Source of the DNA: Candidatus Poseidoniaceae archaeon
GTDB lineage: Archaea; Thermoplasmatota; Poseidoniia; Poseidoniales; Poseidoniaceae
Direction: 5' to 3'
DNA: 64,000 nucleotides
NCBI GenBank assembly: GCA_965662895.1
Contig: CBFIJH010000001.1
Span: 157,994-221,993 of the forward strand
The notes under the pieces were generated by a model. That model was not told the DNA's origin and ran no database searches. It saw only the letters and a program-made list of their open reading frames with translations. Positions 1 to 64,000 of this stretch are shown here, piece by piece. The position numbers and the translations under genes are program-made. The first letter of the stretch is position 1; each line of letters opens with the position of its first letter.

Positions 1-1
1 T

Positions 2-3000
2 TTGATTATTCCAAAGCGGGTCGGTGCTGAAGAAATTAGCCCGCAACAATTCCAACAAAAAGCTGAGGCATTGCTCACGCGTCATCGAACAATGGAAGGA
101 TCTTTGCTCATGCGTGAGGCAAAGAATGAGGTTCTGTTTGGCGATATCGATGTTTATGGATTGAACCAATTTTTGGAATCCTGCATCGAGGGTGATGCAC
201 GTATCGTCCACACGAAGGTGACCATACCGTCTCGACTTGGAATGAGCCTCTACATGTCTGCATTTGAGGACCTTATGTCCATGAAGACACGCGCCTTCCT
301 TGTCAAGGACATCGATCCTGAAGTTCTTCGTCGTCTAATGGGAACGCGAAGCCTTGCAACTGAGATGACCAAAGAACAACTCGACAAGTACTACAGCGAT
401 AAAGCACCCGTGCCCAATTCACCCGATTCACTGTTTGAATTGATGCAACACGGTGGTGGCCTTGACCGTCAATTCAACAACCCTTTGTATCGTGATAAAT
501 TGGATGGAATTGAACTTGAAGTCATACGTTCGTGGGTTGAAAACTTGTGCCAACGTGGCAAAATTACCAAGGTTGATGGTACTGGAGAAGCAGAAATCGA
601 TGGCAAATGGTTTAATCCATTCATGGCTGAAATCCATGGTACGCTAGCATGTCTGGCAAGCAGTGATTCGACGTCAATCATCGATCTACGAGATTATGAC
701 ACAAAGGACATGTCGTTTAACATCGCTACAAAATTTGATGGCACAACTCCAATCGAATGGGAAACGATTTCGGTCGGGGACCCGCACGAGGCATTACGGG
801 TAAAAGTTCTCGAAATTTTGGGCTCCGAAGGGCCAAAAACAACCGAAGCGCTTCAACAACGTCTTCCATTCTCTGAAAAATCCGTTGATCGGATTGTTCA
901 CGAATTGGAGACGCGTAACGTAATTTCTGTCGGATTTTTCACGCAAACAGAGGATGCTGAAGTCATTTTGAAGGTCGATGAACATCGAATCACAGGAGGA
1001 GAAGAGGACGTCGTTGAATACCGATGGATTCAGAATCTCGTGCTCGATAAATCGTTCAAAAAATACGACGATGTCTTTGAAGCATTCAATCAACACGTCT
1101 TCGTTCAGAAACAACAGGAACTCCTCTACAGAATTTCGGATTTCCGTTTCAAAGATTGGAAAGATTTGCAATTGGACTCCGATGTGATCAGTGGACGCTT
1201 GCTCCACAATCGAGTAGGATACACGACAAAGAACAACATCCCAATGCTGCTTGGTCTCAAACCCGAACCCTGGATAGGTGCAATGGAAGAAGAAGTGTTG
1301 TCAAAACTTCAACCACATGAAAACATTACACGTCAAGAATTGGTTCAAGACTTCCCGAAAGGAGAGGAACATCGACAACTTGAACGCGACGTCAAGAATG
1401 CGATTTCAAACCTAGAGCGCCAGATGCTTTTCGTCAAACAGTTTGAAGAGGTCATTGGACGAAGACGACGACTGTCGCTGTTCCACAAGGTCCACGGCGT
1501 CTACAGTCCGATGGAGTTCGAAGCTGCTCTGGAGGAGGTTGTTCGGCGGATGGGTCCTGTGAAAGCAAGCACGTTGCGATTCTATGTTTCAAGAAATTAC
1601 GAAGACCTGCTCGTAGCCCTTCACAATCTCGAAACAAGTGGCCGAATTTCAAAAGTAACGGCTCTCGTACCGGACACTGAGGACTTCTATTGCACCCCTG
1701 ATGAAGTCGAATTGTTGCAAGTTCCTCGACGAGAAGACCGTACGATTCGGATTCTAACACAATCCGATCCCTATGTCTCACGGTTCATCTGGGAGGTTCG
1801 CTCTGCTTTGGATCGAGGCTGGTATCTCCCAGTTTTCAAAGGCGTCGATCCTGTCGGCAAGGTTTTGATGTTCAAAGTCAATGATTATTTGGAGATCAAA
1901 GATATGCATGTGCCTACAGCATACTTTGAAGAATTCTGCGATGCTTTCAACGTCTTGCTTGAAAATCATGCCGACCAACTCGTCGATGTTGCAGTGTTAA
2001 GCAACGTCAACAGTGAGCCGATTTCAGAACTCAGCAAGCCTATGCGAATAGGCTTGGAACGAATCGGATTCAAGCAGGTTGGGGAACGAATGATTCGCGG
2101 TGGTGTAGTGGACCCTCAGCCAAGAGAAATTGCTGAACGTGCACTTTTTCACCAGCATCATTTGCACCAGGAAACACGTCATGAAAATGAAACGTTAGCT
2201 CTACGAACCATCAAGGAAATTCGCGACGACTTTGCCTTGCGAGGTCGATGCGAAGTCTTCCGAACGAACCTCAAATCGATGGCAAGTGCAAACCGCCTGC
2301 ATAAAGGTGTCAACATGCGTGGTCACCAGGTTTGGGCACCATACGAATACTTCGAAACATTGTTGACAATACGTGGAATCCCGCCCGAGGAAGATCTCAT
2401 TGACATCATTGAATTTTTTAGCACGCAAACCGATCCAAACATCTTCAAAGAACGACATGCTTTAACACAATCGGAATTTAGAAAACTAGTTCAGCCGCTC
2501 ATTCGAACAGGACACATCGTTGAGGATTTCCGTGGTGGTTTTCGTGCCGTCCATCCGAAAACTGACAAAGATCCTGTCCATCTTCGAAAAGAATATTTGC
2601 GAAATCTGGTCAGTGATTATCCCGTCATTACTATCAAACAGTTGTTGCGACTCTCGGGAACTCCATTCAAACCTGAAGAATTGAAGGCTGTTCTCAATGA
2701 ATTCGAAGAAGATGGTACATTGATCAAAGGATTCCTAATCGAGAATCTTCACGAAGTCTGCTGGGGGAGAAAGGAATTGCTTGAATCTGCGAAGTCCATC
2801 AATCCGATTCGAGATTTTGTCTTACCACCGACGGATCCAATCGCTCCATACTTTGGCGATGTGCTCAAAGAAAAATTCGGATTTGGCAGCGCTTATCTTG
2901 TCTTCCGTAATGCTGAACCGGTTGCTGCGTTCAAGGCGAATACTCGAAACAAGACCATCGATGTAACCGATTATGAAGGTAGCGAAAAGGGTTGGCGGGT

Positions 3001-3076
3001 TGTCAAAGAATTTGCGTGGGAGCATCAAATGCCGCTCAAGACCGAGTTGCGAATTGGTGGAAAAAAGATGAATTGA
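2..3076 (+). CDS. Large conserved protein of unknown function. It is 5'-truncated by the window edge; the visible C-terminal part is 1024 aa.
   Basis: The open frame runs from the window edge to a stop at 3076. It is acidic and has no helicase, kinase or other catalytic motifs I can recognise. Possibly the C-terminal region of a very large multidomain protein. Confidence 0.45.
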   Translation: MIIPKRVGAEEISPQQFQQKAEALLTRHRTMEGSLLMREAKNEVLFGDIDVYGLNQFLESCIEGDARIVHTKVTIPSRLGMSLYMSAFEDLMSMKTRAFLVKDIDPEVLRRLMGTRSLATEMTKEQLDKYYSDKAPVPNSPDSLFELMQHGGGLDRQFNNPLYRDKLDGIELEVIRSWVENLCQRGKITKVDGTGEAEIDGKWFNPFMAEIHGTLACLASSDSTSIIDLRDYDTKDMSFNIATKFDGTTPIEWETISVGDPHEALRVKVLEILGSEGPKTTEALQQRLPFSEKSVDRIVHELETRNVISVGFFTQTEDAEVILKVDEHRITGGEEDVVEYRWIQNLVLDKSFKKYDDVFEAFNQHVFVQKQQELLYRISDFRFKDWKDLQLDSDVISGRLLHNRVGYTTKNNIPMLLGLKPEPWIGAMEEEVLSKLQPHENITRQELVQDFPKGEEHRQLERDVKNAISNLERQMLFVKQFEEVIGRRRRLSLFHKVHGVYSPMEFEAALEEVVRRMGPVKASTLRFYVSRNYEDLLVALHNLETSGRISKVTALVPDTEDFYCTPDEVELLQVPRREDRTIRILTQSDPYVSRFIWEVRSALDRGWYLPVFKGVDPVGKVLMFKVNDYLEIKDMHVPTAYFEEFCDAFNVLLENHADQLVDVAVLSNVNSEPISELSKPMRIGLERIGFKQVGERMIRGGVVDPQPREIAERALFHQHHLHQETRHENETLALRTIKEIRDDFALRGRCEVFRTNLKSMASANRLHKGVNMRGHQVWAPYEYFETLLTIRGIPPEEDLIDIIEFFSTQTDPNIFKERHALTQSEFRKLVQPLIRTGHIVEDFRGGFRAVHPKTDKDPVHLRKEYLRNLVSDYPVITIKQLLRLSGTPFKPEELKAVLNEFEEDGTLIKGFLIENLHEVCWGRKELLESAKSINPIRDFVLPPTDPIAPYFGDVLKEKFGFGSAYLVFRNAEPVAAFKANTRNKTIDVTDYEGSEKGWRVVKEFAWEHQMPLKTELRIGGKKMN

Positions 3077-3196
3077 TTGTCTAATCATTCTACCAATTTT
3101 CCTAAACCATATTCGTCGATAGAACTCAATATGTCTCATGAATATCGATTGACACGCAGGCAATGGAGTTATGAACGTCCACTCGATGAACGAACC

Positions 3197-6100
3197 ATGG
3201 CCAGAGGCTCACCCGCCGTTGCATGTACCTTGATTCTGATGATGATTGCTTCAACCTGCTTGGTTGCACCAACCCAGGCACAATCAAGCGACATTGAAAA
3301 CATCGAAGTACTGCACACAGCAGTCAACCCTGACAACAACAAAACCTACCATCTCCTATCAGCATCATCTTGGGAAAACGCCGCATACAAAGCACGTTCA
3401 CTCGACGGATACCTAACGACCATCGACGACGTTGAAGAAAACACGTGGGTTTACGAGACCTTTGCCAGTTTTGATAATCAAAGTCGTCACCTGTGGATTG
3501 GGTTAAACGATGTCCAAGATGAGGGGATCTATCGTTGGCACGATGGGACACCGTTCTTGTACCGCAACTGGGGCGTTGACCAACCAACCGGAGGAGAAGA
3601 TTCCGACTATGTCCACATCGCTTCAACCAACATGGGCAACATCATGCCACAAACATGGAACGATTTAGAAAACAATCCTGAGTACTTCCCAGTCTACGGC
3701 GTAGTTGAAGTCGGTCGAGGTGCTGATTTCTCCCTGAGATTTGATGGGCATCATGATCACATCATCATCGACCATGATGAAGGACTCACACCAAATGGTT
3801 CCCTTAGCATCGAAGCAACCATCAAAGCAAGCAACATCGATGGCATCCGTTTTGTTACGATGAAAGGTGATTATGGATGGGGAATGTACCTCACCGACGG
3901 CGCCATTGGTTACGCCTCCGAGTACAGCCTCTCAAGACATCCTACGTCCAACATGAGCATTACTGAAAACACGTGGCATACAATCGGTGTCGAAGTCACC
4001 GAAGGCGTTGGCGGAATGTTCACCATCGACGGAATACCTGCAGGAAACATTTCGGCAGAAGATGCCAACATTCCAGAGGGTGATTTCGGTTCCAACGATT
4101 GCTACACCTCTGGTGACTCCTGCGACGAATTGTACATCGCCAGAATGGGTGCCGGTTGCGATTGTTATCATTTCGAAGGCATCATCGATGATGTCTCCAT
4201 TTCATTCTACGAAAACGACATTTGGGAGCCAGCAAGTCATTGGACTTTCTGGGAAGGTGAAGGAAGCGATACCGGCGATGCATTGAACGATGGAGCCGTG
4301 AATCGGATTGGAATTATCGACGGTGCTGACTGGGTCATGCCCGATGGCTCAATTGTCGCACAAGCATTGGAACTGCCGAACGATGAATTCCTTGTTTTGA
4401 ACGATATTCAGCAAGGTGACACACTTCTCTTTTATGCTGAACTTGATGAATACACCTACATGACGGACATCGCAATTTATTCTTGGTCTGAAATGTTTTA
4501 CGATGATTGGGATTATGAAGGGGACATGCTGTTCGATGCCTACGTTGGCTACGACCGGATTCCCGCACCTTGGGATTACGACATGGAACTAACAAGTTAT
4601 TGGGGCTCTGTTTTCAATTCATGGACTTGGCCAGAGTACGACGTTATGTGGTACTCCATCGTTGCCAACGAAGACATTGAAGAGTTGGAAATTCTTGCTT
4701 CCTGGGAAGTCGCCGCCGCCCCACCGAGTCTTGATGAGATGACAGAGTTGTACAATGGGGTGCCAATCCCATCGCAAAACATCCAATCCGATCGAAACAG
4801 TTACGAGGCTTCTCTCGAGTATTATTACGTAAACGTTACAGATTCGCTTACAGAATTGAAAATAGAAACGTATGGAGGTAAAGGGAACATTGACCTCACT
4901 CTCTCCTCTGGCGGGCCAATCGATCCAAATTACTACTACTATTATCCAGAACCTTACTACTACGACGAGTACAGTGAAAACGGTATGCAACAAGACAATG
5001 TCGCGTGGTCCATGAACGATGGAAACGACGAAGAAGTGAACCTCTTCGATGTCGAACCTGGAATTTACTACATCACAGTGTTTAGTTATCGCAAGGCTTC
5101 AGATTTTACCATAGTTGCCGATTTCACATATGCACCGGAAAACGCTGACCCATCAACAGCCATTGAACTCCAACCCGGGATTGCATACGGGCCAATGAGT
5201 GGTTATGATGGTCTTGACCAGTATTTCTTCATCGATGTACCAACCGGAACCGAACGACTTGAGGTAGATCTTGACGATGGTTTCGGGGAAGCAACGTTGC
5301 ACATGCGATATGAAAATACGCCGACCGCGAGTGAAGCCGATCACCATTCAGGTGCACCAGGTGCTGGTGATAAAATCGGTTTCAACAATCCGACACCTGG
5401 CAAGTGGTACATTCTCCTCGACTCTGAGAGCGTGTTTAGTGGCGTTTCTATTACAGCTTCTTTCGAAGACCTCTATGTTTGGGAATACGATGGCACACCG
5501 ATTGAATTGTTCAATGATGAAGACGTTCACGGACTAAGCGCACCAGCCGGAGAGGAACTCTACTTCTATGTCGATCTTGAATCCCGTGCTGAAGAATTGA
5601 TTATCACCACCTACGATGGAGAAGGTTCCCTCTACATCACTGCCGATGGTGAAATTGACTACGAAGATATCTTTGGGTTTGAGGAATTTGATGAGTTCGA
5701 ATTCTTTGAAGAAGACATCTTTGGTGAAGCATTTACTTCGTACGGGCAAGGAACCTCACACGATCTGTACATTTACTCACCTGCTGCAGGACGTTTCGAC
5801 ATCACCGTCGTTGCTGAAGACGACTTTTCTGATGTCTCAATCGTGGCTTATTGGAAAGAAGACACGCGAGAAAAGCCCGAGCCTGAGCCGCCTACCATTC
5901 TCGACCCCGATGACATCTACTCATGCGATTATGAACTCGAGGAGTTCTTTGTTGAAATGGATACAAACGGCAATGGGTTGTTGAATGCCGATGAATTCCG
6001 CCGATCTGGCCCTCCGGAAGGAACAGAGTTTTCGGATATTGATACCACTGGAGACGGCATGATTGAGTTCAATGAAGTCCTTGCCTTCGCCTGCACTTGT

Positions 6101-6820
6101 GAAAATGAGCTCGATATGATGATCGAACAACTTCCATACAAGACATCATTGGAATTCTTTGATTCTCTTGACCTGAAGAACGACTATGATTCAATCGCCA
6201 TGGATTTGAACCAAGACGAGTACATTTCACACGACGAACTTGAAGAGGCAGTTGACAAATGTACGACCACGTTTAGCCCGTTCGATACGGATGGTGATGG
6301 AATTCCAGACATCGATGATCAATTCCCGAACGATCCAAGTGAATCAAAGGATGCAGATGGTGATGGAATTGGCGACAATGCTGACTTTGCACCGAGCGTC
6401 GCAAACGATGTTGTGTACGGTGCTGGTGGTGCAGTGCTCATTGTCCTGATCGGATTACTGGTGCTCTTCTTACGAGGTGGAGGTGGAACCAGTCGACAAC
6501 AGATGGATGATGAATGGAACAAGACGGATGCATTTTCAGAACAGATGTTGAACATGAACAGTCAGATTCCAACCTCCACAACTGCTCCAAATGCGCCTGA
6601 TTTGAATGCACCAATCCTCGTATCACCACCCGCCCAAGATACGAAGATTCCGATCTATGATTTTGGCCAATCAACCATCGAAGATACGGCAAACGAACAA
6701 CCATCAAGCAGTTTGATGGGAATGATGGATGCGAACGGGCGAGAACACATCGAGTATCCGATGAACAGTGGACGCCTTTGGTACCGTGACAATCCAGATT
6801 CGGATTGGATTAAGAATTAG
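3197..6820 (+). CDS. Giant acidic cell-surface mosaic protein: signal peptide, Cys-less C-type-lectin-like domain, LamG/ConA-like domain, three PPC (pre-peptidase C-terminal) domains, EF-hand-like loops, thrombospondin type-3-like Ca repeats, C-terminal TM anchor and cytoplasmic tail.
   Basis: Start moved to the internal ATG at 3197, giving MARGSPAVACTLILMMIASTCLVAPTQA, a typical signal peptide. Other evidence:
- C-type-lectin signature: SWENAAYKARSLDGYLTTIDD..EENTWVYE...LWIGLND..EGIYRWHDGTPFLYRNWGVDQP.
- PPC-like segments ending GIYYITVFSYRKASDFTIVADF, KWYILLDSESVFSGVSITASF and RFDITVVAEDDFSDVSIVAYW.
- DTNGNGLLNADEF, DTTGDGMIEFNEV and DTDGDGIPDIDDQFPNDPSESKDADGDGIGDNADF repeats.
- TM helix GAVLIVLIGLLVLFL near the C-terminus. 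Confidence 0.8.
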   Translation: MARGSPAVACTLILMMIASTCLVAPTQAQSSDIENIEVLHTAVNPDNNKTYHLLSASSWENAAYKARSLDGYLTTIDDVEENTWVYETFASFDNQSRHLWIGLNDVQDEGIYRWHDGTPFLYRNWGVDQPTGGEDSDYVHIASTNMGNIMPQTWNDLENNPEYFPVYGVVEVGRGADFSLRFDGHHDHIIIDHDEGLTPNGSLSIEATIKASNIDGIRFVTMKGDYGWGMYLTDGAIGYASEYSLSRHPTSNMSITENTWHTIGVEVTEGVGGMFTIDGIPAGNISAEDANIPEGDFGSNDCYTSGDSCDELYIARMGAGCDCYHFEGIIDDVSISFYENDIWEPASHWTFWEGEGSDTGDALNDGAVNRIGIIDGADWVMPDGSIVAQALELPNDEFLVLNDIQQGDTLLFYAELDEYTYMTDIAIYSWSEMFYDDWDYEGDMLFDAYVGYDRIPAPWDYDMELTSYWGSVFNSWTWPEYDVMWYSIVANEDIEELEILASWEVAAAPPSLDEMTELYNGVPIPSQNIQSDRNSYEASLEYYYVNVTDSLTELKIETYGGKGNIDLTLSSGGPIDPNYYYYYPEPYYYDEYSENGMQQDNVAWSMNDGNDEEVNLFDVEPGIYYITVFSYRKASDFTIVADFTYAPENADPSTAIELQPGIAYGPMSGYDGLDQYFFIDVPTGTERLEVDLDDGFGEATLHMRYENTPTASEADHHSGAPGAGDKIGFNNPTPGKWYILLDSESVFSGVSITASFEDLYVWEYDGTPIELFNDEDVHGLSAPAGEELYFYVDLESRAEELIITTYDGEGSLYITADGEIDYEDIFGFEEFDEFEFFEEDIFGEAFTSYGQGTSHDLYIYSPAAGRFDITVVAEDDFSDVSIVAYWKEDTREKPEPEPPTILDPDDIYSCDYELEEFFVEMDTNGNGLLNADEFRRSGPPEGTEFSDIDTTGDGMIEFNEVLAFACTCENELDMMIEQLPYKTSLEFFDSLDLKNDYDSIAMDLNQDEYISHDELEEAVDKCTTTFSPFDTDGDGIPDIDDQFPNDPSESKDADGDGIGDNADFAPSVANDVVYGAGGAVLIVLIGLLVLFLRGGGGTSRQQMDDEWNKTDAFSEQMLNMNSQIPTSTTAPNAPDLNAPILVSPPAQDTKIPIYDFGQSTIEDTANEQPSSSLMGMMDANGREHIEYPMNSGRLWYRDNPDSDWIKN

Positions 6821-7760
6821 ACTTGGTTCTTTTCTTTCTCAGTCCTGCTGATTCAAGCAGCCGAAGGATGTGTCGATGCAACTCAGGAAGGAGTTCAAAC
6901 ATGGCGATGGCCATCACAAACATGGCAAACAATGAAACCACCCGTGACGCATACGAATGTCCGAATTCGAACATGGACATGCCGAGGTACTCCCATCCTT
7001 CATAGGAAAGATGCATCCAAATGAGACCAGCGTTTCTGAATAGATTCAGAATATGGATAATTGGAACAGTGAAAAGCAATGCTCGAATTCTTCGTTTTCG
7101 ATCAACGTCCAATACGGAGATTGCCCCAATAAAGACAATCATGGATTGAAGTGCCGTACACGCAAGGACGAAATTGATGCCAATAAATCCACCATCGGCC
7201 ATGACCAATTCGGTTTGGAATGGATGTTCTGCAAATCCATCGGTCATGAACCACTTGTTTCCATCCCACTCGGACCACAGAAATCTGCCTTCATCCGTAT
7301 TCACCCAAGTGTCACCGAGTTTGATGTCAACCGTCCCCGTAAACGAGAGAAAAATCGCTACTTGGGATGCTACAAACCAAATCGCGAGAACCGACAACCA
7401 CGGGATGTGAGCAACGAGCAGGTAAGGGCCACCCGCATATGCAACGCATCCACGAGCCCAATTCAGTGCAGCACGGTCACGTTCGGTAAGTGAACGTGCC
7501 TCTGCAATCACCAAGGCTACCGAGATGGGTAGGGCAAGAGCGGTCATTATGGTCAGAACAAGATCCTCAAGTTCAAAGTAATACATCGAGTCGTTGAAAA
7601 AATAGAATCCAACGAGAATCCACCCTGCCTGAGCTTGCCTCGATACACCGTCATTGTGACGTTTATGCCACGAAATGGCTAACAAAACCATTCCAAGGGC
7701 GCCGGCAATGGTGGCAACATTCTTGGAAAGGAACATGGTTCTTCCAAAACCAATCCTCAT
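6810..7760 (-). CDS. Exosortase/archaeosortase-like polytopic membrane protein (possible ArtA-type).
   Basis: About 8 predicted TM helices. There is a Cys inside a TM segment (VLACTALQSM) followed by R/N-containing helices (DRKRRIRALLFTVPIIHILNLFRNAGLIW), reminiscent of the exosortase/archaeosortase Cys-Arg-Asn arrangement. The real start may be the internal ATG near 7736. It is convergent with, and overlaps by 11 nt, the surface protein gene. Confidence 0.4.
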   Translation of the reverse strand: MRIGFGRTMFLSKNVATIAGALGMVLLAISWHKRHNDGVSRQAQAGWILVGFYFFNDSMYYFELEDLVLTIMTALALPISVALVIAEARSLTERDRAALNWARGCVAYAGGPYLLVAHIPWLSVLAIWFVASQVAIFLSFTGTVDIKLGDTWVNTDEGRFLWSEWDGNKWFMTDGFAEHPFQTELVMADGGFIGINFVLACTALQSMIVFIGAISVLDVDRKRRIRALLFTVPIIHILNLFRNAGLIWMHLSYEGWEYLGMSMFEFGHSYASRVVSLFAMFVMAIAMFELLPELHRHILRLLESAGLRKKRTKSNS

Positions 7761-7809
7761 AGAAACGTTTGCCCATTAAGTCCAACAACCCGTACATTGT
7801 CCAAGTACC

Positions 7810-8424
7810 ATGGAAGGGCCAATCGTTGATGGATTTGGCTCCGCAAACGGGCCAATCGCGTTTATCGACCGGGATGGAGTTCTCAATTATGGACGGAATG
7901 GATACGTCAATTATCCTGAAGAACTGAACATCATACCTGGTAGCGGCGAGGCCATCGCCCGATTGCGTTCAGCAGGGTACGCTGTTTGTGTCGTTACCAA
8001 CCAGTCACCAATTATGCGTGGATTGTGGACCATTGAACGCTTGCAAACAATTCATGATGAATTACGGAAACAATTGCTTGATGAGCATCAGGATGCAATC
8101 ATCGACATCGTTCTAACATGTCCGCACCGAAGTCGTGATCGTTGCGGTTGTCGCAAACCATGGCCGGGGATGCTTGTGAAAGGGAACAACCTTCTGCGAA
8201 ATGAAAAGCGAGCAAACCAACGGATTGATTGGGCTGGAAAGAAACCTGCTGGATGGCATCCATTGGATGCAATGATTGGTGATCGGAAATCCGATATGGG
8301 TGCAGGCTGGGCTGTTGGTGCTCGAACGTTTGAAGTGTTGGACACCCAAGGGTTGCCCCAAGTCATTGACCGTGTTCTCGACGAGAATGATACTGGCGAT
8401 TTCTACGACCCGATGAGGTGGTAG
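7810..8424 (+). CDS. HAD-IIIA phosphatase, GmhB-like (D,D-heptose 1,7-bisphosphate phosphatase family).
   Basis: The FIDRDGVLN motif (DxDG[TV]) and the CGCRKPWPGML motif (the C-x-C-R-K-P-x-P-G-M Zn site of GmhB/HisB-N phosphatases). Confidence 0.65.
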   Translation: MEGPIVDGFGSANGPIAFIDRDGVLNYGRNGYVNYPEELNIIPGSGEAIARLRSAGYAVCVVTNQSPIMRGLWTIERLQTIHDELRKQLLDEHQDAIIDIVLTCPHRSRDRCGCRKPWPGMLVKGNNLLRNEKRANQRIDWAGKKPAGWHPLDAMIGDRKSDMGAGWAVGARTFEVLDTQGLPQVIDRVLDENDTGDFYDPMRW

Positions 8425-8440
8425 CATCGGTTGGCTGGGA

Positions 8441-9628
8441 TTGGACGATACGGATTCACTTGGAGGAGGCTGCACAACAGAAGTTCTGTTTAGACTTCTT
8501 CAACAACTCCCTGAACAGGTCACAACAGGTACAAAACGACTCGTTCGATTGTGGCCATTTGCACGAAGAAGAACCCGTGGAAATGCTGCGGTTGCTGTTG
8601 AATTGAACGTTAAGAACGAACAGGTTTTGTTGGAATTCTTGGAACAATTCTGGGACAGAGAAATCCTCCCGCATAAAGGCAACAAGCATGAAAGCAACCA
8701 CAGTGAACGAGAACAGTTTCCTGCGGATCCTGGAATGGTCTGGTTCTCAGAAATCAAAAGGAATGAGCAATTGTACAAATCTGGCTTGAGGCGAGAACTA
8801 ACCCTCAAAGATCTCCCTGTTTCGACAAAAGCATGGGGTGGCTATGGAAAAATTGGGGCGACACTTGCCGTGGTTTGGCCTGCAAATGACGTGACATACG
8901 AAGCGATAGCATGGCGAACAAAGAAGAACGCTGAAATTCGTAAAGTGGACAATCATGCTCGTGAGGTTGTTGAAGCGATGGACGAAACGTTCCTTTGTCG
9001 GGACGAACGTCTTGGAAAATCAATGCTTGCTCCACGAGGGGCATCGCCCGTCTTGTTTGGTATTCGAGCTTGGTCAAAAAAAGCCGCAAAGCAAGCGCTT
9101 CAGGTTCTTGTGGATGCTCCGAACACTGAATCCGTTGCAGGTTCAATGATTTTCGAAACAAATCAAGCAACAAACGATCATTTGGACGATTCCATGACAA
9201 TCGAAGTAGAATCAATCGAGGTTCTTCGAGGCGGTCATACGGTTCTCCAGTCCCAGAATGACCGTTTTCTTGCATTCAAGGAATCAGGAGAGCTCGCTCG
9301 GATTTGTCAATGTCTTCGTCCAGGCGACATCATCGAGTGCAAGGGTCTCCGAGCACCAGACCATTCGATCCACATTGAATTTTTGAAAATCAATCATCTC
9401 GTAGCCGAACGTACCCGCCCAAAATGTCCCCATTGCAACAAAGCATTGTCTTCCATGGGGAGAAACCAAGGATTACGCTGCAAGAAGTGTGGATTGAAGC
9501 AGGAGGATTCTTGGAAACAAAATCAGCGCGACCTACCATTGAACACATGGATTCAACCACCACCGTCGGCTCGCCGTCATCTTGCCAAACCACTGTTGGA
9601 AGATTCAATTCGGCAAAACAATCTTTAG
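8441..9628 (+). CDS. tiaS: tRNA(Ile2) 2-agmatinylcytidine synthetase TiaS.
   Basis: The N-terminal LDDTDSLGGGCTT matches the TiaS kinase-domain start (IGIDDTDS..GMCTT). The C-terminal zinc ribbon is CPHCNKALSSMGRNQGLRCKKCG. It uses a TTG start at 8441, with no in-frame ATG upstream after the stop at 8414-8416. Confidence 0.6.
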   Translation: MDDTDSLGGGCTTEVLFRLLQQLPEQVTTGTKRLVRLWPFARRRTRGNAAVAVELNVKNEQVLLEFLEQFWDREILPHKGNKHESNHSEREQFPADPGMVWFSEIKRNEQLYKSGLRRELTLKDLPVSTKAWGGYGKIGATLAVVWPANDVTYEAIAWRTKKNAEIRKVDNHAREVVEAMDETFLCRDERLGKSMLAPRGASPVLFGIRAWSKKAAKQALQVLVDAPNTESVAGSMIFETNQATNDHLDDSMTIEVESIEVLRGGHTVLQSQNDRFLAFKESGELARICQCLRPGDIIECKGLRAPDHSIHIEFLKINHLVAERTRPKCPHCNKALSSMGRNQGLRCKKCGLKQEDSWKQNQRDLPLNTWIQPPPSARRHLAKPLLEDSIRQNNL

Positions 9629-9649
9629 CAGTCCCAAGAATACAGGTTT

Positions 9650-9904
9650 ATGTCGGAGGAAACGACAAAAAATGTAACGGCTCTAATTCTCATCCTGGCG
9701 TTTTTAGGAATGATGATTTTCGTAGCCCTTCGAGCTCGCCAGAATCGTGAAGAAATGATGAAGAATCACGCACCAAAAGTGGCTGGTGAAGATGAGATGG
9801 AAGGTGGTGCTCGTCATCCACAACGGTTCGATGAGCCCGATGAAGAAGCGTTGGAAGAAATGGCAAAACTTCTCGGTGAAGAATCAGACGAGAATGAAGC
9901 CTGA
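9650..9904 (+). CDS. Small membrane protein: one TM helix and an acidic C-terminal tail.
   Basis: An 84-aa ORF with the TM helix ALILILAFLGMMIFVAL and a D/E-rich tail. The composition matches the rest of the proteome. Confidence 0.35.
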   Translation: MSEETTKNVTALILILAFLGMMIFVALRARQNREEMMKNHAPKVAGEDEMEGGARHPQRFDEPDEEALEEMAKLLGEESDENEA

Positions 9905-10630
9905 TTCTTCAATTTTCAACCTCTTTACATCGTCTTGTAGGTCAAGAATTGTGAAGCCGTTGTCGCCTCCATAAAGAGCCCATGTTGCAAATCCTTGCTC
10001 GCTAAATTTGGTTTCTGAGCGGATTCGGTAAGGATTTACCGAACCTGTTACATCTGTACCTGACTTTGAAATCAATAGAAGCGAGGTATCGGAATTTATC
10101 CGTTGTGCTAGATCGAAGACTGCATCAAGATGCTCCTTCTCAATGCGTCCGGTTGGTGAACACCAATCATCGAGAATAACCAAACCAACCCGGGGTAGAC
10201 TTTGCTCTGCTTCTACAATAGCATCAACGCATCGATCCATTGCACCGATGAGATTCAATGCGTGAAATCGACTGGATTGAACGATGTTTAACGAGGAAAA
10301 GAGCTGCGAAAACCTCGTGGCGTTGGGCATTTCTGGAGATGCCCACAACACACGTCCACCAGATTGTATTTCATCGACTGCAGATTGCAAACCAAATGTT
10401 GTACCTCCACAGCCACCTGCAACGGAAAGGTGAACCCTCTTTCCTTCGAGATCCAGTGAGAAACGCTCCGACATGGTTATGCCTAGGAGTCCTACAATTT
10501 GATTGCGTTTATGCAAAATGCTCATGACCTCTCCCCCACTCCAATGGCCATGAGCGGCGATACCCGAAAAGGGGAGCGTATCCCACGAAGAGATCCGCCA
10601 CCTTACGAAGAAGCAGATGGATTCGGCCAA
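9884..10630 (-). CDS. RecA/KaiC-fold ATPase-like protein with a degenerate P-loop.
   Basis: A Walker-A-like segment reads SVAGGCGGTTFG, where the Lys/Thr of GxxxxGK[ST] is replaced. A Walker-B-like segment reads GLVILDDW. The start is probably an internal Met (MSILHK.. or MSERF..). Confidence 0.4.
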   Translation of the reverse strand: MAESICFFVRWRISSWDTLPFSGIAAHGHWSGGEVMSILHKRNQIVGLLGITMSERFSLDLEGKRVHLSVAGGCGGTTFGLQSAVDEIQSGGRVLWASPEMPNATRFSQLFSSLNIVQSSRFHALNLIGAMDRCVDAIVEAEQSLPRVGLVILDDWCSPTGRIEKEHLDAVFDLAQRINSDTSLLLISKSGTDVTGSVNPYRIRSETKFSEQGFATWALYGGDNGFTILDLQDDVKRLKIEESGFILV

Positions 10631-10844
10631 GCAGTGGCCCGAGACGGCTTCTTCAAGACGGCAATCAATGACACCAATCAGTACGGTCCGATTGGCATGA
10701 TGATTCTGCTCTTCATTGTCGCCACCATTACGGGTGCTGCCATCAAGTTGTTGGAATCTCTTTGATGGAACTGTACCTTGTGCTTGAAAATCACCCTCGG
10801 TTTCAATTTGCGAGCGATATCTTCAAACCATTTTTGGCAAAGTC

Positions 10845-11315
10845 TTGCCTATGAGTGAAGGCTCGGTCAATGTCGAGAGTCGTACATCATCTCAAGACAA
10901 GCGCTGGACGATTATGGCAGCACTGCTTGGAACAAACACTGCAATCATGTTGTTTCAGGGTATCGAACAAGAAGCAAACCCGACACCGATACGAGAACTT
11001 GCATTAACCATCATTGCGGCGACACTGCCCTTTCAGGCAATTTACTTTCTCATCTATACCTTTCTTCTCGAAAACAACGGTTTGCTCAGTTTCCACATGG
11101 AGAAGAAGTTGAAAACTGCATCCAATGTTTGTCAATTGTTTGCTTACTTGTCGTTGATCGGAGTTGCAATGTTGTGGTACAATCTTTCGATTTATGTTGG
11201 TGTTGTCTTCTTTACATCGACTATATTTGCAATGATTCTTGTTCGATATGCCATGATGACAGACGAAGAATCCCGTGATGAGATGAGGGCGAATGCCAGT
11301 GAGCAAGGTTCATGA
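10845..11315 (+). CDS. Integral membrane protein of unknown function (about 4 TM helices).
   Basis: Hydrophobic helices TIMAALLGTNTAIMLF, LTIIAATLPFQAIYFLIYTFLL, LFAYLSLIGVAMLWY and VGVVFFTSTIFAMILV. Confidence 0.4.
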   Translation: MPMSEGSVNVESRTSSQDKRWTIMAALLGTNTAIMLFQGIEQEANPTPIRELALTIIAATLPFQAIYFLIYTFLLENNGLLSFHMEKKLKTASNVCQLFAYLSLIGVAMLWYNLSIYVGVVFFTSTIFAMILVRYAMMTDEESRDEMRANASEQGS

Positions 11316-11337
11316 AGCCTCTTCTTGACCAGATAAT

Positions 11338-12696
11338 ATGGCCTTCTGCCCACTGGATTACCGATACGGCTGTCAAGATTTCAAGCGAATATGGTCCGAA
11401 GTCGGCCGCCATGAGCGTCAATTGGAAGTCGAGCGTGCCCTCATATGGGCGCATTGGCAACTCGGAAGGGTCTCAGAAGAAGATTACAATGCCGTGGCAG
11501 CCATCTCAAATCCAGAATCTGTCCGAAAAGAACGGGTCGCTGAAATCGAAGCAGAAACACGACACGACATCATGGCTTTAACAAAAGCGATGGCGGAAGC
11601 GGCCGGTGATGCAGGATGGTGCATCCACCTTGGCGCAACATCCAATGATATCGTCGACACTGCCGTCGCCCTCCAACTTCGGGACAGCATTGTCCTTCTC
11701 AGGGAGCAATTGTGTCTGCTCATCGGTGTGTGCGCAGACGTTGCTGAACGTGAGCGCGATACGGTCATGCTTGGTCGTACACACGGACAGGCGGCTGTAC
11801 CGATTACATTCGGTCTGAAGGCTGCGGTATGGTTGGATGAAATGCGTCGCCAACTCGTCCGGCTCGATGAGGCTACGCCACGAATTGCCGTCGGCAAGTT
11901 CCTCGGAGCAGTTGGAACAGGCGCAGCCCAAGGGGAACATGCACGTGAACTTCAGCGATTGATTCTCACGCATCTTGGACTCGGTGTTCCACTGGCGACA
12001 ACACAAGTTGTCGGACGGGATCGGTATGTTGAGTACGTGTCATGGTTGGCAAACGTAGCAACAACCTGTGAGAAGATTCTTCAAGAGATACGAAATTTGC
12101 AACGCTCAGAACTTGCTGAGGCTGGTGAAGGATTCGATGTCAAAAAACAAGTGGGTTCCTCAACGATGGCTCACAAGAAAAACCCAATCAAATCTGAAAA
12201 CGCTTCTGGCCTCGCTCGAATTGTTCGTTCGTTCATCATTCCAACGTACGAAAATGCTCTGCTTTGGCATGAGCGAGACCTTGCAAACTCGAGCAGTGAA
12301 CGATTCACATTATCGCACGGTAGCGCACTCTGCGAAGATGTGATATCCAAAACTCGACAAGTGTTAACCAACATGTGGGTTGATGCTGAAAGGTGTCTCG
12401 AGAACATTCGTGCACAACGAGGTTTGGTGATGGCCGAGAAGGTTATGATCGATTTGGTCGAGCGAGGAATTCCAAGAGATGAAGCACATGAGATACTCCG
12501 AGAAGCATCTTTTACCGCTGTTGCGAACAAAGAAGAATTGATCGATGTCTGCAGTCGAACGCCTGCTATTTCGGCAGCATTCAGCGCAGAAGAATTGGAA
12601 GCTATGTTTGAACCAAGCAACCACATCGGGGTATCGGGTGAAATCGTTGATGAAGCTGTTGCGCTTGCTCGTGCAGCCATTCAGGCAACGGAATGA
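11338..12696 (+). CDS. purB: Adenylosuccinate lyase.
   Basis: The N-terminal PLDYRYG motif and the fumarate-lyase signature GSSTMAHKKNP; 452 aa. Confidence 0.9.
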   Translation: MAFCPLDYRYGCQDFKRIWSEVGRHERQLEVERALIWAHWQLGRVSEEDYNAVAAISNPESVRKERVAEIEAETRHDIMALTKAMAEAAGDAGWCIHLGATSNDIVDTAVALQLRDSIVLLREQLCLLIGVCADVAERERDTVMLGRTHGQAAVPITFGLKAAVWLDEMRRQLVRLDEATPRIAVGKFLGAVGTGAAQGEHARELQRLILTHLGLGVPLATTQVVGRDRYVEYVSWLANVATTCEKILQEIRNLQRSELAEAGEGFDVKKQVGSSTMAHKKNPIKSENASGLARIVRSFIIPTYENALLWHERDLANSSSERFTLSHGSALCEDVISKTRQVLTNMWVDAERCLENIRAQRGLVMAEKVMIDLVERGIPRDEAHEILREASFTAVANKEELIDVCSRTPAISAAFSAEELEAMFEPSNHIGVSGEIVDEAVALARAAIQATE

Positions 12697-13337
12697 ATGT
12701 GGTACACACCTCGGCTTGCAGTATATTCTTTCTCGCCAGTGACTTGCAAAGAGCGAAACCATATCGGTCCACCCAAAACGAACGTCTCGTACTCGCCTCC
12801 TTCACCGTCAACATTGAAACGATGTTGAATTGAGAGGTTGTGAAGTTCGTCAAGCGTTTCCGGTGTGAGAACCCTGCCCAACCAGGCATGGTCCAAACCA
12901 TCGCAAGAAATTGAGGTGAACATAATCTCAAATCCTGATTCGACCATGCCTCGAAGGTGCTCGATTGGAGTTTGGTGCCACAAGGGCGAGAATGAATGGA
13001 TTCCCAGACGCTCACTCATGCATTCAAGTCGCTGTTTTTGATAATCGGACCGCAAGGCTCCGCTGACGATGGCATCAATGTCGAGTTGTTCAAGTGCGGC
13101 CTCAAGGGTTTGAATTTCATCTTCAACCGTTCCTGAAACCGGGACGTTTATCCAAGGTATGTCGGCAAGTTTAGCTTGTTGTTCAACCCATGTTGTTGTT
13201 GGTACTTGGAACATGTGCGAATCGCCATCCTCTACCACGACAGTTACGATTCCAACAACATCCCAGCCACGACACATCGCCCACCACCATGCAGCAGAGG
13301 AATCTTTTCCCCCAGAACTGAGCACAGCGATTCGCAT
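12681..13337 (-). CDS. PP-loop ATPase of the MJ0570/diphthine--ammonia ligase (Dph6) family.
   Basis: The SGGKDS PP-loop at the N-terminus and the EGGEYETFVL motif; about 218 aa. Confidence 0.7.
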   Translation of the reverse strand: MRIAVLSSGGKDSSAAWWWAMCRGWDVVGIVTVVVEDGDSHMFQVPTTTWVEQQAKLADIPWINVPVSGTVEDEIQTLEAALEQLDIDAIVSGALRSDYQKQRLECMSERLGIHSFSPLWHQTPIEHLRGMVESGFEIMFTSISCDGLDHAWLGRVLTPETLDELHNLSIQHRFNVDGEGGEYETFVLGGPIWFRSLQVTGEKEYTASRGVYHIHSVA

Positions 13338-13438
13338 AGTTTCGCCAAGAACTTCAACTTCATGAGATTAAGGGAAAACAAGCCAAGTGTTCAAATGGGT
13401 CCTTCAATTGGATAGGATAGAGTGGTGAAGCATCACCC

Positions 13439-13446
13439 TCATAAAG
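13439..13446 (+). promoter_or_regulatory. TATA-like box TCATAAAG ending exactly 32 nt upstream of the psmA start codon.
   Basis: An A/T-rich octamer at the position expected for an archaeal TATA box with a short leader. The identical octamer sits at the identical spacing upstream of the actin-like gene (34246-34253). Confidence 0.3.
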
Positions 13447-13477
13447 CGTCGAGGACGAGAAGGAATTGGTGAGATAA

Positions 13478-14200
13478 GTGCAACCGAGTGGAAGAGGATA
13501 CGATCATGGAATTACGACATTTAGCCCAGACGGACGACTATTCCAAGTCGAATATGCTCGAGAATCCGTAAAGCGTGGTACAACAACGGCTGGTTTGAAA
13601 TTCAAAGAAGGCGTCGTTCTTGTCTGTGACAAGCGCATCGCATCCCGATTGATTATTCCTGAATCCATTGAAAAGATGTTCAAAATTGATGAACACGTTG
13701 GCGTGGCAACATCAGGTCTCGTAGCAGACGCCCGACAACTCGTTGCACGTGCCCGAGTCGAATCACAAATCAACCGGATCACCTATGCAGACACTGTGCC
13801 AGTCGATGTATTGGTCAAGAAAATTTGCGACTTCAAGCAATCCTTTACTCAATACGGAGGTTCTCGTCCATTCGGTACAGCACTGTTGATTGGTGGTGTT
13901 GACGATGAAGGCATTCATCTCTATGAGACGGACCCATCAGGAGCATACCAATCCTATCACGCAGGAGCAATCGGTAGCAACCGAAATACAGTTATCGAAT
14001 ACTTCGAAAAGAATTGGAAGGCTGGAATGACCCTGAATGCAGCAATGAAAATGGGACTTGAAGCCCTACGTTCTGCAAATGATGCCGAATTAAATCGCGA
14101 AGCGGTTGAAGTTGTCGTTGTTGATGGCAACGGATATCGAATCCTTGACCGTGGTGAAGTCAACAAGCAACTTGATCGTCTCAAACCTCTTGAAGACTGA
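13478..14200 (+). CDS. psmA: Proteasome subunit alpha.
   Basis: GTG start giving MQPSGRGYDHGITTFSPDGRLFQVEYA, the canonical alpha-subunit N-terminus; 240 aa. Confidence 0.9.
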   Translation: MQPSGRGYDHGITTFSPDGRLFQVEYARESVKRGTTTAGLKFKEGVVLVCDKRIASRLIIPESIEKMFKIDEHVGVATSGLVADARQLVARARVESQINRITYADTVPVDVLVKKICDFKQSFTQYGGSRPFGTALLIGGVDDEGIHLYETDPSGAYQSYHAGAIGSNRNTVIEYFEKNWKAGMTLNAAMKMGLEALRSANDAELNREAVEVVVVDGNGYRILDRGEVNKQLDRLKPLED

Positions 14201-14235
14201 ACAAGTTCTTGTGTACCCTCAAACAAGGTGACCAC

Positions 14236-14928
14236 ATGGTCAGTCTCGATGATGCCGTGCTTGCTCGTCTGGAAAAGGGCGGTAAACGCTACGAAGCGCT
14301 CGTTGATCCAGATCTTGTTGAACAGTGGAAAGAAGATTCTTCCAGCATTGAACTGGATGAGTTCATGGCAATGGATGAAATCTTTCACGATGCACGGGCG
14401 GGTGAACGACCAACTGAAGATGCACTGATGAAAACCTTCCAATCGCTCGATGTTGCGACCATCCTCAACATCATTCTTGATAAAGGGTCAATTCAACTCA
14501 CAACCGCACAAAGAAAAGCACGCGTTGAAAACATTCGGCAACAAATTATTCATCACATTCACAGCCAAGCCATCGACCCGAAGAGTAAGTCTCCACACCC
14601 ACGAACACGCATTGAGTTGGCGCTTGATGAATCGAAGTACTCTGTCGACCCATTCAAGCGACTTGAAGATCAAGTCAAAGATGCAATTGCGAAACTGAAA
14701 CCACTTATCCCTCTTAGTTTCGAATCGGTTCGGCTCGCATTCCGAATTCCAGGAAGTGCCTATGGAAGCGTGAGTCAATTGCTTCGGCCTTACCAAAAGA
14801 AAGAGCAATGGCTTGAGAACGGAGATTGGGCGTGTGTTGTTGAGTTTCCTGCAGGGATGAAAGGCGACATGATCGGTCAAGTTCTCAAACGAGCAAACGA
14901 TGCGGAAGTCAAAGAATTGTCCTCATGA
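14236..14928 (+). CDS. sdo1: Ribosome maturation protein SDO1/SBDS homolog.
   Basis: MVSLDDAVLARLEKGGKRYEALVDP matches the SBDS N-terminal domain. Its position after psmA and before rrp4 is the conserved archaeal superoperon order. Start moved to the internal ATG at 14236. Confidence 0.8.
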   Translation: MVSLDDAVLARLEKGGKRYEALVDPDLVEQWKEDSSSIELDEFMAMDEIFHDARAGERPTEDALMKTFQSLDVATILNIILDKGSIQLTTAQRKARVENIRQQIIHHIHSQAIDPKSKSPHPRTRIELALDESKYSVDPFKRLEDQVKDAIAKLKPLIPLSFESVRLAFRIPGSAYGSVSQLLRPYQKKEQWLENGDWACVVEFPAGMKGDMIGQVLKRANDAEVKELSS

Positions 14929-14952
14929 CAAAAGGGTGCCCTTTATCATGGG

Positions 14953-15669
14953 ATGTCGAGTGGGCGGAATGGAGAGAAAAGAATGTCCAAAGGTCAAGTT
15001 GGCGCCGAGCAGCGCCTCGTGACCCCGGGAATGGTCATCGGACCATCATCCGGGAAGCGAGCAGGTTCTGGTACGATTGCTGAAAACAATGAATTCATTG
15101 CCACCCGATTGGGATGGCTCAATGAACAGAACGATGTCGTTTCTGTTTCGCCAATTAACAGCGCATACATGCCACGTTCAGGTGACCTTATCATCGGATT
15201 TGTGGCTGAAGTTCGCAACAATCTCTGGTTCTTCGATGTCAACGGACCGTTCCAAGCATTGCTTCCAATGTCCCTCGCACCTTGGAAGGTTGAATTTGGT
15301 TCGACCCGACAACACCTCGGAATCGGTGACGCTGCGCTAGCTCGCATTCAGGAAGTTGATGAAACGCACAACATGGTTCTCACCATGAAGGGCGTTGGAC
15401 TTCGACGCCTCAACGAAGGCGCCGTTGTCTCAATTCCAGTCAATTTAATCGATACCATTCGGGGCCAAAACAACACCATGCTTAGCCGAATTCGTGATGC
15501 TACCAATTGTCGCATCATCGTCGGTGACAATGGTCGTGTATGGATTCACGGAGATGCAGCAGACATGCATGTTGCACGACATTTGGTTCAAACTCTCAAC
15601 GAAGAGGGACACAAAAACACATTCGAAGGTGCGGTCGAAGCACTTGAAAACGAACGAGGTGAACACTGA
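14953..15669 (+). CDS. rrp4: Exosome complex RNA-binding subunit Rrp4 (S1 + KH).
   Basis: Conserved position between SBDS and rrp41, with S1 and KH-like segments. The stop overlaps the rrp41 start (ATGA). Confidence 0.8.
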   Translation: MSSGRNGEKRMSKGQVGAEQRLVTPGMVIGPSSGKRAGSGTIAENNEFIATRLGWLNEQNDVVSVSPINSAYMPRSGDLIIGFVAEVRNNLWFFDVNGPFQALLPMSLAPWKVEFGSTRQHLGIGDAALARIQEVDETHNMVLTMKGVGLRRLNEGAVVSIPVNLIDTIRGQNNTMLSRIRDATNCRIIVGDNGRVWIHGDAADMHVARHLVQTLNEEGHKNTFEGAVEALENERGEH

Positions 15670-16397
15670 TGGGTGGATATGGAGACGTAAAATTACTACG
15701 AGAAGATGGAAAACGACTTGATGGTCGAGCAATCGATGAGATGCGACCGGTAACGATTGAAGCAGGGGTCCTCCCTGCTGCTGATGGTTCGGCCATGGTT
15801 ACACATGGACTGAACGTTGCAGTTGCAGCGGTTTATGGACCGATGGAAGCGCACCCTCGAAAGATTCAGCGACAAGATCGTGCTGTCATTGACGTACGTT
15901 ACAATATGGCACCGTTTTCAACCGGCGACCGAATTCGACCAGGATTCAATCGACGAAGCCGTGAAATCTCAAAGGTCACCGCTGAATCACTGGAATCCGT
16001 TGTTCTCGTTGAGCGCTACCCACGTTCAAAGATTCGTGTTGAAATCGAAATCCTCGCTGCAGAGGCAGGAACGCGATGCGCAGGAATCACTGCAGCATCT
16101 GTTGCTCTTGCTGACGCTGGAATTCCTATGCGAGACATGATTGTCGGTGTCGCCTCTGGTAAGATTGAGGACACGGTTGTTCTTGACCTTGACAAGGCAG
16201 AAGACAACTATGGTCAAGCCGACCTACCCGTTGGCATTCTTCCGAACACTGGCGAGATTGCTTTCCTACAAATGGATGGTGACCTTTCCATCGATGAGTA
16301 CAATCTCGCAATGGAGTACAACTACAAAGCAGCCAAAGAAATCCATGAAATCATGGTTGATGCTCTCAAGCGACGATACGAAGGAGGTGAAGCCTGA
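15669..16397 (+). CDS. rrp41: Exosome complex exonuclease Rrp41 (RNase PH-like).
   Basis: LLREDGKRLDGRAIDEMRP, the typical Rrp41 N-terminus, within an RNase PH fold. Confidence 0.9.
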   Translation: MGGYGDVKLLREDGKRLDGRAIDEMRPVTIEAGVLPAADGSAMVTHGLNVAVAAVYGPMEAHPRKIQRQDRAVIDVRYNMAPFSTGDRIRPGFNRRSREISKVTAESLESVVLVERYPRSKIRVEIEILAAEAGTRCAGITAASVALADAGIPMRDMIVGVASGKIEDTVVLDLDKAEDNYGQADLPVGILPNTGEIAFLQMDGDLSIDEYNLAMEYNYKAAKEIHEIMVDALKRRYEGGEA

Positions 16398-17182
16398 TGG
16401 TTGAACTCGTTCCTTCCCTCTTGCGACAAGAGCTTAACCGTCTCGCTGCCGATGGCCAGCGAATTGATGGACGTGGTCAATTCGATGGACGTGAAGTTCA
16501 TCTTGAAGTCGATTGTTTGTACAATGCTGAAGGATCTGCAAAAGTTGTTTGGGGAGACACCATCATTTATGCTGGTGTCAAGTTCGAAATTCGAACTCCG
16601 TGGCCAGACCGACCCACACAAGGTTCACTCATGTGTGGTGCAGAACTTCGTCCTGTCGCTCACCGAAAGTACGAACCAGGCCCACCATCGCCACAATCCA
16701 TCGAACTCGGTCGAGTTGTTGATCGTGGAATCCGTGAATCCGGATGCATCGACATGGAAGAACTGTGCATTGTACCTGGAGAGAAAGTCTGGGGTGTTAT
16801 GATCGACATCCACGTTCTCTCCGATGGAGGCAACATCTTCGATGCAGCGGGGCTCGCAGCCATTGCTGCTCTCCGAACAGCTGTTGTTCCTGCCGAGCGC
16901 TTTGATGTTGGTGAAGACCACGTCTTGAAGGTCAATGGAACACCAATTATGGCATCGTTCAAACGTGCAGGAGGACGCTTTGTTTACGACCCCAGCGAAG
17001 ATGAAGAACTTGGTGGAGACGAGCGAATTCATATCACATTGGGTGATGAAGGTCACCTCCACTCACTACAGAAGGGGCTAAAAGGAGTCTTCACTCCGGA
17101 CGAATTTGCCGAGATTCTAGCGGTCGCCGAACAAAAGTGCAGTGAACTGAGAGAAATGGTGGCAGAAAAGGAGGGGAACTGA
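16397..17182 (+). CDS. rrp42: Exosome complex subunit Rrp42 (inactive RNase PH-like).
   Basis: LRQELNRLAADGQRIDGRGQFDGREV, translationally coupled to rrp41 (ATGA overlap). Confidence 0.85.
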   Translation: MVELVPSLLRQELNRLAADGQRIDGRGQFDGREVHLEVDCLYNAEGSAKVVWGDTIIYAGVKFEIRTPWPDRPTQGSLMCGAELRPVAHRKYEPGPPSPQSIELGRVVDRGIRESGCIDMEELCIVPGEKVWGVMIDIHVLSDGGNIFDAAGLAAIAALRTAVVPAERFDVGEDHVLKVNGTPIMASFKRAGGRFVYDPSEDEELGGDERIHITLGDEGHLHSLQKGLKGVFTPDEFAEILAVAEQKCSELREMVAEKEGN

Positions 17183-17539
17183 TTGGCTAAGCGAACCCAG
17201 AAAGCAAAAGCAACAGCTCGATTTGGAGCACGATACGGTGTAAGCGTACGACGAAACGCCGGTAGTGCACTCGCAAAGAAGAATGCAAAGTACACCTGCC
17301 CTGTATGCCATTACCGTAAAGTTTCACGCCAGTCCGTTGGTATCTGGTCCTGCGGTAAATGTGGGCACACCTTCGCAGGCGGAGCATGGGAACCATTCAC
17401 ACGTGCAAGTGATGCAAACTCTCGAATTCTTCGCCGATCCATCGAAGGTGCAACAACCGCTGATATGGCATTCATTGCGCAACAAGCCGCACTTGATTTC
17501 GAGCGCAAGGCTGCTGAAGATACTTCTGAAGAAGAGTGA
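17183..17539 (+). CDS. rpl37ae: 50S ribosomal protein L37Ae with an acidic C-terminal extension.
   Basis: RFGARYG plus the zinc ribbon CPVCHYRKVSRQSVGIWSCGKCGHTFAGGA. TTG start overlapping the rrp42 stop. The last ~25 residues are an unusual extension. Confidence 0.85.
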   Translation: MAKRTQKAKATARFGARYGVSVRRNAGSALAKKNAKYTCPVCHYRKVSRQSVGIWSCGKCGHTFAGGAWEPFTRASDANSRILRRSIEGATTADMAFIAQQAALDFERKAAEDTSEEE

Positions 17540-17811
17540 TGGCAATGGCGGAGACGCCTTTCACACTTGTCTGTACAATTGGACGAGCGAATGCTTTAGA
17601 CATCCAAGCGATGCGTGATTCCCTCATATCAGAAACGACGAGTGAATTGATTGACGAAAACACATTTGCATTTCGATTGGATGAAGCAAATGCCAAAGAT
17701 TTGCGGGCCATGTGGAACACACGAATACGCGGCCTGATCGCTGCGGATGAAATCTTACAGGCGATTGAATCCGCAGGTTCATCAACCAACGATGATTCGA
17801 GGGAAGCATGA
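17539..17811 (+). CDS. pcc1: KEOPS complex subunit Pcc1-like.
   Basis: The C-terminal EANAKDLRAMWNTRIRGLIAADEIL matches the Pcc1 helix pattern A.D..ALRa..NS.LR.i.AA.dv. No Cys residues, so it is not RpoP. It overlaps the L37Ae stop and the pfdB start. Confidence 0.6.
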   Translation: MAMAETPFTLVCTIGRANALDIQAMRDSLISETTSELIDENTFAFRLDEANAKDLRAMWNTRIRGLIAADEILQAIESAGSSTNDDSREA

Positions 17812-18122
17812 GCACCGTTGAACAACTCCAAGTCGTTGTCTCAGAAGTTCAAAACGCTCGACATCAAGTCGCGACCGTTCGAGCCCAACTTCAAGAACTT
17901 GAAACCACAATTACCGCTGTTGAGAAGCATCCAGAAGGTATGGCTCTGCATCGACAACTTGGTGGAGTATTGGTTGAAGTTGACAAGAAGGATGAGTTGA
18001 TTGAGGAGTTGAAAAAAACACACGCTACACTCTCCGAACATGCGGAGCGACTTTCAGAACATGAAGCAAAATTGGTCGCTGCATACGAAGAACTCAAGAA
18101 ATCGCTTGAGGGAGAAGCTTGA
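17808..18122 (+). CDS. pfdB: Prefoldin subunit beta.
   Basis: A 104-aa coiled-coil protein (QLQELETTITAVEKHPEG...) at the conserved superoperon position. Confidence 0.8.
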   Translation: MSTVEQLQVVVSEVQNARHQVATVRAQLQELETTITAVEKHPEGMALHRQLGGVLVEVDKKDELIEELKKTHATLSEHAERLSEHEAKLVAAYEELKKSLEGEA

Positions 18123-19111
18123 GCGACATTGCAAACGACATCGATTCGATGAAAGAGTGGCTCGATGCTGCCATTGAGCGTGGAGCAGTACCAGTTTTAA
18201 CAGGTCAAAATGGTGACATGGATACGATCGGATCGGCTGTAGCTCTCGCATCGATACACCCCTCCCTTCTTGCCTGTGGGCTTCATTTGGGTCGAATTGC
18301 GAAACGCATGGTTGATGAACTCAAAGCACCCTTTCGAAAACTCTCGGAAATAGGAACCATTTTTCCTGAACAATTGGGCGGCATTATCATTGTTGATGCT
18401 GCTGCACCAGATCAAGTAGGAATTCACTTACCCGAGGTGCCAAAACTTATTCTTGACCATCATGCAACGAACGGTTGGGTTCTCAACGACGGCGATTGTA
18501 TGCTGAACTGGGACGTTCGCGCTACAACAGAAATGGTTGCAACCTACATGTTCAAACATGCTAAAGGCGCATTGAGCGAACCCGTAAGGAAGATGCTGCT
18601 CGCAGGGATGATTACAGATACGGGTCGTTATCGACATGCAAACGCAAGTTCGTTCGAAATTACATCACAACTTCTTAGCGATTCAAACATTGATTATGCA
18701 GAGTTTTGCGAGGACATTGAACGTGAACAGACCTCTCCATCGGAACGTGGTAGCCTCCTGCGGGGATTGAGTAGGACAAAGCATCACGATGCGGGAGCGT
18801 GGAGTCTTGTGACAACATACGCTGGAACGCTCGAAGGGCGTCTCGCATCCTTACTCCTCGGGACCGGTTGTGATGTCTCCTTGGTTTCTCGTCATCGTGA
18901 TGGTGAATCCAGATTGACGGCAAGGGCGACCAGAAAAGCAACATTGAGCGGGGTTCATTTGGGAAAAATCATGCAAGAAATTGCTCATCAACACGGAGGC
19001 GATGGTGGTGGGCATGATGGCGCTGCAGGTTGGTCGGGAAAGGTTGATCGCATCCGTGCAGAGTCAGCATTTATCGCTCAACTTATACTACAAGAAAAGG
19101 TGAAACAATGA
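18119..19111 (+). CDS. DHH-family phosphoesterase (NrnA-like).
   Basis: The DHH motif (LILDHHATN), the DHHA1 motif (GGDGGGHDGAAG) and aspartates IIIVDAAAPD. TTG start overlapping the pfdB stop. Confidence 0.75.
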   Translation: MSDIANDIDSMKEWLDAAIERGAVPVLTGQNGDMDTIGSAVALASIHPSLLACGLHLGRIAKRMVDELKAPFRKLSEIGTIFPEQLGGIIIVDAAAPDQVGIHLPEVPKLILDHHATNGWVLNDGDCMLNWDVRATTEMVATYMFKHAKGALSEPVRKMLLAGMITDTGRYRHANASSFEITSQLLSDSNIDYAEFCEDIEREQTSPSERGSLLRGLSRTKHHDAGAWSLVTTYAGTLEGRLASLLLGTGCDVSLVSRHRDGESRLTARATRKATLSGVHLGKIMQEIAHQHGGDGGGHDGAAGWSGKVDRIRAESAFIAQLILQEKVKQ

Positions 19112-20157
19112 GACCGAAAGCACCAGGGCTGTACATTTCGAAGTGGAGAGAAGAGGGGCCGGTGTCCCTTGAATCAGCACGAAGGTGGAGAGATGAATTT
19201 GGTTGGAACGATTGGATGGCAATCATTGAAGCAGCCCTGTATCTCGATGCTGCTGAATTGGTTGAATTGATTTTACCGGAACTCTCACCTGCACAACGAG
19301 CAACATTCGATTTAGTGCGGCGACGAATGTTAGGTGATCAACGTCTCGAGGAAGCCATCGATAAAGCACTCGAAATCTGTCGAACGCCAGAAACTCGAGA
19401 CCTCGCACTTGAAGGTCGACTTCGAATGGAGCGGGGGCTTCAACGGTTTGAAAAAGGAGATTCTGAAGGAGCTGAAGAAGATTTCACATGGGCAGAAACG
19501 CGATTAAAATCAGTAGCGAAAGCGAGTCGTGACCACGACCTTTCACTCCTCAACAAAGCTGCTTTTCACATGGCCTCTGGAGAAGATCTGATGGCGCTTC
19601 AAGTCTATGGCGACATTTCTCGACAAGAAAAGCACGCGCATGAAACCATCGCCATTTCTCGTATCGGAGCATCGAGAATTCATGCTCGATATGGACGGAT
19701 GTTCGATGCGGCTCGAAATGCTTGGAATGGGCACGCACACGCCATTCTTGCTGGTCAAATTGCGATGGCGATTGAAGCAGGATCCCTATTTTTGGATTTG
19801 TCAATCGATGCACAAGATGCATCTGCCACACGTTTTCAACAACAAGTCGATGAATCGAAGCCACGAGATGTGGGAGAAAAAGCACCTGAATTGAACGTCC
19901 ACCCAGATGATGTTTCAGGTGTCTTTGAGTGGTGTGTCAAGCATTTGGAGAAACAGCCAACTGGTCACGATCGACCCGATTTACGAGCCATGATCATGAT
20001 GGCTCATCGTCTCGACAGACTCGATGAGTTCAGTTGGCTCATCGATCAACCTGAAGCCGTTGAAGATTCGATGTTGGTTGCCGTAGTCCTCGGTTGCTCA
20101 ATCGATGAAGAACAAAATCTTGCTTGGACTGAGCGCATGCAATCATTGATGCCCTAG
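19108..20157 (+). CDS. Conserved hypothetical protein translationally coupled to the superoperon.
   Basis: Its ATG overlaps the DHH gene stop (ATGA). 349 aa, acidic, no recognisable motifs. Confidence 0.5.
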   Translation: MRPKAPGLYISKWREEGPVSLESARRWRDEFGWNDWMAIIEAALYLDAAELVELILPELSPAQRATFDLVRRRMLGDQRLEEAIDKALEICRTPETRDLALEGRLRMERGLQRFEKGDSEGAEEDFTWAETRLKSVAKASRDHDLSLLNKAAFHMASGEDLMALQVYGDISRQEKHAHETIAISRIGASRIHARYGRMFDAARNAWNGHAHAILAGQIAMAIEAGSLFLDLSIDAQDASATRFQQQVDESKPRDVGEKAPELNVHPDDVSGVFEWCVKHLEKQPTGHDRPDLRAMIMMAHRLDRLDEFSWLIDQPEAVEDSMLVAVVLGCSIDEEQNLAWTERMQSLMP

Positions 20158-20586
20158 TTCTATAGAATCGGCCCATTCGCTCAAATCATGGACCTCTTTG
20201 ATGTCCCAATGCGTAAATTCTGGCAATTCTGTAAACCACTTGACAGTTCGGACGTGCTGGTCGTCAACGTTCCATGATGTTTTTGAAAACGGATGACGTT
20301 GATCATCCACGATGATGAGCCCGACCCATCCATCTGGGTAATACGTGGTATTCCAGGCAACCAATTGACCAGAACCACCTACTTCTTCAGTAAGTTCCCG
20401 TTGAAGTGCCTGTTCAGGCGTCTCATTTTTTTCGATGTGACCACCGGGAAATTCCCAACCTCGTTCGGGGTGGTTGACCAATAAGATTTGACCTGAATTC
20501 TGAATTGATCGAGCATTGCTTTGCGGCACGACGTACGCTAAAACAAAGGATGGAGGCATACGATCACCTACATCCTTTCCCGACAC
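20143..20586 (-). CDS. Nudix hydrolase.
   Basis: Nudix box GGHIEKNETPEQALQRELTEEVG (Gx5Ex7REUxEExGU). Confidence 0.8.
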   Translation of the reverse strand: MSGKDVGDRMPPSFVLAYVVPQSNARSIQNSGQILLVNHPERGWEFPGGHIEKNETPEQALQRELTEEVGGSGQLVAWNTTYYPDGWVGLIIVDDQRHPFSKTSWNVDDQHVRTVKWFTELPEFTHWDIKEVHDLSEWADSIELGHQ

Positions 20587-21602
20587 TGGTCAAGATATGT
20601 AACAGCCCAGTCTTCGCCTGAAGCGACAAGACGTCGGGCTAAGAAAAATGCCTCCGATACGTTATCTGATTCAAGAAGCATAAGCAATCGCCTCTCATCT
20701 TTGTCAAGTTCTTGAGGTTCCTCCACTTCTTCTTGATTTATTCGAGCGTCGGTAGAATCAACCCGCACACGCTCGTTCAGTTGTTCCATTTGTTCAAGGA
20801 ATGCCGTTCTATGTTCCAGTTTAGGACCGCTCCATGGAGTTTGTTCTTCACCTTCCATTCGTTCAGTTAATCGATTCAAAAATTCATCTCGCACACGCAA
20901 ATGGGGCATCAGCGTTTGGACATGGTCGTAACATGACCAAGCTGAATCGATCTCTTGTCGGCGCTCATGAAGTCGCCCCAATTGCATCCAAAGTTCATGA
21001 TTGGAGGGGCGATGCGCGAGAAGATGTCGGCTCAATTCGATGAATAAATCTTCAAAACCTTGCAATCGCAGGATTTCGATACGGCGAGCATAAACGATAT
21101 TTGCCCGTTGATCCCTGAAATCCAAATCTCTGCATCGATCGGCAAACTCTGCAATTTCGATGAGAACTGCATCACTTTCCTCATCCCCGCCTCCGCGTTC
21201 AATCAAAGCGTCCCACCATGCCTCAGGAGTAAGAGGATCACGAACGAATGCAGCCTCAAGCAGTTCCAGACCAAATTCAAGATAATTGAGATTTTTTAGT
21301 TTCTCGAATTGTTCTGTATCCCTGCCAAGAACCGTGAAAACATCCTCTAAGACAATGCCAAGTCCATCATTGTCCTTGAGTTGAAGTTTGATATCCGCAA
21401 GACATCGCCAGTTCCTCTCGTCCGTAAAGTCATGCAACAGAGCCTGACGCGCATTCTGCTCTGCCCATTGCATGTTGGCCGCTTTTCGTTCGGGGTCGAT
21501 TTTTGCAAGGCGAACGAATTTTTGCGCCTGTGAGCGATATCGATTGCCTAAATTCCTTCGAGGATGTTGCAAATCATCGTGAGAAGATTGACGCATGACC
21601 AT
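20568..21602 (-). CDS. Hypothetical acidic protein co-operonic with the UbiD-like gene and Nudix.
   Basis: A 344-aa ORF, 3 nt downstream of the UbiD-like gene and overlapping the Nudix gene. Helical and acidic, with no known motif. Confidence 0.5.
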   Translation of the reverse strand: MVMRQSSHDDLQHPRRNLGNRYRSQAQKFVRLAKIDPERKAANMQWAEQNARQALLHDFTDERNWRCLADIKLQLKDNDGLGIVLEDVFTVLGRDTEQFEKLKNLNYLEFGLELLEAAFVRDPLTPEAWWDALIERGGGDEESDAVLIEIAEFADRCRDLDFRDQRANIVYARRIEILRLQGFEDLFIELSRHLLAHRPSNHELWMQLGRLHERRQEIDSAWSCYDHVQTLMPHLRVRDEFLNRLTERMEGEEQTPWSGPKLEHRTAFLEQMEQLNERVRVDSTDARINQEEVEEPQELDKDERRLLMLLESDNVSEAFFLARRLVASGEDWAVTYLDQCRERM

Positions 21603-21604
21603 CC

Positions 21605-22876
21605 CTACTGGACGCTCATGTACCCATCTGGGTTATCTGAATGATGGATGGTTGCATCAAATCCGACTTTCGACGTTTGCCCGTCTTGATACCGTGACGG
21701 ATCAAGGCTCGAACCTTTTTGATTTTCAAAGATGTGCGTGTCCCGATCAGGTTGCCAACGAGTTACCATCGCCCATTCTACTCGCACAGGATTCGTTATG
21801 TCGATGTCTTCATCAACAATTGTAACCATTTTCATCGAGCGATGACCTGCTAAAGCTGCCTCGATGGCTTTTCGACCATCGTCTTCGGAAGTTTTCCGAA
21901 TTTTTACGACTGCAGCAAGCCATCCACAACCTCCTTCTGTCATATGGACATCAATGCAATCGACAACTTTGGCAACTGCCTCTTTGATGGTTGGAGAACG
22001 AGGCAAGCCCATGAGCGTCTTGTGTTCTGCCTCACCGGGAATGAGCGCATGGAAAATTGGATTGTTACGATGGAGAACGCCATCAACTTCGATAACAGGT
22101 TCTTGACGAACATCATCAACCGTTCCTGTAATATCGACATATGGACCTTCATCATCATCTTCCAGCGTGATGTGGCCCCACATAGCGTACTCAGCATCCG
22201 CAGGTACCTCAATTCCATTTGGTAGTTGAACCAATTGAAGTGGTTTATCGTACAATTTTTCATGAAGCGCCGCCGCTATTGTCAATTCATCGATTGGTTC
22301 ATCAAAGGACATCGCACCTGCAAGGAGTACAACAGGATCTGGAGCATTGACGATAGCGATTCGAACCTCTTCTCCACGTTCCCTCGCCTCGTCGACCATC
22401 GTTCGTAAGTGCCGGGGTACGAGACGAACGACCAGGTGATTCTTGTCACGCAAGAACTGCCGATGAAAACTCATGTTCCGGCGACCGTTCACCTCAGCGA
22501 TGATAACACTCGCTGACATGTATCGGCCCCGATCTTGTGGCCAGTGGTGCGGGATGGGTAAGTTTCGCAAGTCGACGTTTTCCTGCATTTGATCATAAAC
22601 AGGAGCTTCTGAGGCAGAAATAACTTCAGGAGTCGATGGATTTTTCATCGCCCAGGCAAGAGTGTCAATGTAGACCTCAGGTTGAATGCCAATGGCCTCG
22701 CAAAGCCTATCCCGTGTTAGCATGTTGACGGATATGCGCTGACCGGGAACCTCCTCGATGTTTTCGAACAACAGGTTTGGATGGCCTTGTTTTGTGCTTT
22801 GCTCCCAAATTCCGTGGACGAGACTAACTTGCTCATCGATTCGATGAGCATGTGACAGGTGATCTCGGAATGCCAA
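21605..22876 (-). CDS. UbiD-family (prenyl-FMN dependent) decarboxylase; candidate anhydromevalonate-phosphate decarboxylase of the archaeal mevalonate pathway.
   Basis: About 423 aa with UbiD-like overall similarity (split beta-barrel FMN-binding-like N-terminal part, RLVPRHLRTM and ITGTVDD regions). The size fits the archaeal AMPD-type UbiD homologs rather than the 490-aa bacterial UbiD. Confidence 0.55.
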   Translation of the reverse strand: MAFRDHLSHAHRIDEQVSLVHGIWEQSTKQGHPNLLFENIEEVPGQRISVNMLTRDRLCEAIGIQPEVYIDTLAWAMKNPSTPEVISASEAPVYDQMQENVDLRNLPIPHHWPQDRGRYMSASVIIAEVNGRRNMSFHRQFLRDKNHLVVRLVPRHLRTMVDEARERGEEVRIAIVNAPDPVVLLAGAMSFDEPIDELTIAAALHEKLYDKPLQLVQLPNGIEVPADAEYAMWGHITLEDDDEGPYVDITGTVDDVRQEPVIEVDGVLHRNNPIFHALIPGEAEHKTLMGLPRSPTIKEAVAKVVDCIDVHMTEGGCGWLAAVVKIRKTSEDDGRKAIEAALAGHRSMKMVTIVDEDIDITNPVRVEWAMVTRWQPDRDTHIFENQKGSSLDPSRYQDGQTSKVGFDATIHHSDNPDGYMSVQ

Positions 22877-22888
22877 CGTATCACGCCC

Positions 22889-23119
22889 TCAGAACTTGGT
22901 CTGAGTGTCTTCAAGATACCTTGGCCGTTCTTCTTCCTCCGGTTCGGATGTTGCAGACATCATGTTCAATCCGGAAAACAATCCTATAATGCCCACAGCG
23001 TGAGATGTAAGGATGTCGACGTTGGTGTCAACAAGCTCAATCCAATAATTGACAATGACCAAAAGGCCGAGAAGGATGGTTAGCAACGCCACGATTGGTC
23101 GCATGCCTTGCGGAATCAT
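22889..23119 (-). CDS. Small membrane protein (2 TM helices).
   Basis: A 76-aa ORF, hydrophobic, with an acidic tail. Weak support. Confidence 0.3.
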   Translation of the reverse strand: MIPQGMRPIVALLTILLGLLVIVNYWIELVDTNVDILTSHAVGIIGLFSGLNMMSATSEPEEEERPRYLEDTQTKF

Positions 23120-23246
23120 GAATGAACTAACAGGAACTTGTTTATGATGTTATTCTTCCAATCAGGCGGTGCAATCATCACGCCGATGAAACGGCGACTT
23201 GATATATGAAAGCAAAGTCGGGAGAACGCTCGAATGAGGTTTTAAC

Positions 23247-23675
23247 ATGGGTAGAGGACTCTTTGCAGGTGCAAAAATGGCCAAGGACCGACAAAAGTTT
23301 CGTTGGTCCGACCGACGTTACAAGAAGCGCATGCTCAAATCTCGCGCCAAGCACGACCCGCTTGCCGGATCCACGCAAGCCAAGGGTATCGTTGTAGAAA
23401 AAGTTGGTATTGAAGCCAAACAACCAAATTCAGGAATCCGCAAAGCAGTCAAGATTTCGCTCATCAAAAACGGAAATAAATTGACGGCGTTCGCACCTGG
23501 AGACGGTGCAATCAACTTTATCGACGAGCACGACGAAGTCATGGTCGAAGGTATCGGTGGACGCATGGGTCGTTCATACGGAGATATTCCCGGCGTTCGA
23601 TACAAGGTCATCCAAGTCAACGGCGTATCTCTCGACGAAATGGTTCGAGGTCGAAAGGAGAAGCCAGTCCGCTGA
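23247..23675 (+). CDS. rps12: 30S ribosomal protein S12 (uS12).
   Basis: The [25 protein letters not shown] signature. Confidence 0.9.
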
Positions 23676-23685
23676 GGTGTTTACG

Positions 23686-24300
23686 ATGTCAGAAGAACAA
23701 GAAGAAGTCGTCGTCGACAACCGCCCAATTGCCGGTATCGGAACACTTGTTTTCGGCAAGTGGGATGCCGCTGAAGTCGTGTGCAACGACCCGGGTCTTG
23801 CACCTTACGTCAATCTCACAACCGTCGGTGTGCCTCACACTGGCGGCCGACATGCCAACATGTGGTTCGGAAAATCCAAGCTCAGCGTCGTCGAGCGTTA
23901 CATCAACAAGTTGATGCGAACCGGTGCTTACACAGGAAAGAAGCAATCCGCAATGAAAGCGTTCGAAAACGCACTCGATGTTCTTGCTGAGCGCCGTAAG
24001 ATGAACCCTCTACAGGTCTTTGTGGACGCGATTTGCAATGCTGCTCCAATGGAAGAGATTACCAGGATCAAATTCGGTGCTGTTTCACAACCAAAGGCAG
24101 TCGATTCATCACCCTCGCGACGTCTCGATGTTGCACTAAAGCACCTCGCCAAAGGTGCTCAGCAAGGCACACACAAGTCCAAACGAACACTGCAACAGTG
24201 CATCGTGAACGAACTCAACAAGGCTTCTGAAGGAGATGCGACATCGTTCGCTGTCGCCAAGAAAGAAGAGGTTGAGCGCATCGCAGCATCCGCTCGATGA
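23686..24300 (+). CDS. rps7: 30S ribosomal protein S7 (uS7).
   Basis: Start moved to the ATG at 23686 (MSEEQEE..). It lies in the conserved S12-S7-EF2 order. The long upstream frame overlaps the S12 gene. Confidence 0.9.
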   Translation: MSEEQEEVVVDNRPIAGIGTLVFGKWDAAEVVCNDPGLAPYVNLTTVGVPHTGGRHANMWFGKSKLSVVERYINKLMRTGAYTGKKQSAMKAFENALDVLAERRKMNPLQVFVDAICNAAPMEEITRIKFGAVSQPKAVDSSPSRRLDVALKHLAKGAQQGTHKSKRTLQQCIVNELNKASEGDATSFAVAKKEEVERIAASAR

Positions 24301-24391
24301 AAGCGCTTACGGCGTCGAATTTCGTCAATCTTTTGCGACTTGCTTAAGAACCCCATTCAAGTGGGCAAATTGAACCAGACAGGTGGATACC

Positions 24392-26599
24392 ATGGGACGT
24401 AAAGAAGACAACATCAAAAAGGCTACAGAAGTCATGCACATTCTTCCACAGATTCGAAATCTGTGCATCGCTGCGCACATTGATCACGGAAAAACAACAC
24501 TTTCAGACAACTTGATCGCTGGAGCCGGAATGATGTCCAGCGATTTGGCTGGTGCTGCACGAGTTTTGGATTTTGACGAGCAAGAATCCGCACGTGGTAT
24601 TACCATCAACGCTGCATCTGCATCAATGGTCCACGCTGTTGATGAAACCGACTATCTGATCAACCTCATCGACACACCCGGTCACGTTGACTTCGGTGGT
24701 GACGTAACACGTGCTATGCGTGCGGTCGATGGTTGTTTCATCCTTGCATGTGCTGTTGAGGGTCCAATGCCGCAGACTGAAACTGTTGTTCGTCAAGCAT
24801 TGAAAGAGAAGGTAAAGCCTGTTCTCTTCATCAACAAAGTCGACCGATTGATCAACGAATTGCAAGTTACACCTGAGGACATGATGAGTCGATTCCAAGA
24901 GACCATCACCAAGGTCAACAAACTCATCAAGCAATTCGCTCCTGAAGAATTCAAGAAGGAATGGCAAGTCAGTGTTATCGACGGTACAGTAGCATTTGGT
25001 AGCGCATACCACAATTGGGGAATTACCATCCCATACATGAAGAAGTCCGGAGTAAGCATGACGGATATCTTCCAATACTGCAACGATGAGAAGCAAAAGG
25101 AACTAGCGCAAGCTGCTCCTGTTCACGAAGTTCTTCTCGACATGGCGGTAACAAAACTACCGAGCCCAGTCGATGCTCAGCCATATCGTATTCCGAACAT
25201 TTGGACTGGCGACCTCGACTCTGCAATTGGAAAATCCATGATGGCTTGTGACCCAGAAGCAGAACTTGCTATGATGATTACAAAAATTTGGATGGACCCT
25301 CACGCTGGAGAAGTTGCAGTCGGCCGTATCTATTCCGGCGCTATTTCGCAAGGTGAATCGGTTTTCGCTATCGGTGCTGCAAAACCTGAACGTGTTCAGC
25401 AAGTTAGCATGATGGTTGGTGGTGACCGAATCACTGTACCGAAAGTCGTTGCAGGAAACATCGCTGCAATTACAGGTATCCGAAGTGCTGCTGCTGGTGT
25501 TACTCTATCACGAGACAAGGACTTCACACCGTTTGAAGCAATACGCCATTACTCTGATCCGGTCGTTACGGTCGCCGTTGAGCCAAAGAGCATGAAAGAT
25601 CTTCCAAAGTTCATCGATGCACTTCGCTCACTCGCTAAGGCGGACGCATCCTTGCAAGTTACAACCAACCAAGAAACTGGTGAAGCGTTGTTGGCTGGAA
25701 TGGGAGAACTTCACCTTGAGATTACTGTTTACCGAATTGAGGAAGAGCAAAACATCAAGGTCAGTGTCAGCCCACCGATCGTCGTTTATCGTGAAGGTAT
25801 TCAAGGTAGTAACCGTGGACATGCTTTCGAAGGAAAGTCTCCGAACCGACACAACCGTTTCTTCTTTGAGATTGAGGCACTATCGGACGAAGTTGTCGGC
25901 GCTCTGCGCAATGGTGACCTCGGTGACGGTCCAGTGCGAAGCAGTGATGCAAAGGAAACCGGTAACAAGTTCGGTGAACTCGGAATGGACAAGGATTTGA
26001 TGCGAAAGATCTATGCCATCAACGGAACCAATGTATTGGTCAACGATACAAAGGGTATCCAAGGACTTCACGAGACTCGTGAGTTGATTATTGAAGCATT
26101 TAACGAAGTTTGCAAGAAAGGACCCATCGCCGATGAGCCTGTCCAAGGTATGTTTGTGCGACTCACAGATGCGAAACTCCACGAGGACGCGATTCACCGT
26201 GGACCTGCTCAAACTATCCCTGCAGTTCGAAACGGAATCAAGGGTGCAATGATGCGAGCCAAGACTGTAATTCTTGAGCCGATGCAGAAGGCATTCGTAT
26301 CCGTACCAAACGACTGGCTCGGTCAAGTTACGCGTGAGGTCACCAACCGACGTGGAATCATCGAAGACATGCCGAGTGAAGGCGATGTCACAACAGTCGT
26401 TGGTGTTCTACCAATCGCTGAAACCTTCGGTTTCTCAAACGACATTCGTGCAGCATCGCAAGGACGTGCAGTTTGGAACACAGAAAACCTCGGATTTGAA
26501 ATGCTTCCACCACAGTTGTTCGACAAGGTTGTTGGAGAAATTCGAACCCGAAAGGGATTGAAACCCGATCCAAACCCCGAATCCTATTATGCAGATTGA
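24392..26599 (+). CDS. fusA: Elongation factor 2 (aEF-2).
   Basis: The G-domain AHIDHGKTTL, DTPGHVDF and NKVDR motifs, and the diphthamide-region HRGPAQ. Confidence 0.95.
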   Translation: MGRKEDNIKKATEVMHILPQIRNLCIAAHIDHGKTTLSDNLIAGAGMMSSDLAGAARVLDFDEQESARGITINAASASMVHAVDETDYLINLIDTPGHVDFGGDVTRAMRAVDGCFILACAVEGPMPQTETVVRQALKEKVKPVLFINKVDRLINELQVTPEDMMSRFQETITKVNKLIKQFAPEEFKKEWQVSVIDGTVAFGSAYHNWGITIPYMKKSGVSMTDIFQYCNDEKQKELAQAAPVHEVLLDMAVTKLPSPVDAQPYRIPNIWTGDLDSAIGKSMMACDPEAELAMMITKIWMDPHAGEVAVGRIYSGAISQGESVFAIGAAKPERVQQVSMMVGGDRITVPKVVAGNIAAITGIRSAAAGVTLSRDKDFTPFEAIRHYSDPVVTVAVEPKSMKDLPKFIDALRSLAKADASLQVTTNQETGEALLAGMGELHLEITVYRIEEEQNIKVSVSPPIVVYREGIQGSNRGHAFEGKSPNRHNRFFFEIEALSDEVVGALRNGDLGDGPVRSSDAKETGNKFGELGMDKDLMRKIYAINGTNVLVNDTKGIQGLHETRELIIEAFNEVCKKGPIADEPVQGMFVRLTDAKLHEDAIHRGPAQTIPAVRNGIKGAMMRAKTVILEPMQKAFVSVPNDWLGQVTREVTNRRGIIEDMPSEGDVTTVVGVLPIAETFGFSNDIRAASQGRAVWNTENLGFEMLPPQLFDKVVGEIRTRKGLKPDPNPESYYAD

Positions 26600-27072
26600 G
26601 CATGATAACTGGGAACATTTCTGGTCTCTTTGCAACCACAGTAGGTGGTGTACCAAAGCCAGAAGTTGATTCAATCATCGTTGGAAAACTTGGTGTAAAA
26701 GACGAGATTATTCGAGATACAAAACATCACGGTGGAGAACAAAAAGCCGTGTGTATCCTCGCTGAGGAAATCGTTCAGGATTTGCGAGAACGTGGACACC
26801 CGATTGCTGGTGGGACGACGGGTGAGAACATCCTGTTGAGTGTTCCATTCGAAGTTCTTCAACCAGGTGTTGTTCTTGAATTCGATGAAGCAGTCCTCGA
26901 GATCACCATGGCAGCTACACCTTGCAAAACCATCGCTGAATCATTTTTGAATCAGGAGTTCACGCTCCTCTCCGACAAACGACATCCTGGAAGAACGCGT
27001 TGGTATGCACGAGTGCAAGTTGAAGGAATTATCAAAAATGGAGAAAATGTTGCAATCAACTCAAACGCTTGA
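26596..27072 (+). CDS. MOSC-domain protein (YiiM-like).
   Basis: KHHGGEQKAVC and GENILL motifs typical of the MOSC beta-barrel. It begins within 3 nt of the EF-2 stop. Confidence 0.55.
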   Translation: MSMITGNISGLFATTVGGVPKPEVDSIIVGKLGVKDEIIRDTKHHGGEQKAVCILAEEIVQDLRERGHPIAGGTTGENILLSVPFEVLQPGVVLEFDEAVLEITMAATPCKTIAESFLNQEFTLLSDKRHPGRTRWYARVQVEGIIKNGENVAINSNA

Positions 27073-28810
27073 GTTGAAGGTCTGTCAGTTCTCGTAATGC
27101 AAGCATTGCTGGACCATCTGGCAGACGATCCAAACAAGCATGCGCATGTTGATGATACTCATTTGCTTTGACACGAGCATATTCGATGGAGCCAAGTTCC
27201 TCCAATGCAGCGATTCCGTCTTGAATCATCTCCTCTGTTGCTTCTTCACCCTTTCCTAACACGGACAGGAGTCGTGACTTGGTTTCTGAAGTGGGTTGCT
27301 TGAGAGCATGAATGACCATCAGCGTCTGCTTACCTTGGGCAACATCCGAACCCGTTGGTTTCCCAAGCGTTGCTGAATCTGAAAGAACGTCAATTAAGTC
27401 GTCCATCAATTGGAAACAAAGACCTACGGAAAGACCCCAATCTGCAAGGCATTTGATGACGTCTTCATCGGCTCCCGCCACTCGTGCCCCAATTTCAGCA
27501 CAGATGAGAAACATGACGGCAGTTTTTCCTTCGATCATCTCAAGATATTCCTCTTCTGTGACTCGCTCGCGTGTTTCAAACTCAATGTCCATTTGTTGGC
27601 CTTCGGAAACTCGTCGAACCATCCAAGCGATTCGATTTACCAATGAAGGTATATCTTGCAAGTCAATATTTGCTGACATAACAAGTCGCTCAAATGCAAT
27701 GGCGAGCATAGCATCCCCTGCATTGATCGCTGTCGGCATATCGTACTCGATATGCACAGCATTCCGGCCTCGCCGAATTTCATCATTGTCCATGATGTCA
27801 TCGTGAACGAGTGTGAAGTTGTGAATGGTTTCAATCGCAGCACCAATATCGAGAAGACCAGAATGCGTATCGCCTACAGCCCGTCCAACCAGCCATGGAA
27901 GCGTTGCACGCATTCGTTTTCCTCCACCATGAATGAGATGCATCATTGCACCAGCCAGACGTTCATGACGAGAAGCAGTCAAACTCTCAACAATTCGCTG
28001 TTCAATGAACGGACGGACTTCTTTGATACTCGTCAAGAGATCTGCACCTTCAGCACTTGGCAGCATGTGCGTGACATCACCCATGTCGTGAATCTTGCCA
28101 TCTCGGAGTGCCTCACACGCATCCTTGTCACCTGCAGCGCTCCACCATTCAGGCGTCATAATTCTTGCCGCAATGCAACGGAACCAAGGTGCAATAACTT
28201 CGTCTGAATTATCAGCAACCAACATCGCGTCCAATTCCTCGAAGTTCACCCACCTTACTGCTGAGACTTCATTCGCATTCGGATGAAGTTCAACGTCGGC
28301 TTGAATCATGAGAATGTGATCAATTTCTCGTTCAATCCAGTCAGCATTCATTCTGGAACAATAGCGCATTTTCGTTATGAAATGAAAATCATCAATGCTG
28401 AGCGATGAAGCTGGAATCCCTAACTCCTGATCGAGTTTGCGAATTGCAGCAAGTTTTACGCCTCTTGCATCTGTTTCATCCATCTCATCCTCACTTGCAA
28501 GAGGATGTGAGCAACAAGAGTTTGCCCAAACGCTTGGGAACGTAATCTTGTCATGTGCACGTTGCTGAAGCAGCAATTTTCCTTCCATATTGAACAATAA
28601 AACACTGAACGCCCGATGAAGTGCACCGGACTTGAAGTGGCTGTCTGCTTTGCTTATTGGGCCAATGACCACATCGTTTTCGTCGACCTGTAGGACAGCT
28701 TCCGCCATCATGCTCACTTGTGTTGAATCGGGTGACTGGGCTGCCATCAATTTTGAAACAGTATTGTCAATATCCGCTTCTGGAACATCTCCGCTTGCGT
28801 AGTTCGACAT
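27056..28810 (-). CDS. Fusion protein: type-1 isopentenyl-diphosphate delta-isomerase (Nudix-fold) fused to geranylgeranyl/polyprenyl diphosphate synthase.
   Basis: The N-terminal half matches E. coli-type IDI: HRAFSVLLFNMEGKLLLQQRA and FPSVWANSCCSHP, with the catalytic Cys. The C-terminal half has GKRMRA, the FARM motif LVHDDIMDNDEIRRGRNAVH and the SARM motif FQLMDDLIDV. Start set at the ATG at 28810 (MSNYASG..). The upstream in-frame extension to 29011 overlaps a neighbouring ORF and looks non-coding. Confidence 0.8.
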   Translation of the reverse strand: MSNYASGDVPEADIDNTVSKLMAAQSPDSTQVSMMAEAVLQVDENDVVIGPISKADSHFKSGALHRAFSVLLFNMEGKLLLQQRAHDKITFPSVWANSCCSHPLASEDEMDETDARGVKLAAIRKLDQELGIPASSLSIDDFHFITKMRYCSRMNADWIEREIDHILMIQADVELHPNANEVSAVRWVNFEELDAMLVADNSDEVIAPWFRCIAARIMTPEWWSAAGDKDACEALRDGKIHDMGDVTHMLPSAEGADLLTSIKEVRPFIEQRIVESLTASRHERLAGAMMHLIHGGGKRMRATLPWLVGRAVGDTHSGLLDIGAAIETIHNFTLVHDDIMDNDEIRRGRNAVHIEYDMPTAINAGDAMLAIAFERLVMSANIDLQDIPSLVNRIAWMVRRVSEGQQMDIEFETRERVTEEEYLEMIEGKTAVMFLICAEIGARVAGADEDVIKCLADWGLSVGLCFQLMDDLIDVLSDSATLGKPTGSDVAQGKQTLMVIHALKQPTSETKSRLLSVLGKGEEATEEMIQDGIAALEELGSIEYARVKANEYHQHAHACLDRLPDGPAMLALRELTDLQLKRLS

Positions 28811-28878
28811 ATGAGCCCCAACCTTTCTTTTGAGAGGCGCTACATAGAGAGTTCGCCTCAGGTCGCAGAAAACGACGC

Positions 28879-29121
28879 CTACTTTCGCCGAATGGACCAA
28901 TTTTTTCGACCAAGCCCTTCGAGGGCTACGCCTGTCATTGCCCCCCATGCGAGAGGAGAATCGATGGCGAAGTAAAACATTGGAACCATGACAAGGAATG
29001 CTAGGATCCAATGATGGAGCCAGAATGTCTTTGTTCGGATATGAAATTTTATGTTCTCAGTTGTCCAACGAACAATGGCGTAACTTGCGACGAGACCAAG
29101 TGCGTACAAACCAAAGTCCAT
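28879..29121 (-). CDS. Small 2-TM membrane protein between IPK and the IDI-GGPPS fusion.
   Basis: An 80-aa ORF with two clear hydrophobic helices. Its position suggests co-transcription with the isoprenoid genes. Confidence 0.35.
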   Translation of the reverse strand: MDFGLYALGLVASYAIVRWTTENIKFHIRTKTFWLHHWILAFLVMVPMFYFAIDSPLAWGAMTGVALEGLGRKNWSIRRK

Positions 29122-29130
29122 AGCATCAAC

Positions 29131-29946
29131 TCAGGGTAAAATCGTCGTACCTCTCCACGGTTCACCACGAAGAAGTGCAAGGAGACGCTCAGGCTTCTCT
29201 CCATTGAAAAGATGAACACCGATTCCGGATTTGGCAACCAAATGCCCACGTGCCATTTTCAATCCAATTCCTCCAGTCACATCAATATCGGTTTGATGGA
29301 GTCCTTCGTACTCAATATTAGGCGACCATTCACGAATCAAATCATTCTCAGTTGCAACATGTGGTGGCACGCGTAGCAAACCATCAACCCCTCCCATTGC
29401 AAAAAGAAGGGATTCAATATTCCTCAATTCCAGTGACAGTCTCACAACGATATCATCTCCTGAAAGGATTCCAAACTTTCGTTCATCATCAACATCAACG
29501 ACATCGCCGAATGTAATGTGAACCGTCTTCGGATCTGTCTCAGAAAATCTCGTGAGTGAACCAGAGAATTCTGGTCCAAGATTGCGGGCCCAACGATGTG
29601 GTGGATGAGAGCAAACCTTCAATTTGAATCGTTCCAGTTCAGAGGCAACAATTTTGTTCAAATTCAGCATATCACCCCGAACGCTCTCAACTGCCTCAAA
29701 TTGCGATTGACAGAAATCATCACTCAGTTCGAGGTCGGGAAGGTAACCTTCATTCAGACGCCATCGTTTTGCTTTCAAATGACCAAAAGAACCCGCTCCA
29801 TGTACAAGGATGACTTGTATGCCGTCGTTCGTAATCGAGTGGACTGCTTCGCATAAGTCTCGAATGATTTCAAGATGTGCTACACATTCTTCGTCCTTTT
29901 TTGTGATGAGGGCACCTCCAAATTTAATGACGATGCGTCTCACCAT
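29131..29946 (-). CDS. ipk: Isopentenyl phosphate kinase.
   Basis: Amino-acid-kinase fold with IKFGGALITKK and the IPK His motif LVHGAGSFGH. Start moved to the internal ATG at 29946 (MVRRIVIKFGG). Confidence 0.8.
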   Translation of the reverse strand: MVRRIVIKFGGALITKKDEECVAHLEIIRDLCEAVHSITNDGIQVILVHGAGSFGHLKAKRWRLNEGYLPDLELSDDFCQSQFEAVESVRGDMLNLNKIVASELERFKLKVCSHPPHRWARNLGPEFSGSLTRFSETDPKTVHITFGDVVDVDDERKFGILSGDDIVVRLSLELRNIESLLFAMGGVDGLLRVPPHVATENDLIREWSPNIEYEGLHQTDIDVTGGIGLKMARGHLVAKSGIGVHLFNGEKPERLLALLRGEPWRGTTILP

Positions 29947-30024
29947 GGGATGGGCACGAATCTGACCTTCATGAGTATGCCTACAAAACACAGGATTCAA
30001 TAGTCTGCGTGGTTTGACAGCACT

Positions 30025-30366
30025 ATGACCGATGAGGGCCCAAGTCTCGATTCCTTCCTTCGCCACCTTCAGACAGAGGTCGAAGCGGCAAATGAGATTA
30101 CAGACAAAGCGGAGCGAAACAATCGATTGTTGCAACTCGAGTCATCCATTCAAGAAGCCATCATTTTTGCGAATCGATACAAGGAACTCAAAAATCAAGG
30201 TGTTGATCCGCTTCTTCTTGTCGACCCTAAAATACAGCAGGAACGTCCAGCTCCGCCAGCAACAAAAGGCCAATCAATCCTCTTGGGATCATCAACATGC
30301 GAAGCATGTGGCAAACTGCTTGAAAACGACTTGGACTTCTGTCCAGCCTGCGGTGCAACGAAGTAA
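30025..30366 (+). CDS. Small protein with a C-terminal zinc ribbon.
   Basis: The CEACGKLLENDLDFCPACG zinc ribbon at the C-terminus; 113 aa. Confidence 0.4.
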   Translation: MTDEGPSLDSFLRHLQTEVEAANEITDKAERNNRLLQLESSIQEAIIFANRYKELKNQGVDPLLLVDPKIQQERPAPPATKGQSILLGSSTCEACGKLLENDLDFCPACGATK

Positions 30367-31074
30367 TTACTCTTCTTCTTCGCGTTCCCAACGTGCAACC
30401 GTATCAACAATCATCGGATCGTCTTCACCAACCCGATAGAGGTATTCAGGAGGGACCTCATCGGTGAGAAATACAGTCTTTCCAGCCCGATAGATCGTGT
30501 GCCCATCCGCTACAGCACGAACCGTGTCGACCTCGATGATTGCAGGTCGATCGATACGGACATGACCTGCTTCAAGTGCATTCACGATGGTCTTGGAAAG
30601 GTGGATATGGTTTCGAGTTCCTGAAGTGATGCCAAATTGAACGATGGCTTCTGCTTCTTCTGGTTCACATGGCCAGTACAATGCTTCTGGAATTTCATCG
30701 GTAGGTAGGTCGAGCTCAATTTCAATGGAATGGCCGTATGTGGCTCGAATCATCTCACCCTCGACTTGGTATCGTCCTTTCTCATCAGCATTGGCAATTG
30801 CTTCAAAGTGCCAACCTCGCAACCAGTGATAGTGACGACGCTGTCCGGAAATTGAATCCGCAAGTTCTCGGGTACTCACCCATCCATTGATGTCCATTTC
30901 TACATTAAATTTCTCAGGTGCGTGTCGAAGGACAAGCGCTAGCATCCGGCCGAGACTGCCCGCCTCTCGGTCACTCATGATGAATTTCCCTTCTTCATTG
31001 CATACAGGACAGTTCGTGCCACTGAAGTGACCGTGCTTTCTACATTGGCGCAGCATGAACGAGGCTATCGCCAC
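30367..31074 (-). CDS. RNA 2'-phosphotransferase Tpt1/KptA-like with an N-terminal zinc-ribbon extension.
   Basis: SLGRMLALVLRHAPEKFNVEMDINGWV matches the KptA LRH..PE...D..GW motif, and ATYGHSIE is also present. The N-terminal extension reads CRKHGHFSGTNCPVC. Confidence 0.6.
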   Translation of the reverse strand: MAIASFMLRQCRKHGHFSGTNCPVCNEEGKFIMSDREAGSLGRMLALVLRHAPEKFNVEMDINGWVSTRELADSISGQRRHYHWLRGWHFEAIANADEKGRYQVEGEMIRATYGHSIEIELDLPTDEIPEALYWPCEPEEAEAIVQFGITSGTRNHIHLSKTIVNALEAGHVRIDRPAIIEVDTVRAVADGHTIYRAGKTVFLTDEVPPEYLYRVGEDDPMIVDTVARWEREEEE

Positions 31075-31139
31075 CCATTCATGAACCCTGCGGGTGAACG
31101 AACCGACTCAATCAAATGCTTGTTTCGTTTGGAAGCGAC

Positions 31140-32309
31140 ATGGTCGATGTTGCAATGGTCGGTGCTAGCCAAACAAAATTTGGCAACCATCCTCTTGGAC
31201 TCAAAGGGATGTGGTCTGAAGCAATGGAAAAAGCGATGCAAAGTGTTGATTTCGACTTTCATCCAACTCAAGTTGATGAAGCCTTCATTGGAAGCATCGC
31301 GTTTGGAGGATCACAATTAGGCAACACTGCCGCCCTTCTCACTGAGCATTCAGGAATGGAAGGCGTGAGCGTTCGGCGCGTTGAAAATGCATGTGCATCA
31401 TCAGGCTTTGCTCTCCGAGATGCATGGATGGCTATCAAAAGCGGACAAGCAGATGTTGTTGTGGCTGGTGGAATCGAGAAAATGAACGATTTATCAGCAT
31501 CAAGAAAACGGTATTGGCTCGGCGTTTCTGGCGACACTGAATGGGAACGCCTCGCAGGTCTAACATTTCCTGGAACCTATGCACTCACAGCACGACGCTA
31601 TTTTCATGAATTTGATTCCACACACGATGACTTGGTTCACGTTTCGGTCAAAAACCACATGCATGGGTTCGACAATGAAGTCGCTCACCTACGGAAACAG
31701 GTGTCATTCGAAAAGGCAAATTCCGGATTTATGGTCGCAGATCCTCTCACGCTCTACGATTGTTGTCCAACATCCGATGGTGCATCTGCCGTGATTTTGG
31801 TGGCAGATCATCTCGCTCACAACTTCACGGATACACCTGTCTGGGTCAAAGGCTCTGGCGCTGGTTCGGATCACCTCGCTTTGCATGATCGCCCAAGTAT
31901 CACAGAACTCCGGGCGACGCAGGCCGCTGCATCCAAGGCATACAAAACCGCAGGTGTCAATGCATCTGACATCGATTTGGCAGAAGTGCATGATTGTTTT
32001 ACCATCGCTGAAGTCCTCGCCACTGAAGATCTTGGCTTTGCATCTCGTGGGCAAGGTGGACGATTTGCTCGTGACGGAGAAGGACGGAGAAACGAAGGTC
32101 GTGTTGCCATTAATGCCAGCGGAGGTCTCAAGTCAAAAGGACACCCGCTTGGTGCAACAGGCACGGGTCAAGCTGTTGAAATCTTCAAACAACTGAGGCA
32201 TGAGGTTGAACCAAATCGCCAAATCAGAGATGCTGAGTTGGGTCTGACACACAACGTCGGTGGTTCGGGTGCAACCTGTGCGGTGCACATTTTTGGGAGG
32301 GAGCGCTGA
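31140..32309 (+). CDS. Archaeal thiolase (acetyl-CoA C-acetyltransferase, SCP-x type).
   Basis: MVDVAMVGASQTKFG, an active-site Cys region (ACASSG) and a C-terminal GHPLGATG motif. Start moved to 31140. Confidence 0.8.
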   Translation: MVDVAMVGASQTKFGNHPLGLKGMWSEAMEKAMQSVDFDFHPTQVDEAFIGSIAFGGSQLGNTAALLTEHSGMEGVSVRRVENACASSGFALRDAWMAIKSGQADVVVAGGIEKMNDLSASRKRYWLGVSGDTEWERLAGLTFPGTYALTARRYFHEFDSTHDDLVHVSVKNHMHGFDNEVAHLRKQVSFEKANSGFMVADPLTLYDCCPTSDGASAVILVADHLAHNFTDTPVWVKGSGAGSDHLALHDRPSITELRATQAAASKAYKTAGVNASDIDLAEVHDCFTIAEVLATEDLGFASRGQGGRFARDGEGRRNEGRVAINASGGLKSKGHPLGATGTGQAVEIFKQLRHEVEPNRQIRDAELGLTHNVGGSGATCAVHIFGRER

Positions 32310-33112
32310 TGACAATTCAACACATTTCCAATGCCGACGGTGACTTTGCATGCAGCATGTACGGACCAGAATGGGCGGGACCGGATGGGGACAGGCTCAC
32401 CTTGGCTCTCGCACTGCTGAAGCATTTAGGTTCAGGAAAGGTCCAATTGCATTCCTTCGAAAATCACCTTGTGTTCCAGCCAAGCGTTGGCATTTCAGAA
32501 ATTATAGAGTCAGCAACAGATTGGAACATTGCTGAGGATTCTGGCATGTATCTCCACGCCCATGCTGATTTGTTTCTCGTGGCGATGAGTACATCGAGCG
32601 AGGAACCGGTTTGGCCTCAATTTGATTCGATTGAATATTCGAAAGAATTGAAAAATGAGTTGGAAGTTCAATGGAAAAAAGAAATTTCTGGAGTGAGTCA
32701 GGGCGCATATGTATCACAGTCACAACACATGATTTCAACACCTTCACGACTCGGACTATTGGCTCAGCGGCATCAAGAACACCTCGTTTGGCCACCTCGC
32801 CAACTCAATGAAGATGGAGAACGTATTGAAACTGCAACGACGAAGTTGTCCGAGTCAGCTACAATCTTGACTTGGACGCGACTGAGTCCCGCTGGAGCAC
32901 CTTCTGAGTTCTCTGAACGAGCACCAATTCTGGATGGTGTTGCAACCGTTTTGGTCGCTTTTGATCAAGGACCGAAAGGGGTTTTTATGTTAGCAGACGA
33001 TGAAAAAGGGACACCGAGCATCGGATCTCGAGTATGTTTCGAAATCCGTCGATTGTATGGACAGGATGAAATGATTCATTATGGCTTGAAAGCGCGACTC
33101 TTAAATTCCTAA
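32309..33112 (+). CDS. DUF35-like OB-fold protein with a long N-terminal extension (thiolase partner).
   Basis: Start overlaps the thiolase stop (TGATG). The C-terminal ATILTWTRLSPAGAPSEF...GVATVLVAFDQGPKGVFMLADDEKGTPSIGSRVCFEIRR resembles the DUF35 OB fold. Confidence 0.5.
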   Translation: MTIQHISNADGDFACSMYGPEWAGPDGDRLTLALALLKHLGSGKVQLHSFENHLVFQPSVGISEIIESATDWNIAEDSGMYLHAHADLFLVAMSTSSEEPVWPQFDSIEYSKELKNELEVQWKKEISGVSQGAYVSQSQHMISTPSRLGLLAQRHQEHLVWPPRQLNEDGERIETATTKLSESATILTWTRLSPAGAPSEFSERAPILDGVATVLVAFDQGPKGVFMLADDEKGTPSIGSRVCFEIRRLYGQDEMIHYGLKARLLNS

Positions 33113-33159
33113 ACGAGAGGATAGAAGCCTTCATAGAAAGTCTGAGGAGTGGGTGGCGT

Positions 33160-34176
33160 ATGGCTGGTTTTGGGGGTATCCGGAAAGGAAAAAAAGAAGC
33201 GGCAGATAATCTGAGCATCCAAGAAGATGGAGATTGTGCTCGCTGTGGAGGAGAAAGCCAACCATCAACGATGGAAGGCTATCTCGCCTGTACCCGCTGT
33301 TCATACGAGTGGGCAGATCCAAATCATGTGTCAAAGAAGGTGCGTGGACCGCCTCCGAATCACCGTCGCGATTCTGAATTAATCAATGAATTCAAGGCTG
33401 AAATGGAACGCGGCGACCTCAAAGGTGTACTCGGCGTCGATTCCAATCTCTCTGCTGAGCAAGAACAATCTCTGAAACGTCTCGAAGACAAATGGATGAG
33501 CGGCATGCAGGGTCATTACAATGCTGCATCTGAAGATCGGAAACCTCTGATGATTAGTTTTGATGATGATGACAATCTTGTTTCGACCGAGGTTGCTGCT
33601 TTGACAATCGTTTCAAATGGATTCGATGGAGGTGAAGAAATTCGACTCGAGTATCCTGGAATTGGAACCGAATTTTATGCCTACAACGAGCGGAGCCCCA
33701 CAGGTTGGAAACGTGGACGAAGCAGTGAAGAAACCGCCCGCTCGATCACCAACGTGATCAACAGATCCTCTCGGTTGGTCTATGCCAATCTTGAGGGAAG
33801 TCGAATTTCCTTTGAGTTACGCGACGACAAACTCAAACCCGAGTCGCTTGTACTGTTCGTTGACGACCCAGGCGGTCAGGACATCGTCGCAGAAAAAGGA
33901 GGAGTCATCCTCGATTTCCGCGACGTCAACGTCCTTGATGATTACAGGAATGTAATCGCTCTTGTTCTTGAAGATGGCATCATCTCTCCAAGCGAGGATC
34001 AAATGATGTGGGTTATGCGTCAGCAATTAGGAATTACGGAAGAACAACACGTTACGTTGGTGCAAGAAATCTTTGGGGCAAACGCTCTCAAAGAATGTCC
34101 AAATTGCAACAAGATGGCAGAATTGTATCCAGAATACTCTGCATGGTACTGTCAGCCTTGCGAAAGTTGGCTTTGA
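33160..34176 (+). CDS. Acidic protein with N- and C-terminal zinc ribbons; first gene of the actin-like module.
   Basis: N-terminal CARCGG...CTRCSYEW and C-terminal CPNCNKMAELYPEYSAWYCQPCESW ribbons, with an acidic middle region. 338 aa. Confidence 0.5.
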   Translation: MAGFGGIRKGKKEAADNLSIQEDGDCARCGGESQPSTMEGYLACTRCSYEWADPNHVSKKVRGPPPNHRRDSELINEFKAEMERGDLKGVLGVDSNLSAEQEQSLKRLEDKWMSGMQGHYNAASEDRKPLMISFDDDDNLVSTEVAALTIVSNGFDGGEEIRLEYPGIGTEFYAYNERSPTGWKRGRSSEETARSITNVINRSSRLVYANLEGSRISFELRDDKLKPESLVLFVDDPGGQDIVAEKGGVILDFRDVNVLDDYRNVIALVLEDGIISPSEDQMMWVMRQQLGITEEQHVTLVQEIFGANALKECPNCNKMAELYPEYSAWYCQPCESWL

Positions 34177-34245
34177 TTCTTGTTCTATAGAATATTTCGG
34201 ACTATTGTTTTCCGATGAATTTGGCGAACTTTAGCGAGGGATGCT

Positions 34246-34253
34246 TCATAAAG
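34246..34253 (+). promoter_or_regulatory. TATA-like box TCATAAAG ending 32 nt upstream of the actin-like gene ATG.
   Basis: Same octamer and same spacing as upstream of psmA (13439-13446). Confidence 0.3.
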
Positions 34254-34284
34254 TGGACGGTATTCCCATAAATTGGCGAACGCT

Positions 34285-35310
34285 ATGGCAGAAGACGTAT
34301 TGTATATTGGAATTGATTTGGGAACCTTTCGTTCAGTCATGGTCTCCTCTGGTAACCACGAAGTAGAGGAACTCACAGTAATTGGAACACCAAAAGATCA
34401 GATCGCACGCAATTTCCTGAAGAGAGATGTTCTTTTTGGAGAAGAGGCATTGAAAAACCGACTTGCGTTGAATCTCTTCCGACCATTGGAACTCGGTGTC
34501 ATCAAAGACACACCAGAGGACCGTCAATTCATTGCCCACTTCATCACCCACTTGATTGGACTCTCTGACCCTGAAGAGCACGATCGAGTGGTTGCAGTCA
34601 TTGGTGCGCCAGCTGAAGCAAGTCACGTTGACAAAACGGCGATTTTTGATGCCGCTGCCGGCAGTGTCAACGCAGCCATGATTATTTCTGAGCCATTCGC
34701 TGTCGCCTACGCACTCGACATGATTGAGCACACGCTTGTCATCGATATCGGTGCTGGAACAACAGACCTTTGCCGTGTCTACGGAACGATTCCAGGTCCA
34801 GGCGACCAAATGCACACTGGCTATGCTGGCGACTACGTCGACGCTCAAATCATCAAGGAGGTTCAATCAAAGTACAACGGTGCTCAGATTACAAAAGACA
34901 TGGCACGACGCTGGAAGGAACAGTATTCCTTTGTGTCCACATCAACTCCGGATGATCCAATCATGGTCGACTTCTCCATCGAAGGGAAGGCCATGAATCT
35001 CGACATCACGGATTGCATACAGAGGGCTTGCGAGTCCATTGTCGACCCCATTGTCGAAAATGTGAAGCAACTGATCGCTGACTCCAACCCTGAATATCAC
35101 GACCAATTCCGCCGAAATATGGTTCTTGCCGGTGGCGGATCTGGTATCCGTGGTCTCGGTGCACTCATCGAGCGCCGACTCTCCGACATGGGCGATGTCA
35201 GCGTTCACGTTGTTGATGACCCAGTTCGACTCGGTGCAATGGGTGGTCTCCGATTGGCTATGGAAGTTCCAGAAGACATGTGGAAGAACCTCACCCTCGC
35301 ATCGCGTTGA
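34285..35310 (+). CDS. Actin-fold ATPase of the MreB / Ta0583-like family (archaeal actin homolog).
   Basis: Phosphate-1 motif LYIGIDLGTFRSV, phosphate-2 motif LVIDIGAGTTDL and adenosine motif VLAGGGSGIRGLGALIE (compare MreB LTGGGALLRGL). About 340 aa. Start set at the ATG at 34285 rather than the upstream TTG. Confidence 0.75.
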   Translation: MAEDVLYIGIDLGTFRSVMVSSGNHEVEELTVIGTPKDQIARNFLKRDVLFGEEALKNRLALNLFRPLELGVIKDTPEDRQFIAHFITHLIGLSDPEEHDRVVAVIGAPAEASHVDKTAIFDAAAGSVNAAMIISEPFAVAYALDMIEHTLVIDIGAGTTDLCRVYGTIPGPGDQMHTGYAGDYVDAQIIKEVQSKYNGAQITKDMARRWKEQYSFVSTSTPDDPIMVDFSIEGKAMNLDITDCIQRACESIVDPIVENVKQLIADSNPEYHDQFRRNMVLAGGGSGIRGLGALIERRLSDMGDVSVHVVDDPVRLGAMGGLRLAMEVPEDMWKNLTLASR

Positions 35311-35319
35311 GTTGTTAGC

Positions 35320-36000
35320 ATGAACAAGGGACTTGCCATTACTGGTGGAGCCTTCTTGTTTGTTTCGCTGTTCGTCATCGTGGTCTCCTTCTTCAGCGTC
35401 CTCGATTATCGTCCAACAACTGAAAACATCCTTCATGATACGTCCAAAGATGGAACATCGTTCGAATACGATGGATCGAGCATTCCAATGGAAGTGTATG
35501 CAATAGGAAATCTAGTCAATTGTGACAATTTCAATCTGACCATCACGGGGTATATGGGCGATATCTTTCTCCAAGACTGTGTTTCTGGTACAGATTACCC
35601 AGGCTACACGTATCTCGGGGATATCGTGGATACTGCGGCTGCTGGCAATTACACGATTACTGCTGAGGAAAACATTGTCATCGTTGATGCAAGTGAGATT
35701 ATCGTACCCGCCTTTGGTATGTGCGGAGGAAGTGTTTGCTGCTTGCTTGGTCTTCTTCTCCTCCTTGTCAGCCTTGTCACTGGAAAGAAGACGCCTCAAG
35801 TCGTGCTTTACCAACAACCAGGTGCACAGATGTATCAACCGAACCAAACCACTGTACAGCAATACGTTCCTGCTGCTCCATCTGGCCAACAGCAACAGAT
35901 ACAACCTGTCATTCCCAGCCAACAGCCATCTCAAGGTTTCGTGCCGATCCATCAAACCGAGTTTGAAGGATTTTCCTTTGAACACAAAAAAGACGATTGA
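35320..36000 (+). CDS. Bitopic membrane protein: N-terminal TM helix, Cys-containing extracellular domain, second TM helix and a cytoplasmic Gln/Pro-rich tail.
   Basis: TM1 GGAFLFVSLFVIVVSFF, TM2 CCLLGLLLLLVSLV and the tail QQPGAQMYQPNQTTVQQYVPAAPSGQQQQIQPVIPSQQPSQ. It starts 10 nt after the actin-like gene. Confidence 0.5.
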   Translation: MNKGLAITGGAFLFVSLFVIVVSFFSVLDYRPTTENILHDTSKDGTSFEYDGSSIPMEVYAIGNLVNCDNFNLTITGYMGDIFLQDCVSGTDYPGYTYLGDIVDTAAAGNYTITAEENIVIVDASEIIVPAFGMCGGSVCCLLGLLLLLVSLVTGKKTPQVVLYQQPGAQMYQPNQTTVQQYVPAAPSGQQQQIQPVIPSQQPSQGFVPIHQTEFEGFSFEHKKDD

Positions 36001-36006
36001 GAAATC

Positions 36007-36714
36007 ATGATTACAAAAGAAAGCAACGTAGTAATCTTGACAGGTGCTGGCGTTAGCGCAGAATCGGGAATTCAAACGTTTCGGGCTTCGGATGGGCTTT
36101 GGGAAAACCACCGCATCGAAGAGGTAGCAACACCTGAGGGGTGGGAAGCCAACCCCAAACTTGTGTGGAATTTTTACCAACAACGGCGAAGACAATTGTT
36201 GGAAGTTGAGCCAAACCCTGGACACTTCGCTCTTGCTGATCTGGAAAATCATATCGAGCATTTTCTTCTTGTTACGCAAAATGTTGACAACTTGCATGAA
36301 CGTGCTGGGTCGAAGAATCTTATCCATATGCACGGTGAACTGGAAAAACTTCGATGCGAGCATTGTGGGCGAGTTGAAACAATGATGCAAGAGGACCATT
36401 TTGGGGATGAGCTTGTTGCGTGCAATGGGTGCGGAAATCATGTTCGGCCACACATCGTTTGGTTCAATGAAATGCCTTTTGAATTGGCAAGAATCTACGA
36501 GGCAATAGCAGAGTGTGACATCTTCATCGCAATCGGAACAAGCGGACACGTTTATCCTGCAAGTGGATTCTTACAAAGAGCGCGTCTTGCTGGAGCTCAC
36601 ACAATCGGGATCAACCTGGACCCTCCTGAAAACGTGTTTTTCTTTGATGAATTTATCCAAGGAAAAGCGGGTGAAATCTTGCCTATGCTCGTTAAAAAAT
36701 GGTTTGGCAATTAA
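36007..36714 (+). CDS. cobB: NAD-dependent protein deacylase, Sir2 family.
   Basis: GAGVSAESGIQTFR, VTQNVDNLHERAG and the Zn site CEHCG...CNGCG. Confidence 0.85.
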   Translation: MITKESNVVILTGAGVSAESGIQTFRASDGLWENHRIEEVATPEGWEANPKLVWNFYQQRRRQLLEVEPNPGHFALADLENHIEHFLLVTQNVDNLHERAGSKNLIHMHGELEKLRCEHCGRVETMMQEDHFGDELVACNGCGNHVRPHIVWFNEMPFELARIYEAIAECDIFIAIGTSGHVYPASGFLQRARLAGAHTIGINLDPPENVFFFDEFIQGKAGEILPMLVKKWFGN

Positions 36715-36781
36715 TTGTTGGTCAGCGATTGGAGTGTTGAGGTTGAGCAATGTTTTTTCTTCTCGGCTTACAGGTGAACCC

Positions 36782-38974
36782 ATGGCAGTTCGACCGTTGT
36801 TTGTGTTCGTATCAATTGGCCTGCTGATTGCTTTGTCAGGAACGACGCTCGTTGAAGCGCAAGAACAGGACCAGTCTGATGAAATCGTACGAATCGTGAT
36901 GCTGCCTCCTGAAGCAGAAGCCACGGGAATGTTTGTCGACGAGCAAGGTCGATTTTTTGTCAACGCCATGCATCCTGACCCAGACGACTACAAGGCAACC
37001 ATCGGCGTCATCAACGGTATTGATTGGAACAGCCTCTCTAATACGATTCCTTCACTCGATTCATCGAGTCAACCGAGTGATGTTTGGCATGGAATTCGAA
37101 CGAGTAGTGGGGAGTATCAAGTTCTTCTCCAATCAGGTGATTTGATGACGGATGGTACGCTTGCTGGCGGAATTTATTCTGTCGATGACGGTCAACAAAT
37201 TCTCCTAAGTGAAAAACCAGATTTCAATGCATTCGTTCCAACTGAAGATAATGGGAGCAGAGGGTTCCTCTACACTGCATGGGAAGATCGACCGGCCGGA
37301 CTGAGTCAAATCCAAATCGAGTGGAACATGTCGTCCAATCAATGGGATGTTCTCGATAGTCAGATGCTCAATCTCTCTAAAATAAATGGGGCTTGGGTTC
37401 TGTGTTTCGGGAGTGTGAGCCCATGGGGTACACCGTTGTTCTCAGAAGAATTGTATTTTGACGATACTGAAAACTGGAACAATCCGAATTTCCGGTACCA
37501 TTCCGATCAATTGCGACTCGAGCGTTACCTTGGTTACTATCCAAATCCGTACGATTATGGATTTATCATCGAAATGAACGAAGCGACCACAACAACGCCA
37601 GAACTTGTTCGACATCTTGCTATGGGCCGATTTTCACACGAAAATGCCCTCGTTATGCCGGACCACAAAACGGTTTACTTGACCGATGATGGATACGAGA
37701 CGGTGTTGTTCAAATTTGTTGCAGATGTTCCGGGGGACTTGACGGAGGGAACACTGTTCGCTGCGAAACTCATTCAAGATGGTTCATGGGACGCATCGAT
37801 CACAGGCTTCGATACCGAATGGATTGAGTTGGCTTCAGCTTCAAATGCGGACGTCCAATCTTGGATTGACGAATACGATGGAATTTCCACAACCGACTAT
37901 GTGGAAGGAGAAAATGCATACATTACGGACGAGGAGATCAACAATTGGGCTGAGGGACGTTTGAACCAAGACCTGAACAACGATGGAATCGTCGGATACG
38001 CTCTCGATGACCGTGTCGCATTTCTCGAATCACGAAAGGCTGCTGCGGCGATCGGGGCGACCGATGAATGGAACAAAATGGAAGGTGTTGCATTCAACGA
38101 GAATGCTCCCGAGCACATGTATCTGGCCATGTCCAATATTGGCAATGCTATGACAGATGGTCAAGGCGATATCGACGTCTCGCTTAACTCCTGTGGAATC
38201 GTTTACAGAATGGCTACTGACAACCAATGGGATGTTCACCGAATAGAACCGGCCATTGTTGGTGGACCGTATCTCTCTTCAGCGGAATACAAGTGCAGCA
38301 TCGACAATCTCGCAGGACCTGATAACATCCTTGTCCTCGACGATGGAAGCGTATTGGTTGGTGAGGACACCAGATATCATAAGCACAATATGGTTTGGCT
38401 TTGGCGAGAATTCATCAATCCTGTCGTTGAAGTCGATGAACAAATTCGAATCACAACGTTAAATCTTTCAGACAATCCTTCCTCCTTGGTTTCTCCATGG
38501 ACATACTCATACCAAGCTGTAGTTGATGATCTGGCCTTTGATACCACCTACACAGCAATCGTTGTTGCAAAGAACATCAGCAGTGGGGAATGGAGTGGTG
38601 TTTGGTGGTGGAACGATATTTCTGAAACCGGTCAACAATACAATCTTCAAATTTCTTTGAACAGAGGATGCTATATGATCGAAACTACCCTTTACGAGAA
38701 AGACGACTTGGATGTAGATGCTGGGAATGCGACAGTTCTCTCAAGTGTTCAAAGAAACCTCACGGTAGGCAATGGGGATTGTGTCGATGGAACCTATACT
38801 GAAGCGGTTGAAGTCGAATCAGTTCCTAAAGACACAATCGAATCAAACAACGCTCCAGGCTTTGCTTTTACTCTTCTCAGTGCTTCCATTTGTTTGGGAT
38901 TGTTCTTCGCAAATCAGGAAAGAGAACATACTTGCAACAACAACCAAGTTCAAGAGCAACCACCAATTGAGTGA
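36782..38974 (+). CDS. Secreted beta-propeller-like protein (possibly DUF839/PhoX-like) with a PGF-CTERM-like C-terminal anchor.
   Basis: Signal peptide MAVRPLFVFVSIGLLIALSGTTLVEA; start set at 36782 because the upstream frame overlaps cobB. The C-terminus reads NNAPGFAFTLLSASICLGLFFANQEREHTCNNNQVQEQPPIE, i.e. PGF + TM helix + a 20-aa acidic tail. Confidence 0.55.
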   Translation: MAVRPLFVFVSIGLLIALSGTTLVEAQEQDQSDEIVRIVMLPPEAEATGMFVDEQGRFFVNAMHPDPDDYKATIGVINGIDWNSLSNTIPSLDSSSQPSDVWHGIRTSSGEYQVLLQSGDLMTDGTLAGGIYSVDDGQQILLSEKPDFNAFVPTEDNGSRGFLYTAWEDRPAGLSQIQIEWNMSSNQWDVLDSQMLNLSKINGAWVLCFGSVSPWGTPLFSEELYFDDTENWNNPNFRYHSDQLRLERYLGYYPNPYDYGFIIEMNEATTTTPELVRHLAMGRFSHENALVMPDHKTVYLTDDGYETVLFKFVADVPGDLTEGTLFAAKLIQDGSWDASITGFDTEWIELASASNADVQSWIDEYDGISTTDYVEGENAYITDEEINNWAEGRLNQDLNNDGIVGYALDDRVAFLESRKAAAAIGATDEWNKMEGVAFNENAPEHMYLAMSNIGNAMTDGQGDIDVSLNSCGIVYRMATDNQWDVHRIEPAIVGGPYLSSAEYKCSIDNLAGPDNILVLDDGSVLVGEDTRYHKHNMVWLWREFINPVVEVDEQIRITTLNLSDNPSSLVSPWTYSYQAVVDDLAFDTTYTAIVVAKNISSGEWSGVWWWNDISETGQQYNLQISLNRGCYMIETTLYEKDDLDVDAGNATVLSSVQRNLTVGNGDCVDGTYTEAVEVESVPKDTIESNNAPGFAFTLLSASICLGLFFANQEREHTCNNNQVQEQPPIE

Positions 38975-38977
38975 ATT

Positions 38978-40507
38978 GTGGGTCAGAAATCGCTCTCAGA
39001 ATTGCGGTGGCAATCTCGTTTTCTTGATGAGACTCCTGGAGATACGGAGGTGGGTGGTCAACCTCGACAAGTTCCAGGCGTATGCTGGTCAAGGGTTGAG
39101 CCAACCCACGTTCCAAAACCAGTGTTGCGTTTGTGGTCGAATGAAATGGCTCAATCCCTCAACCTGAAGAAAGGAGAACCTACAGTTCTTGGAGGAAACC
39201 AAGTGGTAGAAGGCATGGATCCATACGCACAAAGGTATGGAGGACACCAATTTGGGAATTGGGCAAATCAGCTCGGAGACGGTCGAGCCATCACACTCGG
39301 TGAAGTGGATACGGGAACGGAGGTGCTCGAACTGCAATTGAAAGGGCCAGGGAAAACACCGTATTCTCGTTTTGCAGATGGTAAGGCGGTCTTGCGCTCC
39401 TCAATTCGTGAATTTCTTTGCAGTGAAGCCATGCATCACCTTGGTATTCCCACAACACGAGCCCTTTCGTTGGTCACAACAGGAGAACATGTTGTTCGTG
39501 ATGTCATGTATGATGGAAACCCTGCCCCTGAACCCGGAGCCATTGTTTGTCGCGTTGCTCCAAGCTTCATTCGTTTTGGTTCCTTTCAGATTCATTCCAT
39601 GAACGGTGACAAGGAAACGTTGCAAAAACTAGTTGATTACACCATTAAGCATCATTTTCCTCAACATAGTTCATCGGATGAAGAAGGAATCGTCAAGTGG
39701 TTGAACCAAGTTGCTCAGGAAACAGCCAACATGATAGCGCATTGGATGCGTGTTGGATTTGTCCATGGTGTCATGAATACCGACAATATGTCCATCCATG
39801 GCCTAACCATCGATTATGGACCGTATGGATGGATAGAAGATTACAATCCAAATTGGACACCAAACACCACAGATGCACGCACGGGCCGTTACCGATTTGG
39901 TCAACAAGCACAAATTGGGGCGTGGAATCTTGCCCGACTGCTTGAATCGATAAGTCCACTTCTTGAACACCCTGAACGATTGTATGAATGCTTGGAGACG
40001 TACTACAATGCATACGAAGAGCAGAACAATTTGATGTGGATGCAAAAACTTGGACTTCGAGAATTCAAGGAAGATGATGCTGAATTGGTACGAAGCCTCA
40101 CATCCAATCTTCAACTGGTCGAAACGGATATGACGATTTTCTTTCGCCTGTTATCATCCATTGATGAACCAGAAATCACCTCCATCCATTCGGCGTTTTA
40201 TGATGTTGATTCCATACCAACGGCCGAATGGAATCAATGGCTAGAGGCTTGGTGGACGCGTGTCGAGGGTCAGCCAGATCGCAATGCAATGAAATCAGCC
40301 AACCCAAAATACGTCCTTCGAAACTGGATGGCCCAACTCGCTATCGATGCTGCGGAAAAGGATGATTACTCGGTTGCAGAAGAATTGCATGAACTACTAA
40401 AATCTCCATACGATGAACACGAAAAGCATGAAGAGAAATGGTTCCAAAAACGGCCAGAATGGGCACGCCATCGGGTTGGATGTTCGATGTTATCGTGCTC
40501 GAGTTAG
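38978..40507 (+). CDS. selO: Protein adenylyltransferase SelO (YdiU/UPF0061).
   Basis: YAQRYGGHQFGNWANQLGDGRAITLGE and LKGPGKTPYSRFADGKAVLRSSIREFLCSEAMHHLGIPTTRAL are near-invariant SelO motifs. GTG start. Confidence 0.85.
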   Translation: MGQKSLSELRWQSRFLDETPGDTEVGGQPRQVPGVCWSRVEPTHVPKPVLRLWSNEMAQSLNLKKGEPTVLGGNQVVEGMDPYAQRYGGHQFGNWANQLGDGRAITLGEVDTGTEVLELQLKGPGKTPYSRFADGKAVLRSSIREFLCSEAMHHLGIPTTRALSLVTTGEHVVRDVMYDGNPAPEPGAIVCRVAPSFIRFGSFQIHSMNGDKETLQKLVDYTIKHHFPQHSSSDEEGIVKWLNQVAQETANMIAHWMRVGFVHGVMNTDNMSIHGLTIDYGPYGWIEDYNPNWTPNTTDARTGRYRFGQQAQIGAWNLARLLESISPLLEHPERLYECLETYYNAYEEQNNLMWMQKLGLREFKEDDAELVRSLTSNLQLVETDMTIFFRLLSSIDEPEITSIHSAFYDVDSIPTAEWNQWLEAWWTRVEGQPDRNAMKSANPKYVLRNWMAQLAIDAAEKDDYSVAEELHELLKSPYDEHEKHEEKWFQKRPEWARHRVGCSMLSCSS

Positions 40508-40510
40508 AAT

Positions 40511-41209
40511 CTATTCTTCTTCCCATCCATGACGTTGGGCAAGGTCACGACTTACCAGCGGATTGTTGCAATGCGGACATGTATCCTTTGGGGACAACAA
40601 GTCTGGGCGGATAGCCAAGACCGCCATGCATGTTGGACATGCGGCGAGCATTTCACCATCCTCTAAGTCAGCCTCCGGCGTTGGTACAAACGTCGTATAT
40701 CCTTGTCGATAGAGAGGGGAGAAGTGATAACGGACGCGCTGAAAGGAACTGTACGATGCATAACCCATGATGAGCATAAACAACAAACCTCCGACCGCCC
40801 CAGCAAGAACCGAATACAAATTTATCAAAAACAACAAGAAGAATATCACAGATGCGCAAGCAATAATCAGTGCTGCAGGCCAATATGCCCAACCGTTCCT
40901 AGAGCGATACGAAAACCACGTTGAAGTTGTGATAAACAAAGGAACTGCCCAAATCAGTAGCGCACCTCGTCCGATGTATGTTTGTGCGATACTTGCAAAG
41001 TCCCAAGCGATGAGGACAATGATGAGACTATCAATCGCTAGGATAAGTGAAGTGCTTCGATGGGTTTGATCAAACAAAGCAGACAACGTTGCGGAAGCAC
41101 GTTGACCTCCGGAACCTGCCAAGACGATGTCATCGCCTCTGTTGCCTGCCATGCACCCACCAATCAGCCACCTCACATGAAGGCTTGTGAACAGCGAAGA
41201 AGTCTTCAT
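40511..41209 (-). CDS. Polytopic membrane protein with a C-terminal cytoplasmic zinc ribbon.
   Basis: Five or six TM helices, then CPTCMAVLAIRPDLLSPKDTCPHCNNPL. Start set at the internal ATG at 41209, because the longer upstream frame is Cys-rich junk antisense to coaBC. Confidence 0.45.
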   Translation of the reverse strand: MKTSSLFTSLHVRWLIGGCMAGNRGDDIVLAGSGGQRASATLSALFDQTHRSTSLILAIDSLIIVLIAWDFASIAQTYIGRGALLIWAVPLFITTSTWFSYRSRNGWAYWPAALIIACASVIFFLLFLINLYSVLAGAVGGLLFMLIMGYASYSSFQRVRYHFSPLYRQGYTTFVPTPEADLEDGEMLAACPTCMAVLAIRPDLLSPKDTCPHCNNPLVSRDLAQRHGWEEE

Positions 41210-41230
41210 GGTCCATGCACTCGGAATGGT

Positions 41231-42427
41231 ATGAGCGTCCGTGATACCGACGTTGAGAGGAAGGGTTCCAGTCTCTCTGGTAAGCGCATCCTCGTTGGTG
41301 TCACGGGGGGAATCGCTGCAGTCGACACGGTCCGTTTGCTTCGCGAAATGCGAAGACATGGAGCCGAGATGCTTGTAATTATGACAGAAAGTGCACAACG
41401 AGTTATCACGCCTCTTGCTGTTGAATGGGCAAGCCAATGCCAGGTCATTACAGACTGGGATGGCGATATGAAGCAATTGGAAGATGTGGATGCGATTCTT
41501 GTTGCACCTGCAACACGCAACACCATTGCTGCACATTTGCATGGTATGCAACAAGGGCCTTTGCTCATGGCATTAAGCGCAGCAAGATCGAGAAACACAC
41601 ACGTCTTGATGGTCCCGAGCATGCATGCGGACCTTGCAGAAGACCCTGTGACCGACGACATCGTTGATCGTCTGCGAGACGATGGTATCGACGTGATGTG
41701 GGGAGACCTTGAGGAAGGAAAACGAAAAACTCCGAATCATGAACATATTGTAGCACGTTTCGCCCATGGAATCCACTTAAGTTCAAAATCGCGAAAGAAT
41801 GTCGTCATCACCTTAGGCGGTACATATTCACCCATCGATGATGTCCGAGGCATCCAGAACACAAGTTCTGGGGCCACAGGTTATGCTATTGCTGATGAAT
41901 TGTATCGATATGGCCACGATGTGACCTGTGTTGTTGGAAAAACAAGCGTCCGGGAACCATCGTGGTTACCGCTTTGCATTCGAGCTGAACAACCGGAGCA
42001 AATGCTTGCTGAGCTCTTTGCACTATCGAACGATGACATCGACGCTTGGGTTCACACTGCTGCAGTCCTTGATTACGTTGTAGAAAAGCCTGCACAAGGA
42101 AAACTTGCGAGCCAACAAGGACCTCTTCAAGTTCATTTGGTTGAAGGTTCGAAACACATTCAAGAATTGAAGGAAAAAGTGCGTGGTTCGACACGTATTG
42201 GTTTCAAACTTGAAACTGGGATTAAGCAACGGGATCTCATTCATCGAGCGACGGCGCAAATCGAACACTCCGGAATGACAGCTGTCGTTGCCAACCGATT
42301 GGAAGATCTCGGTGACCCTTCAAAACCTCGGGGCTATCTTGTCGACAAGCAAGGCAGTCATTTCGTCCTCGAATCAGAATTCGACCTCTGTGATGCCCTT
42401 CGAACCATTATCGAACGAGGGGATTGA
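41231..42427 (+). CDS. coaBC: Bifunctional phosphopantothenoylcysteine decarboxylase / phosphopantothenate-cysteine ligase.
   Basis: A flavoprotein domain (GKRILVGVTGGIAAVDT, PATRNTIAA) and a CoaB domain (ITLGGTYSPIDDVRGIQNTSSG). Start at the internal ATG at 41231. Confidence 0.85.
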   Translation: MSVRDTDVERKGSSLSGKRILVGVTGGIAAVDTVRLLREMRRHGAEMLVIMTESAQRVITPLAVEWASQCQVITDWDGDMKQLEDVDAILVAPATRNTIAAHLHGMQQGPLLMALSAARSRNTHVLMVPSMHADLAEDPVTDDIVDRLRDDGIDVMWGDLEEGKRKTPNHEHIVARFAHGIHLSSKSRKNVVITLGGTYSPIDDVRGIQNTSSGATGYAIADELYRYGHDVTCVVGKTSVREPSWLPLCIRAEQPEQMLAELFALSNDDIDAWVHTAAVLDYVVEKPAQGKLASQQGPLQVHLVEGSKHIQELKEKVRGSTRIGFKLETGIKQRDLIHRATAQIEHSGMTAVVANRLEDLGDPSKPRGYLVDKQGSHFVLESEFDLCDALRTIIERGD

Positions 42428-42428
42428 T

Positions 42429-43034
42429 GTGCGCCGTTTTGCAATCATTGGACATCGAGCCATGAGCAAGGGAAAACTTCCACTCAACGACCTCGCAGGT
42501 GGTGCTGGAAGAATGGATGTCCTGATTCGTGCAGTGATGTCCGCATTGCTTACATCGCACGGTTTACGTCCTGATGTTGAAGTCATTTTGCATCTTCAAG
42601 GTGGCCCAGGCCCACATCGTAGGTTGAAATTTGTAGGATCTGAACTACGAGGTTTTCATGCTGAAGAACGAAGCGTTGCGGGTCTGATTGCAAAGGTCCT
42701 ACGCGAACCTCTACCTGCGATTGGTCAATGGGTTGAGCGAACTCCTGGACTCTACGATGGAGGAGGTCAATTATCGCAAACACTTCGAGACTGGAGCGAT
42801 TCGACACTCATACGTCTTGATGCTGATGCCGAGCGACTGTGGAAAGAGGAGAGTGTGATTCCAACACAGTCCGAAAGAAACCAACAGTCGATTGCGTTTT
42901 TACTGTCGGACGACCAACCCTTGAAGTCTCAAGATGGGGTTGCACGTTCCCTCGGAACAACATGGTTGCAGGGCCATCATGCCATTGCAATCTGCCATTT
43001 CTTACTTGACGAGGGTGTTGAACTCAACCTTTGA
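42429..43034 (+). CDS. trmY: tRNA (pseudouridine54-N1)-methyltransferase TrmY (SPOUT, DUF358).
   Basis: A GTG start gives MRRFAIIGHRAMSKGKLPLNDLAGGAGRMDVLIRAV, matching the TrmY N-terminus (MREFIF....DLPG..GRLDLLCR). It begins 2 nt after the coaBC stop. Confidence 0.7.
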   Translation: MRRFAIIGHRAMSKGKLPLNDLAGGAGRMDVLIRAVMSALLTSHGLRPDVEVILHLQGGPGPHRRLKFVGSELRGFHAEERSVAGLIAKVLREPLPAIGQWVERTPGLYDGGGQLSQTLRDWSDSTLIRLDADAERLWKEESVIPTQSERNQQSIAFLLSDDQPLKSQDGVARSLGTTWLQGHHAIAICHFLLDEGVELNL

Positions 43035-44001
43035 ACCAGGCAGGGTAACCTTTCCCGTCTTGGTCAAGTGCGTGTGAGAGTAATTCATCATCCAATGTAA
43101 GCGGGTGAGTTCGTGGCCAATTTGGAAGTGAGGAAATGCTTGCATAACCCGCAGTAACTGCATCACAATCTCCTTGTTCAACAACATCCGTATCGATGTA
43201 GGCGGCTCCAATCGTGAAAGTGGTTTCAACAGAACCCATTTCATTCTCAGAGAATTGAACTGCATTGCGATACCAGCGCATTCCCAATCGAGTCGTCTTG
43301 TACTTTCCATTCCACTCGGGGGGAACATTCAGATTGAGCATCAACTCGCCATGATGAAATGCATCGAGTAATTGCTTTCCGGCTTCTTGTTTCGTTCGCG
43401 CTGTTGAAGCATGAGGCCATGATGAAACATGAGGTGCATTCGCATCGATGTGCGGTCGACAAAGATTCTTTGGAATCTTAGGAACAAGGGTTAAGACATG
43501 TTGGACAAATTCGACCGTTGCATCGATACCAACCTGCATGCCAGATGGATCGAATGATGTGTAGGAACTTGCTACGGCTGGCATCCCATACAACCCTGCT
43601 TCTCGAGCAGCACCCATCGTACCACTATGATAGGAATCCTGGGAAAGATTTGGTCCAAGATTGACACCTGAAACAACAAGCGAAGGTTCGATATGTGGCA
43701 AAATGTGCTTCACTCCACCATCCAATGCGACAATCATCGTGTCGCAAGGAGTTCCATCGAGACTGTACAAGTGTACGCCTACAGCGTCATCAAGACCCCA
43801 CTCTTGAATCAAGTCGTTTCTGTTGTGAAGGTTGATTGGTATACCGAGATTCAATTGCATACTACACGCTGATTTGTTGGTTGAAGGAGCAAAGGCGACC
43901 AGTGGTATTCCAGCCTTGTTTAAGGCTTTGACGAGACCCTCAAAACCCGGAGCTTCAATACCGTCGTCGTTGGTTAACAGGACCCATTTCTCTTCCGTCA
44001 T
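43024..44001 (-). CDS. surE: 5'/3'-nucleotidase SurE.
   Basis: LLTNDDGIEAPGFEGLVKAL...VAFAPSTNKSA, the canonical SurE N-terminus. Confidence 0.85.
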   Translation of the reverse strand: MTEEKWVLLTNDDGIEAPGFEGLVKALNKAGIPLVAFAPSTNKSACSMQLNLGIPINLHNRNDLIQEWGLDDAVGVHLYSLDGTPCDTMIVALDGGVKHILPHIEPSLVVSGVNLGPNLSQDSYHSGTMGAAREAGLYGMPAVASSYTSFDPSGMQVGIDATVEFVQHVLTLVPKIPKNLCRPHIDANAPHVSSWPHASTARTKQEAGKQLLDAFHHGELMLNLNVPPEWNGKYKTTRLGMRWYRNAVQFSENEMGSVETTFTIGAAYIDTDVVEQGDCDAVTAGYASISSLPNWPRTHPLTLDDELLSHALDQDGKGYPAWFKG

Positions 44002-44978
44002 TCTATCTCCACCAATCCATTGACATTATCAAGTGATGTTTGGTTCATAACGTGTTCTCCATAGACGATTGAAAGGATACCGAGGAGAAGAATAGGTCCA
44101 CCAATCCACGTCCAAAATCCCGGTATTCCCGTTGAGAAAAACATCCAACCAATGATTGAACCGAGAACGGGTTCGAGAGTGACACTGATCGAAATGAGCA
44201 GTGGTGAGACGTATTTTAGACAATAATTGAGACCGGTATGACCTAAAATCCCTGCAATCAATGCGAGAAGAACGAACCACAGAAGCGTATCGTGGGAGAA
44301 ATATCCAAATGCGCCATACTGTGAATAGTCCCATTCCAAGAACCAGGAGGCTGGGATGAGAAGCAGACCTCCGAGAAGTGTTACTGGAAACGCATAGAGG
44401 AACAATGGCATCCATTCACGCAGAATACGGCCACAAACAATGTAGCCGACCACGAAAACTGCACCGAGGAATGCAAGTTGATCACCAAAGAACGTTACCG
44501 ATCGATCTCCCTGAACGTCACCTGCATCAAGCATTGAAATAGCAGCTCCTACAAATGCAGCAATCCCTCCAATCAGTTCCAAGCGGTTTGGTTTTCTCAC
44601 AAAAAAGAACATCCCAATGAGAATCACGAGGGGATGAGCCGTTACAAACAGCAAGGAATGGGTCAAAGATGTATAATCCAGTGATGTGACCCAGAAACCG
44701 AAATGGAGGGCGAGAAATGCCCCACTACCAGCGATAATCTTCAGTGTCGTTGGTTGGAACAACTTAGACTTCACCTCCTGTTCGATGGAGGTATACTGAA
44801 GAAAGGCGAGAGGAGCAAGAATGAGGGCTGTTAATTGCAACCGCCATGATGCTCGCAAAAGTGGAGGGATTTCGTCAACATGTGTGAAAATCGCTCCAGC
44901 GCTTGACACACCGCATATCGCCACACCGAGGACCAACCACACGTGTGCTGGGACTGAGCCATTTGGCATGTCGGTCAC
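43998..44978 (-). CDS. DMT-superfamily (EamA-like) permease.
   Basis: About 10 TM helices with duplicated EamA-like halves. It overlaps surE by 4 nt. Confidence 0.55.
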   Translation of the reverse strand: MTDMPNGSVPAHVWLVLGVAICGVSSAGAIFTHVDEIPPLLRASWRLQLTALILAPLAFLQYTSIEQEVKSKLFQPTTLKIIAGSGAFLALHFGFWVTSLDYTSLTHSLLFVTAHPLVILIGMFFFVRKPNRLELIGGIAAFVGAAISMLDAGDVQGDRSVTFFGDQLAFLGAVFVVGYIVCGRILREWMPLFLYAFPVTLLGGLLLIPASWFLEWDYSQYGAFGYFSHDTLLWFVLLALIAGILGHTGLNYCLKYVSPLLISISVTLEPVLGSIIGWMFFSTGIPGFWTWIGGPILLLGILSIVYGEHVMNQTSLDNVNGLVEIE

Positions 44979-47341
44979 GACTCATTGACCAATTCAGCAT
45001 CCAAAACTGGTTGCGCACCGATGACGCCCGCTCGCTTGAACAGGGCATAGATGATCCACCCAATTCCGACATTGAGGCCAATGAATCCTGCCATACGACC
45101 AATGTACCAACTCGTGCCGTTTGGGTCGGGAACAAGTGTATCAATAAACGAGAGGATACTTGATTCCGTACCAAAGAACGCCTCTCCGGTTAACAGCCCT
45201 GCAGCAACCATGAATGTGCTTAGCAAAATGAGTGCTCGCTTCTTTTCAGCTGCACTTGCACCTTCTTCTTGCTTGATCGCCTCAATCTTTGGCTTGAGTT
45301 TCTTTTCTTCCCACTTGTCTCTGCTGTACCCACCGATAAGCATAGGAAGTGTGTGCGGAACATCGAGGTACATACCAAGGCCAAATGAAGTACCCATTCC
45401 CGTCACCCACTCAACAAACATACCAAGAAGGAAACCGAGACCAAGGAGATACAGGTCGCCTTGACCCTCTGCAAAAATAACCGAGAAGGTTGCGAACGCA
45501 TTGGCTTGTGGAGCAATCAAGTCGATTCTTCCTTCCGCCAATTGAATGGAAAGGAAGATGGCGACTGCAGCACCAATAATCGCTCCTGGGACAACACCCA
45601 TGATGTTTCCTTTCGAAATGTGGTAAGGACGATTACCGATGTACAAGCTGTTCTTGTAATCACCAATGACCGTTCCTGACATCGAAATCGCAGAACCAAA
45701 GACCGTGGTTCCAACGAGTCCGAGAAGGACCGCATCTTGCTTGTTCAAGCCAAGGGCAGCATCAAAGTTGAGGAAGATACCTAACAGCATGAGCAGAACG
45801 ATGAATGAAGTCCCTGAGACAGGCTCGATGCCTGTTTCACCCATAACACGGACGGCGATTGCACCCAGCAAGAAAGTGGTCATGATGAGGACGGTTGCGA
45901 AAATGAATGCGGCTGCAATCGGGAATCCACCGAACCAGAAAATCAGAATCATTGAAAGGAAGGTGAGTCCCATGAAGATAGGAATATGCATCAATGGCCA
46001 CTCGTACCATCCTTTTCCTTCCATGTATTCTTGGGAACCTTCGCCCTTGAACGCGGCACCAATGTCCTTGAAGATGTTCGCAAAGGTTCGCCACATTTTG
46101 GCAAGACCAAACATTCCACCACCAACGATTGAGCCTATGGCGATGGTTCGTACCGTCTTGGAAAAGGCGATCATTTGCAGTGCTTGTCCACCTTCACTTG
46201 CATACGATTGAATCGGAACGTTGGCTTGCATGGTTGCATCATAGACTGGGAAGTTGCTGAAGACAGCCAATGGGACCAGGAAGAACCAACCTACAAGCGT
46301 ACCAAGGTTGACCAAGAAAGCCACTCGCGTCTTCATAAACCAGCCAATCGCGAACATCGACGGTGTCAAAGCAACGCCGACGTAGGTGTAGGCAAAGGGG
46401 TTCCAGGCACTATCTTCCGACCATTGCGTGTATTTCTTTGATGAACCATCTTCGTAGATTCCAGATGGTTGGTGGATTTTTCCAGCACTGTAGAACGATG
46501 CAAGACCAACGTCACCGACATGAAGCGTCTCGGCGAGATAATCCATGACAGACAGTTTCTTGTCCGAAAGCCAGATCAGAGGATATTCAATCAAGAACAT
46601 ACCAATCATGGTAATACCCGTCCATAACCCAATGGTTTTCAACGATTCACGCGCATGTTCAACTGCGCCTGTGTTGACGTCAGAAGCGATATCCAGCATC
46701 TTCAGCGTCGCCTCAAATCCGGGGAGTGGTAGTGGATCTTCGACGAGCCAAACACGCCTAAAAATGATGAAGTACATCACCCCAAGGAAACCAGCAAACA
46801 TCGAAGCAACAATTGCGATAAATGCAAGTCTGAACGCTTCACCATCTTCCAACGTAATCAAGGGACCATCGGCCAGTGAATACTGTGCTTTTGATGCCAA
46901 CAGGAAAATAGCAGGGAATGTGAAAATGAATCCTGTTGAAGCGTGCGTTGCACCGGTTGTAGCCGAAGTAGCAATGTTCACTTCAGATGGCGACCACTTC
47001 AATGCCATTCCCAACAGGTATGCGATGTACCATGCTGCTGAGATGGCGAGCCCGAGCTTCAAACCGATGTAAGCGGTTACACCTGAAAAGATAGCACCGA
47101 TAGCAATACCGATCATCACTTTTGATGGAGACCAATGCGATACTTCGAAGGATTCATCGAGATTTTTTTCTTCAAGATATTGTTCCAAAACACCCGTATT
47201 GAGGTTGTTGTACATCTCGTCATCGAGCCACGTGAGCGTACCATCTTCAATGGCCTTGAGACCTTTTGCTGTGACCGGTTGACGGTATGCTGAGCGTTGA
47301 ACGGTTGAGCCCGATGAAGATTTCTCATCCATAGTGTGCAC
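44975..47341 (-). CDS. OPT-family-like oligopeptide transporter (large polytopic permease).
   Basis: 788 aa with at least 16 TM helices and an N-terminal soluble segment. The size and hydropathy pattern are compatible with OPT, but the family call is tentative. It overlaps the DMT gene by 4 nt, so the two are likely one operon. Confidence 0.5.
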   Translation of the reverse strand: MHTMDEKSSSGSTVQRSAYRQPVTAKGLKAIEDGTLTWLDDEMYNNLNTGVLEQYLEEKNLDESFEVSHWSPSKVMIGIAIGAIFSGVTAYIGLKLGLAISAAWYIAYLLGMALKWSPSEVNIATSATTGATHASTGFIFTFPAIFLLASKAQYSLADGPLITLEDGEAFRLAFIAIVASMFAGFLGVMYFIIFRRVWLVEDPLPLPGFEATLKMLDIASDVNTGAVEHARESLKTIGLWTGITMIGMFLIEYPLIWLSDKKLSVMDYLAETLHVGDVGLASFYSAGKIHQPSGIYEDGSSKKYTQWSEDSAWNPFAYTYVGVALTPSMFAIGWFMKTRVAFLVNLGTLVGWFFLVPLAVFSNFPVYDATMQANVPIQSYASEGGQALQMIAFSKTVRTIAIGSIVGGGMFGLAKMWRTFANIFKDIGAAFKGEGSQEYMEGKGWYEWPLMHIPIFMGLTFLSMILIFWFGGFPIAAAFIFATVLIMTTFLLGAIAVRVMGETGIEPVSGTSFIVLLMLLGIFLNFDAALGLNKQDAVLLGLVGTTVFGSAISMSGTVIGDYKNSLYIGNRPYHISKGNIMGVVPGAIIGAAVAIFLSIQLAEGRIDLIAPQANAFATFSVIFAEGQGDLYLLGLGFLLGMFVEWVTGMGTSFGLGMYLDVPHTLPMLIGGYSRDKWEEKKLKPKIEAIKQEEGASAAEKKRALILLSTFMVAAGLLTGEAFFGTESSILSFIDTLVPDPNGTSWYIGRMAGFIGLNVGIGWIIYALFKRAGVIGAQPVLDAELVNES

Positions 47342-47448
47342 TCCCAGATGTTTCTTGCTGTCGCGGGCACTTGAATACAGTTGCCCTCCATAATTTCCAA
47401 TTTCCTCTATCGAGAAGGGTTTATTCCTATCTACAATGATGGCTTCCT

Positions 47449-47907
47449 ATGAGCGAGACACCGGGCGAGGCGAAGTTGACCCGATTAGGGGCACAGGATT
47501 TGAACGATGATGGACGGGTCATCAATCTCGTCATTGCAGGCTCCAGCCGTTTTTACGATTACTCAGTCATCGAAGAAATATTGGATCAATGGATTGAGAT
47601 TGAGGACTATCCAGATCTGATTGTTGTTGGCGGAGCAAGTGGCGTGGATTATCTTGCAGAACGATGGGCTACAAACAACAACATCGAGGTTGTGATGTTC
47701 TCAGAGTTCTGGGATAAACCACGACCAGGCTTGGAAGATTCTGGTCGAAGCGAAGCTCCACTCGAACTGACAGAGAAACTTCTTGAGGCAGCAACACACG
47801 TTCTAGCATTCTTGAGTAAGGAAAGCAAATGGACCAAGGTGGTTGCAGATGAAGCACATCAGCGAGGCATACCGACATACGTCCATCATTTGGACGAATC
47901 AGATTGA
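47449..47907 (+). CDS. SLOG-superfamily Rossmann-fold protein (DUF2493-like).
   Basis: LVIAGSSRFYDY...LIVVGGASGVDYLAERWA resembles the DUF2493/SLOG glycine-rich nucleotide-binding motif. Confidence 0.4.
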   Translation: MSETPGEAKLTRLGAQDLNDDGRVINLVIAGSSRFYDYSVIEEILDQWIEIEDYPDLIVVGGASGVDYLAERWATNNNIEVVMFSEFWDKPRPGLEDSGRSEAPLELTEKLLEAATHVLAFLSKESKWTKVVADEAHQRGIPTYVHHLDESD

Positions 47908-48608
47908 GACTTTTTGAGAAGGCGAGCAGGGATTCCGGCCCAAGTCTCACCGTCTGGAATCACCTTACGTTTCGGCAAAACAGCTCGATAAGCGAGGATG
48001 CAATCTTCGCCGATTCTCGAACCCGGTCCAACCATGGTTGCCCCACCGATCGTTGAATTCTTCCCGATGATGACCTTCTCGAGGACGATGTTGCCGTGTT
48101 CGACGAGATGTCCGTTGATGGTCGCTCCACCTCCAATCACGACGTTATCGCCCAGCTCGACCAATGAAGGGTCGTTGATTGTAACAGTGTTGATGTTGAC
48201 ATTTTTTCCAATTTTACAGCCTGCTAAGCGATAGTAGGCATTCGCAAAAAATGAAGGTACAATATGAGTTAGAAACGGTTGTGTTGCTCGATGGAGTTGG
48301 CCACAAATAGCCCAACGTATTGTTGTCAATGATGCGAGGGGGGCAACAATCCGGTCGTTGAGACGCATCCGAATCACGAATTGCAATGTACCTGACAACA
48401 ACAAAAGAAACATTCCCCAGGTCAAGAACGCAATCGAAGCAGAGAATCCAATCAGAAGCAAGTCTGGCCAACTTTTGTCATTCGGGCCGAATGATGTCAA
48501 CGCATCAAAAACGTAGATTGCTGGTGCAATCGGCAAGCCCCAGACAATACCCATCAAGAGAATCATCAGTACTGAAAGAATTGCTTGAATCTGTGTAAAG
48601 CCACGCAT
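47886..48608 (-). CDS. Membrane-anchored hexapeptide-repeat (left-handed beta-helix) acyltransferase.
   Basis: N-terminal TM helices, then hexapeptide repeats IGKNVNINTVTINDPSLVELGDNVVIGGGATINGHLVEHGNIVLEKVIIGKNSTIGGATMVGPGSRIGEDC. The start is uncertain: Met at 48608 avoids overlap with the MFS gene, and 48632 is the alternative. Confidence 0.55.
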   Translation of the reverse strand: MRGFTQIQAILSVLMILLMGIVWGLPIAPAIYVFDALTSFGPNDKSWPDLLLIGFSASIAFLTWGMFLLLLSGTLQFVIRMRLNDRIVAPLASLTTIRWAICGQLHRATQPFLTHIVPSFFANAYYRLAGCKIGKNVNINTVTINDPSLVELGDNVVIGGGATINGHLVEHGNIVLEKVIIGKNSTIGGATMVGPGSRIGEDCILAYRAVLPKRKVIPDGETWAGIPARLLKKSQSDSSK

Positions 48609-48621
48609 GGCCAAAACCCCA

Positions 48622-50640
48622 TCATGCATCATTCTTTGCTGCGGCTTCAGCACGTGCTCGTGCATCCTCTTCTTCTGCAACACGAATGCCTTCCTCAAGA
48701 TCAACACGACTGGTGAGATAGGTTCCTGCGAGAATGACAATGGTAATCGTCAGAATTGCAACACGACTATCAAAGACTGAACTCGCAATACCGTACAGGA
48801 ACGTTCCAATCATGGCCGCAGACTTTCCAAGGAATCCAAAGAAGCCAAAGAACTCTGAAGTTCGTGTTTCCGGAACGAGTTGTGAGAACATCGAACGAGC
48901 CTGTGCTCCTGCACTGCCCATCGCAACACCAACAAACATGCCGAGAATAATCCATTGCAAGGAAACACTGATGTTCAGTGGATCCCAAACATTGTCTCGC
49001 ATGAACGTAGCCCAGCCATCAGCAGGACCACCTTGATCGACGACGGTTGGATGACGGTCACCGAGTTCGGCCTCTCCCCCGACAGGTCCACCGACAAACA
49101 GAATCGAGAATCGATGGTCGCTGGTGTTGTTAAACGCATTTGCAAGTGAAGCGGCATCGGTTTCACCGATTTGCAAGACCTCATCTTCTGTGGTTTCCTT
49201 CTGTCCTGCGAGATACGTCGACGCGAAGATGGCAATGGCGACCATGGCAATCATGGCGAGTACACCCAACCATCCAAGTTCCTTGCTTTGGATGAACATA
49301 ATCCCTCCACCGAGAATCGCAACGAAGGCAAGTATGACAACACAGACAATTAGCCCAGTGGCAATGGTGCTCTCACCCTTGTCCCCAACGCTGTAGTCAG
49401 GCTCAGGGAAGTATTCTTGGAAATTGTCTCGGAATGCTGCATCACCTTTTGCAGTTTCTCCAATCCATCCTTCGTATCCACGATCGTACAGCGTTGACAT
49501 GTTGTAACTGCTCGATGCCTCATCCCACGTGAAGGTGAAATCATAGCGTTCAGCATCATCCGGCGTTCCATCATTGTCTTCATCTGCCGTTGGGTCCAAC
49601 TCAAGCGGAGCGAAGCCTGCAGCGGTTACAGCGACGAAACAGTAGATGAGCAGCGCAAGCATCAGAGCAAATTTGGTTCCTTTCACGTCAGCAAGCTTTC
49701 CAAACACCAAGGTCATTGGAATCGCAACGACGTTTACAGTGAGCAGAAGAATAACGTTCATACTCGGGTTGAGTCGTAGAACAGATTCTCCAAACGCACT
49801 GGCCATACTTGCAATCGTGTTGACACCGTCATAAAACAGGAGATAAGCAAGAAGGAAGAATGCGAGCACCTTGAATCGCTTCACTTCTCGGAATGTTTGC
49901 AGAACCTGGCCGTACGCCATCTTCGTTGCTTTTCCAAATCCTTCCCATTCCATTTCAGATGGAATCTCAGGTTCCGGCGTCCACTTGAAAATGAGTGCTC
50001 CAAAGCCCCACCACCAAATCGAAGATGTTGCGAAAATAATCGCCATTTGGAAATTTGTATCCCATGATGTGCCCAACAGGACGATGAGGTGGAAAATGAG
50101 CAGCAAAGAACCGCCAATGAACCCATAAGCATAGCCCCATGTCGATACGTGATCTTGACACTTTCGGGGAGCAAGATAGGGCATGAAGGAATAGTAGATG
50201 ACGTTACCACCCGTAAACCCAATCGTACCGATGGTGTACATGAGCGCCAAGATGATGTATCCTTGTGAACCGAAATACGGTGCAGCTCCCATCAATGCTG
50301 TGAACAATATACCCGCCACAGTGTACCATTTGAGCAATTTTTTCTTAATCGGCATTTTGTCAGCGATGACACCCAAGGCAGGTGCAGTAATCACAACGAA
50401 AATCATCGAAAAGGTCAGCACCCAAGCATAGAAAGTGTCACCTGATTGCGTACCTGTTGCCGTGTTGTACAGTGCTGCCATCAATGCTGGAGCGATGACC
50501 GTCATAACGGTGAGCGCATAGGCTTGGTTTGCCCAGTCGAAGAAATACCAGCCTTTGAGAGCCTTTTTGTCATCATCGCTCATTGCCGACATGATTTCTT
50601 TGGTCGTGCGCAATTCTTCTGAAGTTGCCATCTCGCTCAT
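48622..50640 (-). CDS. MFS transporter of the UMF1/Atg22-like family.
   Basis: The FFDWANQAYA motif (DWANSA[FY] of UMF1 proteins), 12 TM helices and a large extracytoplasmic insertion. Start set at the ATG at 50640 (MSEMATSEE..). Confidence 0.6.
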   Translation of the reverse strand: MSEMATSEELRTTKEIMSAMSDDDKKALKGWYFFDWANQAYALTVMTVIAPALMAALYNTATGTQSGDTFYAWVLTFSMIFVVITAPALGVIADKMPIKKKLLKWYTVAGILFTALMGAAPYFGSQGYIILALMYTIGTIGFTGGNVIYYSFMPYLAPRKCQDHVSTWGYAYGFIGGSLLLIFHLIVLLGTSWDTNFQMAIIFATSSIWWWGFGALIFKWTPEPEIPSEMEWEGFGKATKMAYGQVLQTFREVKRFKVLAFFLLAYLLFYDGVNTIASMASAFGESVLRLNPSMNVILLLTVNVVAIPMTLVFGKLADVKGTKFALMLALLIYCFVAVTAAGFAPLELDPTADEDNDGTPDDAERYDFTFTWDEASSSYNMSTLYDRGYEGWIGETAKGDAAFRDNFQEYFPEPDYSVGDKGESTIATGLIVCVVILAFVAILGGGIMFIQSKELGWLGVLAMIAMVAIAIFASTYLAGQKETTEDEVLQIGETDAASLANAFNNTSDHRFSILFVGGPVGGEAELGDRHPTVVDQGGPADGWATFMRDNVWDPLNISVSLQWIILGMFVGVAMGSAGAQARSMFSQLVPETRTSEFFGFFGFLGKSAAMIGTFLYGIASSVFDSRVAILTITIVILAGTYLTSRVDLEEGIRVAEEEDARARAEAAAKNDA

Positions 50641-50761
50641 CGTATCACTATCTACTCCATGTTCAACTTGGTTTATCAAGACAACACCTGCATGGAATTG
50701 ACCACGATGCATTTGGAAGGATACGACAAATGTTCAAACGCATGGTTCTACAGGGTCGTGT

Positions 50762-51757
50762 ATGACCAAAGAATTTCCGAGGATTATGGTAACAGGCTGC
50801 ACTGGTTTCCTTGGACGTCAAGTCACGCAGGAGTTTCTTACCCGTGGCTACAAGGTCCGTGGCACAACACGAACGACCAAGGACAAACACCAATCCATTC
50901 TTGAAGATTTTTCGGCAGGAGATTCTTTCGAATTACGAACGCTTGATCTTACCTCGGATGCTGGATGGGAAGAAGCAATGGATGGGATTGATGCTGTTGT
51001 TCACACAGCATCTCCGTTCTCTGCCTATGAGCCAAAAGATGAGATGGAATTGATTGGACCAGCTCGAGATGGGACGCTGAGAGTTCTTGGTTTTGCGTAC
51101 GATTCTGGAATACGTAAGTTCGTGATTACTTCATCAACGGCAGCAATATCAGGTGCAACACCGACAACAAAAAACCGTACCTACACGGAAGGGGATTGGA
51201 CCGACCTGAGTAAGGATATCTCCGCTTATACAAAGAGCAAAACACTTGCAGAAAAAGCAGCACGAAAATTCGCTTCCGAACACCAAGATGTTGCGTTAAC
51301 GACCGTCAATCCAAACGTGATTTTTGGCCCACTTCACAGCGGTCAATCGGGAACATCGTTGCGAATCATTGAATCGATTGTCAAAAGCTCCTATCCGGGT
51401 TTTCCAAAAATTAGTTTTGCACCTGTTGATGTGCGTGATGTGGCATGGATGCATGCAGAGGCATTGGAGCGAAGCGAATTGGATGGTGAACGCTTGATGA
51501 TGGCAACCACACCGATCACGATGCCGCAAATAGCTCGACACTTGAAATCGAATGGCTACAAAGTTCGAACCCTTGCCCTGCCAAATATCATCGTCAAGGC
51601 CATGGCCATCTTCATCAAAGAGGCTCGATTGGTCACAATGGGGTTGGGGACAACCAATCATTACGATTGTTCAAACATCATCGAAAAAACAGGATGGAAG
51701 TCAAAAAGCCACGAGGAAATGATTGTCTCAGCGGCAAAATCGCTCGGGTTTCAATGA
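50762..51757 (+). CDS. NAD(P)-dependent epimerase/dehydratase-family reductase (extended SDR, cinnamoyl-CoA-reductase-like).
   Basis: IMVTGCTGFLGRQV Rossmann motif, the YxxxK region (YTKSKTLAEK) and 331 aa. Confidence 0.75.
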   Translation: MTKEFPRIMVTGCTGFLGRQVTQEFLTRGYKVRGTTRTTKDKHQSILEDFSAGDSFELRTLDLTSDAGWEEAMDGIDAVVHTASPFSAYEPKDEMELIGPARDGTLRVLGFAYDSGIRKFVITSSTAAISGATPTTKNRTYTEGDWTDLSKDISAYTKSKTLAEKAARKFASEHQDVALTTVNPNVIFGPLHSGQSGTSLRIIESIVKSSYPGFPKISFAPVDVRDVAWMHAEALERSELDGERLMMATTPITMPQIARHLKSNGYKVRTLALPNIIVKAMAIFIKEARLVTMGLGTTNHYDCSNIIEKTGWKSKSHEEMIVSAAKSLGFQ

Positions 51758-52146
51758 TCTCGAATGATGATGTATCGGCCGAGTGCTTCCTGCCACATGA
51801 TTTTCTGGCCAGCATCGATTGACATACCGCTGTCACTGTCTGGCATAGGAAGAATCATCATCGAATAGTCTCGGTCATTCATGGCGTGAACTTCGCTACC
51901 TTCGATGTGTGTGACCGTTGCGGTACCCTTCTCAATCATGGGTACGCTGATTGAATCTGTCACCGTACCAACGTGGGAGATTTTCTTGCCCGTAAAGATG
52001 CTCTCAAGAGCAAGTCGTGCTTTCGCTGAACCGTGCTTGCCTGGCTTTGATTTCGAGATGCTCAAAATCTTGTAGGCTTCATCATCAACAACACAAAATC
52101 GTCCAACTTTTAGCGTTCGAATCTCAACACGGTCGGTTCCTGGCAT
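51751..52146 (-). CDS. eif5a: Translation initiation factor 5A.
   Basis: Hypusine loop SKSKPGKHGSAKARL. Start set at the internal ATG at 52146 (MPGTDRVEIRTLKVG..). Confidence 0.85.
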   Translation of the reverse strand: MPGTDRVEIRTLKVGRFCVVDDEAYKILSISKSKPGKHGSAKARLALESIFTGKKISHVGTVTDSISVPMIEKGTATVTHIEGSEVHAMNDRDYSMMILPMPDSDSGMSIDAGQKIMWQEALGRYIIIRDH

Positions 52147-52199
52147 GAACCTACGCTGAGGTGGTGGCTTATGACAGTTCGGTTCACCGTATTCGGATT

Positions 52200-52943
52200 T
52201 CACAAATCCCTTACATCAAATCGATGTCCTGATTGCTCGAACGTGTGGTGAACAATCAGGTTGTGCAACTGATCAGCAACATCCTCAGGATTGGTCAGTT
52301 GTCCATCCCGATGATATCCCGCAAACGATTCAACCAATGGAAAATCTTCAATGTTTGAGGATCGAATTTCAATTTGCATATCGGTATCGACGATGCCTGG
52401 TGCGATGGCTACGGAGGTAATTCCATGCTTCGCACCTTCCTCTGCAAGGCATCTTGACCACATATCGAGCCCTGCTTTTGAGACGCAGTAGGCCGACCAC
52501 GAGTGAAGCGGGCGTAATGCTGCTCCGCTCGAAATGGTTGTCACACGGCAATGCTTCGAGGCCTTCATCTGCTCATAGATTCCTTGGGTCAAACGTTGTA
52601 CTCCGATGACGTTAACGTACAAACTACGTTCCCATTCGGAATTGTCCGCATCTTGAAGCGGTTGAATCGGTGAAATGATTCCCGCATTGTGGACAACACC
52701 GTCGATTGCACCAACTTGTTGCAAGGATTCAATTGCGGCATCAATCGAATCCGCATGACCCAAATCACAACCGACAAAGAACGATGATGGTGAAATCGAC
52801 TGAACCTCCTCGCATGCAAGCTTCAGAAGAGGTGAGGAACGGGCAAGCAAAATGACCTGAATCCCTTCTTCAGCCAATCGCTTTGCAATCGCTCGTCCAA
52901 TACCCTTTGAAGCACCGGTTACAAGGTAGGTTCTGTTGCCCAT
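52200..52943 (-). CDS. Short-chain dehydrogenase/reductase (classical SDR).
   Basis: YLVTGASKGIGRAIA, the catalytic YCVSKAG and NAG (NAGIISP). Confidence 0.8.
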   Translation of the reverse strand: MGNRTYLVTGASKGIGRAIAKRLAEEGIQVILLARSSPLLKLACEEVQSISPSSFFVGCDLGHADSIDAAIESLQQVGAIDGVVHNAGIISPIQPLQDADNSEWERSLYVNVIGVQRLTQGIYEQMKASKHCRVTTISSGAALRPLHSWSAYCVSKAGLDMWSRCLAEEGAKHGITSVAIAPGIVDTDMQIEIRSSNIEDFPLVESFAGYHRDGQLTNPEDVADQLHNLIVHHTFEQSGHRFDVRDL

Positions 52944-53012
52944 AAATCCAAGAGAGCAAGACGCCTAATCAGTATTGTTGAAAGCACTTTAGAAACAGGA
53001 GTATATTTACCA

Positions 53013-55310
53013 ATGCTCGAAGTTTCCTCTATGTTCGATTTACCTGAACATCTTGCGGAAAGATGTCGTCAGGCCAACACGATTGAACAGATTCTAAGAG
53101 ATGGCCCAATCATCGTTTGGTTGAAGTCGTCCCTTCGAACACACGAAAACCCTGCACTCGATGCTGGTCGACTTCTTGCCAATCAATACAATCTTCCTCT
53201 CCTTGTCTACCAAGCTGTCGATGAACGCTATCCGCATGCGAATGCCCGTCACCACAATATTCTCTTCGATGCAGCCATCGATCTCTCCTCTGGTTGCCAA
53301 AAGTTGGGCATCGATTACGCACTTCACATAGCTCGGAAAGGTCATCGCCCCCCAGTTATGAAAGCGTTTGCAAAAACTGCAAGTGCAATCGTGACGGATC
53401 TGTTTCCTTTGCCCCCATGGAAAGATTGGGTTGATAAAATTGCATCCATAGCAACGTGTCCAGTGATTGAAATCGATTGCCATTGTGTTGTACCATTGCC
53501 AGTATTTGGAAAATCAATGGACCGACCATTCAGATATCGTGATGCAACAAAAAAGTTGAGAAAGCGTCGAGTTGGTCAACCGTGGCCGTCACTCGACCTC
53601 GAGAAACCACTACGGTGGAACGGCCCTTTACCGTTTGAACAGGTCAACATCAGCGAATTGACCTCAATGGAACACCGGTTGGCATTGTTGCAACAGTGCG
53701 ATATTGACATGTCTGTCCATCCGGTTTGGGACCAGCGAGGAGGTGAACGGGCTGCACTTGTGCGATGGCAGGAGTTCCTTGCAAAAGGAATCTCAGGATA
53801 CGCACGTCGTAGGAACAATGCTGCGGACGCACAAGGAGTCTCTCGTCTCTCCATGGCCATCCATTATGGGATGATTTCAGTCATGAAAATCGTTCGAGAG
53901 GCGCACGAAGTCGGTACGAAAAGCGCGGAAAAGTTTCTCGATGAATTGCTCATTTTTCGAGAACATGCGTGGCACCATGTTTACGCGAGAGATGAACCAT
54001 ATGGTTCTCACAATTTACCGAATTGGGCCCTCGAATCGTGGCAAGATACTGCAGATGACGTCCGAACCACGCTCCTCGAAAAAGACGACTTTGAACTCGG
54101 AGCGTCCCCAAACAAATTGTGGAATTTGTGTCAAACCTCATTGTATCGTCATGGTGAATTGCACAACAATCTTCGTATGACGTGGGGGAAGGCAACACCG
54201 CACTGGACCACCTCCCTTGAAGCATCTTTGAAAATGGGTCAGCACTTGAACGACAGATTCGCACTTGATGGAAGAGATCCGTCTTCCATTGCTGGCATTC
54301 ATTGGTGTCACGGTTTGTTTGATCGGCCCTTTTTACCGCCCTTACCTGTCATGGGCGTTGTTCGGAAACGTGAACTAGCAACCCACCAGTCACGACTTGA
54401 CATGGATGCCTACGAACGACATGTCATGCGAACTGCGTACAATCAACAACGACCCTTTGTCATCGTAGGTGCTGGATATGCTGGCGCACGCTCTGCTCAA
54501 ATTCTGAGCAATTATGGATACGATGTGCTCGTTCTCGACAAAGGGACAATTCCTGGAGGTCGCTCATCAACAAAACGACGTGAAGAAGGACTCTACAATC
54601 ACGGATCGGATGTTCTTGGCGATGATGAAAACCTGTTCGCCGATGCTGCGATTAACACGATGCTCGAAGGCATCGATGTTTGCTGCGAGACAACAATCAC
54701 CTCCATCGAATCGCATCAGGACTGTGTTGTTCTTGAAGACGAGAGAGGATTCACGTGGGAAGCTGAAGCTGTGATTCTTACATGTCCAATACCGCAATTG
54801 CAACCAATTCTAGCAAACACCGTTCCACAAGAATGGAACGACCATCCTTACATTTCAAATTGGACACTTATTTGCACGGGGAAAGAACACGTTCCTGAAC
54901 AAATCATCAACTATGCAAGTGATTCTATAGAAGAAATCAGGAAGGGAGTACAAAAACCGGATTCGAATGTTCTGATCGTTCATATGACCAACGAATGGAG
55001 CAAGAGACATCTCGAACGTTCTAGAGACGAGGTTGTGGAATTGATTTTGAACGAACTCCAACCCATCCAATCGGATTGGTTTGAAAACGCTGGATTTCAC
55101 GCTCATCGCTGGCGCTATTCACGACCGCTTACTCAGCCTGAGCGTATCCATCACGAACGAATCACATTTGCGGGAGATGCTTGGGCAGAACCCTTGGGAA
55201 CCGTTGAGGGTGCGCTAAATTCCGCAGAATTCGCTGCTCTCGAATTGGTATGGAAAATCAATTATGCTCAGAATCGTCCATCAATATCAATGCAAACAAC
55301 GTTGTTTTAG
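53013..55310 (+). CDS. Class II CPD photolyase fused to a C-terminal FAD/NAD(P)-binding oxidoreductase (renalase/amine-oxidase-like) domain.
   Basis: The N-terminal ~450 aa show the photolyase alpha/beta domain (IVWLKSSLRTHENPALD) and the class II signature LRMTWGKATPHWT (compare RMYWAKKILEW). The C-terminal ~300 aa begin with the dinucleotide fold PFVIVGAGYAGARSA and end HRWRYSRP...FAGDAW. It is a single uninterrupted frame of 765 aa. The true start may be the ATG at 53031, which sits about 25 nt after a TATATTTA box. Confidence 0.7.
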   Translation: MLEVSSMFDLPEHLAERCRQANTIEQILRDGPIIVWLKSSLRTHENPALDAGRLLANQYNLPLLVYQAVDERYPHANARHHNILFDAAIDLSSGCQKLGIDYALHIARKGHRPPVMKAFAKTASAIVTDLFPLPPWKDWVDKIASIATCPVIEIDCHCVVPLPVFGKSMDRPFRYRDATKKLRKRRVGQPWPSLDLEKPLRWNGPLPFEQVNISELTSMEHRLALLQQCDIDMSVHPVWDQRGGERAALVRWQEFLAKGISGYARRRNNAADAQGVSRLSMAIHYGMISVMKIVREAHEVGTKSAEKFLDELLIFREHAWHHVYARDEPYGSHNLPNWALESWQDTADDVRTTLLEKDDFELGASPNKLWNLCQTSLYRHGELHNNLRMTWGKATPHWTTSLEASLKMGQHLNDRFALDGRDPSSIAGIHWCHGLFDRPFLPPLPVMGVVRKRELATHQSRLDMDAYERHVMRTAYNQQRPFVIVGAGYAGARSAQILSNYGYDVLVLDKGTIPGGRSSTKRREEGLYNHGSDVLGDDENLFADAAINTMLEGIDVCCETTITSIESHQDCVVLEDERGFTWEAEAVILTCPIPQLQPILANTVPQEWNDHPYISNWTLICTGKEHVPEQIINYASDSIEEIRKGVQKPDSNVLIVHMTNEWSKRHLERSRDEVVELILNELQPIQSDWFENAGFHAHRWRYSRPLTQPERIHHERITFAGDAWAEPLGTVEGALNSAEFAALELVWKINYAQNRPSISMQTTLF

Positions 55311-56353
55311 AATGGATTTTTCCGATACACATCCCAAGGCTTGCTGCCACGCTTACGAAACATCGAAGTTCGCATGGATTTGAGAATGGTCCAGGCAAAT
55401 TTGAACGTACGTTTGATCGATTGGATGGGATGAAGCATGTACCAAAGAGGATTTTTCCATTCTCGTAGAGGATACCTCAGTTGACGAAGCATACCCGCAG
55501 GAATCTCTTCACTGACACCGTATTTCATTGGTCTTCGATTCTTTGGCATAAAGTACGTTCCAAACAATTGATCCCACACAGGAAGAAAAGTCGAGTAATT
55601 TGTCCATATGGCATCTCGCTCGTTTGTATGATGCCAGTGATGGAATTCAGGAGTAATGATGAGTCGATGCAACCACTTCAAGCGCCATCGAACATTGGCA
55701 TGGAGGAACAGTCCAAGAATCAGTTGTGCAGCAGCCAGCGCACCAGTTAATTCAAAGGAAAATCCTGCTGCTACCAAAAAGACAAATGCTGGTGCAAGAA
55801 TGGTTCCGTCCAATGGATGGCCACGGAATCCACTGGCCCAGTCCAAATGCTCAGTTGAGTGGTGAATGGCATGGAACTTCCAAAGGACCGGAATTTCATG
55901 ATAAAATCGATGCGTCCAGTACACGAGCATATCGAAGAGGAGAATGCCCAGTAGAGGCATGTACTGTTCAGGAATTTGCGCAACATACGGTCGAAGAAGA
56001 AGGCCTGGAATCCATGCCAAGCTGAGAACACCAACCACGATGGCAACAATTCCAGTAAGCAAACCAAGCAATGGTGAAGCCAAAGCGTAGCCTACATCGG
56101 TATCGAGATGAGGTCGTCGAATTTTTTGTCCTTTGTGGCGAGGGAACATCTTTTCGAACGGTACAACAAGGACAAAAAGCAACAACACAACGAAGATCCC
56201 TTCAACGGAGATGTATAATGCAACAGCGATTAAGGCGAGGGTAAGCAGTCGAAGAATCATCGAGACAAGGCGGGTTTTGAAACCAACTGTCTCTTCCATG
56301 GATGATTCATAGAATGAGCGATTAATAGAGATGTTTGGTTCATGAATCATCAC
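55307..56353 (-). CDS. Fatty-acid hydroxylase superfamily membrane protein (sterol desaturase/C-4 methyl oxidase-like).
   Basis: Histidine boxes HRFYHE, HAIHHS and HHWHH, with N-terminal TM helices. Confidence 0.65.
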   Translation of the reverse strand: MMIHEPNISINRSFYESSMEETVGFKTRLVSMILRLLTLALIAVALYISVEGIFVVLLLFVLVVPFEKMFPRHKGQKIRRPHLDTDVGYALASPLLGLLTGIVAIVVGVLSLAWIPGLLLRPYVAQIPEQYMPLLGILLFDMLVYWTHRFYHEIPVLWKFHAIHHSTEHLDWASGFRGHPLDGTILAPAFVFLVAAGFSFELTGALAAAQLILGLFLHANVRWRLKWLHRLIITPEFHHWHHTNERDAIWTNYSTFLPVWDQLFGTYFMPKNRRPMKYGVSEEIPAGMLRQLRYPLREWKNPLWYMLHPIQSIKRTFKFAWTILKSMRTSMFRKRGSKPWDVYRKNPF

Positions 56354-56387
56354 GAGAGGTGATATACCTCAATGGGCTAGTGGGAAC

Positions 56388-56570
56388 ATGGCATTCATGG
56401 CATGCTCAACCTGTCTCAGCATCCGCATCTACCCGTATATGGGTTTCATGACCGGACAACAGTATCAATGCCAAGATTGTGAAACCATTTCACCCATCGT
56501 GATTGAGTTTGACACAGAAGAGGATTTCAACGCGTTTCTCGAGGCTCGGCTCTCCGATCAGGAAGAGTGA
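56388..56570 (+). CDS. Small Cys-pair protein (possible zinc-binding).
   Basis: A 60-aa ORF with CSTC....CQDC. Weak support. Confidence 0.3.
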   Translation: MAFMACSTCLSIRIYPYMGFMTGQQYQCQDCETISPIVIEFDTEEDFNAFLEARLSDQEE

Positions 56571-57043
56571 AACCGGCCTGTAGAGGGTCATTATTGTCCC
56601 AATCTTCATATGTGAAGAGACCGAATTTTACAATGGATGGGATGCATATGATTGAGCGTAAGCAGGATGCACTACAAGGAGCAATGCTCCGAGCACTTAT
56701 GGCCGAACACCTTCGAGAAGAGCGAGAAAAGGTTCAGAATAAACCTGTCAAAGACGCGTCTTTTTCAGCGCTCGCAACACGTATTGTTGAAGATGTAAGA
56801 AACGCTACAACGCACAAATCTGCAGCTTCAAATGTCCTCTCCGAAATTGGTCTTGAAGCACCGAAAAAGTCCGTTGAGAATACACCTCTGCGTTATGTTG
56901 GACAACGCGCCAAGAAAATACCACTGAAGAAGCGAAGAGTTCGGAAAGTCAAGCGCACATCGCAAGTTCCTGCTGCGACTCGTTCACGACCTCCGGTCGG
57001 TCACGAACGAGCCAAAAGAAACCTTCGAGTCCCCCGCACCTAA
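56567..57043 (+). CDS. Basic hypothetical protein with a Lys/Arg-rich C-terminus.
   Basis: C-terminal KKIPLKKRRVRKVKRTS...RAKRNLRVPRT. The start is probably an internal Met (MDGMHMIERK..). Confidence 0.35.
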   Translation: MKPACRGSLLSQSSYVKRPNFTMDGMHMIERKQDALQGAMLRALMAEHLREEREKVQNKPVKDASFSALATRIVEDVRNATTHKSAASNVLSEIGLEAPKKSVENTPLRYVGQRAKKIPLKKRRVRKVKRTSQVPAATRSRPPVGHERAKRNLRVPRT

Positions 57044-57090
57044 GACCAACGGTCAAAAAGGGACAACCCTGCGCTCTGCTAGGTGCGACC

Positions 57091-58287
57091 ATGAATGACC
57101 TTGCCAATCCGAGCGAAGAGCATCAAATGCTTCGAGAAATGATTCGTGACTTTGTACAGGAGTTCGTCGAACCACAAGCCCATGAGTACGATAAGAAAGA
57201 ACAATTCAACATTGAATTGTTTCGAGAACTCGGAGATCTTGGACTGCTTGGAATTACGGTTCCAGAAGAATATGGTGGTGCTGGCCTTGATGCGGTTGCC
57301 GCGACCATAGCACACGAGGAACTCTCGTATTCAGACGTTGGGTTCGCACTTGCTTACTTAGCCCACTCAATGCTCTTTGTCAACAATTTAGCATACAATG
57401 GGTCCGAAGAACAAAAGCGTCGTATCCTCCCAAAGGTTTGCTCGGGTGAGTGGATTGGAGCCATGGCCATGTCGGAACCCGATGCAGGGACGGATGTTCT
57501 CGGATTGTCAACAACTGCAGAAAGGAACGGTGATGGTGATTGGGTTCTCAACGGACGAAAGATGTGGATTACCAACGGATGCATCGATGACCAAGGCACA
57601 CCTGCAGACATTGTTTGGGTCTATGCTAGAACAGGTCATGATGAACATGGGCGCGTCAAACTCTCGACCTTCCTCGTTGAGAAAGGCATGCCTGGATTCA
57701 GCGTAGGCCAGAAGATCTTCGATAAGACTGGAATGCGGGCCTCAAACACGGCCGAACTCGTTTTTGATGACTGCATTGTTCCTGCTGGAAACCTTGTTGG
57801 TGAAGAAGGAGGCTCCTTGCTTCACATGATGGGTAACCTCGAAATTGAGCGTCTTACACTTGCTGGCATGTCGGTTGGCATTGCACGACGTTGTCTCCAT
57901 GAAATGAACAAATACGCTACGGAAAGAGAAGCATTCGGTGTCCAAATTCGATCCTTTGGACAGATGCAACGTCACATCGGAGAATCATGGGCAAAGTACC
58001 GAGCTATGCGTGCTTATGTCTACGATACAGCCAACAACATTCAACTCGGAAAATCAGGTCAACGCCTCGATTCCGATGGAGTCAAGTTGTTTGCGACAAC
58101 GGCTGCAAAGGAAATTGCCGATGCTGCAATCCAGGTCATGGGCGGCTACGGATATGTTGCAGAATACCACGTTGAGCGACTGTGGCGTGACTCCAAACTC
58201 CTCGAAATCGGTGGAGGAACACTCGAATCGCATCAAAAGAACATCACTCGTGATCTTGCAAAAGATTCTGAAGCAATCAATCGATGA
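57091..58287 (+). CDS. Acyl-CoA dehydrogenase (isovaleryl/short-branched-chain type).
   Basis: GAMAMSEPDAGTDV, WITNG and the C-terminal YVAEYHVERLWRDSKLLEIGGGT, a typical ACAD catalytic-Glu region. Confidence 0.9.
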   Translation: MNDLANPSEEHQMLREMIRDFVQEFVEPQAHEYDKKEQFNIELFRELGDLGLLGITVPEEYGGAGLDAVAATIAHEELSYSDVGFALAYLAHSMLFVNNLAYNGSEEQKRRILPKVCSGEWIGAMAMSEPDAGTDVLGLSTTAERNGDGDWVLNGRKMWITNGCIDDQGTPADIVWVYARTGHDEHGRVKLSTFLVEKGMPGFSVGQKIFDKTGMRASNTAELVFDDCIVPAGNLVGEEGGSLLHMMGNLEIERLTLAGMSVGIARRCLHEMNKYATEREAFGVQIRSFGQMQRHIGESWAKYRAMRAYVYDTANNIQLGKSGQRLDSDGVKLFATTAAKEIADAAIQVMGGYGYVAEYHVERLWRDSKLLEIGGGTLESHQKNITRDLAKDSEAINR

Positions 58288-59194
58288 CTTCGTTGGTCTC
58301 TTTGATACCAACCATTTGCTTCGTCATACGCCATGCGGATGTTATCATACTCACACCAATGATGGCCGCTGAGGCGAGAACTGTTGTCCAGACCCAAGCG
58401 CTTGAGATGGTTGACAGAGATTCTTCAGAAAGAAGCATTCCCATCATTGCTGCCATAGCAATCGCCAATGCGATTTGAATTCTGTAAAGAATTGGTACAG
58501 TTAGTACCGTCCCCACACGAGCCATTCTAAAGAAGAGAAACATCGACCACGAAAATACACCGACTGTCCACAACAATATGCTCGGATCATATTTGTTCAA
58601 CAAAAGAATATCATTGTCTCGTAGATAACCATCTGCAGAAAACAATGAGACCAGCAAGAGAAGCGATGCTCCCATTATGTTGAGAACCTCAATCAGTACA
58701 TTCCCACTTCTGACCTCTCTTCGTTCCGGTTTTTCAATTGGTTCTAAATTTTCAATCGTTGTTATTGGAGCGTCTTTGGTCACTGCAGTTCCCAACTTGG
58801 TTAGGCGCCTCTCAAGCATATCAAGTCGTTCACTTAGACGGACCATCTCCTCAACAATCTGGATTTGTGCTTCATTTTGGGAATTTAATAATTCAAATTG
58901 TTGTGCATCGACTTCAGGTAAAATCATCATAGGAGGGGTCGAATCAATGTAACCATCATCTTTAATTTCCGATTTAATTGATTCAAGTTTGGCTTCCTTT
59001 TTGTTTTTTGATCGTTCTTTGGACTCAATGACTTTGCTCTGAATCGCACTGGTCGTGTTCTCAATTCCTGATTTCGTTGCACTCGCAGCCCGTTTTGAGA
59101 GGTCTGCGATTTGGACTTTGGTCTTCTGAAGGAAATCCATGATTGAACTCTGTTTCTGAGCGTCTTCCTCCATGTTTAGGGCAGGTTGCTGCAT
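58277..59194 (-). CDS. Coiled-coil protein with a C-terminal 4-TM membrane domain; hypothetical.
   Basis: The N-terminal 170 aa are helical and acidic with heptad-like spacing, followed by four hydrophobic helices. Confidence 0.45.
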   Translation of the reverse strand: MQQPALNMEEDAQKQSSIMDFLQKTKVQIADLSKRAASATKSGIENTTSAIQSKVIESKERSKNKKEAKLESIKSEIKDDGYIDSTPPMMILPEVDAQQFELLNSQNEAQIQIVEEMVRLSERLDMLERRLTKLGTAVTKDAPITTIENLEPIEKPERREVRSGNVLIEVLNIMGASLLLLVSLFSADGYLRDNDILLLNKYDPSILLWTVGVFSWSMFLFFRMARVGTVLTVPILYRIQIALAIAMAAMMGMLLSEESLSTISSAWVWTTVLASAAIIGVSMITSAWRMTKQMVGIKETNEVID

Positions 59195-59211
59195 CTATTA
59201 GGAGATTCTGA

Positions 59212-59823
59212 TTAATACTCAACAGGAATCGGGTCAAGCGTTCTCCAGAGATACCACGATGCCATGGTTCGATAGGGCGCCCAGCGTTTTGCAACTTCTT
59301 CTGCTTCATCCATGGTTTCAACCTCAGGAAACAATCGCTTGATTCCATTCACCAAACCGATGTCTTTTGGACTGTAAATGTCGGGAAGAAGCAATGCGAA
59401 AATCATCACCATTTCCGCTGTCCATGGTCCCACCCCCTTGAATTGGATGAGATGTTTCCGTATCTCTTGTTCCGTCGATTCTGAAAACGGAAATTGAAGA
59501 AGTTCTTCAGAATCATTGGCCAAACCAAGAATGTAACCGCTCTTTGGACGAGTTATGCCGCATGATGCAATCTCTTCTTTGGTGAATTGACGGACGTTTT
59601 CTGGAGTGACCTTTTCGACCATCACCTCAAATCGATTCCAAATGCTTTCAGCTGCAACGACGCTGATTTGTTGGCCGATGATGGAGCGTACAATCGTGTA
59701 GAACAAATCGCCACGCCCCTCCAGACCTTTTTTCCCGTATGTTGCAATACAATCGCCCATAATTGGATCATCGGAAAAATGTTCGAGAGCATCGTTCCAC
59801 CAATCCGGTTCTCCCTTCAGCAT
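59212..59823 (-). CDS. HhH-GPD DNA glycosylase (AlkA/3-methyladenine glycosylase II-like).
   Basis: Helix-hairpin-helix followed by a Gly/Pro-rich loop: LIQFKGVGPWTAEMV with a conserved Asp in LLPDIYSPKD. Confidence 0.7.
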   Translation of the reverse strand: MLKGEPDWWNDALEHFSDDPIMGDCIATYGKKGLEGRGDLFYTIVRSIIGQQISVVAAESIWNRFEVMVEKVTPENVRQFTKEEIASCGITRPKSGYILGLANDSEELLQFPFSESTEQEIRKHLIQFKGVGPWTAEMVMIFALLLPDIYSPKDIGLVNGIKRLFPEVETMDEAEEVAKRWAPYRTMASWYLWRTLDPIPVEY

Positions 59824-59873
59824 GAATCAACCAAAGACAGAGAGGTTTTGAGTTCTCGTCAACTGCCACAACC

Positions 59874-60350
59874 ATGCGAGAAGAACTTCTTACGCTTCTA
59901 CAACTGAAAGATCTTCCACGAACAGGTTGGGTTCGTGCAGGTGTTGGCAATCCAGAATCCGTTGCTGCACATTCATGGGGAATGGCTGTCCTCGCTCTGC
60001 GTTTATGCCCCGAGCATCTCGATCTTTCGAAGGTTCTCTCGATGTGTCTTGTTCATGATGTAGCCGAGGTTGTTGTTGGCGACCTTACGCCACACGATGC
60101 CATCAAAGGGCAAGAGAAGCATGAACTTGAACGAGCAGCAATGCTCAAAATCGCGCCTCAATGGATTGACCTATTCGATGAATACGAACAAGGGGTGAGT
60201 CAAGAGGCGCAATTTGTCAAAACCATGGACAAACTCGACATGGGCTTGCAAGCCGTAAACTACCAACAACAAGGCCTTGATTTGAGCGAATTCATCGCCA
60301 GTGCACGCTCAAGAACAGACGAAACGGAATTCGCATCTCTGCTTGATTGA
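59874..60350 (+). CDS. HD-domain 5'-deoxynucleotidase, YfbR-like.
   Basis: LKDLPRTGWVRAGVGNPESVAAHSWGMAVLA and LVHDVAEVVVGDLTPHD (HD motif). Confidence 0.7.
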   Translation: MREELLTLLQLKDLPRTGWVRAGVGNPESVAAHSWGMAVLALRLCPEHLDLSKVLSMCLVHDVAEVVVGDLTPHDAIKGQEKHELERAAMLKIAPQWIDLFDEYEQGVSQEAQFVKTMDKLDMGLQAVNYQQQGLDLSEFIASARSRTDETEFASLLD

Positions 60351-60400
60351 GGCCTACAAGCCGACAAGGACAAAAACAAGAACATCCGCCCACGGACTAC

Positions 60401-60473
60401 AGCCCGATGGTGTAGTGGTCCATCATGGTGGGTTTTGGTCCCGCCGACCTCGGTTCGAATCCGAGTCGGGCTA
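60401..60473 (+). tRNA. tRNA-Gln (anticodon UUG).
   Basis: Manually folded. Acceptor AGCCCGA/UCGGGCU, with an A1-U72 base pair. Anticodon stem GUGGG/CCCGC with loop UU-UUG-GU. T-arm CUCGG-UUCGAAU-CCGAG. 4-nt variable loop, discriminator A, no encoded CCA. D-stem pairing is imperfect. Confidence 0.7.
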
Positions 60474-60521
60474 CTTTCCCACATACGCAACTTCATCAAT
60501 CGCTTGCGTTTCGACCTTTAC

Positions 60522-61370
60522 ATGGCAATTCAGAACATCGCCGTTCTTGGCGCAGGACAAATGGGGAATGGAATCACACAAGTTGCAGCAGCAGCTGGTT
60601 ACAACGTGACCATGATCGATATTGAACAAGAATACGTTGACAAGGGTCTTGCAACCATCGAACGATCACTCAGCAAGCTTGTCGCGAAAGAACGCATGTC
60701 CCAAGAGGATGCGGATGCAACACTCGCTCGAATCTCACTCTCAACCGACCGTGCGGATTGCGCTGACTGTGACCTTGTGGTCGAAGCAGTTCCAGAGATT
60801 GTAGACTTGAAGACATCCATCTTTGCGGAACTCGATTCGATTTGCAAACCTGAAACCATTCTTGCTTCGAATACCTCATCGATTTCCATCAGCACCATTG
60901 CAGAGGCAACCAATCGTCCCGACAAGGTCATCGGTATGCACTTCATGAATCCCGTTCCAATCATGAAGTTGGTTGAAGTCATCAATGGCAACAAGACCAG
61001 TACAGAAACCAACGCTGCTGTCATCGAAGCATCCGAAAAGATGGGCAAGATTGCTCTTTCTTGCAACGACTCACCAGGATTTGTATCGAACAGAATCCTT
61101 TGCCCAATGCTTAACGAAGCCATTCTCACCTTGCAAGAAGGCGTTGCAGAACCTGAAGCCATTGATGGTATCATGAAGTTGGGAATGAACCATCCTATCG
61201 GTCCACTCGCTCTCTCAGATTTGATCGGGCTCGATACCGTCCTTCACATCATGAACGTTCTTTATGAAGGACTCAAGCAAGAGAAGTACGCACCTGCACC
61301 TCTTCTCATCCAAATGGTTGAGGAAGGCAAACTCGGTCGCAAGACCGGTGAAGGCTTCTACACGTACTGA
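60522..61370 (+). CDS. hbd: 3-hydroxyacyl-CoA (3-hydroxybutyryl-CoA) dehydrogenase.
   Basis: [14 protein letters not shown] Rossmann motif and C-terminal [15 protein letters not shown]. Start at the ATG at 60522; the upstream extension overlaps the tRNA. Confidence 0.9.
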
Positions 61371-61372
61371 AC

Positions 61373-61729
61373 TCAATCTTGTCCAACAAGCTTGTAGTCA
61401 TCAGACAGAGGTGTTGCACCTGTTTCCATCGAAATGATTTTTCCGTCCTTGAAACGAATGAAGGAAAGAACAGCTTCTGAATCTGAATCGTTGGCAAAGT
61501 GAACAATGGAATGCGCAACAGCGACTTCTTCATTTTCAAACAAAACTCGGTCGTTCTCAGAGGAGGTGTGTCCAGATCCTGCAAATTGCATCATATCGGA
61601 CTTCCCCATGGTCACGCCACCGACGTGCGGGTTGAACACGAAATCTTCGTGAACAAGTGCATCCAGTGCTTCTTTGTCTCCAGTTTTCCAGGCTTCGTTG
61701 TATGCAGCAATAATCGACATGAATCTCAC
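61373..61729 (-). CDS. NTF2-like (SnoaL/ketosteroid-isomerase-fold) small protein.
   Basis: 118 aa. The N-terminal IIAAYNEAWKTGDKEALDALVHEDFVF is typical of NTF2-like domains. Confidence 0.5.
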   Translation of the reverse strand: MRFMSIIAAYNEAWKTGDKEALDALVHEDFVFNPHVGGVTMGKSDMMQFAGSGHTSSENDRVLFENEEVAVAHSIVHFANDSDSEAVLSFIRFKDGKIISMETGATPLSDDYKLVGQD

Positions 61730-61845
61730 TCACGCTCCTAGTGTATAAGCAGAACGCTATAATTTGATTAGAATATATTCCAAACGACATGGTTTAGACT
61801 CACAAGGAAATGTGTTCGAAATTACCTAATGAAGCGAATTTGATT

Positions 61846-61888
61846 AAATAAAAAAAGGCCCCTGCACACATCGGAATGTGTGCAGGGG
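61846..61888 (-). terminator. Intrinsic-terminator-like hairpin plus a U-tract downstream of the pilin-like gene.
   Basis: A perfect 12-bp inverted repeat CCCCTGCACACA-tcggaa-TGTGTGCAGGGG at 61859-61888. On the minus strand it is followed by TTTTTTTATTT (61846-61856). Confidence 0.45.
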
Positions 61889-61960
61889 CGGCTTTGCGCA
61901 TGTGTACATGCACAATTTTCCTTGCAGGCAAGGAATCAACGTTTCTTAGCAACACTTGGT

Positions 61961-63400
61961 TCAGTTTTCTGCACCAGGAGTTGGGCCAGTTGTGTATCCC
62001 CAAACTCCTGTGTTGTCCATGACGTAGACATCATCGGAAGTATCTGGAAGTGCACCTGATCCATGGATAAGGTCACCCGATGAGGTGTACAAAGAAGCAG
62101 AATCATCGCCTCCAATGCCGAAGGCAAATTGCGCATCTCCACTTGTCGAATCATCATTGCACAGGAGCATGTATTCTCCCGCAGCAAGTGAGGTGCCAGA
62201 TGCAAACGTGTACTGGTCTTCATCTCCGAATCCTTTGGAGTCAACAACGACCATGCCAGACAAATCCATAGAGGATGCTCCGTAGTTCCAGATTTCGATC
62301 CAGTCTTCGGTGTCTCCACTGCCATCAGAGTTCAAGCAAGTTCCAGCACTTCCCTTGTTTGCAACTTCGTTGATTACGAGGGTGGTTGCATAACAGTTGT
62401 TTGCAGCACCTGGTGTTGAACCGTGTGGTCCCGAAGTTTGGACGCCGTTTGAACAATCAAATTCAGTTGAACCTGCTTCGTCTCCAAGTGTGTCGTAGTC
62501 CGTTTCAGTGCCATCAGGAGCCCTTAGGTGAACAGTGTCGCCACTGCCCTTGATACCAAATCCAAAGACTTGGGAATCAGCACCACTGCATACGCCTTCA
62601 CAGAACCACATGTAACCGTTCGCGGAAATTGTATCTCCACTCACGAAAACGATGCGCTCATCGCACTTGGATGTCCCTACTCCGCCAATGGCGTCACAGT
62701 CTTCCTTGACGCCCTTGTCGTAAATTTGGAAACCGTCAAGATCGCACTCAGCACCTGAGTTGTGGATTTCAATCCAGTCCTCTGGAGCACCGCCACCATG
62801 CATCTCTGAGATGGTGATTGCAGATGCAGTACATGCTGGCGTGCCTGATGTTGAGCCTCCAGTTGTTCCGCCAGTGTTGCCACCTGTGTTTCCTCCAAGT
62901 CCAGCAAGGGTTATTTCTGTGCTTTCATAGATGAGTTTGTTTGATGCTCGGTCGAGGACCTTCACTTGAATTAAACAGACTCCTCCACCATCGCAAAGGT
63001 TGTCTGTTCCTTCGCTAATGGTTACTTCTTCGCCAAAAGTCCACTTGCCATCGTTGTTGTCCGTTACTGCACAAACTGTTTCAACAGATTTGCCTGGGTT
63101 TGTACACTCCGTGTAGGAACTATCTTCAGCAGAGAGTTGGACGACGACAGTCGACCATGAGAGATCTTCACCTGCCTCCATCGATACGTAGGCAAGTGCT
63201 TCGCCTGAATCGCTTGACAACGACGTTCCAGAATCCCTGACTTCGAAGTCATACATCGAGAAGTCACCGTCTGTGTTTCCTTCTGCTAGCTGCGATGCCC
63301 AGACGTAGAGTACGCCAGACAACACAACAGTGATTGCAACCATCAAAATCGTTGCAATAACTGGGCTAACCGCTTTTTCATTCATTTTCATTTCTTTCAT
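61961..63400 (-). CDS. Archaeal type IV pilin-like surface protein: class III signal peptide, pilin N-terminal helix and two lamin-tail (LTD) domains.
   Basis: The N-terminal MKEMKMNEKAVSPVIATILMVAITVVLSGVLYVW matches the archaeal pilin N-terminal domain with a prepilin peptidase site before VSPVIAT. The LTD-like motifs are GGAPEDWIEIHNSGAECDLDGFQIYDKG and GDTEDWIEIWNYGASSMDLSGMVVVDSKG. Confidence 0.65.
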   Translation of the reverse strand: MKEMKMNEKAVSPVIATILMVAITVVLSGVLYVWASQLAEGNTDGDFSMYDFEVRDSGTSLSSDSGEALAYVSMEAGEDLSWSTVVVQLSAEDSSYTECTNPGKSVETVCAVTDNNDGKWTFGEEVTISEGTDNLCDGGGVCLIQVKVLDRASNKLIYESTEITLAGLGGNTGGNTGGTTGGSTSGTPACTASAITISEMHGGGAPEDWIEIHNSGAECDLDGFQIYDKGVKEDCDAIGGVGTSKCDERIVFVSGDTISANGYMWFCEGVCSGADSQVFGFGIKGSGDTVHLRAPDGTETDYDTLGDEAGSTEFDCSNGVQTSGPHGSTPGAANNCYATTLVINEVANKGSAGTCLNSDGSGDTEDWIEIWNYGASSMDLSGMVVVDSKGFGDEDQYTFASGTSLAAGEYMLLCNDDSTSGDAQFAFGIGGDDSASLYTSSGDLIHGSGALPDTSDDVYVMDNTGVWGYTTGPTPGAEN

Positions 63401-63545
63401 TTTTGTTCACCTGAGAACTATTTCTCCAAGTCGTCTAAAGATTCCTCACATGTTTGGTCTAGAACCATTTATTTTACATATACATATATTGTAGTAATGA
63501 GAATAAATAGAATACCATGGCCTAGTAGTAGATTATAGAGACAAC

Positions 63546-64000
63546 ATGCCGCAAAATTTGGCCATCACCTCGTGTATGTGCATGATGTTTCTTCTTGCTC
63601 CACTTGCAGGTTGCGTCAGTGAAAGCGAAGATAGCGATGCAGGTGCACGAACCCTTATTGGAGGACAAAATACAGACAGTGCATCCATCAAAATCGCCGG
63701 CTCATCCACGGTCTATCCACTCGCCACAGGTTGGATTGAGGATTTTACAGAACGAAACCCTGACGTATCAGCGAGTGTTGCACTTGGAGGGTCAGGTGCG
63801 GGCGCAGCTGCCGTTTGCAGTACAGGAAACGATCATGTTGAGATTGGCTCAATGTCACGCACCTTCAAACCAATCGAGGCAACTCTTGTTGATGGTGAGC
63901 GTTTCTTCAATTGCAAATCCTCCGATATCGAGTTAACTCAGGTTCCCATTGCAATGGATGGAATCACCATTGTCCTCAAACGTGGCGGTGGTGCACAGCA
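63546..64000 (+). CDS. pstS: Phosphate ABC transporter substrate-binding lipoprotein PstS, 3'-truncated at the window edge.
   Basis: A frame not in the ORF track, because it has no stop inside the window. It reads MPQNLAITSCMCMMFLLAPLAGC (lipobox) then IKIAGSSTVYPLATGWIEDF...VALGGSGAGAAA...IGSMSRTFKPIE, the PstS signature. Confidence 0.7.
   Translation, partial: MPQNLAITSCMCMMFLLAPLAGCVSESEDSDAGARTLIGGQNTDSASIKIAGSSTVYPLATGWIEDFTERNPDVSASVALGGSGAGAAAVCSTGNDHVEIGSMSRTFKPIEATLVDGERFFNCKSSDIELTQVPIAMDGITIVLKRGGGAQ

Follow-up and report, generated by a model that had tools for sequence, protein, structure and literature searches.

A class II photolyase fused to a renalase-like FAD domain, with a C-terminal tail resembling a sliding-clamp docking signal, in a Poseidoniaceae archaeon

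The window (that is, the whole 64-kb stretch of DNA that was analysed) contains on its forward strand, from 53013 to 55310, an open reading frame of 765 residues with zero internal stops, in which a class II CPD photolyase is joined in frame to a FAD domain of the renalase family and followed by a short tail that resembles a docking signal for the sliding clamp. The reading preferred here, to which a probability of roughly 0.55 is assigned, is that of a clamp-docked photolyase whose additional domain performs the first half-reaction of the renalases. The features on which it is based are collected in Table 1.

Table 1. Positions of the parts of the fusion gene and of its neighbours in the window
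Feature	Positions	Strand	Residues	Remarks
Extended SDR	50762..51757	+		Upstream neighbour
Archaeal aIF5A	51751..52203	-		Between the two SDR genes; missed by the sequence-only reading
Classical SDR	52200..52943	-		Divergent from the fusion gene
Upstream motif AAACAGGAGTATATTTACC	52993..53011	+		BRE/TATA-like; same spacing throughout the close clade
Whole gene	53031..55310	+	759 aa	From the probable true start (M7) to the stop codon; full-length homologues
Class II CPD photolyase module	53031..54428	+	aa 7-472	N-terminal alpha/beta domain and helical FAD domain
LRMTWGKATPHWT	54171..54209	+	aa 387-399	Proximal and distal triad Trp W391 and W398; M389; subfamily-specific T390; conservation and alignment to MmCPDII
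Junction, last photolyase helix to first Rossmann strand	54429..54455	+	aa 473-481	Secondary structure of the model
Renalase-like FAD domain	54456..55262	+	aa 482-750 (~270 aa)	Sequence and fold matches to renalases
Flexible C-terminal tail	55263..55307	+	aa 751-765	pLDDT <50 at aa 757-765
PIP-like motif QTTLF-COOH	55293..55307	+	aa 761-765	Putative clamp docking
Fatty-acid hydroxylase	55307..56353	-		Convergent with the fusion gene

The two flavoprotein modules, the tail and the family

Three Pfam profiles matched the reading frame, namely DNA_photolyase (aa 34-174), NAD_binding_8 (aa 484-535) and Amino_oxidase (aa 553-742). The NCBIfam profile of class II photolyases, TIGR00591, was aligned to aa 17-470 over model positions 7-452 of 453, with a score of 240 bits that stays below the curated cutoff of 550 bits and thus indicates a divergent class II subfamily. 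The class II photolyase of M. mazei (MmCPDII) was matched by phmmer with an E value of 1e-46, and when the full-length model was compared with the PDB by Foldseek, ranks 1-44 were all occupied by class II photolyases, either MmCPDII or the rice enzyme (TMt 0.79-0.85). Residues W360, W381, W388, N403, M379, E301 and W421 of MmCPDII correspond, respectively, to W370, W391, W398, N413, M389, E311 and W431 of the window protein. The class II tryptophan triad and the asparagine placed at flavin N5 (W391, W370, W398 and N413) were invariant among 43 fusions; across 50 diverse fusions, T390, W391 and W398 were invariant, and W370 and N413 were conserved in at least 90%. Concerning the CPD pocket, E311, M389 and W431 are kept; in the place of W305 of MmCPDII stands F315, without exception in the window clade (the bacterial fusions have Trp), and in that of Y345 stands L355. 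Judging from these alignments, the N-terminal module is a class II CPD photolyase.

In sequence, the C-terminal module was matched along two stretches by Pseudomonas renalase (3KKJ/4ZCC). In the Foldseek comparison of this domain with the PDB, ranks 1-9 were all renalases, both bacterial and human (E 1e-20 to 1e-14, TMq 0.70-0.78); non-renalase families reached TMt values of at most 0.50, and the long flavoproteins of the amine-oxidase or desaturase type ranked lower. By its modelled fold, the domain is a flavoenzyme of the short renalase, or COG3380, type. Its motifs are GxGxxG (486-491), D509-K510, G515-G516-R517, H530-G531 and T590/P592/P594/Q595, followed in the C-terminal part by H698-R699-W700-R701-Y702 and G721-D722. 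Residues G486/G488/G491, D509, G515-G516-R517, R699-W700-R701 and G721-D722 were invariant among fusions, and the conservation of the FAD motifs and of R699-W700-R701 extended across fusions only 47-76% identical; H657 was about 50% conserved. The dN/dS ratio of the flavin domain was ~0.07-0.12, an approximate value, with dS saturated, that indicates purifying selection; the estimate is limited to the C-terminal half, dS being saturated in the photolyase half. The sequence-only reading had allowed for a trivial C-terminal extension without a dinucleotide-binding fold, and this is excluded by the renalase fold, the GxGxxG motif and the multi-phylum distribution of the family. The pLDDT of the domain model was ~90, and the pTM of the full-length model (765 aa) was 0.86, with the larger domain making up only 61% of the chain. 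As far as the model can be trusted, this implies that the photolyase and the FAD domain, joined by a linker of ~9 residues, are held in a fixed relative orientation.

The renalase motifs DHGAQxFTxR, RY..GM and WxADNxxKG are absent or deleted in the window clade and in a distant archaeal clade. The bacterial fusions possess these three and have retained the renalase motif set almost in full. Since the missing motifs belong to the substrate region, canonical renalase activity is doubtful in the window clade. It seems reasonable to interpret that the substrate region of its flavin domain has been remodelled, and that the substrate is, therefore, probably other than that of the canonical renalases. 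A general neighbourhood link between renalases and photolyases was also considered and rejected, because no photolyase was found beside stand-alone renalase-like genes (7 loci in 5 distinct genomic contexts).

The window protein ends in the peptide NRPSISMQTTLF, of which Q761 and L764 were invariant among fusions. A terminal Q-x-x-[LIMV]-aromatic pattern was present in 78 of 86 archaeal fusions, the corresponding frequencies being 1.3% in internal windows and 7.9% in shuffled tails. A 'Q..LF' tail was found in 17 of 121 diverse representatives, versus 0.03% of internal windows and none of 102 stand-alone renalases. Roughly one bacterial family member in two is tail-less; planctomycete fusions end in the beta-clamp motifs QLSLF, QLGLF or QLELF, distant archaeal fusions have a canonical PIP box, QxxLxxW, at the C-terminus, and in one unfused relative (P0363) the sequence QATLF stands directly behind the photolyase. 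Among 569 Poseidoniales ORFs, tails of this kind were shared by just two further annotated proteins, the RFC large subunit (ending in GQMKLF-COOH) and FEN-1 (ending in GGQTSLFSF-COOH), both of them classic PIP-box proteins (PMC7776575). A FEN-1 with a canonical PIP box is encoded in one of the distant archaeal fusion loci. The canonical pattern Q-x-x-[LIM]-x-x-[FYW]-[FYW] does not occur in the window tail, as QTTLF-COOH lacks the aromatic pair. Even so, the tail resembles a signal for docking to the sliding clamp, and it may bind PCNA. No report of a photolyase as a clamp client was found in the literature searched for a PIP box or a clamp-binding motif.

Full-length homologues of the fusion were found at no fewer than 561 loci in the species-level genomes of GTDB. 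Their hosts are Poseidoniales (Marine Group II archaea) and, on the bacterial side, Planctomycetota, Myxococcota, Acidobacteriota, Gemmatimonadota and Proteobacteria; a Planctomycetaceae copy lies on CP030884 and a Myxococcota copy on OZ245034. When the best 150 representatives were taken, one for each 50%-identity cluster, more than 120 had a length of 750-900 aa and matched across the junction. The fusion is not peculiar to this locus but belongs to a large multi-phylum family. A search of a plasmid collection yielded no fused copy. The window itself is archaeal, as aIF5A is encoded in it and the closest relatives belong to Candidatus Poseidoniaceae, so that the comparison with bacterial phr operons ('even in bacteria') from which the sequence-only reading had started does not fit it.

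The distances of the two halves were correlated (r = 0.92), and the same clades were obtained from either half in neighbour-joining trees, which have no support values and in which four short unfused photolyases located among the bacterial fusions are unreliably placed. This agreement argues for a single origin of the fusion, which would have been inherited as a unit in the Poseidoniales and in several bacterial phyla. Unfused relatives of the photolyase half exist. In a sister lineage, the photolyase is 60% identical, the flavin domain has decayed to its first beta-alpha unit and its last helix, and the tail is kept; a domain that a sister lineage lets decay is, in function, dispensable. Motif loss progresses from the bacterial fusions to both archaeal clades and on to the truncated lineage, with the tail kept at every step. 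The intact bacterial, the remodelled archaeal and the decayed domain, the last still with its tail, offer a natural comparative series.

Proposed function and its alternatives

According to the preferred reading, the photolyase part would bind its own FAD and reverse UV dimers with blue or near-UV light. The compact FAD domain of the renalase family would be packed against it in a fixed orientation through some nine residues, and the disordered QTTLF-COOH tail would dock the protein onto archaeal PCNA, a beta-clamp motif being present in many bacterial members. The core function would reside in the photolyase and the tail, as photoreactivation delivered at clamp-loaded DNA. The FAD domain would transfer a hydride from a reduced, pyridine-nucleotide-like substrate to its own FAD, as in the first half-reaction of renalases.

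Renalases oxidise 1,2- and 1,6-NAD(P)H (2- and 6-dihydro-NAD(P)) to NAD(P)+ with O2, and non-specific photochemical reduction gives rise to these same isomers (PMC7660482, PMC8669784). Tentatively, and with the odds somewhat against it, the electron acceptor of the FAD domain could likewise be O2, the domain clearing the aberrant 1,2-/1,6-NAD(P)H isomers that may arise from light-driven chemistry. Against this acceptor it can be said that H2O2 formed by an oxidase fixed to DNA would be expected to do harm. Electron transfer to the flavin or the tryptophan chain of the photolyase itself is a less probable possibility, with about one chance in four.

An alternative explanation, considered rather unlikely, makes the domain a built-in reductase, which would receive a hydride from NAD(P)H or its isomers and pass single electrons to the photolyase, either via the tryptophan chain or directly. 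It would keep the catalytic FAD as FADH- in the oxic, bright surface ocean without photoactivation. The fixed domain arrangement suggested by the very short linker and the pTM of 0.86 would suit such a role, and so would the strict conservation of the Trp triad together with the invariant, subfamily-specific T390, as well as the co-evolution of the two halves. The archaeal loss of the renalase substrate motifs, with the FAD motifs kept, fits a changed electron path, and tethering to DNA by the clamp renders an O2-reducing, H2O2-releasing oxidase implausible. However, the photolyase of the truncated lineage, 60% identical, is found without a working flavin domain, so the photolyase needs none. 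Unfused relatives occur too, and no earlier example of a reductase dedicated to a photolyase is known to us.

Less probable again is a two-flavin photorepair machine riding on the clamp, in which the flavin domain would serve the DNA-bound enzyme and not the free cofactor pool. It might do so as a reductase driven by NAD(P)H, which would restore the photolyase flavin to activity in the dark, or, alternatively, by re-aromatising saturated (dihydro-) pyrimidine lesions through a renalase-like hydride abstraction.

It is improbable that the archaeal C-terminal domain is non-enzymatic, acting as a FAD-binding or empty spacer for the PCNA-binding tail or as a second chromophore or antenna, with the enzyme function of renalases surviving only in the bacterial members. 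Flavin antennae are known in some photolyases, and both the stepwise loss of the substrate-region motifs with the tail kept throughout and the truncated type, reduced to the first beta-alpha unit, the last helix and the tail, are in agreement with a spacer. Nevertheless, the retention of the FAD motifs, of H657 in about half of the fusions and of the invariant R699-W700-R701, with a dN/dS of ~0.1, amounts to more constraint than a spacer needs, and the confident model of the domain (pLDDT ~90) also speaks against it.

Genomic context and integrity of the gene

The sequence-only reading identified the neighbours of the fusion gene correctly, in kind and in coordinates, but overlooked the aIF5A gene and the divergent and convergent orientations of the classical SDR and the hydroxylase. 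The motifs that it quoted were all located in the protein: LRMTWGKATPHWT in the photolyase module, GAGYAGARS at aa 486-494 and HRWRYSRP at aa 698-705. Its interpretation of the surroundings as a functional cluster of SDR, epimerase and fatty-acid hydroxylase genes did not hold. The proposal was that the fused flavoprotein, the SDRs and the hydroxylase form one light-induced block (50.7-56.4 kb) linking photoprotective lipid or redox chemistry to repair, and it must now be regarded as very improbable. It is true that the classical SDR adjoins the fusion divergently in 7 close relatives, that SDRs occur near two other fusions (L058 and L069) and that a CrtI-like carotenoid desaturase is close to the fusion in 4 loci. 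Against this, the block is kept in one close clade only, in 8 of 16 close loci and around relatives of ~59-76% identity. It is absent around fusions of 56%, 49% and 35-39% identity (the loci L002-L004 and the distant archaeal clade among the places where it is missing) and around the bacterial fusions. In 42 other loci, clustering of SDR and lipid genes was not found apart from the two stray SDRs just mentioned, and two in 42 is no signal because SDRs are among the commonest protein families. The genes of the block lie on both strands with aIF5A between them, the hydroxylase converges with the fusion gene, and the FAD domain is of the renalase and not of the desaturase type. Confinement to close relatives thus indicates local synteny and not a functional cluster. 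The sole neighbours recurring across lineages were other photolyase-family genes, adjacent in 13 of 58 fusion loci, a context that speaks for UV repair and not for lipid chemistry.

The least tenable explanation, an artefact of assembly or sequencing that merged two adjoining genes, had nothing in its favour and is ruled out by independent full-length homologues: a second, independent contig carries an identical fusion protein, the junction is aligned without a break of frame to more than 85 full-length homologue clusters (46-100% identity, independent contigs) and is bridged by the fusion both in over 120 diverse representatives and in named genomes of two domains of life, and residues conserved among fusions flank it on either side. 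The region 54350-54450, where the sequence-only reading saw the risk of a frameshift or of a missing stop codon, encodes ...FLPPLPVMGVVRKRELATHQSRLDMDAYERHVMRTAYNQQRPFVIVGAGYAG, and its frame is unbroken; in the model, a helix (464-471) and a strand (482-485) lie around the junction. The in-frame fusion of a photolyase to a dinucleotide-binding flavoenzyme domain, asserted from the letters of this one contig, is in this way confirmed.

The start of the gene is probably not at 53013 but at the ATG in 53031 (M7 of the reading frame), because close relatives have AAC at the codon matching 53013 and share ATGTTCGA at 53031. The GTATAT of the upstream motif AAACAGGAGTATATTTACC begins 30 nt before this ATG, which implies a leaderless or near-leaderless mRNA; in the truncated clade the motif sits at -33/-34. 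A 14-mer of the motif was unique in the window, even when 2 mismatches were allowed, and the 12-mer ACAGGAGTATAT had a single copy at each of 10 loci, in every case a short way upstream of the fusion gene, loci with different neighbours included. A general promoter consensus is ruled out by this uniqueness in the window and by the specificity for the fusion gene across loci. The motif looks like a gene-specific promoter of the BRE/TATA type.

Significance and comparison with known systems

Among the archaea of the sunlit ocean, the most abundant are the Poseidoniales, which are uncultured. The fusion gene is probably their main photolyase, and its properties bear on their tolerance to surface UV. 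If the preferred reading of a clamp-docked photolyase is true, the clamp tails, which differ according to the domain of life (a PIP box in the archaea and QLxLF in the bacteria), bring photoreactivation to DNA that is loaded with a clamp. Such tails would then bear on the debate about the way in which photolyases locate lesions and are kept reduced in vivo. The long conservation, in several phyla, of a fusion to a UV-repair enzyme ties the renalase family to light stress or DNA, and bears on the physiological source of renalase substrates and on why cells keep renalase.

Compared with the known class II photolyases, MmCPDII (2XRY/4CDN), the rice enzyme (3UMV) and TIGR00591 align from end to end with the photolyase half and have the same fold; MmCPDII also shares with it the Trp triad, the Asn by flavin N5 and the Glu, Met and Trp of the pocket. 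Identity is, however, only ~26-35%, and the signature RMYW of known class II enzymes reads RMTW in the window protein, its threonine being invariant in the fused family. In no solved photolyase is there a second flavoenzyme domain or a putative clamp tail.

Renalases (3KKJ, 4ZCC, 4ZCD, 5KRQ; human 3QJ4) are the best match of the FAD domain in sequence and fold and have in common with it the motifs GxGxxG, DKG...GGR, HG, TxPxPQ, HRW.Y and GD, at 21-30% identity. The renalase fold is a two-domain fold of ~330 aa, similar to p-hydroxybenzoate hydroxylase. The window domain is ~40 aa shorter and lacks the helical hairpin of DHGAQxFTxR, as well as RY..GM and WxADNxxKG; it is fused, whereas renalases are free-standing, with no photolyase neighbour at the 7 loci inspected.

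As for the tail, the clients of PIP-box or beta-clamp type (QL[SD]LF) carry, like the window protein, a short Q-x-x-L-(x-x)-aromatic sequence at a disordered C-terminal end. The closest style is that of the RFC large subunit of the same order, GQMKLF-COOH, while the textbook PIP box differs by its aromatic pair.

In the literature searched, which lay largely outside the subscription journals, no prior study of a photolyase-renalase fusion was found; the sole trace was a figure legend that lists 'PHR2' and 'COG3380' on a photolyase tree and leaves them undiscussed (bioRxiv 10.1101/2022.06.29.498140). The same preprint cites an operon of Prochlorococcus MED4 that combines a Nudix hydrolase with a photolyase. 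It appears to be a comparable case, in that DNA photorepair would be coupled there, as in the window, to a clean-up of nucleotides or cofactors during stress by UV or light. This coupling is the logic of a reading with two independent repair activities. The MED4 operon, as it is cited there, consists of separate proteins and has a partner from another family, whereas in the window the two activities would be combined in one rigid polypeptide, putatively tethered to the clamp.

The fusion gene and its photolyase half

The fusion of a photolyase with a flavoenzyme, proposed in the sequence-only reading, is real: the ORF is stop-free, domain matches lie on both sides of the junction, full-length homologues exist, and the three motifs quoted from it are present (table). 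Over 54350-54450, where an assembly error had been allowed for, the frame is open throughout, with gap-free homology to the same region of many proteins. An independent contig encodes a 100%-identical fusion protein, and more than 85 further clusters, with proteins of 757-793 aa, align over 99-100% of the query's length (identity 46-76%); since these independent homologues align through the junction without gaps, an assembly frameshift or lost stop codon at that place is excluded. Concerning the start codon, the window's first ATG is AAC in close relatives, whereas ATGTTCGA, located 18 nt downstream, is common to them all, so, judging from this comparison, the true start is almost certainly 53031 (M7), giving a protein of 759 aa.

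Coordinates of the fusion gene, its neighbours and its residues (aa numbering of the 765-aa ORF; MmCPDII, Methanosarcina mazei class II CPD photolyase)
Feature	Position	Strand	Remarks
ATG22-like MFS transporter	48622-50712	-	one 696-aa ORF with acidic insert of ~200 aa
aIF5A (archaeal initiation factor)	51751-52203	-	NF003076, E 2e-33; between two SDR genes; GTG start, few-base overlap with both neighbours
Conserved upstream motif AAACAGGAGTATATTTACC	52993-53011		upstream of fusion gene
Fusion ORF	53013-55310	+	765 aa
TIGR00591 (class II photolyase, NCBIfam)	aa 17-470		aligned region
DNA_photolyase	aa 34-174		Pfam match
LRMTWGKATPHWT	aa 387-399		quoted motif
NAD_binding_8	aa 484-535		Pfam match
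GAGYAGARS	aa 486-494		quoted motif
Amino_oxidase	aa 553-742		Pfam match
HRWRYSRP	aa 698-705		quoted motif
Tryptophan triad	W391 / W370 / W398		MmCPDII W381 / W360 / W388
Asn at flavin N5	N413		MmCPDII N403
Pocket residue	M389		MmCPDII M379
Pocket residue	E311		MmCPDII E301
Pocket residue	W431		MmCPDII W421
Fatty-acid hydroxylase	55307-56353	-	348 aa, GTG start; convergent, 4-nt overlap with fusion stop

Of the solved structures, MmCPDII (E 1e-46, aa 29-452) and rice class II photolyase are the best relatives of the N-terminal module, and in a Foldseek comparison of the full-length model with the PDB, ranks 1-44 were all class II photolyases (TMt 0.79-0.85). Residue equivalences were obtained by reading the alignment to MmCPDII against its published numbering. 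Compared to MmCPDII, W305 is replaced by F315 and Y345 by L355, and the RMYW of canonical class II enzymes is RMTW in the fused family, with the Thr invariant throughout. On account of these replacements and of a TIGR00591 score of 240 bits (curated cutoff, 550), the N-terminal module belongs to a class II subfamily that has diverged, though with catalytic machinery that looks intact.

In the model, the C-terminal helix of the photolyase (…RKRELATHQSRLDMDAYERHV) ends at about aa 472, and the first Rossmann strand runs from 482. The counterpart of …RKRELATHQSRLDMDAYERHV in MmCPDII is …KIRYMS…, and the alignment reaches only to there. The full-length model has a pTM of 0.86 although the larger domain makes up just 61% of the chain, which suggests that the two domains are held in a confidently fixed mutual orientation.

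The renalase-like half and the spread of the fusion

In a PDB sequence search, the only strong matches of the C-terminal module were the Pseudomonas renalases 3KKJ and 4ZCC, over two stretches; a shared stretch reads AHRWLYARP in renalase and AHRWRYSRP in the fusion protein. Foldseek with the model of aa 474-765 (pLDDT 89.9) placed bacterial and human renalases at ranks 1-9 (E 1e-20 to 1e-14, TMq 0.70-0.78), above L-amino-acid oxidase, NicA2, MAO and others (TMt 0.50 or less). Among free-standing proteins, the closest relatives are bacterial, about 330 aa long and only 23-28% identical; they are labelled 'renalase' or 'predicted NAD/FAD-dependent oxidoreductase'. Since the FAD-binding motifs and HRWRY are all invariant across fusions 47-76% identical, and comparison with close relatives gives a dN/dS near 0.07-0.12 (a rough value, as dS is saturated), the flavin domain is, by these sequence measures, under purifying selection. 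Three motifs conserved at 85% or more in the free-standing renalase family (DHGAQxFTxR with a helical hairpin, RY..GM and WxADNxxKG) are absent from the window's fusion, and its flavin domain is about 40 aa shorter. The C-terminal domain thus combines the renalase fold and FAD site with a remodelled substrate region.

When the full-length protein was searched exhaustively against a set of 1.84 billion sequences, each representing a 50%-identity cluster, 562 matches reached E 1e-30 or better. Of the 150 best, more than 120 had 750-900 aa and aligned across the junction, over query ~9-535 and a further stretch, with 34-45% identity; named family members include Planctomyces, Pirellula, Myxococcota and Deltaproteobacteria. 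At least 561 loci were found in GTDB species-representative genomes, where full-length fusions occurred in archaea (Poseidoniaceae, Thalassarchaeaceae), in Planctomycetota (Pirellulaceae, Planctomycetaceae, Fuerstiella, Aureliella) and in other bacteria (Myxococcota, Acidobacteriota, Gemmatimonas, Cognaticolwellia, Geminicoccaceae). The fusion is thus widespread rather than exotic. The closest species-level genome match (locus L011) is 76% identical, and the named close homologues are from Candidatus Poseidoniaceae / Poseidoniales (Marine Group II archaea); these names and the archaeal aIF5A show that the bacterial framing given earlier to this region was wrong.

When each half was placed in a rough neighbour-joining tree, the archaea formed one clade with two subclades, the bacteria lying outside, and the pairwise distances of both halves correlate (r = 0.92). 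This correlation and the recurrence of the archaeal clade fit a single fusion event, inheritance as a unit and an old transfer separating the bacterial and archaeal versions, in agreement with the patchwork horizontal-transfer history of Poseidoniales photolyases (PMC6461757). The bacterial fusions retain a nearly complete renalase motif set; the substrate-region motifs are lost in both archaeal clades. Nested within the window's clade is a truncated Poseidoniaceae group (~612-660 aa; L005, L027-L050, e.g. L027 5998-7845; proteins P0089-P0120), in which the photolyase (60% identical), the junction, the initial Rossmann beta-alpha unit, the last helix and the Q..L tail are preserved. Some 150 aa of its flavin domain have gone, GGR and GD among them. 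The role of the flavin domain is thus dispensable in some lineages.

Among the homologues, P0272 of the red alga Porphyridium aerugineum (MMETSP transcriptome; predicted, 4593 aa) contains 10 separate photolyase-matching stretches; it may be a giant protein with many photolyase units or else an oddity of translation or assembly.

Tail, upstream motif and gene context

All the archaeal groups, the truncated one included, have an extension of about 15 residues past the end of the renalase fold; its last residues in the window's clade are QTTLF, QQTLF or QTQLF-COOH. Planctomycete C-termini (QLSLFT, QLGLFS, QLELFS or QLLLFESS) match the bacterial beta-clamp motif QL[SD]LF. Among bacterial members, mainly Planctomycetota, ends of the QLSLF, QLGLF, QLELF or QMRLF type are seen in L069, L072, L081, L082, L084, P0245, P0258, P0266, P0282 and others, and about half of the bacterial family members have no tail. 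The C-termini of the distant archaeal clade (QSNLMDW, QTDLSAWGA, QTTLSNW or QASIFDW) correspond to the archaeal PIP-box consensus QxxLxxF/W (PMC7776575).

The pattern Q-x-x-[LIMV]-aromatic occurs within the last 12 aa of 78 of the 86 archaeal fusions, against 1.3% of internal windows and 7.9% of shuffled tails. Among diverse, mostly bacterial representatives, 'Q..LF' occurs in the last 11 aa of 17/121 (internal windows, 0.03%). An 'LF' tail is present in 20 of 49 representatives extended beyond the renalase-like domain versus 1 of 46 unextended ones, and fusion-type tails were found in none of 102 free-standing renalase-like proteins. In an independent control with 569 ORFs from the window and Poseidoniales loci, the motif matched, besides the fusion gene, only the RFC large subunit (L002 1806-3320; NF003229, E 3e-70; …GQMKLF-COOH), FEN-1 (L063 702-1985; TIGR03674, E 5e-93; …GGQTSLFSF-COOH) and an unknown protein. 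The first two are textbook PIP-box proteins (PMC7776575), and their ends suggest that Poseidoniales use both short Q-x-x-L-F-COOH and canonical PIP forms. The unfused relative P0363 (503 aa) bears QATLFDDND immediately after the photolyase, which points to a tail that goes with DNA repair. Like PIP tails, it is disordered in the model (pLDDT <50 at aa 757-765 of the fusion protein). A PIP-like end (...QKSMEWAREF) was also noted in a 416-aa Poseidoniaceae protein without Pfam/NCBIfam matches (L005 11537-12787 / L027 9537-10787), lying among radical-SAM, helicase and integrase-like genes.

In the close clade, the distance from the beginning of GTATAT in the upstream motif to the start codon is exactly 30 nt, and in the truncated clade it is 33-34 nt, a spacing from which we infer that the motif is an archaeal BRE/TATA element and the mRNA leaderless. 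Its 14-mer is unique within the 64-kb window with two mismatches allowed; its 12-mer was found in 10 loci, with a single copy in each that lies directly upstream of the fusion gene, whatever the neighbours; and AAACAGGAGTATAT(TTACC) precedes the fusion gene also in L004, L012-L015, L017, L018, L022, L025 and L070. This gene-specific conservation despite saturated synonymous divergence hints that the motif may double as a regulator site.

The order MFS / epimerase / aIF5A / SDR / fusion / hydroxylase / acyl-CoA-dehydrogenase is shared by the 74%-identical L001 and by 8 of the 16 close loci. Fusions at 56% (L002/L003), 49% (L004) and 35-39% identity lack it, as do the bacterial ones. With the order lost beyond close loci, the functional link to SDR and lipid chemistry suggested in the sequence-only reading is unsupported. 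When neighbours were clustered over 58 loci, those recurring across lineages were only other photolyase-family genes: DPRP / FeS-BCP type photolyases (PF04244; 7 loci, mostly directly adjacent) and PF00875+PF03441 photolyase/cryptochromes (6 loci), with a CrtI-like desaturase nearby in L029, L032, L041 and L083. Thus 13/58 loci, archaeal and bacterial, have a second photolyase-family gene beside or near the fusion (adjacent in L054, L063, L071, L072, L073 and L084; at +4 in L053; also L037, L038, L040, L049, L076 and L090), and the context that finds support is one of photoprotection and UV repair rather than of SDR or lipid chemistry.

Two neighbours deserve a comment. In L001 (3597-5677), two gene calls (292 + 401 aa) take the place of the single MFS transporter, either by a frameshift in one assembly or by a genuine split. 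The hydroxylase of the relative has 308 aa, so the start in the window is probably further downstream; its best named match, ornithine-lipid hydroxylase OlsE, is weak (106 bits, cutoff 475).

Proposed mechanism and known systems

The mechanism proposed builds on a three-part architecture, with a class II apparatus that looks intact, a constrained FAD-binding renalase-fold domain and a clamp-motif tail, in a UV-repair context. The QTTLF tail would dock the protein on PCNA, the docked photolyase would repair CPDs using light, and the second flavin, by analogy with renalases, would take hydride from a reduced pyridine-nucleotide-type substrate. Renalases act on 1,2-/1,6-NAD(P)H, which inhibit dehydrogenases with nanomolar to micromolar Ki and arise by non-specific reduction, photochemical included (PMC7660482; PMC8669784). 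With O2 as the default electron acceptor, the protein would combine two independent photodamage-repair activities, a reading to which we assign a probability of about 0.35. Against it, an oxidase that releases peroxide while fixed on DNA would be awkward, the model couples the domains rigidly, and the canonical renalase substrate motifs are gone in archaea. The same three points keep alive the doubtful alternative that the flavin domain feeds electrons to the photolyase, and the quite improbable one that the archaeal domain is now a non-catalytic flavin domain or spacer.

In the literature search, no description of or experiment on the fusion, its tail or its degradation series was found, nor any photolyase with a PIP box or clamp-binding motif; the legend of one preprint figure places PHR2 + COG3380 domains on a photolyase tree (bioRxiv 10.1101/2022.06.29.498140). 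Existing annotations read 'photolyase PhrII' or 'predicted NAD/FAD-dependent oxidoreductase/deoxyribodipyrimidine photolyase'. A clamp-tethered two-flavin photolyase, as sequences and models suggest it, would be a better-supported and more interesting story than the earlier one, and its parts all come from families already known, namely class II photolyases, renalase / COG3380 proteins and PIP-box tails.
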